IMG/VR virus record: IMGVR_UViG_3300011337_000071
Coordinates: 1-31,487 of that record
Length of the DNA stretch: 31,487 nt
From: a virus
Taxonomy: Duplodnaviria > Caudoviricetes
Strand: one strand, 5' to 3'
Shown here: one piece after another, positions 1 through 31,487 of the stretch
How the letters are laid out: each line of letters opens with the position of its first letter
How positions within the stretch are numbered: the first letter of the stretch is position 1
Notes under the pieces: model-generated
Database searches by the model: none
Told to the model about the DNA's origin: nothing
The model's input: the letters and a program-made list of their open reading frames with translations, nothing else
Made by a program: the position numbers and the translations under genes

Positions 1-624
1 GGCGATGAGGCCATGAAAAGGCCAAAGTACAAGGACTCTAGCGCCCCAATCATCATGGGTGTAGACCCGGCGCGGTTTGGGGCGGATGCAACGGTGATTG
101 CGGTGCGGCAGGGGCGGGATATTGTGGCTATAAAGAAGTACCGGGGTGATGACACCATGACAGTGGTGGGGCATATCATTGAGGCGATGGAGGAATACAA
201 GCCTGCGATGGTGGTGATTGATGAGGGCGGGCTGGGGGCTGGGATTGTGGATAGGCTCAAGGAGCAGCGGTACAAGATCAAGGGGGTAAACTTTGGAAAC
301 AAGGCCAAAAACCCAATAATGTATGGAAATATGCGCGCCCAGATGTGGGGGGATATGAAAGCGTGGTTGAAATCTGCTAGTATTCCGCACGATAGGTTTT
401 TGAAAACAGACCTTATTTCGCCCTTAATGAAGCCCGATTCACGGGGTACGATCTTCTTGGAGAGCAAGAAAGAGATGAAAGCCCGAGGTTTAGCTAGTCC
501 AGACGCAGCAGATGCTATCTGTGTGACGTTTGCTTTCCCTGTGGCGCATCGGGAGTACAGAGAACCGTCTGTTCGGCGATACTCTGACTATTCGGCGGTA
601 TCTACTGGATGGATGGGAAGTTGA
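1..624 (+). CDS. terL: Terminase large subunit, C-terminal nuclease domain (5'-truncated by window)
   Basis: Frame is open from base 1. It carries the RNase H/RuvC-like terminase motifs IIMGVDPARFGAD, VIDEGGLGAG and SPDAADA, and lies upstream of the portal. Confidence 0.92.
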   Translation, partial: GDEAMKRPKYKDSSAPIIMGVDPARFGADATVIAVRQGRDIVAIKKYRGDDTMTVVGHIIEAMEEYKPAMVVIDEGGLGAGIVDRLKEQRYKIKGVNFGNKAKNPIMYGNMRAQMWGDMKAWLKSASIPHDRFLKTDLISPLMKPDSRGTIFLESKKEMKARGLASPDAADAICVTFAFPVAHREYREPSVRRYSDYSAVSTGWMGS

Positions 625-645
625 TGCAAGTTAGAGGAAAGCGTG

Positions 646-906
646 ATGGCTACTAAAAAAAGCGTGTCTCTATCAGTTGGGCGTGGCGAAAAGCTGCCGG
701 TTAGCCAAGGCGCTGGTTTGACTGCCAAAGGGCGGGAAAAGTACAATGCAGCTACTGGCTCTAACTTGAAGGCTCCTGCGCCTAACCCCAAAACCAAGGC
801 CGACCAGGGCCGCAAGGATTCATTTTGCGCCCGAATGGGTGCGGTAGCGGCCAATGCCAAAGATGGCGAACGCGCCAAGGCGGCGCTTAAACGATGGAAG
901 TGCTGA
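646..906 (+). CDS. Small basic phage protein with SFCARM motif (DUF6321-like)
   Basis: Lys/Arg-rich, RKDSFCARM...ALKRWKC, with GAGGA SD upstream. ATG at 646; alternative GTG at 643. Confidence 0.7.
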   Translation: MATKKSVSLSVGRGEKLPVSQGAGLTAKGREKYNAATGSNLKAPAPNPKTKADQGRKDSFCARMGAVAANAKDGERAKAALKRWKC

Positions 907-907
907 T

Positions 908-1063
908 ATGAAATCTGCTAAATCAGGCCTATACGCCAACATTCACGCCAAGCAGGAGCGCATCAAGGCTGGCTCTGGCGAGAAGATGAACAAGGTTGGC
1001 AGCAAGGCAGCGCCTACTGCCAAGGATTTCAAAGACTCGGCCAAGACGGCTAAGAAGAAGTAA
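908..1063 (+). CDS. Small basic 51-aa phage protein (GLYANIHAK family)
   Basis: ATG at 908 follows the previous stop by 1 nt. MKSAKSGLYANIHAKQERIKAGSGEKM...AKKK. Its stop abuts the portal ATG. Confidence 0.7.
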   Translation: MKSAKSGLYANIHAKQERIKAGSGEKMNKVGSKAAPTAKDFKDSAKTAKKK

Positions 1064-3259
1064 ATGGCTGATTACACGGGTATCAACAAGGTCGGTCAGG
1101 TTGCCAATGTTGGCGGCGGGCCTGGCGAGAAGGACGACCAGCGCGATATGCTGGCAACCATGCGCTCACGCCTGACTATGGCGGTGGATGCCTACAGCGA
1201 CTCGCGCAGCAACGAACTGGATGATTTGCGGTTCATGGCGGGTAGTCCGGACAATCAGTGGCAGTGGCCTGCTGACGTACTGGCGACTCGCGGGGCTGTG
1301 CAGGGTCAGACTATCAACGCCCGTCCCTGCCTGACCATCAACAAGCTGCCGCAGCACGTTCGCCAAGTCACCAACGATCAGCGCCACAACCGTCCCAGCG
1401 GTAAGGTCATCCCTGCGGATGAAATTGCCAACTCGGAAATGGCTGAGATCTTTAACGGCATTGTGCGGCATATTGAGTACATCAGTGACGCTGACACGGC
1501 TTACGACACCGCCTGCGAAAATCAGGTTACTTACGGTGAAGGCTACATCCGGGTACTGACTGAGTATTGCGACGAGAACAGCTTTGACCAAGATCTAAAG
1601 ATTGGCCGGGTTCGGAATTCGTTCTCGGTGTTCATGGATCCCGCTATCCAAGACCCATGCGGTGCGGATGCACGGTGGTGCTTTGTCACAGAGGATGTGC
1701 CAAAAGACGAGTACGAACGCCTGTACCCGGACGCTGCGCCGATTAGCAGCTTGCAGTCGCTTGGCATTGGCGACCAAGACTTGATGCAGTGGCTGCGGGA
1801 CGAGACGGTGCGGATTGCTGAGTATTTTTACGTGGAATACAAGCCCGAGACGCTAAACCTGTACCCCAACAACATCACGGCGTTCAACAACACGCCTGAT
1901 GACAAACAACTTAAAGCGCTTTACGGCAAACCGCTTAAGAACCGGGTTGTGCAGCGCCAAAAGGTTTGCTGGGTCAAAACCAACGGTTACGAGGTGCTAG
2001 AAAAGCGCGATTGGGCCGGTAAGTACATCCCCATTGTGCGCGTGGTGGGCAATGAGTTTGAGGTTGACGGGCAGATTTATGTCTCCGGTCTGGTGCGAAA
2101 TGCCAAAGACGCCCAGCGGATGTACAACTATTGGGTGAGCCAAGAGGCCGAGATGTTGGCCTTGGCGCCCAAAGCGCCGTTTATTGGTTACGGTGGGCAG
2201 TTTGAAGGGTACGAGACTCAGTGGAAGACTGCCAATACCACCAACTGGCCGTATCTGGAGGTCAATCCAGACGTTACAGACGGCGCAGGCGCTACTTTGC
2301 CACTACCCCAGCGTGCCCAGCCCCCAATGGCGTCCAGCGGCCTTTTGCAGGCCAAATCAGGGGCGTCTGAGGACATTAAAGCAGCTACAGGGCAGTACAA
2401 CGCTAGTCTGGGCATGGGCGGCAACGAGCGCAGCGGCAAGGCTATCTTAGCCCGTCAGCGAGAAGGTGACGTTGGCACTTACCACTATGTTGACAACCTG
2501 GCCCGTGCCATTCGCTACGTGACCCGGCAACTGGTGGACATGATCCCCAAAATCTACGACACCCAGCGGGTTGCGCGGATTATTGGTGAAGACGGTGAAA
2601 CCAACATGGCGCGGATCGACCCGTCGCAGCCCGAGCCGGTCAAGAAGATCGTTGACCAGCAGGGTATTGAGATTGAAAAGATTTACAACCCTAATGTCGG
2701 CAAGTACGATGTGGTGGTGACCACCGGCCCAAGCTACAGCACCAAGCGGGTGGAGACTCGGGAAGAAATGGCAAACCTGCTGCAAGGCAACCCGCAACTG
2801 TGGGCTGTGGCTGGTGACTTGTTTGTCAAGAACATGGATTGGCCTGGTGCTAGTGAGTTGGCTAAACGGCTGGCTAAGACCATTGATCCCAAACTTATGG
2901 GTGATGACAACGACCCAGCCCTGCAAGCAGCCAATATGCAGATGCAGGCTATGGGCCAAGAAATGCAGCAAATGCAAGAAATGCTGCAAAACGTCCAGCA
3001 GTCGATGGAAGCGCAAACTTTGGAAATTAAGCGGTTTGATTCTGAGGTCAAGGCATACGATGCCCAAACCAAGCGTATTTCAGCTACGTCGGATGCCATG
3101 ACACCAGAGCAGGTGCAAGAGGTGGTACTAGGTACAATTCACGGCATGATTACCAGCGGCGACCTAATCAACGAAATGCCTGGGCGTGACGTTGATATGC
3201 CGGGTATGGAAATGCCAATGGAAGGCATGGAACCACAACTACAGGAGATGCCGCAATGA
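1064..3259 (+). CDS. P22-like portal protein
   Basis: 731 aa, with RPCLTINKL, YIPIVRVVG, KDAQRMYNYW and SGKAILARQ motifs, a Q/M-rich C-terminal barrel coiled coil, and position after terL. Confidence 0.93.
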   Translation: MADYTGINKVGQVANVGGGPGEKDDQRDMLATMRSRLTMAVDAYSDSRSNELDDLRFMAGSPDNQWQWPADVLATRGAVQGQTINARPCLTINKLPQHVRQVTNDQRHNRPSGKVIPADEIANSEMAEIFNGIVRHIEYISDADTAYDTACENQVTYGEGYIRVLTEYCDENSFDQDLKIGRVRNSFSVFMDPAIQDPCGADARWCFVTEDVPKDEYERLYPDAAPISSLQSLGIGDQDLMQWLRDETVRIAEYFYVEYKPETLNLYPNNITAFNNTPDDKQLKALYGKPLKNRVVQRQKVCWVKTNGYEVLEKRDWAGKYIPIVRVVGNEFEVDGQIYVSGLVRNAKDAQRMYNYWVSQEAEMLALAPKAPFIGYGGQFEGYETQWKTANTTNWPYLEVNPDVTDGAGATLPLPQRAQPPMASSGLLQAKSGASEDIKAATGQYNASLGMGGNERSGKAILARQREGDVGTYHYVDNLARAIRYVTRQLVDMIPKIYDTQRVARIIGEDGETNMARIDPSQPEPVKKIVDQQGIEIEKIYNPNVGKYDVVVTTGPSYSTKRVETREEMANLLQGNPQLWAVAGDLFVKNMDWPGASELAKRLAKTIDPKLMGDDNDPALQAANMQMQAMGQEMQQMQEMLQNVQQSMEAQTLEIKRFDSEVKAYDAQTKRISATSDAMTPEQVQEVVLGTIHGMITSGDLINEMPGRDVDMPGMEMPMEGMEPQLQEMPQ

Positions 3260-3618
3260 AAGGTAACGAATTTGTAGGGATGCTGTTTCTGGCGCGGGAT
3301 GTAGCGCACAGCGTGCATCTAAATACCCGCAGCTTTAGCAAGCACATGGCGCTGAACACCTTCTACAACGAAATTGTAGAACTGGCCGACGCCTTTGCTG
3401 AAGCCTATCAAGGCAGGTACGGTCTAATGGGCCAGATCACGCTGGGCAGCAACAAGAAGACGGCCAACATCATTGAGTTCTTGCAAGACCAACTTGCTGA
3501 GATTGAAAAAGTACGCTATGAAGTGTGCGACAAATCTGACACATCGCTCCAGCAGTTGATTGACAATATTGTGGAACTGTACCTAACCACGCTCTACAAA
3601 TTGAGGTTCTTAGCATGA
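3256..3618 (+). CDS. Ferritin/Dps-like four-helix protein (DUF5856-like)
   Basis: HSVHLNTRSFSKHMALNTFY...ADAFAEAYQG and YKLRFL resemble the Dps-like H-x-H...H...D-xxx-E pattern. ATGA overlaps at both ends. Confidence 0.7.
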   Translation: MKGNEFVGMLFLARDVAHSVHLNTRSFSKHMALNTFYNEIVELADAFAEAYQGRYGLMGQITLGSNKKTANIIEFLQDQLAEIEKVRYEVCDKSDTSLQQLIDNIVELYLTTLYKLRFLA

Positions 3619-5534
3619 CCACCAATGCAACACCGCCCAAGCTGCAATTTTTGGATGCTAACGGCGCACCGCTATCGGGTGGAAAGCTGTACACCTACGC
3701 TGCCGGTACAACCACGCCACAAGCCTCATACACCGATTACGGCGGTGGGACTGCCAATGCCAACCCTGTCATCCTTGACAGCCGTGGCGAGGCTTCTGTG
3801 TGGCTTGGTACAGCCTTGTACAAGATGGCGCTGTACAGCGCCACTGATGTGCTGATTTGGACAGTGGACAACATTGGTGGGTTTGCTACCCTGGCGCAAT
3901 TGGCCGCATCTGGTGGGTCTAACTTGATTGGTTACTTGCCTGCCGGTACAGGAGCCGTTGCTACTACGGTGCAGACAAAAAACAGATTAACCATTGACGC
4001 TGCTGATTTTGGCTGTACGCCCGGTTTAACAACCGATCAATCTGCGGTAATGCAAGCCGCATTCAATTACGTGGCATCTGTTGGGGGCACGCTTAGGTTC
4101 AAGCCGGGAACTTATCTTGGCCGAATTGATTTCTCAGGCACAGTTTTGCCAATGGTGTTTGACGGTCAAGGCGCTTTGTTTCGACCATACGTTAGTACAC
4201 AAACAGAAGTTTTCTACTGCAAAAACTCTGCAACATACCCAACCGTCAGCGGTGATTTTGTATTTTTAAATGTCATTTTCAAAAATGTCCAAGTCTGGGG
4301 CAGATTGACTAGCGCCTCCAGCGATACCGACCCAACTGGACATACCAATTACGGCGTCAATTTTATTTGCACCGCTGCCAAGTGGTATGACAGTTCGTTT
4401 CAGTACGGAAAGATTGCAGCTTATTACGGCTACTATCACCAATATGGCGAGTTTTATTCGTGCCTGTTTGGGTCTGGAGTGTATGCAGACACTACGGCTG
4501 GATGCCTGCTTGACGGAAATACTGCCACTGAATCATCAAACGAAAATAGATTCCTTAGCACCAAACTGTTTAGCAACAAGAACGGTTTAATTATTAAAGG
4601 CGGGATAAAAAATCGTATTTATGCGCCAACCATTCAAGATACCCGTTTTGGTGGTTCTGGTGGAATTGTGTTAACTACAGATGTTAGTGGGTTTGGGGCA
4701 GATGGCACTGATATACAAGGTGCATACACCGAGATCAATAATGGTGTACCTGCTGTTCTTGTTGGAATTGCGCCCAACACATCAATTAGCGATCTTGAGT
4801 TTGCAAGTTCAGGCGAATACATTCAGACTACTCATTGCTACAACCTTACTTTGCGTAATGTAAATGGCTACAACGGAGGAACCATTACTTTGGTTCACCC
4901 TGCTGTAAATACAGACACAGCCGCTCTTAGCGTAGTTGGCGGAAATATCAATCCTAGCGTTAGCGGCCTTGCTCACGCCGGGCCTACGTTCATTTCTCTT
5001 GATCAACCAGCTGTTGCAAAACATCAAAATGATTCTGTGCTTTTGACTAGCGCACAAACTGGTACTAACAGCGCGCCATTCATTGGCATGGTTGATCTGT
5101 TTGGAGTTAAAGCATCAGTTCCAAAAGCTACTACCACAAATCTGTTTTCATTAACGCAAAAGACTTTTACGTCTTTGCCAATGCGAATTTCAGTGTTTAC
5201 GGTGGAATTGTATCTTTGGGATAGTAGCGTAAGCACAACGGCATTTGGCTACAGCGGTCATTTGCAACGTTACTCGGTGTTTGTCACCAACAACACTACG
5301 GGCGCACCACAAGTTTATATTATTCAGGAATCGGCTGGAACAGACATTGGCATTAGCACAGCTTTTCAAGCGCCTGGAACTGTAACGTTGTCATCGGGAA
5401 TTGTTGGCGATGTAATCACATTTAAAGCAAATTGGCCGGGTTCTGGAACAAACGCAGCAGCTATGACGGTGCAAGATGTTGCGTACATTTTGCGTGGTTC
5501 TGGAACTGTTGGTTTCTATTTGACTCGGCTATGA
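3615..5534 (+). CDS. Tailspike / receptor-binding protein (N-terminal virion-binding domain plus pectate-lyase-like beta-helix)
   Basis: N-terminal QFLDANGAPLSGGKLYTYAAGTTTP, linker GAVATTVQTK..IDAADFG..DQSAVMQAAFN..GGTLRFKPGTY (typical beta-helix start), then a beta-rich body. Confidence 0.82.
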   Translation: MTTNATPPKLQFLDANGAPLSGGKLYTYAAGTTTPQASYTDYGGGTANANPVILDSRGEASVWLGTALYKMALYSATDVLIWTVDNIGGFATLAQLAASGGSNLIGYLPAGTGAVATTVQTKNRLTIDAADFGCTPGLTTDQSAVMQAAFNYVASVGGTLRFKPGTYLGRIDFSGTVLPMVFDGQGALFRPYVSTQTEVFYCKNSATYPTVSGDFVFLNVIFKNVQVWGRLTSASSDTDPTGHTNYGVNFICTAAKWYDSSFQYGKIAAYYGYYHQYGEFYSCLFGSGVYADTTAGCLLDGNTATESSNENRFLSTKLFSNKNGLIIKGGIKNRIYAPTIQDTRFGGSGGIVLTTDVSGFGADGTDIQGAYTEINNGVPAVLVGIAPNTSISDLEFASSGEYIQTTHCYNLTLRNVNGYNGGTITLVHPAVNTDTAALSVVGGNINPSVSGLAHAGPTFISLDQPAVAKHQNDSVLLTSAQTGTNSAPFIGMVDLFGVKASVPKATTTNLFSLTQKTFTSLPMRISVFTVELYLWDSSVSTTAFGYSGHLQRYSVFVTNNTTGAPQVYIIQESAGTDIGISTAFQAPGTVTLSSGIVGDVITFKANWPGSGTNAAAMTVQDVAYILRGSGTVGFYLTRL

Positions 5535-5629
5535 CCACACGCACCATATACCTCCGCATCGGCTTTGCTCTGCTGGCTTTCTGGTCAACTATTGGATTCA
5601 TCACATGGCAACTATTGCACAACTCCTAA
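5531..5629 (+). CDS. 32-aa single-TM membrane peptide
   Basis: ATGA overlap with the tailspike stop. MTTRTIYLRIGFALLAFWSTIGFITWQLLHNS. Confidence 0.5.
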   Translation: MTTRTIYLRIGFALLAFWSTIGFITWQLLHNS

Positions 5630-5799
5630 AATCCCGCACCGTCCTGTTTGCTTTGCTGCTGGCCGTACTCAGCATCGTGCAAGGCTACGTTGCCCTGCTG
5701 CCCATCACGCCGATTCAACAGATGTACGTCGGTTGCGCTATTGCGGTTGCCATCACGCTGCTGCGGATCATCACCACCCAACCCATTGCTGACAAATGA
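5605..5799 (+). CDS. Small 2-TM membrane protein, holin-like
   Basis: 64 aa, two hydrophobic segments, LKSRT N-terminus and LRIITTQPI C-terminus. Confidence 0.65.
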   Translation: MATIAQLLKSRTVLFALLLAVLSIVQGYVALLPITPIQQMYVGCAIAVAITLLRIITTQPIADK

Positions 5800-6059
5800 T
5801 TAAGACCGCCAATGGCTTGATCTTGCTCTACATGAAAGCCTGTGGTTTTCAGGGCTGGACTAGCTTTTGGAACGTGATCTACATGGCCCCTGGTTACGAA
5901 CACAACGTACCTTTGCTACGCCATGAGCGCAAGCACATTGAACAGATGAGGCGTGATGGCAAACTGGTGTATCTGATCAAATACAGCTATTGGCTTTTGC
6001 GCTATGGTTATAAAATGAATCCGTATGAAGTTGAGGCACGAGCCGCTGAACAACCTTGA
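5796..6059 (+). CDS. Minimal HExxH zincin-like metallopeptidase (DUF4157-like)
   Basis: LLRHERKHIEQ...YKMNPYEVEAR (HExxH plus distal E). ATGA-coupled. Confidence 0.7.
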   Translation: MIKTANGLILLYMKACGFQGWTSFWNVIYMAPGYEHNVPLLRHERKHIEQMRRDGKLVYLIKYSYWLLRYGYKMNPYEVEARAAEQP

Positions 6060-6068
6060 AAGACAAAC

Positions 6069-6410
6069 ATGACTGATACCACTGCATTTATTCAAAACGG
6101 CGCTACGGTGGCAATTACCGCCAATGCTACTGCTCCAACGGCTGTGCAAATTCTGCCTACTTTTACGGCATCGTTGCCACCCCGCAACCAATACCGCATT
6201 GTCAATGCTGGTACGGTAACTTTGTTTTTGGGGGCTGGCCCAACCGCTGCAATTGCGGCGACTAATGCTGCGGCAGTTACCACCACTGGAAACGCTATCC
6301 CCGTAGTGGCTAACGGCGTGGAAATTTTGACTTTCCCACCTACTTGGTTTTTTACCGCCACTGCGGCTTCAGCCGCAACCCTTTACATAACGCCGGGGGA
6401 AGGCCTATAA
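6069..6410 (+). CDS. Hypothetical beta-rich (Ala/Thr) virion-associated protein
   Basis: 113 aa ending LYITPGEGL, located before the scaffold gene. Confidence 0.65.
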   Translation: MTDTTAFIQNGATVAITANATAPTAVQILPTFTASLPPRNQYRIVNAGTVTLFLGAGPTAAIAATNAAAVTTTGNAIPVVANGVEILTFPPTWFFTATAASAATLYITPGEGL

Positions 6411-6411
6411 T
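6382..6411 (+). promoter_or_regulatory. Putative sigma70 promoter for the scaffold-coat genes
   Basis: TTTACA (6382-6387), 18 bp spacer, TATAAT (6406-6411). Confidence 0.55.
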
Positions 6412-6452
6412 ATTTGTACTGGCCCAATGACCAGGGATTCTCAGGAATCAAA

Positions 6453-7193
6453 ATGTCGGAAGTAGAGCAAACAGCGGAATTAGCCCCCGCGACGGAACTG
6501 GAAGCCACGGCGGCCACACCAGAACCTGTAGTTGAAACGCCGGGAGTTGAGGCCCCCAAGACCTTCACACAAGAAGAACTTGATGCCGCAATTGGAAAAC
6601 GTCTCGCAAGAGAACAGCGAAAGTGGGAACGAGAGCGACAGCCTGCGCCAGCAGTGGCAGTGGACTTACCGCCGCAAGATCAGTTTGAGTCGGTTGATGC
6701 TTACGCAGAAGCCAAGGCTTATAAGCTGATTGAGCAACGGGAGATTCAGAAACAGCAAGCTGAGATTCTTGATAACTATCATGAGCGTGAAGAAACGGCT
6801 CGGTCTAAGTACAGCGACTTTGAACAAGTTGCCTACAACCCGAACCTAAAGATCACAACCGTGATGGCACAGACGATTCAATCGTCGGATATTGGGCCTG
6901 ACTTGGTTTATCACCTTGGCTCTAATCCGAAAGAGGCAGATCGTATTTCTCGGCTTTCACCTATTTTGCAGGCCAAAGAACTTGGGCGGCTTGAGGCTAA
7001 ATTAGCTGATAACCCCGTTCAAAAACGCACTTCTGGTGCGCCTGAACCGATTTCACCAGTCACCGCCCGAGGGGTGGGTTCTGGGTCTTATGACACAACT
7101 GACCCACGGTCTACCAAGACCATGAGTACCAGCCAGTGGATTGAGGCCGAAAGAGCGCGACAAGTGAAAGCGCAACAGGCGCGTAAGTTTTAA
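6453..7193 (+). CDS. Capsid scaffolding protein
   Basis: Acidic N-terminus, KTFTQEELDAAIGKRLAREQRKWER, helical, directly upstream of coat. ATG 6453 follows an AGGA SD. Confidence 0.8.
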   Translation: MSEVEQTAELAPATELEATAATPEPVVETPGVEAPKTFTQEELDAAIGKRLAREQRKWERERQPAPAVAVDLPPQDQFESVDAYAEAKAYKLIEQREIQKQQAEILDNYHEREETARSKYSDFEQVAYNPNLKITTVMAQTIQSSDIGPDLVYHLGSNPKEADRISRLSPILQAKELGRLEAKLADNPVQKRTSGAPEPISPVTARGVGSGSYDTTDPRSTKTMSTSQWIEAERARQVKAQQARKF

Positions 7194-7211
7194 TTTTGAA
7201 AGGTATTTAAA

Positions 7212-8426
7212 ATGGCTAACTCGATTCTCACCATTGACATGATCACAAGGAAGGCTTTGGAAATCCTTGAAAACAACCTAGTGATCACCCGCAACGTAAA
7301 CCGACAGTACGATGACAGCTTTGCTGTTAACGGTGCCAAGATTGGTTCTACCCTGCGTATTCGCCTGCCTGACCGCGCTTTGGTCACTGACGGTGCCGCT
7401 CTGCAAGTGCAGGATGACAACGAGCAGTTCACAACCTTGACGGTTGCAAGCCAGAAACACATCGGCGTGAACTTCACAACCGCTGAACTGACCATGCAGT
7501 TGGATGATTTTGCAGAACGGGTTCTTAAGCCCCGTATCTCTCAATTGGCCTCCAGCATTGACGCAGACGTTGCCAACGCCTACAAATCAATCTACTCGAC
7601 CGTCGGCACTCCTGGCACGACACCGGCCACTTCTTTGGTGCTGTTGCAAGCGCAGCAAAAACTGAACGAGAACGCTGCCGTCATGTCCCCGCGCTACGCT
7701 ACCGTCAATCCTGCCGCTAACGCTGGTCTGGTGGAAGGAATGAAGGGCTTGTTTAACCCAACTGACACCGTGTCACGCCAGTTCAAGAACGGCATGATGG
7801 GTACTGGTGTTTTGGGCTTTGAAGAAGTCAACATGAGCCAATCCATCAAGGTTCACACCACTGGCTCACGGTCTACGACTGACACGATTTTGGTTAACGG
7901 TGCTGTTAGCACCCAAGGCCAATCTACAATCAACCTTGACGGTGGTACTGCCTCGGCAACGATTGCTGTTGGTGACGTATTCACAATCGCCAACGTGTTT
8001 GCAGTCAACCCACAGACCCGTGAGTCCACTGGTTCGTTGCAGCAGTTTGTTTGCACTTCTCTCGCCACCGCATCTTCTGGTGCATGGACGAGCGTTGCAA
8101 TCAGCCCAGCAATCTACACCAGCGACAGCGCCTTGGCTACCGTTAACAGCTTCCCCGCTGACAACGCTGCCGTGACGTTTGTTGGTACGGCTTCTACCGG
8201 CTATCCGCAAAACTTGATCTACCACAAGGACGCCATCACGTTTGCTACCGCTGACCTGTTGATGCCCCAAGGTGTTGACATGGCTGCTCGCGCAAACCAC
8301 AATGGCATTTCGCTGCGTGTTGTTCGTCAGTACGACATCAACAATGACCGTATGCCTTGCCGTATTGATGTGCTGTACGGCTATAGCACCATTCGTCCTC
8401 AGATGGCTTGCCGTCTGTGGGGCTAA
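7212..8426 (+). CDS. Major capsid protein (P22 coat protein gp5 family)
   Basis: 404 aa, MANSILTIDMITRKALEILENNL...KIGSTLRIRLP...CRIDVLYG, with strongly biased codon usage. Confidence 0.93.
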   Translation: MANSILTIDMITRKALEILENNLVITRNVNRQYDDSFAVNGAKIGSTLRIRLPDRALVTDGAALQVQDDNEQFTTLTVASQKHIGVNFTTAELTMQLDDFAERVLKPRISQLASSIDADVANAYKSIYSTVGTPGTTPATSLVLLQAQQKLNENAAVMSPRYATVNPAANAGLVEGMKGLFNPTDTVSRQFKNGMMGTGVLGFEEVNMSQSIKVHTTGSRSTTDTILVNGAVSTQGQSTINLDGGTASATIAVGDVFTIANVFAVNPQTRESTGSLQQFVCTSLATASSGAWTSVAISPAIYTSDSALATVNSFPADNAAVTFVGTASTGYPQNLIYHKDAITFATADLLMPQGVDMAARANHNGISLRVVRQYDINNDRMPCRIDVLYGYSTIRPQMACRLWG

Positions 8427-8452
8427 TTCAACTCATTTGAAAGGAAATTATC

Positions 8453-8875
8453 ATGGCTCTCCCAAATTCTGGCGGTGGGTATCAGTTTACTGATGGCAAC
8501 ACCAATGAAATCGTTATGGGCGTTCAAGCAGCGCCCCAGACCGCAACTGCTACGGCCACTCTGACCGTTGCACAAACTACTGGTGGCATTTTGGTTGGTA
8601 ATCCATCAACGACTGCGGCTTCGTACACGCTGCCAACGGCTGCGGCAATTGACGCTGTGTTTAACAACGCCAAAGTCAACAGCACGTTCCGGTTGGTTGT
8701 TATTAACTTGGGTACTTCCACCGGGTTGATCACGATGGTTGTAGGTACTGGCATTACTGCGGTTGGCAACCTGGTTGTTGCTATCACCGGTAGTGCAGCG
8801 GGTGTTAGCGGCGCAGGCGAGTTCTTGTTCCGCAAGACCGGCGATGCTGCTTACTCAATGTATCGCGTTGCCTAA
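8453..8875 (+). CDS. Putative capsid decoration/minor structural protein
   Basis: 140 aa Ala/Thr/Gly-rich beta protein right after coat and before the terminator, with AAGGA SD. Confidence 0.6.
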   Translation: MALPNSGGGYQFTDGNTNEIVMGVQAAPQTATATATLTVAQTTGGILVGNPSTTAASYTLPTAAAIDAVFNNAKVNSTFRLVVINLGTSTGLITMVVGTGITAVGNLVVAITGSAAGVSGAGEFLFRKTGDAAYSMYRVA

Positions 8876-8882
8876 ACCAAAT

Positions 8883-8904
8883 GGGGGCTTCGGCCCCTGT
8901 TTTT
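8883..8904 (+). terminator. Rho-independent terminator
   Basis: GGGGC-TTCG-GCCCC stem (cUUCGg tetraloop) followed by TGTTTTT. Confidence 0.85.
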
Positions 8905-8917
8905 AAAAGGACATACC

Positions 8918-9331
8918 ATGCCCAATACTCAAGCAGTAGGCGTTGCATACGCTGACCCTGAATTTACTACCTGCTACGCAAGCCAAGAACTTGGCTACAG
9001 CGCAGCGGCTCAAACTGCTGTGACGCAAGCGACTAGCAAGTCTACTGGCGTAACCGCAAACACCAGTGCCGGTCAGATCACGATGAACAACGCAGCTTTG
9101 GCTGGCGCTACTGCGGTGTCGTTTATTTTGACCAATAGCACGATCAGCGCCAAGGACACGATGATTGTGTGCGTCGGAAGCAATACCACAGGTAGTGCTG
9201 CTGGTGCTTACACCGTTTATGTTTCTTACTTGGCTGCTGGTTCTTGCTTGATTACATTGCGAAACCTGACTGCTGCTACTTCATACTCTGAAGCAGTAGT
9301 GATCAATTTTGCTGTTATTCACGGCGCATAG
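8918..9331 (+). CDS. Hypothetical structural protein
   Basis: 137 aa, VTQATSKSTGVT..GQITMNNAALA..SEAVVINFAVI, with AAGGA SD. Confidence 0.7.
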   Translation: MPNTQAVGVAYADPEFTTCYASQELGYSAAAQTAVTQATSKSTGVTANTSAGQITMNNAALAGATAVSFILTNSTISAKDTMIVCVGSNTTGSAAGAYTVYVSYLAAGSCLITLRNLTAATSYSEAVVINFAVIHGA

Positions 9332-9336
9332 TAAAC

Positions 9337-9525
9337 ATGGTCATCTATCTACGTCATCCTGTTCACGGTACGAAAGTGGCTTGCGCTGAAAAGGAAGCTG
9401 AATACGACGAGCAAAACGGTTGGGTGAGGTATGATTTGGGTGACGTAGAGCCGCCTGTCACGGTAAACGAGATGCGTCGTCCCCGTGGCAGGCCGCGAAT
9501 TGGGGCTGCTGAACTAGGAGCATAA
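9337..9525 (+). CDS. Small protein with C-terminal AT-hook-like RPRGRPR motif
   Basis: 62 aa, IYLRHPVHGTKVA...NGW...RRPRGRPR. Confidence 0.7.
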   Translation: MVIYLRHPVHGTKVACAEKEAEYDEQNGWVRYDLGDVEPPVTVNEMRRPRGRPRIGAAELGA

Positions 9526-9528
9526 GGT

Positions 9529-10242
9529 ATGACCACATCTGCTGGCGACCAGATTAACGGGGCTATGCGCCTGATTGGGATGCTGGCAGAGGGTGAGACA
9601 CCTTCAGCGGCAGCGTCCCAGGATGCGCTGTCGGCGCTCAACCAGATGATTGACTCATGGAACACTGAGCGGTTGTCGGTGTTCAGCACACAGGATCAAA
9701 TCTTCACTTGGCCTGCAAGTACCCAAAGCCGCACGCTTGGCCCAACGGGTAATTTTGTTGGCAACAGGCCAATCTTGCTTGATGACTCAACCTACTTTAG
9801 GGATGCAGCCACCAACGTAAGCTACGGCATCAAGATGATCAATCAGCAGCAGTACAACGGTATTGCTGTTAAGACGGTAACCAGCACTTATCCACAAGTG
9901 CTGTGGATCAACATGACGTACCCCGACATTGAAATGTACGTCTATCCAGTGCCGTTGCGTCCGCTGGAATGGCATTTTGTTTCGGTTGAGGAACTTACCC
10001 AACCAGCAACGCTGGCTACTACGCTGTCGTTCCCACCGGGCTACCTGAGAGCCTTTAGGTTCAATTTGGCTTGTGAGATTGCTGCTGAGTTTGGCGTCGA
10101 GCCAAGCCCCCAAGTCTCACGCATTGCCATGACCAGCAAGCGCAACCTCAAGCGCATCAACAATCCGAATGATGTAATGGCAATGCCATATGGCATCGTG
10201 GCAAATCGCCAAAGATATAATATTTATAGTGGCAACTTCTAA
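9529..10242 (+). CDS. Head-to-tail adaptor (P22 gp4-like)
   Basis: TSAGDQINGAMRLIGML..GE..DALSALNQMIDSW; PPGYLRAFRFNLACEIAAEFG; position in the module. Confidence 0.75.
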   Translation: MTTSAGDQINGAMRLIGMLAEGETPSAAASQDALSALNQMIDSWNTERLSVFSTQDQIFTWPASTQSRTLGPTGNFVGNRPILLDDSTYFRDAATNVSYGIKMINQQQYNGIAVKTVTSTYPQVLWINMTYPDIEMYVYPVPLRPLEWHFVSVEELTQPATLATTLSFPPGYLRAFRFNLACEIAAEFGVEPSPQVSRIAMTSKRNLKRINNPNDVMAMPYGIVANRQRYNIYSGNF

Positions 10243-10253
10243 GTATGTTTAAC

Positions 10254-10787
10254 TTAGCGGTTATCAAATCTACCAAAAGGGCCGCTACGTTGGCCTTTGG
10301 GAAGATGCGTTCGTTCTTGCCGATAAATATTATGCGCGTGTTGAATATTTTGTTGATGTGTAAGCAGTTCCAAATTGTCAAGGCAGTTATTGACTCGGTT
10401 AAGGTCTTTATGGTTTATTTCCAATCGACCTTCAATAGGACCAACAAAGGCTTCCCACAAAGCTCTGTGAACCCCAACTTTGGTGTATTTGCCATTTTTA
10501 CACGCAGCAAAACGCAAATAGTGATCGGAACCAGCAGAAGTTTTAACTTTTCTGTACGCAGCATCGCCTTTCCAAGTTTTTCCATTTTTAATCATGCTGG
10601 CAGTGGCGTTGCTAGTGCCAAGAAATTCTGCAACTTCGCGAAGAAACGCGCCGTTTTCAAACATTTGTTTTGCAGCGGGAATTTTTGCGGCGTCAAGTTT
10701 TTTAGCCCTACCAACACGACGCACGTTGGCAAGATTACTAATTTCGTAAAGATTTTCGTAGCCAAAAACAGGCTTCCATATTTCCAT
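10254..10787 (-). mobile_element. Free-standing NUMOD4-HNH homing endonuclease, antisense to the late operon
   Basis: MEIWKPVFGYENLYEISNLANVR (NUMOD4) and VHRALWEAF...INHKDLNRVNNCLDNLE (HNH_3). AT-rich, with its own GAGGT SD. Confidence 0.88.
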
Positions 10788-10814
10788 ACTGTACCTCTAG
10801 TTAAGTTAAATAGG

Positions 10815-10823
10815 AGTATAGCA
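10815..10823 (-). promoter_or_regulatory. Putative extended -10 promoter for the HNH gene
   Basis: Minus strand TGcTATACT, about 27 nt upstream of the HNH ATG. Confidence 0.45.
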
Positions 10824-10825
10824 TA

Positions 10826-12268
10826 ATGCACACGCCAATTTTGGGCAGCGCCTATGTTGCGCGTAGCGTCAACGCTGCAAACAACAGAATGGTCAACCTT
10901 TTCCCTGAAGCTATTCCTGCGGGTGGCTTAGAGGCTGGGTTTCTGAACCGTGCGCCAGGGCTGGAGTTTTTGCAGACCGTAGGCACCGGCCCTATTCGGG
11001 CGCTGTGGGCGCACCAGACTAATGGCAGTGACTTCTATGTGGTATCAGGCCAAGAGGTCTACAAGCTGACCGGCCTGACGGCCACACCGACTTTGCTTGG
11101 CACGGTGTCAGGTAGCGGCCCGGTATCCATTGCGGACAACGGCACTCAGATCTTCTTTGCTTGCAACCCCGACGGCTACATCTACAACGAAACCACCAAC
11201 GTATTCGCGCAGATCACAGACCCAGATTTTGCTGGCGCTGTGACGGTGGCCTACCTTGACGGCTACTTTGTTTTTAACCAGCCCGACAGTCAAATTATCT
11301 GGGTGTCGCAATTGCTAGATGGCACATCCGTTGACCCACTGGACTTTGCCTCGGCTGAAGGCTCTCCAGACGGTGTGGTGGGTCTTATTGCTGACCACCG
11401 GCAACTGTGGGTGTTTGGTACTGACTCCGTAGAGGTTTGGTACAACGCAGGCGCTGTAGATTTCCCTTTGGAGCGCATCCAAGGGGCGTTCAATGAGATT
11501 GGTTGCGCGTCTGCATACTCCATAGCCAAACTGGACAACGGCTTGTTCTGGCTGGGTACAGACGCCCGTGGGCAAGGCATTGTCTACCGCGCCAACGGCT
11601 ACACCGGGGCTCGCGTCTCCACTCACGCCGTTGAGTACGCCATTGCCCAATACGGCAACATTTCGGACGCTATTGCGTACACGTACCAGCAAGAGGGCCA
11701 CGCTTTCTATGTGCTGACATTCCCATCAGGCAACGCCACATGGGTCTACGATGTGGCTACAGAGGCCTGGCACGAACGCGCCGGGTTTGATGATGGTCAG
11801 TTTATGCGGCACCGCAGCAATTGCCAATGCAATTTTGGTGGAAACATCATTGTTGGCGACTTTGAGAACGGCAACATTTACAAATTTGACCTAGACGTTT
11901 ATGCTGACAACGGCGGGGTTCAAAAGTGGTTGCGTTCGTGGAGGGCGCTGCCACCAGGGCAAAACAATTTCAAGCGCACGGCCCACCATACCTTGCAACT
12001 CAATGCTGAGACAGGCGTGGGGCTGAACACCGGCCAAGGCTCTGACCCGCAATGTATGTTGCGGTGGAGCGATGATGGCGGTCACACTTGGTCAAACGAA
12101 CATTGGGCCAGCATGGGCCAGATTGGTCAATATGGCTACCGCACGTTTTGGCGTCGGCTGGGCATGACGCTCAAGCTGCGTGACCGAGTGTATGAGGTCA
12201 GTGGTACTGACCCGGTAAAAGTTAGCATCACAGGCGCTGAGTTGTTGATAAGTCCGACAAAGGCTTGA
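10826..12268 (+). CDS. Tail hub / DNA stabilization protein (P22 gp10 family)
   Basis: 480 aa, VSIADNG, YLDGYFVF, FASAEGSPD, WHER, LRWSDDGGHTWSNE and WRRLG..RDRV motifs. Confidence 0.9.
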   Translation: MHTPILGSAYVARSVNAANNRMVNLFPEAIPAGGLEAGFLNRAPGLEFLQTVGTGPIRALWAHQTNGSDFYVVSGQEVYKLTGLTATPTLLGTVSGSGPVSIADNGTQIFFACNPDGYIYNETTNVFAQITDPDFAGAVTVAYLDGYFVFNQPDSQIIWVSQLLDGTSVDPLDFASAEGSPDGVVGLIADHRQLWVFGTDSVEVWYNAGAVDFPLERIQGAFNEIGCASAYSIAKLDNGLFWLGTDARGQGIVYRANGYTGARVSTHAVEYAIAQYGNISDAIAYTYQQEGHAFYVLTFPSGNATWVYDVATEAWHERAGFDDGQFMRHRSNCQCNFGGNIIVGDFENGNIYKFDLDVYADNGGVQKWLRSWRALPPGQNNFKRTAHHTLQLNAETGVGLNTGQGSDPQCMLRWSDDGGHTWSNEHWASMGQIGQYGYRTFWRRLGMTLKLRDRVYEVSGTDPVKVSITGAELLISPTKA

Positions 12269-12269
12269 T

Positions 12270-12989
12270 GTGGCGACCACTAACGTCAATGTCACCCAGA
12301 TCCCCGCGCCTCGCGTTCCATTGTTGAACGCAAAGACGGGTGCTGTGTCGATGGAATGGTTTCTTTGGTTTACCAACATCTACACCATTACAGGCGCTGG
12401 CCTTGCCGTCACACCAGTTATCAACGGTGGCACGGGACTTAACACCATTCCGACCAACGGCCAACTGCTGATTGGCAACGGAACCGGCTACGCATTGGGG
12501 ACGTTGACTGCCAGCACCGGCATTACTGTGACCAACGGTCTAGGCACTATTACGGTGACCAACAGCCTGCCCGACTTGACGGTGGTGCTGACGGGCGCAG
12601 GCACGACGGTGGTGACCGGAACCTATCCAAATTTCACCATCACCAGCAATGATGCGTTTGTTGGCACGGTAACCAGCGTTGGTGGTACAGGCACAGTTAA
12701 CGGCATTACGCTAACCGGCACAGTAACCACATCAGGCAATTTGACGCTTGGCGGGACGCTGAGTGGGGTAAGTCTGACAACTCAGGTATCTGGTATCCTA
12801 CCTGTAGCCAATGGCGGCAACGGACTAGGCGCAGCCTACACAGTGGCAACGCTTCCAGCAGCCGGTACGCAAGGCCGACGGGCATGGGTAACCAATGCCC
12901 TAGCGCCAACATTTCTATCTGCCCCTGTTGGCGGCGGTGCGGTGGTTTGCCCAGTGTTTGATAATGGCACAGCCTGGGTGGTTGGGTAA
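12270..12989 (+). CDS. Tail needle/fibre-like protein (P22 gp26 position)
   Basis: IPAPRVPL...EWFLWF N-terminus with Thr/Gly-rich repeats (GTVTSVGGTG, LPVANGG); position after gp10. Confidence 0.6.
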   Translation: MATTNVNVTQIPAPRVPLLNAKTGAVSMEWFLWFTNIYTITGAGLAVTPVINGGTGLNTIPTNGQLLIGNGTGYALGTLTASTGITVTNGLGTITVTNSLPDLTVVLTGAGTTVVTGTYPNFTITSNDAFVGTVTSVGGTGTVNGITLTGTVTTSGNLTLGGTLSGVSLTTQVSGILPVANGGNGLGAAYTVATLPAAGTQGRRAWVTNALAPTFLSAPVGGGAVVCPVFDNGTAWVVG

Positions 12990-13444
12990 TGCCTATTATG
13001 TCCGCCCAATGGCAAGAAGACAGCAAAGCCAATAAGTTGCGGTGGTTTTTAGGCCATCAAGAAGCTATTGACTTTGTAAATTGCTTTTTTGACGCAGTTG
13101 AGTTGTGGGACGATTTGATTGACAAGGATGTTCCAATCTCAGACGAACACATCAATCGGGCGTTTTTGTCGCTGATGTTTGTGCTGCCTGCTAACCGCTG
13201 GTTTGTGGCAAACTATGCCTATTACCAGCCTTTGATCATGGCGTCAATCAATGGGTTCCATGATGCAAATGAGATGTGCAAAAGTGACAAAAAGCACTTG
13301 CGGAATTTAGCGTTTCACATCCGCAATTTTGGAATTGAAATACATATTGCCACTGCCTTTTTGATTGGTGGTTTTGAGCATATGCGTAAGGTATCTCGCG
13401 AAATCCGCGAGTTCTACGCTTTTGAGGAGTTTGAAAATGCCTGA
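12989..13444 (+). CDS. Alpha-helical hypothetical protein with DDxxD motif
   Basis: 151 aa, ELWDDLIDKD. TAATG-coupled to the upstream gene. Confidence 0.75.
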   Translation: MPIMSAQWQEDSKANKLRWFLGHQEAIDFVNCFFDAVELWDDLIDKDVPISDEHINRAFLSLMFVLPANRWFVANYAYYQPLIMASINGFHDANEMCKSDKKHLRNLAFHIRNFGIEIHIATAFLIGGFEHMRKVSREIREFYAFEEFENA

Positions 13445-14222
13445 TCCAGTAACAGGAGTAACCGCTGGCGCATCACTACTTGGCGGCGCAATGTCCGCTC
13501 GGGGCGCTAGTCAAGCCGCTAGTACGCAGGCTGATGCTGCTAACCGCGCTGCCGCTCTCCAAAAGGAAATGTTTGATTTGCAACGGGCAGGGCAAGAACC
13601 TTACCGGCAAGCGGGTTTAACAAGCCAAAATCGGTTAATGGAATTGATGGGCCTTGGCGGCAATACGGCTGCAGAAGGATATGGTAGGTATGCCAAAGAC
13701 TTTGGCATGGGCGACTTTAACGCAGACCCAGGCTATGCGTTTCGGCTTTCAGAAGGTCAAAAAGCGCTTGACCGCCAAGCTGCTGCCCGTGGAGGGCTTA
13801 TGTCTGGTGGCGCGTTAAAGGCGGCTACGCGCTATGGGCAAGAAGCGGGGTCGCAAGAGTATCAAAACGCTTTCAATCGTTACCAGACAAACCGAACTAA
13901 CCAACTCCAGTCGTTAGGCAACTTGATGGCCTCCGGTCAGTCTGCGGCATCTAATCAAGGATCGGCTGCTGGGCAATATGGCACCAATGCTGGAAACGCG
14001 TATATGGCCGGCGGTCAAGCCATTGCCGCAGGCCAGTTGGGCATGGGCAATACGTTCAACAACGCGCTTGGCACAATGGCAAGCGGCTATCAAAACCAAA
14101 GCAACTTTGACAGGTTTTTGGCGTCGCAAAGACGGTCTAGCTTGTATGACGCCCCTCGGTACGACTACACCCCATACAACGCCAATACCATGATTCCAAT
14201 GCAACCAGGTGGGGGTTACTAA
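13437..14222 (+). CDS. DNA ejection/pilot protein (P22 gp7-like)
   Basis: Gly/Ala-rich, DPGYAFRLSEGQKALDRQAAARGGLMSGGALKA. ATG 13437 follows a GAGGAG SD. Confidence 0.75.
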   Translation: MPDPVTGVTAGASLLGGAMSARGASQAASTQADAANRAAALQKEMFDLQRAGQEPYRQAGLTSQNRLMELMGLGGNTAAEGYGRYAKDFGMGDFNADPGYAFRLSEGQKALDRQAAARGGLMSGGALKAATRYGQEAGSQEYQNAFNRYQTNRTNQLQSLGNLMASGQSAASNQGSAAGQYGTNAGNAYMAGGQAIAAGQLGMGNTFNNALGTMASGYQNQSNFDRFLASQRRSSLYDAPRYDYTPYNANTMIPMQPGGGY

Positions 14223-14223
14223 C

Positions 14224-15585
14224 ATGGCTGACCTAAACTCTATGATCGCCCAAGGCGCGCAGTTCCAAGCGCCGGTTGACCCGTTTGCCCAATACGGCAA
14301 ACTGCAACAGTTGCAGCAGAATCAGCAGACCAACGCGCTGAACCAAATGAAGATGGATGAATATCAGCGTGGCTTGCAAGAGCAAAACGCGCTGCGTCAA
14401 TTGAATCCAAACGCTTCTGACTACGAAACCCAATTGTTTAAGGTAAACCCTACACTTGGGATTGCGTATCGTAAAGAAGCCGCCACTGCGGCGGCGCAAC
14501 AGGCAACGGCAGACGAGCAGCGCGTAAAGTCTGCTGCTGCGCGTCAAGGAATGTTGGGGCAAGCCTACCGCGACATTAGTTCGCGCCCATCTGATGCCAA
14601 CATCACCGCACACATGGAAGATGTATTGGCCTCGCCGCTGTTTAAGGCGGAAGAAAAAACATCCGTTCAAAAGTTAGCGCAAACTCTTTTGGCAATGCCT
14701 CTTGATCAACGTCAAACGTATTTGCAAATGCAGGGTGCCAAACCTAGCGATTTAAAACCAACAACGCAAACAGTTAACCGCGCTGGCGCTACAGATGTTA
14801 TTCAAGTGCCTGCCTTTGGCGGTTTACCCACTACAGTTGGGTCTTACGCAGATGTGCCTTTGCCTGCCAATGTGCAAGCGCAAAAGATACAGATTGCACG
14901 GGAAAGCCGACCACCCGCACAGCCTCGGGCTGAACAACCACTTGAAAAAGTAATTGACCCAGTTACAGGCAAAATAGTTTTTGCGAGCCGAGAAGAAGCA
15001 TTGAAAGGGCGCATGACCCCGGCTTCATCGGAAAACAAACCCATGACTGCTTTGCAACAGCAAGCGCTCAAAAAAGATTTTGCCAACGATACGTCAAAAG
15101 TTAAATCAGCAATTGCTACAGCAGATGAACTAGAAAAGTTGACTGATGAATTGGTTGGGAATCCGGACAAGAAAATTGCCCCGCATCCTGGGCTTAGCGG
15201 CATTACAGGTTACTCTGCACTTTTGCCATCACTGCCGTCTGGAGAAGCTGCAAAAGCAGAGCAAAAACTAGAAACTTTTAAAGGCAAAATTAAAGCGTTA
15301 GGTCGCGCAATTGCATCTCAAGAAGGAAAACTTGGAAACATGGCAGTACAAGAATGGCAAATGGTTTCTGATGCTGTTCAAGCCATTAACCCAAAAGCGG
15401 GTAATTTAGATGTGCAAATGAAGGATGTTGTTCGTCAAGCGCGTGATTTGGCGCGTAATATGAAAGATAAATTTGACCTTACTTACGAAGACACAACACC
15501 AGCAGCCGCACCCGGCAGACCAGCACCTGCTGCTAATGTAATTACAAACCCGCAATATCCAGGCTTTAGCATTGGGAAACCATAA
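14224..15585 (+). CDS. Probable DNA ejection protein (P22 gp20 position)
   Basis: Gln/Ala-rich helical 453 aa protein in ejection-gene order. Confidence 0.6.
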   Translation: MADLNSMIAQGAQFQAPVDPFAQYGKLQQLQQNQQTNALNQMKMDEYQRGLQEQNALRQLNPNASDYETQLFKVNPTLGIAYRKEAATAAAQQATADEQRVKSAAARQGMLGQAYRDISSRPSDANITAHMEDVLASPLFKAEEKTSVQKLAQTLLAMPLDQRQTYLQMQGAKPSDLKPTTQTVNRAGATDVIQVPAFGGLPTTVGSYADVPLPANVQAQKIQIARESRPPAQPRAEQPLEKVIDPVTGKIVFASREEALKGRMTPASSENKPMTALQQQALKKDFANDTSKVKSAIATADELEKLTDELVGNPDKKIAPHPGLSGITGYSALLPSLPSGEAAKAEQKLETFKGKIKALGRAIASQEGKLGNMAVQEWQMVSDAVQAINPKAGNLDVQMKDVVRQARDLARNMKDKFDLTYEDTTPAAAPGRPAPAANVITNPQYPGFSIGKP

Positions 15586-15586
15586 T

Positions 15587-18028
15587 ATGCCGCGCTTTAA
15601 TGTTACCGCACCTGATGGGTCAATCATTCCCGTTGATGCGCCTGAGGGTGCAACAGAACAAGACGCAATTGCTTTTGCGGCGTCTACATACAAGCCCGCT
15701 GCCCGTAGCTTAGTTTCGCAGATTCCAACTGAGCGCGGAGCCAATCTAGCACCGACACCACAAGCGCCTGTATCGTTGATTGACAAAATTTACGGCGCAG
15801 CCGAGGTGCTTCCTGCAATGGCAGGTGGCATGGTTGGTGGTGTTGTTACGCCAATTGCTCAACTGGGCCATGAACTTCTTGGTGGTCAAGCCTTTACACC
15901 TCAAGGCAAAGCTGCCGCAGCGGAGTTTGGCAAGAAAGTACAAAGCCAGTTTTACCAACCCAGAACTGAGCAGGGGCAGGAATATACCGCCGCTATTGGC
16001 AATGCTTTGGCGCCCATGATCGGCGTTCCAATTCCAACACTAAATGCTTTAGGTCAATCTGCGCCTGCTGCTGTTAGGGCTATTCGTGATGTTGGGCGTA
16101 GTGAGGCCAACCTCATTGGAGGTGCTATTGCCGCGCCTCTTGAGGCCCGTGCAGCCCGTATCCAAGAAGGGCGCGTGGCTCAATCCTATGCTAACGCACC
16201 AATCATTGACGCAGCAAAAGCCGCAGAACGTCAAGGCTTTGCAGTAAACCCGGCCATTACTAATCCAACTTTGGGTAACCGTGCAAAAGGCATGGTGGTC
16301 GGCCCCGCTTTTAACGAAGCCGCTCTCCCATATAACGCTGCTAAAGCAACTGAAGTAGTGCGAAAAGATTTGGGTGTTGCGTCAACTGAAAATTTAACCC
16401 CGGCAGCTACTGATAGAGCGTTAGATGTTGCTGGAAAACCTTACGATGTAATCAGAAAAATGGGTGTTTTGGAAACGCCACAAATATCTTTAGACGCACT
16501 TTTATCGCTTAAAACACCAGCTTTAATTGGCGGTGAACAATCAGCAGCAGCGGTAAGTGTTTTAATTGATGACGCGATAAAAAAATTGCAACAAGGCCGC
16601 AATGGCGCTTTGTTGTTGGATGATATTCGTTCAAATCGTCGAAATGCAAACGCCGCTTACAAAGCTGAATCAGTTAATCCTGACCCACTGTTAAAAGCAA
16701 AAGCTGATGCTCAAATGTCAATTGCCAATATTTTGGAAGACATAGTTGACGCAAATGCTCCAACTCCAAAAGCATTGTCTGAAATGAGGGCGGCTCGTCA
16801 GCGCATGGCTCAAATTTATGACCATGACCGGGCTATTAACTATGCCAATAAAACTGTTGACCCGCAAGTTTACGCAAAATTGCTAGACGAGAAAAAAGGC
16901 AATATGACCGGTGTTGGGGCTGACATTGGAACAGTTGCGGCTAAATTTCCGGATGTGATGAGTACGCAAGCGCCAACGGCTCAAGCAATGCCAAAGGCTA
17001 CGCGATCTGGCATATTGGGTGCAGTAGGTGCTTTGGCGGGAGGCTCGGTTGCTGGGTATCCTGGCGCTCTTGGTGGCGCTGCTCTTGGTGGCGCTACTGG
17101 AATTATTGGGAATAGATTAGCGGCTAGGGGAATGGTCAACCCAGCCTACCAAACATCCCGCGCTATCCCTACGGATTATCGGCCTGGGCCAAATATGTTG
17201 CGACCTGTAGAGCCACGCATGACGCCAAATGGTTTGGTTCCATATGACTACAGCCAACAGATTTTTACCCAAGAGCAAATGCCAAACTTTGTTATGCGTC
17301 CGGGTGAACAAGGGCCACTTACTACGCCTGGTGTTGCGCCTGGGCCTGCCCAGATAGGAATGTCACAAGGCCCGGTTGGCGGTCAAATGGGCGCGCTTCG
17401 CATGGAAGACGCAAGGCTTCGTAATCTTAGTATGCAACAAGGCGCTGCGGCTGAAGCCCAGCAAGCTGCTGCGGCGGCTGCAAGTCGCCAGCCTGCTGGT
17501 CGAGGCAGTGTGCTGGAATTTGACCCAATTACAGGCACATACAAAGTGGGCGGTGAAGGCGTTAGAGGTGCTACACCAGAAGTGTTTATGGCAAACACTG
17601 GTCAATCATTGAGCGCAGCGGCTGAAAAAGTTGCGGCTGGTAAGTTGTTTGACATGACAGCCGCCGAAAAAGTGGCTTGGAACAAAACCAAAATTGATTT
17701 TGCTGAAGCCGCGCCAGAGTTGAAAGGCTTGTCTGACAAAGCCGTAGCCGCCAAAATGATGGATCGAAAATGGGTTGACGGCACCATAGTTAAACTCCGC
17801 GACAAGGCAGCGGCTTTTGATGAAATTTCCAAACGCGCCAGCAATGCTCAAGCTGCGCGTGACGCCGCAATCAAACGTGAACAAATGTTAGATATGCTTG
17901 CTGACTTGGAAGATAGTCTTCGCCCTGCCCGTCCAGTATCATCAGGCATCCAAGGAAGTAAAACTCGTGAATTTAACCGCAATCGAATGATTGCGAACAC
18001 CAAAAACCAAAACGCCATGACGCAGTAG
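15587..18028 (+). CDS. Probable large DNA ejection protein (P22 gp16 position)
   Basis: 813 aa, Ala-rich, N-terminal VTAPDG..VDAPEGAT motif, glycine-rich hydrophobic segments. Confidence 0.6.
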   Translation: MPRFNVTAPDGSIIPVDAPEGATEQDAIAFAASTYKPAARSLVSQIPTERGANLAPTPQAPVSLIDKIYGAAEVLPAMAGGMVGGVVTPIAQLGHELLGGQAFTPQGKAAAAEFGKKVQSQFYQPRTEQGQEYTAAIGNALAPMIGVPIPTLNALGQSAPAAVRAIRDVGRSEANLIGGAIAAPLEARAARIQEGRVAQSYANAPIIDAAKAAERQGFAVNPAITNPTLGNRAKGMVVGPAFNEAALPYNAAKATEVVRKDLGVASTENLTPAATDRALDVAGKPYDVIRKMGVLETPQISLDALLSLKTPALIGGEQSAAAVSVLIDDAIKKLQQGRNGALLLDDIRSNRRNANAAYKAESVNPDPLLKAKADAQMSIANILEDIVDANAPTPKALSEMRAARQRMAQIYDHDRAINYANKTVDPQVYAKLLDEKKGNMTGVGADIGTVAAKFPDVMSTQAPTAQAMPKATRSGILGAVGALAGGSVAGYPGALGGAALGGATGIIGNRLAARGMVNPAYQTSRAIPTDYRPGPNMLRPVEPRMTPNGLVPYDYSQQIFTQEQMPNFVMRPGEQGPLTTPGVAPGPAQIGMSQGPVGGQMGALRMEDARLRNLSMQQGAAAEAQQAAAAAASRQPAGRGSVLEFDPITGTYKVGGEGVRGATPEVFMANTGQSLSAAAEKVAAGKLFDMTAAEKVAWNKTKIDFAEAAPELKGLSDKAVAAKMMDRKWVDGTIVKLRDKAAAFDEISKRASNAQAARDAAIKREQMLDMLADLEDSLRPARPVSSGIQGSKTREFNRNRMIANTKNQNAMTQ

Positions 18029-18036
18029 GAACACAT

Positions 18037-18834
18037 ATGTACTACCTCAATGCTTTCAACGAGATGCTCCGCAAGCGTCAATCGCAAAACAACATGATGG
18101 GTGGCGGTGGGTATCAAGGCGTCGGTTCTACCCCGCCATCTGGCCCACTCGGGCTAGGCCCGGCGCAGGATCGGTCTTCTTGGCGGGATGCGATCAATAG
18201 TATGTCGCCTATGTCGCAGTTTGCTGTGGGTATGCTGCCCGGTGTTGGTACGGCGTTTAACATTGGTAGGTTGGCTAACGCAGGTCTGTCTGCTTACGAG
18301 GCTTCGCAGCTTGCGCCAAGCCGGGACGCCAGAGAACGATCTCAAGATCAATTTAGGGCCTTTGAGATAGCAGACATGAATGCGCCAGAGTACGGCCCTT
18401 ATGCTGATGACAGCGGCGATAGGTTGTCCTTTAACGCGCCCGTTAGTTCGCCGGTATCGCAGTCATCATTTACTGGTGAGGCTTTGGCTCCTATGGCTCC
18501 CGAGGCAATAAGTTCGCCAGTAGCACGGTCAGGCATTACCGGTGAATCCTTGGCTCCTATGGCTGGTGATTTCGGTGGCCGTGCTGGTGGCGCTGGTGGT
18601 GCATTTGGTGGTGGCGTCGGCACAGGTGATTTCGGCGGTAGTCCTGCTGATGCCGCTGATATGGGCTACGCTCACGGCGGCATGGTTCACGCCCAGCATC
18701 TCAAAGGCCGCGCTCCTGCTCCAGATGACGGCTACGGGGCGCTACAGGGCGGCGAATACGTCATCACCAAGGCGGCGGTGGAGAAGTACGGCAAGCGTCT
18801 TTTGGACGCAATTAACAACGGGACATTCAGATGA
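18037..18834 (+). CDS. Low-complexity protein with C-terminal YAHGG...GEYVI...LLDAIN module
   Basis: 265 aa with AGGA SD. The C-terminal module resembles that of phage tape-measure/internal proteins. Confidence 0.65.
   Translation: MYYLNAFNEMLRKRQSQNNMMGGGGYQGVGSTPPSGPLGLGPAQDRSSWRDAINSMSPMSQFAVGMLPGVGTAFNIGRLANAGLSAYEASQLAPSRDARERSQDQFRAFEIADMNAPEYGPYADDSGDRLSFNAPVSSPVSQSSFTGEALAPMAPEAISSPVARSGITGESLAPMAGDFGGRAGGAGGAFGGGVGTGDFGGSPADAADMGYAHGGMVHAQHLKGRAPAPDDGYGALQGGEYVITKAAVEKYGKRLLDAINNGTFR
18445..18564 (+). repeat. Imperfect intragenic duplication with 66-bp period
   Basis: 18445-18498 vs 18511-18564 encode SSPVSQSSFTGEALAPMA and SSPVARSGITGESLAPMA. Confidence 0.8.
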
Positions 18835-19085
18835 CCGACGATGATTTCAAACGCCTTGAGAACAAAGTGGACAAGCTGACAGACGCCGTTAGCAAGTTGA
18901 TTTTGTTTGAGGAAAGGCAAGCTACCCAGGGTGAACGCATTGGTAGCGTAGAGGTCAAGATTGGCATCCACGATGCTACCCTGCTGCGAGTAGACCGCAA
19001 GATCGACCAGTGGGTTAACAGAGGCGTTGGTGTATGGGCGGCTGCTGCGGTGGTGTTTAGTCTTGTTCAATTCTGGAAGAAATAA
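18831..19085 (+). CDS. Coiled-coil plus C-terminal TM protein (XhlA-like, lysis-associated)
   Basis: 84 aa, RLENKVDKLTDAVSKL coiled coil, C-terminal hydrophobic helix then KK. Confidence 0.65.
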   Translation: MTDDDFKRLENKVDKLTDAVSKLILFEERQATQGERIGSVEVKIGIHDATLLRVDRKIDQWVNRGVGVWAAAAVVFSLVQFWKK

Positions 19086-19087
19086 CA

Positions 19088-19954
19088 ATGTTAAAACCTA
19101 GACGGTATAAAAGAGTTACGCCTGTTTCTAGTAGTGGAGCTCCGTCAACTGTCACCTACTTGGTGGTTGCTGGTGGCGGTGGCGGTGGTGGAAGGATTGC
19201 GTCAAATTCTTACGGCGGCGGTGGTGGCGGTGCTGGTGGTTATAGAACGGCATCTGGATTTGCAGTTACTGCCGGTACGCCGTTGACAGTTACTGTTGGC
19301 ACAGGTGGCACGGGTACTGCGGGTGCAATTGGTACAGCCGGTTTAGATTCTGTATTTAGCACGATTACATCAACGGGCGGCGGCGCTGGTGCTTTGGGTT
19401 CATTGGCTGCTGGCGCTGGCGGCAATGGCGGCTCTGGTGGTGGTGGCACATTCTTGGGGGCGGCTGGCACTGGAGTTGCTGGTCAAGGCTTCAAAGGCGG
19501 CACAGACGCAACTGGCGCGGGAGGGGGATCGCCGGGAGGTGGTGGCGCATCTGCTCAAGGCGTTGATGGGTCAACGGCTAACGGCACTGCTGGTGGCGCG
19601 GGTTCAGCTTCTAGCATCACGGGCAGTTCTGTCACTTACGCTGGTGGCGGTGGTGGTGGCGGTTATGCGGCTGGCATTGGTGGCGCTGGCGGTTCTGGTA
19701 TTGGTGGTGCTGGTGGCAGCGGGGGAATAGCTGGCAACAGCGCAAACCCAAATACTGGCGGCGGTGGTGGCGGTGCTGGTGGCAGTGGCGCTGGTATTGC
19801 ATTGGCTGGGGGCAATGGCGGTTCTGGCATTGTGGTTATCAGTTACCCAAACACGTTTGCTGCTGCCGCATCTACCACTGGCGCTCCAACCATTACTGAT
19901 GTTGGTGGCAATCGCATTTACACCTTTACCGGCTCTGGCTCAATAACTTTTTAA
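19088..19954 (+). CDS. Glycine-rich domain protein (polyglycine-II type, putative adhesin/tail component)
   Basis: YLVVAGGGGGG, GGGGAGGYRT, NTGGGGGG and GGSGIVVISY motifs. Confidence 0.75.
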   Translation: MLKPRRYKRVTPVSSSGAPSTVTYLVVAGGGGGGGRIASNSYGGGGGGAGGYRTASGFAVTAGTPLTVTVGTGGTGTAGAIGTAGLDSVFSTITSTGGGAGALGSLAAGAGGNGGSGGGGTFLGAAGTGVAGQGFKGGTDATGAGGGSPGGGGASAQGVDGSTANGTAGGAGSASSITGSSVTYAGGGGGGGYAAGIGGAGGSGIGGAGGSGGIAGNSANPNTGGGGGGAGGSGAGIALAGGNGGSGIVVISYPNTFAAAASTTGAPTITDVGGNRIYTFTGSGSITF

Positions 19955-19955
19955 G

Positions 19956-20396
19956 ATGACCCCGCACTTCAGTCTGGAAGAGTTCACCGCCAGCGACACG
20001 GCGGCGCGGCTAGGCATTGACAACGATCTGCCAATTGAATTGCGGGAAAACGCACTGAAGACGCTGGAAATGATGGAGCGAATCAGGTTCCACATTGACG
20101 CACCAATCACAATCACATCAGGATACCGCTGCGAGGCTCTAAACAAAGCTGTGGGCAGCAAACCAGGGTCAGACCATACATTGGCCTTCGCTGTTGACTT
20201 CAAGGCTCCTAGGGCCGGTACGCCATTCCAGATAGCTGCCAGCCTTGCGCCTGTTTTCAAGATCATTGGCATTGGTCAACTCATTCTAGAGTTTGGCACT
20301 TGGGTCCATGTCAGCACTCGCATCCCCGACAAGGTTATCAACCGCATCATCACTATTGACAAGACCGAAACAAGGGCAGGCATATGGATCCCATAA
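19956..20396 (+). CDS. Endolysin, peptidase M15A (Zn peptidoglycan peptidase)
   Basis: TPHFSLEEF, ITSGYRC..LN..VG....S.H...AVD and WVHVS motifs. Confidence 0.88.
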   Translation: MTPHFSLEEFTASDTAARLGIDNDLPIELRENALKTLEMMERIRFHIDAPITITSGYRCEALNKAVGSKPGSDHTLAFAVDFKAPRAGTPFQIAASLAPVFKIIGIGQLILEFGTWVHVSTRIPDKVINRIITIDKTETRAGIWIP

Positions 20397-20806
20397 CAAT
20401 CCTTCTCGGCATCGGCTCCAAGGTCATTGACAAGATCTGGCCGGATCCTGTGCAACGTGATGCTGCCAAGTTGGAACTGCTCAAACTACAGCAATCTGGC
20501 GAACTGGCTCAGTTGACTGCCGACACCAACCTGATGATCGAACAGATCAAAGTTAACCAGGCCGAGGCGCAGAACCCTAGTCTGTTTGTGAGTGGCTGGA
20601 GGCCAGGGGTAGGGTGGATATGCGTTGCTGCTTGCGGTTGGAACTGGATTGGCCTGCCGGTTGTCAAGCTGGCGCTGGAAATCTACGGCCATCCAATCAA
20701 CCTAGCCCCGGCAGACCTTACTGAAATGCTGCCTGTGCTGATGGGTATGCTTGGGCTAGGTGGCCTCCGCACCATCGAAAAGCTACAGGGCCGCGCTGCG
20801 AAGTAG
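20384..20806 (+). CDS. Holin (GTA holin 3TM family)
   Basis: KVIDKIWPDP, SLFVSGWRPGVGWIC, GMLGLGGLRTIEK; adjacent to the endolysin. Confidence 0.85.
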   Translation: MDPITILLGIGSKVIDKIWPDPVQRDAAKLELLKLQQSGELAQLTADTNLMIEQIKVNQAEAQNPSLFVSGWRPGVGWICVAACGWNWIGLPVVKLALEIYGHPINLAPADLTEMLPVLMGMLGLGGLRTIEKLQGRAAK

Positions 20807-20941
20807 CTGCATTGCATCCCGCAAGTCTTGCCGCAGCTGCTCAAGAGCCTCCTGCTGCGCCTGAAGACGGATGTAGGCGTCCAGGGCAAACTTGTCCAAC
20901 GTCTGACGCTCCCAGGCTGCAAAGTTAGGCAGATCGTTCAA
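20783..20941 (-). CDS. 52-aa coiled-coil hypothetical protein
   Basis: Hand-translated from TTG: MNDLPNFAAWERQTLDKFALDAYIRLQAQQEALEQLRQDLRDAMQLLRSAAL. AAGGA SD; overlaps the holin 3' end. Confidence 0.6.
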   Translation of the reverse strand: MNDLPNFAAWERQTLDKFALDAYIRLQAQQEALEQLRQDLRDAMQLLRSAAL

Positions 20942-21104
20942 TCTGGTTCCTTATCCATTGTGGCCCACCCAACTGCATCAACTTGATGCGCTGGCTTTGC
21001 GTCAATTTTATGGTGTACATCACGGTTAGCTTTTCAACAGGCTGTTCCTTTCGCTGCTTGATTTCTTGCTCAATCCTCTCGAACTCATCGTCTTCAGTGA
21101 TCAT
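20925..21104 (-). CDS. 59-aa protein, possible ribbon-helix-helix-like DNA binder
   Basis: Hand-translated: MITEDDEFERIEQEIKQRKEQPVEKLTVMYTIKLTQSQRIKLMQLGGPQWIRNQIERSA. TAAGGAG SD. Confidence 0.6.
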   Translation of the reverse strand: MITEDDEFERIEQEIKQRKEQPVEKLTVMYTIKLTQSQRIKLMQLGGPQWIRNQIERSA

Positions 21105-21368
21105 TTTTGCTCCTTAGTTTGGCTTCAATGGCTCGGGCAAATTCCATCAGTGGGCCGTCGTAATCAGCAGGGATAATGCTTGGCATCATGTTCAGGATTT
21201 CGCTGGCGGATAGCTCTTTGCGCTGGGGTGGGGCGGGTGGAGTAACGACGATGGGTGTAGTCTTAGCCGCATTTCGCAAAAGTCGTAGCCCCGCTTAACG
21301 CACAACTCACATAGCTTTTTACACGCCACCGGCTCGGCTTGCTGCTTCATTACTTCTCTGTTAGTCAT
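21094..21368 (-). pseudogene. Modular accessory gene broken by an apparent 1-nt frameshift (or a sequencing error)
   Basis: ATG 21368 (ATGA-coupled) reads MTNREVMKQQAEPVACKKLCELCVKRGYDFC then leaves frame. The -1 frame continues NAAKTTPIVVTPPAPPQRK...EFARAIEAKL to 21094. The span is 275 nt, one short of a multiple of 3. Confidence 0.6.
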
Positions 21369-21811
21369 GGTTGCTCCTTTATGTTGTGGGCGGTTTCAAT
21401 GGCTGCTTTCATTTCTTCAAACGTGGGTTGAAGCTCTCCGCATGACGCTGTATTGAGCGCAATCATTGCTTTATGCACTATCTCATCCGTCAGCGGCTTG
21501 CGCTGGGGTGGGGTTGAGGCAATTTCGTCCAAAGCCTCTGAGTAAGACTCATAGTCATCGTCATAAAGGTTGTTTCGCAAAAATCGATCAAGCATGTCGT
21601 AGGATTCGCTTTTGCATACAGCCCTGTGTGCTTGCTGTGTTTGTAAGTGCATTAGCTTGAGTTGCAGTGATTCAATGTACTGGCGAATATCCTCAATAAA
21701 CTCTGGGTTTACGTGATGGTTCCACTGCGCTGTTTCCACAGAATACGCGCCGTCTGCGTAGAACTTGCAGAATTGTTGTGCTTGGTCAATGCGTTTCAGA
21801 ATGTCCATCAT
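21365..21811 (-). CDS. Hypothetical modular accessory protein
   Basis: 148 aa, ends PPQRKPLTDE...IETAHNIKEQP. ATGA-coupled. Confidence 0.7.
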   Translation of the reverse strand: MMDILKRIDQAQQFCKFYADGAYSVETAQWNHHVNPEFIEDIRQYIESLQLKLMHLQTQQAHRAVCKSESYDMLDRFLRNNLYDDDYESYSEALDEIASTPPQRKPLTDEIVHKAMIALNTASCGELQPTFEEMKAAIETAHNIKEQP

Positions 21812-22098
21812 GTGTTGTCTTTCAATGCGTAAAGTGATCGTGCGCGATCTGGGTGCATTCCATTTATTACTTCTCCGTTAGAGCAACTCCACGAACCATC
21901 TGGATAATGGTATTGATACTCAACCGGGTTCGGGTTATATGGAGATTCATAAGGCTCCTTCACCGGCTCGGCTTGCTGCTGCTCCAGCGCGGTGCGTAGG
22001 GCTTTGATGGAATGCCTTGCGTAGTCGGGCATCGGCGTGAGGTGCCAACTTTCTTTTAACGCCTCCAGCGCCTGCTGCATTACTTCTCTATTGCTCAT
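21808..22098 (-). CDS. Hypothetical modular accessory protein
   Basis: 96 aa, MSNREVMQQALEAL...QAEPV. ATGA-coupled. Confidence 0.7.
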   Translation of the reverse strand: MSNREVMQQALEALKESWHLTPMPDYARHSIKALRTALEQQQAEPVKEPYESPYNPNPVEYQYHYPDGSWSCSNGEVINGMHPDRARSLYALKDNT

Positions 22099-22292
22099 GG
22101 TTGCTCCTTTATGTTGTGGGCGCGTTCAATGGCACGGGCAAACTCTTCAATACCTTCGCCTTCTGTTAACGATCTCCAAATTTTATGCACTTGTTTTTCA
22201 CTCAACGGCTTGCGCTCTGCTGCTCTCTTGCCATCGGCAAACCCACGCTGGTACACAATTAACAGCGTGTCTGCTTCGTCGTTGTGTGTCAT
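22095..22292 (-). CDS. Hypothetical modular accessory protein
   Basis: 65 aa, YQRGFADGK...RKPLSE...EFARAIERAHNIKEQP. Confidence 0.7.
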   Translation of the reverse strand: MTHNDEADTLLIVYQRGFADGKRAAERKPLSEKQVHKIWRSLTEGEGIEEFARAIERAHNIKEQP

Positions 22293-22609
22293 TACAACCC
22301 CTCATCAGCCAGTGCTTCGGCCATCAGCAAAAAAAACACATAGCGATCATTTGGCGACAGCGTGTACAAATCCCCGTCAGTGTGAAGCAACAACTTGGAA
22401 AACCAGCAAGTTTCTACCAACGGCAGGCCAAGCGCATGGTTTCGCAGCGCCGTACTGATCGGGCCGTACTGAAGATGCGCGTCATCCGGGTGGATGCGGT
22501 AGTTGTACAGGTCATCAACTGTTCTCACAGCAATTGCTGATACCCATTTGCATTGGTAAAAAACGTCAATCCTCGCCCCACGGGCGGCAGCGTGTAACAG
22601 GCGGCTCAT
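22292..22609 (-). CDS. Hypothetical protein
   Basis: 105 aa, overlapping start/stop at both ends. Confidence 0.7.
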   Translation of the reverse strand: MSRLLHAAARGARIDVFYQCKWVSAIAVRTVDDLYNYRIHPDDAHLQYGPISTALRNHALGLPLVETCWFSKLLLHTDGDLYTLSPNDRYVFFLLMAEALADEGL

Positions 22610-22728
22610 AGCAGATACCCCGCCAAGAAAAATAACGCCGCCATCGCAAGCAACGTCAGGACAATCGCCAAGGCGGTGTCAAGCCAACCATAGGCAAACA
22701 AAAACTTGTCTTCGTCATCGTCTTTCAT
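22606..22728 (-). CDS. 40-aa single-TM membrane peptide
   Basis: MKDDDEDKFLFAYGWLDTALAIVLTLLAMAALFFLAGYLL. ATG 22728 overlaps the upstream stop (ATGA), with AAGGA SD. Confidence 0.65.
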   Translation of the reverse strand: MKDDDEDKFLFAYGWLDTALAIVLTLLAMAALFFLAGYLL

Positions 22729-22964
22729 GTCGTTGTCCTTTCTGCTTTTGCTATTGCTGCACGGGAAATGTTCCGCGAGAACGCGCAAGCTGTTGCGGTT
22801 TCAATCTGCTCCAAAGCCGCCAGCAACTCCTGATTGCTCTCATGCAACCGGCGCAGTTCGTCGGCGGCTTGCTCGTCGATGCCTGTATGCGTAACGCTCA
22901 TGTCGTAATCGCGGTAGTAGTCCAGCGCAGCAGCCAGCCGCAAGGCTTCTGGTTGTGTTGTCAT
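22725..22964 (-). CDS. Hypothetical protein
   Basis: 79 aa, QPEALRLA...AADELRRLH...ELLAALE, a common phage accessory pattern. Confidence 0.7.
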   Translation of the reverse strand: MTTQPEALRLAAALDYYRDYDMSVTHTGIDEQAADELRRLHESNQELLAALEQIETATACAFSRNISRAAIAKAERTTT

Positions 22965-23161
22965 TTCTGTTCCCTCGCTTTCAGCATGGCGTCTGCCATT
23001 CGGTAGCAGTTTTTTGCAGTTTCATCTGTGGTGTCGTACGGCTTAGTAAGAAAGCCATGTTGCTCCAGTGCCTTCGCAGCAAAGTAATCGCGCAGGGTCA
23101 TGCCGGTTGAGCGCCCGTCATAGAAGTGCGCTGGAAACGCTGGGCCTCCTGTGTTACTCAT
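22961..23161 (-). CDS. Conserved phage accessory protein (GMTLRDYFAAKA family)
   Basis: NTGGPAFP...GMTLRDYFAAKAL...ADAMLKARE. Confidence 0.8.
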   Translation of the reverse strand: MSNTGGPAFPAHFYDGRSTGMTLRDYFAAKALEQHGFLTKPYDTTDETAKNCYRMADAMLKAREQK

Positions 23162-23250
23162 AGCGGACTCTCCTCGTAGTTATCAGGGTTAAACGGCATC
23201 GGCGGGATAGGCCGGTTTGGGGGTAGCTGGGTCGGGAAGGGCCATGTCAT
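23158..23250 (-). CDS. 30-aa proline-rich peptide (WPFP type)
   Basis: Hand-translated MTWPFPTQLPPNRPIPPMPFNPDNYEESPL. ATGA overlaps on both sides. Confidence 0.65.
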   Translation of the reverse strand: MTWPFPTQLPPNRPIPPMPFNPDNYEESPL

Positions 23251-23525
23251 GTCGTTCCCCTTTCTCGGATGGCGTTTGCAACGATGTTTAACCACGTTGC
23301 CGTTACATCGTTTTCGGTGTCGTATTCCTCACACACCTTCGCGCAAGCCTCACGTTCAGCCACCACTCCAGCCTCGTAGCCACAGCGGTAAGCCTCGGCC
23401 AGCGCAACTTCTGCTTTGTGTGCGGCAACAAGGCTGGCAAATGCTTGAATGGCAGTTTCCTGTTCGTCGTAATACGGTTGCAGCCCAGACTGCCGCGCCA
23501 TTCGGATGATGTCGTTTTTGGTCAT
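23247..23525 (-). CDS. Conserved phage accessory protein (AEREACAK family)
   Basis: DIIRMARQSG...AEREACAKVCE...ANAIRERG. Confidence 0.78.
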   Translation of the reverse strand: MTKNDIIRMARQSGLQPYYDEQETAIQAFASLVAAHKAEVALAEAYRCGYEAGVVAEREACAKVCEEYDTENDVTATWLNIVANAIRERGTT

Positions 23526-23788
23526 GTCTTGATCCCCTTCGACGGCAGACTGAACGCCCTCAAGCTACCTTCTCTCGGCACTTGCTGCGTATAGTCACCG
23601 TCACCCGTGCGGTATGTCCCCCGCTGCCACAGGTCGTTCTCTGGTGCTTTGACTTCACCCGGCAGCTTGGAGCGCTCGGTGTACTCGCCCATGATCTTCT
23701 TTGTTTTTTGTTGCAACTCAAGGCCAGCACTCCTAACCATATGGCTAGGCGCTCTGTTAACCCGTATTTCTTCCAATATGCTACTCAT
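23522..23788 (-). CDS. Hypothetical protein
   Basis: 88 aa, ends REGSLRAFSLPSKG. ATGA-coupled. Confidence 0.7.
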   Translation of the reverse strand: MSSILEEIRVNRAPSHMVRSAGLELQQKTKKIMGEYTERSKLPGEVKAPENDLWQRGTYRTGDGDYTQQVPREGSLRAFSLPSKGIKT

Positions 23789-23985
23789 ACTGTTTTCTCC
23801 GCATCAGACAGAAACTTACGTAGGCGTTTAATCCTGGCGTCCTCATAACTCACCACGCTGCTGGCGTATTCCATAGCACTGTGGGCTTCCAGCCGGTGCA
23901 GTTCAGCGTCAGCCAGTTCGGCTGCTGCCATCTCAACTGGCGTGAGCCGCCTAGCCATCCTCTTGAGTTGTTGCGTGATAGTCAT
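23785..23985 (-). CDS. Hypothetical helical protein
   Basis: 66 aa, ATGA-coupled. Confidence 0.7.
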   Translation of the reverse strand: MTITQQLKRMARRLTPVEMAAAELADAELHRLEAHSAMEYASSVVSYEDARIKRLRKFLSDAEKTV

Positions 23986-24170
23986 GGTCTTTTTCCTTCT
24001 TTTAGTATTTCCATCCGTTCCCGGCTGGCGCGTAATGTGCAGTAGCGTTGGTGGATACGCTCCAGCATGGACACTCTGCGGTGCTTTAATCTTTCCTCGT
24101 CCAGCAAAGCCAACAGATCAGCCTCACTGTAGTTGGGCAGGTTACTTTGAAATTTTCTCCAAGTCAGCAA
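23982..24170 (-). CDS. Hypothetical helical protein
   Basis: 62 aa from TTG, RRVSMLERIHQRY..LRASRER. Confidence 0.65.
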   Translation of the reverse strand: MLTWRKFQSNLPNYSEADLLALLDEERLKHRRVSMLERIHQRYCTLRASRERMEILKEGKRP

Positions 24171-24306
24171 TTCTCTTCTCCAGTTCGGTGATATGGGCAG
24201 TCACCTTGTTATAGGCCCGTGACGCACTGTTATGCGTCCGGGTGCGGATTGCAAGTTCGGCCTGTGCGGCCCTCAACTTAGCTTTGAGTTGGGTAAGTCG
24301 GTTCAT
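24142..24306 (-). CDS. 54-aa basic coiled-coil protein
   Basis: Hand-translated MNRLTQLKAKLRAAQAELAIRTRTHNSASRAYNKVTAHITELEKRIADLEKISK. Confidence 0.6.
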   Translation of the reverse strand: MNRLTQLKAKLRAAQAELAIRTRTHNSASRAYNKVTAHITELEKRIADLEKISK

Positions 24307-24313
24307 GTCAAGA

Positions 24314-24322
24314 AGTTTAGCA
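24314..24322 (-). promoter_or_regulatory. Putative extended -10 promoter giving a leaderless mRNA
   Basis: Minus strand TGcTAAACT, then 7 nt, then ATG at 24306; no SD. Confidence 0.4.
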
Positions 24323-24333
24323 CAAGTAGTTTG

Positions 24334-26355
24334 TTATTTGGAATCTTTCTTCAACATCATTCCTGATGCTGTACCTGGATCAATAACGATCCAGCCGTTC
24401 TCATGGACTTCAATCAACTCGGCGTCAATCAGTTTGGTAATGTAGGGTGCCTTCCCATCAATCAGATTGCGCCTTGATCCCTTCTCTTTTGACTTGGGGA
24501 ATGCTTGTAGCCCATGTTCAACGGCGTAATCACGCATCACTGACTTGGTGAGATACGGTGCGCCGCCTCTGTCTTCTGCGCCTGATGACCACCACGCTTT
24601 CTCAAAGTCTGAAAACAGTTCGCCACTGTTCTTTTGCTTGGTTTCCGGCACTTCGCCCTTCACCACCACCGCGCTGGAAACAACCTCGCCATCCTCGTCA
24701 AACCAGCCAGGTATCGCCACCGATTCAAGGTCAACGTAGACCGGCGCTGCCATCTCGGCGTCTTTGCTCTTGCGCTGGACGATCTCAATTGACTTCTCAC
24801 CCTTGGCGGGTATAACGCTGATCTCAATGTCCAAGGCACCACGCCATGCACTGGAGCCACGCGCTCGGTGCTGGGCCTCCTCACTGACGCCTGTGTGATG
24901 CACCAGAATGACGGTGCAGCCAAACTCTTGCATCAGTGCAGCGCAGGCGTCCAGCATGGTCTTGGCGTCTTGGGCTGAGTTTTCGTCACCGGCCATGAAT
25001 CGGTGCAAGGTGTCCACCGTAATCACATCAGGCTTGATCTTGAGCGCCCGTATGGCCTCCACCACCTTCAGATAGCCCTCGGCGGTGTTCAGGTCAAGCC
25101 CCGACTTGCTGACCCACATATTCAAGTTGCTGACGCCGTTCTTATGCTTCCAGGCTGCAATCCTGCTTCGCAGTCCGTGATGTCCTTCACCAGCCAAGTA
25201 CACCATATTGCCGGGTCTAACTTTATGACCAAACCAATTGGCTTTGCCACTGGCAATGTGCAACATCCAATCCAGCGTCACAAACGTCTTACCGCCGCCG
25301 CTTGGGCCATGCACCATGACCAGCGCCTTGTCTTGTATCCAGTGCTTCACAAGCCACGAAATGGGCGCAGGCTGGGCTGAAAAGCCATCGGCATGGATAA
25401 GGTAGTCCGTCACTGGCGCAGGCGGCTTGAGCAATAAAGTCAAGTCATGCCCCGCTTGGACGTAATCATTGGCGTCACCCGGCACTGGCGGTGTTGTCAT
25501 GCGTACCCCATACTTTGCGCTGGCCTGCTCGGCGTAACGCTGCCCCACACCACTAGCGTCATGGTCGGCCACAATGCAAATGTCTAGCGTCGGGTGGCCT
25601 TCCTTCAGTATCCCCGTCACCGGCACTAGGTTGCTGGCGCTGTAAGCCACCGCGCAGGGCTGGCCTGTCACCTCGGCTATGGTGGCGGCAGTAGCGAATC
25701 CCTCGGCAATGTAAAGAGTGGTGGCCTCATCCATGCTACCGACCAGCCAGTACATTGAGCCGGTTTGTCCACCGGGGTGATACAGCTTGCCACCGGCATG
25801 GTCAATGTATTGAATGCTTGAGAGTTCTCCGTCTGAGTTGTACAACGGCACCATCAGCCTGCCATCACCCGTAATCCGTGCGCCGTGCGCTTTGATGCCC
25901 TTGCGTTGCAGGTAGGGATGCTCTGGACTTGCTGCCCCTGCCTGCGACCAGATAAGATCAACGGTGTTTGCCGCTACTTCACGGGACTTTTTGACCTCGG
26001 CATCCCGCTGAGTCTTGGCCTCCGCCAAGCGCCTGGACTGCGCCATTTCCTCAACCGGCGTCAGGCTGCGGCCAATGTCTGCTTTCCAACTGGATTCAAA
26101 CCCAGATCGCCAGCAACCAAAGCGCCCAGCCGGGACGCCATCACTGAACGCCACGTACCAACCAGGCTTGTCGTGACCCTTCTCGCCTTTGGTGCCACTG
26201 TTAAAGCGGTGCAGCTTGCCGTCAAGATAGATCACATCTGGTGGCTTCAGCCCTGCGGCAAGCAGGGCATCCTTGAGTTGAATGTCAGGCGCATCTACCT
26301 GCTTTTCTGGTGGTGGCGACCAAGGGCCACCGAGGATGTTTGAGAGGTCTGCCAT
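24334..26355 (-). CDS. Primase-helicase (TOPRIM plus AAA_25/RepA-type helicase)
   Basis: HPYLQRKGI, IAEGFATA and ADHD (TOPRIM); GPSGGGKT Walker A, ITVDT Walker B, VHHTG, RGSSAW. Confidence 0.9.
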   Translation of the reverse strand: MADLSNILGGPWSPPPEKQVDAPDIQLKDALLAAGLKPPDVIYLDGKLHRFNSGTKGEKGHDKPGWYVAFSDGVPAGRFGCWRSGFESSWKADIGRSLTPVEEMAQSRRLAEAKTQRDAEVKKSREVAANTVDLIWSQAGAASPEHPYLQRKGIKAHGARITGDGRLMVPLYNSDGELSSIQYIDHAGGKLYHPGGQTGSMYWLVGSMDEATTLYIAEGFATAATIAEVTGQPCAVAYSASNLVPVTGILKEGHPTLDICIVADHDASGVGQRYAEQASAKYGVRMTTPPVPGDANDYVQAGHDLTLLLKPPAPVTDYLIHADGFSAQPAPISWLVKHWIQDKALVMVHGPSGGGKTFVTLDWMLHIASGKANWFGHKVRPGNMVYLAGEGHHGLRSRIAAWKHKNGVSNLNMWVSKSGLDLNTAEGYLKVVEAIRALKIKPDVITVDTLHRFMAGDENSAQDAKTMLDACAALMQEFGCTVILVHHTGVSEEAQHRARGSSAWRGALDIEISVIPAKGEKSIEIVQRKSKDAEMAAPVYVDLESVAIPGWFDEDGEVVSSAVVVKGEVPETKQKNSGELFSDFEKAWWSSGAEDRGGAPYLTKSVMRDYAVEHGLQAFPKSKEKGSRRNLIDGKAPYITKLIDAELIEVHENGWIVIDPGTASGMMLKKDSK

Positions 26356-26383
26356 TTATTTTCAATCTTTCGTCATAAAGTTG

Positions 26384-26418
26384 TTGACATCCTAGCACGA
26401 ACTTATGCTACACTGCAA
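26384..26418. promoter_or_regulatory. Overlapping divergent sigma70-type promoters around a TAGCA-N8-TGCTA palindrome
   Basis: Plus strand: TTGACA 26384-89, 19 bp, TACACT 26409-14 with TG extension. Minus strand: TTGCAG 26418-13, 18 bp, TAGGAT 26394-89 with TG extension. Confidence 0.6.
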
Positions 26419-26468
26419 GCACGTTACGAACTGAGTCCAGACGGTAACGCAAACTGAAGGAGAGCCAA

Positions 26469-27134
26469 ATGGCTATTTCGTTGAAACGCACCAGCGGCCT
26501 TAGTGCCAACGGTGTCAAGTTGCTTGTCTACGGGCAAGCAGGGGCTGGCAAGACCAGCTTGATCAAGACCCTGCCGAACCCGGTGGTGCTGTCTGCCGAG
26601 GGTGGATTATTGTCCATTCAAGATGCTGACTTGCCGTTCATTGAGATCAACTCAATGGATGACTTACGCCAGGCTTACAGTTGGGTGCTTGAGTCCGAGT
26701 ACAAGTCTGTGGCTTTGGACAGCATCTCCGAGATTGCTGAAGTGTGTCTGAACACCGAGAAGAAGGTCAACAAAGACCCACGCGCTGCGTATGGCGCTAT
26801 GCAGGAACAGATGGCCGACATCATCCGAGCATTCCGCGACATTCCCGGGCGTCATGTTTTGATGACCGCCAAGCTCGAAAAGACCCAAGACGAAATGGGC
26901 CGGGTGCTGTACAGCCCATCAATGCCGGGTAACAAGACCGGACAGGCATTGCCTTACTTCTTTGATGAAGTTTTGGCCTTGCGTGTTGAGAAGGATGCAG
27001 AGGGCAACACCCAACGCGCCCTGATGTGCGACTCTGACGGCCTGTGGCTTGCCAAGGATCGTAGCGGCAAGCTGGGTGCTTGGGAAGCACCTGACCTGGG
27101 CGAGATCATCAACAAAATCGGGGGTGTGGCATGA
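26469..27134 (+). CDS. AAA_24 ATPase, Sak4-like recombinase
   Basis: LVYGQAGAGKT, SAEGGL, VALDSISE and AKDRSGKL motifs; upstream of SSB and exonuclease; AAGGAG SD. Confidence 0.85.
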   Translation: MAISLKRTSGLSANGVKLLVYGQAGAGKTSLIKTLPNPVVLSAEGGLLSIQDADLPFIEINSMDDLRQAYSWVLESEYKSVALDSISEIAEVCLNTEKKVNKDPRAAYGAMQEQMADIIRAFRDIPGRHVLMTAKLEKTQDEMGRVLYSPSMPGNKTGQALPYFFDEVLALRVEKDAEGNTQRALMCDSDGLWLAKDRSGKLGAWEAPDLGEIINKIGGVA

Positions 27135-27322
27135 GCGCCTCTGTCGGGCTGATTGCCCTTTGGACTGGTGAACTGAGCGCAAACGTGGATCATATGCGCT
27201 CCATGTCAATCCATCAGTTGGACAAGCAAGACCTTGCCCAGTTTGCCAAGTATGTCTACAAAGTTGAGCAAAACGCGCAGGCAATTGCAAAGTACGTCAA
27301 AGAAAAACAGGAACAACCATGA
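27131..27322 (+). CDS. Hypothetical 63-aa protein
   Basis: ATGA overlaps on both sides; ends EQP. Confidence 0.6.
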   Translation: MSASVGLIALWTGELSANVDHMRSMSIHQLDKQDLAQFAKYVYKVEQNAQAIAKYVKEKQEQP

Positions 27323-27693
27323 GCACCCTTTATCAACGCTGGCTTGACGCCAAGAAACTTGAAACCGCCGCAGTGGCCGAGCGCCGGGAACTGGAAGACC
27401 TGATGGTCGAGACGTTCGCCATTCCCAAAGACCTTGACGGCACTGTCAAACACGCCATTGACGGTTACGTCATTAAGACTGAGGGTCGCATCAACAAGAA
27501 GATTGATGCCGACAAACTCCAGATGCTGGCCGCAGAGGCCGGTTTGTCCGAACACCTTTCCAGCCTCTTTCGCTGGAAGCCCGAAATCAACGCCAAGGCA
27601 TGGGCAGCGGCTGCTGAAGCTGTCACCAAGCCCTTGCTTGATGCCATTACGTCCACCCCCGGGCGTCCCACTTTCACAATCACAAAGGATTAA
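27319..27693 (+). CDS. Conserved hypothetical protein of the phage recombination module
   Basis: 124 aa, WLDAKKLE...LFRWKPEIN...ITSTPGRPTF. Confidence 0.75.
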   Translation: MSTLYQRWLDAKKLETAAVAERRELEDLMVETFAIPKDLDGTVKHAIDGYVIKTEGRINKKIDADKLQMLAAEAGLSEHLSSLFRWKPEINAKAWAAAAEAVTKPLLDAITSTPGRPTFTITKD

Positions 27694-27695
27694 TC

Positions 27696-28187
27696 ATGGC
27701 TTTTTTAGACGAAGAATTCACCCTTGACACTCTCCCCGTTGGCAACACCGGCAACTTTGAACCTCTGCCCGAGGGCTGGTACAACGCCAGCATCACCGGC
27801 GCTGAGATTAAGATGACAAAGGCAGGCGACGGCAAGTACATTGCTTGCAAGTACACCATCACCGGCCCATCACATCAGGGACGGGTTGTGTTTGGCAACC
27901 TCAACATTAAGAACGCCAGCACTAAAGCCGAGGAGATCGGACGCCAGCAGCTTGGCGAGATCATGAGAGCCATTGGCCTTGCCAAAGTGACTGACACCGA
28001 CCAACTTATTGGTGGAAACCTGGGCATTAAGCTGGTGGTCAAGACGGGCGAGTACGCCGGGAATGAGATCAAGGGCTACCGTGCTATTGGTGGCGTGACA
28101 CCGGCTGCTGTAGCCCCGTTTAAGCCCGTTGGGCCATCGGCTGCTGCTGCACCGGCTAAGTCTGCGCCACCTTGGGCGAAGAAGTAA
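27696..28187 (+). CDS. Single-stranded DNA-binding protein (DUF669 family)
   Basis: FEPLPEGWYNASIT...GRVVFGNLN...NEIKGY with a flexible tail ending PPW; typical Sak4 partner. Confidence 0.8.
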   Translation: MAFLDEEFTLDTLPVGNTGNFEPLPEGWYNASITGAEIKMTKAGDGKYIACKYTITGPSHQGRVVFGNLNIKNASTKAEEIGRQQLGEIMRAIGLAKVTDTDQLIGGNLGIKLVVKTGEYAGNEIKGYRAIGGVTPAAVAPFKPVGPSAAAAPAKSAPPWAKK

Positions 28188-28189
28188 GC

Positions 28190-28220
28190 AAAAAAAGACC
28201 CCGCTTTTAACGGCGGGGTC
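28190..28220 (-). terminator. GC-rich hairpin with the U-tract on the minus strand
   Basis: GACCCCGC (28197-204) pairs with GCGGGGTC (28213-220), preceded by A7 on the + strand. Confidence 0.6.
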
Positions 28221-28251
28221 AAGATAGCAACAACCAACAGGAACACCAGCC

Positions 28252-29265
28252 ATGATCATACCTGAACCAGAAATTACTATCACCAGCCTGATCGACCAAG
28301 CGCATCAGTCTCGCACTGAAAAGCCCCGCGCTCACATGGGCTGTAGCACCTTGGGCCACCACTGCGAACGCTGGCTCTGGCTAAGTTTCCGCTGGGCAGT
28401 GGTTGAGAAGTTCCAAGGCCGAATTCTGCGACTGTTTCGCCGTGGGCAGAATGAAGAGGCCACCATCATCAGTGACCTGAGAGCCATTGGCATGAGCGTA
28501 TCAGGAACCCAGCGCCGAGTGAATTTTGGCAGTCACGTATCAGGAAGCCTGGACGGTATCGGCAAGGGCGTACCCGGTGCGCCTAAGACTGAACACGTTC
28601 TGGAGTTCAAAACCCATTCGCTGAAGTCATTCAACGACCTTGAGAAGAATGGAGTGGCAAAGAGTAAGCCCCAGCATTTCACCCAGTGCCAAGTGTATAT
28701 GCACGGCACCGACCTGAAACGCGCACTGTACGTGGCCGTCTGCAAAGACGATGACCGCATCTACACCGAGCGCTTGGAACTTGACCGCGACCATGCTATC
28801 AAGGCAATTGAGAAAGGCCAGCGTCTTGCGCTGACCGACCGCCTGCCACCGCCCATCAGCACTGACCCAACATGGTTTGAGTGCAAGATGTGCCCCGGCC
28901 ATGACTTCTGCCACGGCAGCAATACCACCAAACAGGTCAACTGCCGAACCTGCGCTCACACTACGCCATTGAGTGATAGCACTTGGCACTGCGCCAAGTG
29001 GGATGATGTTGTACCTACTGATGCCCAGCATGACGGCTGCGAGGCCCATGTGATTCATCCTGACTTGGTGCCGTGGAAGCGGCTGGAAGGCCCATCAGAT
29101 TGGGTAGCAGTCTATGAGATTGACGGCCATGCGATAGCCAACGGTGAGCCTGGCGAGGGCGTGTATGGCTCCAAGGAATTGCTGGCTAATGCCGCCGCTT
29201 GCATTGCCGAGGATCCGCAGCTTATGCAATTGCGGAAGGAATGGAATGGGAGGATTGTGGGATGA
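28252..29265 (+). CDS. Cas4-like PD-(D/E)XK exonuclease with Cys clusters
   Basis: HCERWLW, GSLDG, LEFKT, QCQVYM, CKMC..FC and CRTC motifs. Confidence 0.85.
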   Translation: MIIPEPEITITSLIDQAHQSRTEKPRAHMGCSTLGHHCERWLWLSFRWAVVEKFQGRILRLFRRGQNEEATIISDLRAIGMSVSGTQRRVNFGSHVSGSLDGIGKGVPGAPKTEHVLEFKTHSLKSFNDLEKNGVAKSKPQHFTQCQVYMHGTDLKRALYVAVCKDDDRIYTERLELDRDHAIKAIEKGQRLALTDRLPPPISTDPTWFECKMCPGHDFCHGSNTTKQVNCRTCAHTTPLSDSTWHCAKWDDVVPTDAQHDGCEAHVIHPDLVPWKRLEGPSDWVAVYEIDGHAIANGEPGEGVYGSKELLANAAACIAEDPQLMQLRKEWNGRIVG

Positions 29266-30020
29266 GTGAATCATCAAGCCTTGAAATAACGTACAATCAA
29301 AACATGAAAACATATTACGTTTACCTTCACACGCGCAATGACACTGGCGAAGTTTTTTACGTTGGCAAAGGTCAAGGTAGACGCGCTTGGTGGAAAAACG
29401 GACGAAATAAACATTGGCATTTTTTGTCTCAGAAGCATGGCTACGAAGTGCATATTTGGCGCAATGAATTAACTGAAGCGCAAGCATTTGAAATTGAAAA
29501 AGAACGTATTTCTTTTTACGGAAGAAAAAATTTGTGCAATTACACCGATGGTGGAGATGGAGCTTCTGGAGCAAAAAAAACAGAAGCTCAAAAATTGCAT
29601 ATGAAAGAAAAAATGCTTGGACGCAAATTTAGCGAACAAACTTTACAAAAAATGAAAATTGCAGCCAGTCAAAGATCAAATGAAACAAGACAAAAACAAA
29701 CTGATGCAATACGTGGAAGAAAACACAGCGAAGAACACAAACAAAAAATATCTGCGACAGGAATTGGTAGAACGCCAACAGAAGCAACTAGAAAAAAAAT
29801 ATCAGATGCTCATAAAGGCAAACCAAAATCGGCAGAAGCTGTAAAAAAAATGGCGAAATCAAAATCAAAACAAGTGATGTGTTTAACAAATAACACAATT
29901 TATGAATCACAAAGAGAGGCAGCGCGTCAATTAAATTTGAAAAGCTCACACATTAGCGCCGTAGTCAACGGAAAAGCGCATCAAACCAAAGGGTTTGTTT
30001 TTGCATTGGTGCAATTATGA
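29262..30020 (+). mobile_element. Free-standing GIY-YIG homing endonuclease with NUMOD3 repeats and a C-terminal NUMOD1-like HTH
   Basis: YYVYLH...FYVGKG..RA, GRKHSEEHKQKIS repeats, YESQREAARQL; very AT-rich. Start at 29262 (ATGA overlap) or 29304. Confidence 0.85.
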
Positions 30021-31487
30021 AATTGCGTGAATATCAAACTCGCGCATTGGAAATGCTATACGCATGGTTTGAAAAAAACGCGACAGGTCATCCAGTATTG
30101 AATATGCCTGGTGGGTCTGGCAAATCAGTGGTGATTGCTTCGCTGGCAAAGGATGCGCTGCAAAACTGGCCGGACACGCGCATCTTAATGTTGGTGCATT
30201 CCAAAGAATTGATTTTGCAAAACGCTGACAAGCTACGCAAGCTGTGGCCCAATGCTCCGCTTGGTGTTTACAGCGCCAGCGTGGGAAGGCGTGACCTTGG
30301 AGAGCCAATCACGTATGCTGGTATTGGATCAGTTGCTAAACGTGCAAAGCAACTGGGCCACATAGATTTGTGCATTATTGATGAGGTGCACGCCGTTTCA
30401 ACTATTGAAAGTGGCATTTACCGCAAGCTGATTGCAGACCTGCTGGAGATCAACCCGTCCATGCGAATTGTGGGCTTGAGCGCCAGCCCGTACCGGCTTG
30501 GACAAGGCCTGATAACTGAAGGGCCAACCGCAATCTTTTCCGAGATCTTGGAGCCTGTCAGCATTGAGGAATTGGTTTTCAAAACGCACCTTGTGCCTTT
30601 GCGATCAAAAATCACTAAACATCAGTTGGAAACTGAGGGATTGCATAAAAGGGGTGGCGAATACATTGCAGCAGAGATGGAGGCCAAGTTCAATACAAAC
30701 GACCACAATGGCGCGGTGGTGCAAGAAATAATTGAAAAAGCACATAACCGCAATCATTGGCTTATTTTTTGCTCTGGAGTAGCGCATTCTGAAGCCGTGG
30801 CAAAGTGTTTGCGTGATGCTGGTATTACAGCCGAATCTTTAGATGCAACGCACAGCAAATTTGAGCGAGAGCGCAAGCTAGCGGAATTTGAATCCGGCAA
30901 ATTACGTGCGTTGTGCAACGTGGGAATTTTGACAACTGGCTATGATTTTCCTGCGCTGGATTGCATTGCATTTTTGAGAGCCACTGCATCACCTGGGCTT
31001 TATCTACAATGTGCGGTTCGCGGGATGCGACCATCACCCGGCAAAACCGATTGCTTGGTGTTGGACTTTGCAGGCGTAGTTGAGCAGCATGGTCCCATCA
31101 CCGCAGTCAAGCCGCCGTCACGTAAGGGCGATAAGGTAGGTGAAGCGCCTGTCAAGGTTTGCGACCACTGTCAGGAAATCTGTCACTTGTCGGTGCGTGT
31201 ATGTCCTGCGTGTGGTGAGGCATTTCCAGAGCCGGTGAAGCCACCGCTACGCCTCAGTAAGCTCGATATTATGGGCGTGGCCGGGATTGATATGGACGTG
31301 AGCGCCTGGACGTGGCGCAAGCATATTTCACGCGCCAGTGGCCGCGATATGTTGAGCCTGACCTACTATGGCAGCCTGAGCGATGCGCCTGTCACCGAGT
31401 ACCTGGCAGTCACCCATGACGGATACGCAGGGGAAAAATCCCGTCGCCTACTGGCAGAGATAGCACACCATGCTGGCGTGACGCTGG
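30017..31487 (+). CDS. Superfamily II DNA helicase (YejH/RadD-like) with C-terminal Zn finger; runs off the window end
   Basis: Absent from the ORF track (no stop in window). Hand-translated MKLREYQ...PGGSGKS...IIDEVH...GLSASP...LTTGYDFP...RGMRP...VLDFAG...CDHC...CPACG. ATGA overlap at 30017. Confidence 0.88.
   Translation, partial: MKLREYQTRALEMLYAWFEKNATGHPVLNMPGGSGKSVVIASLAKDALQNWPDTRILMLVHSKELILQNADKLRKLWPNAPLGVYSASVGRRDLGEPITYAGIGSVAKRAKQLGHIDLCIIDEVHAVSTIESGIYRKLIADLLEINPSMRIVGLSASPYRLGQGLITEGPTAIFSEILEPVSIEELVFKTHLVPLRSKITKHQLETEGLHKRGGEYIAAEMEAKFNTNDHNGAVVQEIIEKAHNRNHWLIFCSGVAHSEAVAKCLRDAGITAESLDATHSKFERERKLAEFESGKLRALCNVGILTTGYDFPALDCIAFLRATASPGLYLQCAVRGMRPSPGKTDCLVLDFAGVVEQHGPITAVKPPSRKGDKVGEAPVKVCDHCQEICHLSVRVCPACGEAFPEPVKPPLRLSKLDIMGVAGIDMDVSAWTWRKHISRASGRDMLSLTYYGSLSDAPVTEYLAVTHDGYAGEKSRRLLAEIAHHAGVTL

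Follow-up and report, generated by a model that had tools for sequence, protein, structure and literature searches.

How can a homing endonuclease gene lie backwards between two essential virion genes, and why does the strand opposite to it contain no stop codon between the end of one neighbor and the start of the other? The question is raised by 31,487 nucleotides of viral DNA (IMG/VR record IMGVR_UViG_3300011337_000071; hereafter the window), comprising most of a P22-like podophage genome. Pfam and PHROG matches identify terminase, portal, scaffold, coat, gp4-like adaptor and gp10-like head-closure genes, together with ejection proteins and lysis and replication genes. In phage DSL-LC05, the gene at the gp4-like position is annotated “tail adaptor”. 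An HNH gene is inserted on the minus strand between the gp4-like and gp10-like genes (Table 1). The insert is intergenic and 583 nt long, consists almost entirely of the endonuclease gene, and leaves gp4 and gp10 whole. The GC content of the HNH gene is 0.43, compared with ∼0.5–0.55 in most neighbors. On the late strand, which carries gp4 and gp10, the insert is spanned by an open reading frame, the “bridge”, that uses the same triplets as the HNH gene, in exact codon register.

Table 1. Features at the gp4/gp10 junction of the window.
Feature	Position	Strand	Evidence or remark
gp4-like head-tail adaptor gene	9529..10242	+	phrog_12985, 6.1e-45; phrog_637 head-tail adaptor Ad3, 2.6e-08
Stop codon TAA of gp4-like gene	10240-10242	+	Putative hand-over point to the bridge
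Bridge ORF, 193 stop-free codons	10245..10826	+	ATG at 10245, 2 nt past the gp4 TAA
NUMOD4-(HTH)-HNH endonuclease gene, free-standing, I-HmuI-like, 177 aa	10254..10787	-	Pfam HNH_3, 5e-14; NUMOD4, 2e-07
GAGGT, Shine-Dalgarno-like, 5 nt upstream of HNH start	10793..10797	-	Sequence
AGGAG, Shine-Dalgarno site of gp10, contributed by the insert	10812..10816	+	Sequence
Predicted extended -10 promoter of the HNH gene, TGcTATACT	10815..10823	-	Overlaps gp10 ribosome-binding region
TAATG: bridge stop TAA (10824-10826) overlapping gp10 ATG (10826-10828)	10824..10828	+	Sequence
gp10-like head-closure / packaged-DNA stabilization gene	10826..12268	+	Pfam Phage_stabilise, 1e-07; phrog_578 head closure Hc3, 8e-138

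The inserted gene

The endonuclease resembles the I-HmuI family in having NUMOD4 and an HNH core, and its profile matches the HNH homing endonuclease of PDB 1u3e (1e-12). It differs from I-HmuI in being free-standing and antisense and in carrying an inserted helix-turn-helix-like segment; the predicted protein has Asn before the first His where the aligned 1u3e chain has Asp. Residues H107, H126, N134, N138, H144 and N147 are invariant in 68 homologs. An HNH domain and DNA-binding modules are both present, as in free-standing HNH homing endonuclease genes. An intron or intein is not indicated, since gp4 and gp10 are uninterrupted and the insert is intergenic.

The HNH gene was present with 78 of 205 gp4 sequences, and 46 of the 205 were empty. 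On a gp4 tree of 205 tips, its presence required 48 Fitch changes, compared with 62.5 when labels were shuffled. Judged by this distribution, the gene is an optional insertion at a fixed site, scattered on the gp4 tree as expected of a mobile element. In a flank-association test for a putative cleavage site, alleles also differed in their flanks near the end of gp4, a difference that is merely suggestive and is confounded by ancestry.

Open frames in the window and among relatives

Codons were counted in the HNH gene, and TTA, CTA and TCA were found to be absent among its 14 Leu and 6 Ser codons. This count confirmed the register and the codon avoidance described in the initial annotation, whose coordinates for the gp4 TAA, the bridge (10245-10826) and the TAATG overlap with the gp10 ATG were all correct. 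Under window codon usage, the probability that the gene lacks all three codons by chance is P = 0.026. Two further window genes (124 and 88 codons) likewise lack them, and in-register runs free of them extend for 210 codons in the portal gene, 185 in the capsid gene and 168 in the primase gene. Chance is therefore not negligible on this genome alone, as the initial annotation had cautioned. The sense-oriented gene at 29199-30020 (+), offered there for comparison, does use 5 TTA and 8 TCA codons; its label as GIY-YIG came only from a motif picked out by eye, and the Pfam domains found are NUMOD3 and I-HmuI NUMOD-like.

HNH relatives were collected from viral and metagenome contigs, together with gp4 loci, and 273 homologs of the window HNH were retrieved. 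A set of 210 loci with an HNH match was reduced to 107 distinct full-length clade members, and then to 77 representatives with less than 90% nucleotide identity; partial sequences and duplicates were left out. The frame was scored as open if it contained no in-register late-strand stop. It is open in 74 of the 77 representatives, at homolog identities of 52–100%. All 77 HNH genes run opposite to the late genes: 74 contigs include gp4, and the other 3 include gp10 alone. Across the representatives, CTA accounts for 0 of 647 CTN codons, TCA for 0 of 170 TCN codons and TTA for 3 of 473 TTR codons, where usage as in the flanking genes would give roughly 175–210 of the three codons by hand arithmetic. 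The remaining two late-strand frames across the HNH genes contain 429 and 977 stops. In the gp4 and gp10 genes of the same loci, TTA and CTA make up 9–12% of Leu codons and TCA 12–13% of Ser codons, and the in-register antisense frame (up to 177 codons) is open at 2/62 loci for gp4 and 5/52 for gp10. Other codons ending in A are common in the HNH genes (17% of four-fold sites). Two copies found later, in MAGs labeled Rubrivivax and beta proteobacterium, are both open and both coupled. Among isolated phages, no close relative of the window HNH was found, the best being ∼33–36% identical. Note that the homologs are related by descent, so the open-frame counts are not independent. From these comparisons, openness of the late strand across the HNH gene is strongly selected.

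Other endonucleases at the junction

The gp4/gp10 junction is also occupied by other antisense endonucleases. An HNH-AP2 family resembles the window HNH in the 45-residue HNH core only. A third lineage (208 aa, NUMOD4-HTH-HNH) aligns with the window family across 152 columns and may share an origin with it. The comparison of homologs that had been proposed along with the idea of a “non-polar insertion” was run on these families and supported the idea: antisense genes at the junction are open in 74/77 (window family), 20/21 distinct genes (HNH-AP2) and 6/6 (third lineage), whereas HNH-AP2 genes elsewhere are open in 3/52 (2/35 when GC-matched) and sense copies near the terminase or portal gene of related phages in 0/13. 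The sole closed HNH-AP2 gene at the junction has its stop ahead of the bridge start. Controls for the third lineage (n = 17) are distant and AT-richer, and are therefore weak controls. In total, ∼100 relatives with an open opposite strand were found. With these relatives compared, the caution about chance no longer applies, and it is confirmed at the level of sequence that the open frame is beyond chance.

The bridge design arose at least twice at the gp4/gp10 junction, a conclusion that we regard as secure on sequence grounds. HNH-AP2 members at the junction split into two clades in a FastTree analysis, which suggested two separate origins within that family; a single clade was not rejected (AU p = 0.19), and the suggestion was not retained. 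The bridge is not a general property of antisense endonucleases: L324, an HNH-AP2 gene of another phage that lies antisense to the genes on both sides of it, has 4 in-register stops, and T4 segD has 9. Locus L296 has 2 in-register stops and a partial in-register ORF that overlaps the next start.

Ends of the bridge

Among 42 distinct junctions of empty alleles, the gp4 stop and the gp10 start share 1 nt in 36 and are 0–5 nt apart in the rest; the deposited phage DSL-LC05, which along with Rhodoferax phage P26218 is one of the cultured or deposited relatives, carries such an allele. ATGA and TGATG overlaps are described as a known signature of termination-reinitiation (PMC6728339). Stops and starts are also close at both ends of the bridge. 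At the 5′ end, 73 of the 74 representatives with gp4 have a bridge ATG at a distance of -1 to +33 nt relative to the gp4 stop, and the remaining one has GTG at the matching position. For about half of the starts this distance is 11–33 nt, a loose spacing for reinitiation. Where the bridge ATG falls inside the HNH gene it reads as a His codon, and at two such columns CAT is used in 41/42 and 25/25 sequences; His columns of the catalytic region are mixed (CAT in 42/77, 31/77 and 17/77). The bridge start mostly lacks a Shine-Dalgarno site, with a median anti-SD pairing of -0.8 kcal/mol.

At the 3′ end, the spacer between the HNH start and the gp10 start is 35, 38, 41, 56 or 59 nt long. Its length is 2 mod 3, the overlap register, in 59 of 62 homologs, and in these 62 it contains 1 stop in the bridge frame versus 78 and 104 in the other frames. 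Note that an ATG start followed by A itself spells TGA; the identity of the stop is therefore no evidence alone, and it is the register of the spacer that counts as evidence. Of the 21 HNH-AP2 members, 12 have a bridge ATG that overlaps the stop of gp4. In 17 of the members gp10 was located and is directly next, and in 15 of these its start codon overlaps the bridge stop. Where another sense gene comes after the HNH gene, the bridge may stop 16–27 nt before the ATG of that gene. Taken together, these patterns indicate that both bridge ends are selected for coupling.

The spacer also holds the predicted extended -10 of the HNH gene and the Shine-Dalgarno sites of both genes. The motif TGnTAYA[CA]T occurs on the endonuclease strand in 39 of 62 homologs; a scan for -35/-10 promoters did not pick up the HNH promoter and reported only an unrelated site. 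Anti-SD pairing before the HNH start has a median of -6.6 kcal/mol (62 homologs). For gp10, the median is -6.8 in 62 insertion alleles versus -3.8 in 42 empty alleles. With the insert, gp10 thus has a Shine-Dalgarno site stronger than that of empty alleles, and it could initiate on its own, in keeping with the earlier caveat that the gene has its own AGGAG (found at 10812-10816). Mean folding energy of the gp10 start region does not differ between insertion (-14.7) and empty (-14.4) alleles, giving no sign that ribosomes are needed to melt the gp10 start. An apparent ATA or ATC start of gp10 was seen in 13 of 105 endonuclease-adjacent alleles, versus none of 41 empty alleles and none of 63 with other inserts; one of the 13 has an ATG six codons further upstream. 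In three HNH-free alleles, the HNH 5′ junction persists as an ORF of 9 codons whose end falls on an ATT start of gp10; these alleles are apparent deletion remnants.

Proposed mechanism

The reading that we consider probable is a ribosome relay, in which the backward mobile HNH gene keeps the late strand open from the gp4 stop to the gp10 start and so restores the translational coupling that its insertion would otherwise disrupt. Ribosomes ending gp4 would reinitiate at the bridge ATG and cross the insert while making a dispensable product, then stop on the gp10 start and initiate again there, as they would do directly in the empty allele. Expression of the HNH gene itself would depend on a minus-strand promoter and a ribosome-binding site of its own. 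A secondary effect of the ribosomes may be to shield the late mRNA against Rho and against antisense transcripts of the HNH gene. Two RNA runs matched 5% of words; these derive from mixed relatives, are strandless, and contain no joint across the insert.

Shielding could instead be the primary purpose. Rho polarity acts on untranslated RNA, and ribosomes on the bridge would block Rho in ∼580 otherwise untranslated nucleotides, or would counter an antisense HNH transcript and ribonucleases, while gp10 starts from its own Shine-Dalgarno site. This explanation, the main rival of the relay, which we consider unlikely although it may act alongside, predicts the same openness and the same selection for a start. 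It also accords with the strong gp10 site in insertion alleles, with the conserved minus-strand promoter motif, which predicts an antisense transcript, and with the bridges that end short of the next gene. It has no need, however, for a spacer kept free of stops until it ends on the gp10 start. A stop anywhere in the last 35–59 nt would leave little bare RNA, and the exact 3′ register therefore favors coupling. Rho avoidance, as put forward in the initial annotation, also gained no positive support from composition: C/G on the late strand is 1.17 in the insert versus 1.12 in gp4, and YC is 0.124 in both, with no marked excess. A late strand without Rho-like composition favors the relay.

The bridge product

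A third explanation is that the bridge encodes a functional overprinted protein, basic and hydrophobic, such as one that inhibits the endonuclease or that binds nucleic acid or membranes, in which composition matters and not sequence. Bridge proteins are indeed strongly basic (mean net charge +19, pI 10.8, n = 69). In all three lineages, Glu makes up 0.2–0.5% of residues in the bridge frame versus 1.8% in controls, and the Glu and Cys terms persist under a dinucleotide model. Protein-level selection against Glu looked strong at first; it shrank against flanking genes, in which the Glu term is also negative (-1.08), and against sense copies, which likewise favor TTT (38/44). GAG is low in all three frames, and the scarcity of Glu and Cys in the bridge frame in part reflects host usage and a frame-free avoidance of GAG. 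Acidic nascent chains are described as able to destabilize ribosomes, so a scarcity of Glu would also fit the relay.

The sequence of the product argues more directly against such a protein, which we regard as very improbable. Changes that are silent in the HNH gene and alter the bridge were compared with double-synonymous changes in 37 and 51 non-overlapping pairs; the ratio is 0.89–1.05, versus 0.80–1.05 in gp4 and gp10 controls. Bridge identity between distant pairs is 34%, compared with 31% after synonymous shuffling, and gp4 and gp10 show a like excess. The window and its close relative L003 differ by 5 HNH residues and 26 bridge residues. Unrelated endonucleases yield unrelated bridges in the same role. 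The bridge protein has no Pfam or PHROG family match, the best Atlas value being 0.84 with low recognition, and AlphaFold prediction from a 70-sequence alignment gave no confident fold (mean pLDDT 58, pTM 0.24). The bridge also tolerates truncation: six clade sequences have one internal stop, and in all five that are full-length an in-frame GTG or ATG follows 3–6 nt past the stop. By these comparisons the amino-acid sequence of the bridge is without constraint, and there is no sign of the purifying selection expected of an antisense coding gene; the earlier suggestion of a nascent overprinted gene is accordingly not supported.

Still less probable is an extension of gp4, by stop readthrough or by a -1 frameshift, into a gp4-bridge fusion. 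The bridge shares the gp4 frame in ∼30% of representatives and takes the -1 frame in all others, and the open stretch often starts at or before the gp4 stop. Against a fusion, the frame relative to gp4 varies, as does the gp4 stop itself (TAA, TAG or TGA); in some alleles the gp4 stop is immediately followed by another, a separate ATG is selected, and no conserved slippery site was seen by eye. The least probable explanation, that the open frame is a functionless by-product of host or gene bias against TTA, CTA and TCA, draws on the modest P value for this one gene and the long in-register runs in other window genes, but is contradicted by the comparisons: the neighboring gp4 and gp10 genes contain these codons and are seldom open, the HNH genes use other A-ending codons freely, controls of the same family are closed, and the spacer register and start codon are outside the reach of such a bias.

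Comparison with known systems

The T4 seg and mob genes are intergenic, intron-free endonuclease genes, and segD is in reverse orientation between capsid genes 23 and 24 (PMC2988022). The window HNH is likewise intergenic, intron-free and free-standing, and antisense like segD; it differs from segD in that all three late-strand frames across the latter are closed, the in-register one by its 9 stops. T4 mobE is coupled to nrdA by UAAUGA, and that coupling serves expression of the endonuclease (PMC2988022). Carrying ribosomes across the endonuclease gene, as we propose here, is not part of the T4 coupling as set out in that account.

Two other systems each share one side of the proposed design. 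In ambigrammatic narnaviruses, a codon-aligned reverse ORF over the RdRp gene is open without conservation of its protein, and translation itself has been proposed to be important (PMC8316113, PMC8155312). Here too the reverse frame is open through avoidance of TTA, CTA and TCA while the reverse protein is unconstrained, and the double-synonym logic applied to narnaviruses gave the same outcome. The narnavirus case concerns a eukaryote RNA virus, an ORF over the whole segment and a proposed protection of RNA. The bridge, by contrast, spans an insert in a P22-like dsDNA phage, opposite an endonuclease gene and not an RdRp, and its frame is pinned to the stop and start of neighboring operon genes. 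The T4 gene 60/MobA cassette is an HNH mobile element that spares its host gene by means of a translational device (bioRxiv 10.1101/2022.08.31.505936). There, ribosomes hop over a 50-nt gap within a gene; here they would decode ∼580 nt of antisense sequence between two genes, neither of them interrupted, in an open frame that has a start and a stop of its own. From its sequence features, the bridge belongs to neither class, with a sequence logic like the former and a purpose like the latter.

Long antisense ORFs within other genes are also represented by the olg pairs of Pseudomonas aeruginosa, which are reported to be under purifying selection (PMC8850804). The bridge protein differs in being without such selection. 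In phage P4, translation of an ORF of the eta/kil pair is said to control transcription termination; those genes are nested on the same strand and act in an immunity circuit, unlike the bridge, which is on the antisense strand of an inserted selfish gene. No description of the bridge design was found in the literature searched, in which subscription journals were thinly covered and supplements were outside the search.

Significance

On balance it seems likely that the locus represents a new route for homing endonucleases into essential operons, besides splicing and bypass: backward insertion with a sequence-free antisense relay ORF, which would have arisen at least twice, with some gp10 genes having apparently moved to an AUA start. 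If so, the low cost of a selfish gene facing backwards within a tightly coupled operon of essential virion genes would be accounted for. The comparison draws on natural controls that are rarely available: alleles with no insert, same-family copies in sense orientation, variants with an internal stop and a restart codon, and deletion remnants. A warning also follows, in that long conserved antisense ORFs are not necessarily protein genes. The bridge would be a DNA-phage case of an ORF selected for its translation and not for its product, and open antisense frames of this kind would be ready raw material for new genes. Where gp10 has an AUA start under the bridge stop, the phage would have come to depend on the antisense frame of its parasite.

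Ends of gp4 and gp10

Among the comparison loci fetched from viral and metagenome contigs (L-numbers), gp10 has an apparent ATA start in the endonuclease alleles L027, L031, L039, L210, L224, L234, L242, L258, L359 and L364–L366, and an apparent ATC start in L098. These starts are preceded by a GGAG site and overlapped by the TAA of the bridge, the late-strand ORF that lies codon-aligned over the antisense endonuclease gene. No ATA or ATC start for gp10 was found among the 41 empty and 63 other-insert alleles compared. At the other end of the junction, G is the first base of the fourth-last gp4 codon (window 10228–10239 and homologs) in 40 of the 41 alleles without an insert, versus 57 of 96 endonuclease alleles, a bias that could indicate a candidate cleavage site near the end of gp4 in a comparison confounded by ancestry.

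Codon composition of the bridge frame

Glu codons (TTC and CTC in the HNH gene) and Cys codons are few in the bridge frame of all three endonuclease lineages. GAG is low in each of the three late-strand frames and not in the bridge frame alone. Host codon usage only partly accounts for the scarcity of Glu and Cys codons and the low GAG.

Endonuclease genes elsewhere

The sense endonuclease gene of the window (table) has a stop that overlaps the helicase start, and it carries 13 in-register antisense stops. The DUF5856 gene overlaps both the portal stop and the start of the next gene.

Features outside the gp4/gp10 junction
Feature	Position	Strand	Context or family
GIY-YIG-like/NUMOD3 endonuclease gene, sense	window 29199–30020	+	between exonuclease and helicase
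DUF5856 gene ("starvation-inducible transcriptional regulator")	window 3256–3618	+	DUF5856, phrog_858
HNH-AP2 gene, antisense	L296:1990–2316	−	after large gene of another phage

Two in-register stops interrupt the reverse frame of the L296 gene, but it includes an in-register ORF of 108 codons, which terminates in an overlap with the start of the next gene and may be a partial bridge. The in-register reverse frame is also open in the off-site HNH-AP2 genes of L342, L345 and L357, possibly by chance, because their neighbours appear to lie on the same strand.

Other contents of the gp4/gp10 junction

In L055, L060 and L070, gp4 and gp10 are separated by 27 nt holding a 9-codon mini-ORF, which carries the 5′ junction of the HNH allele and ends on the ATT start of gp10. 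It is likely a deletion remnant that retains a minimal bridge. In L366, ∼250 nt of extra DNA with a sense ATG at its beginning follow gp4, and the third-lineage bridge starts downstream of this stretch.

Sense inserts also occur here. L082 and L085 carry one of 82 aa, and inserts of 176–570 aa are found in L049–L054, L057, L059, L072, L081, L095, L105 and others; the latter have related N-termini, and the start of each lies between −1 and +13 nt relative to the stop of gp4. The junction is a hotspot for sense inserts too.
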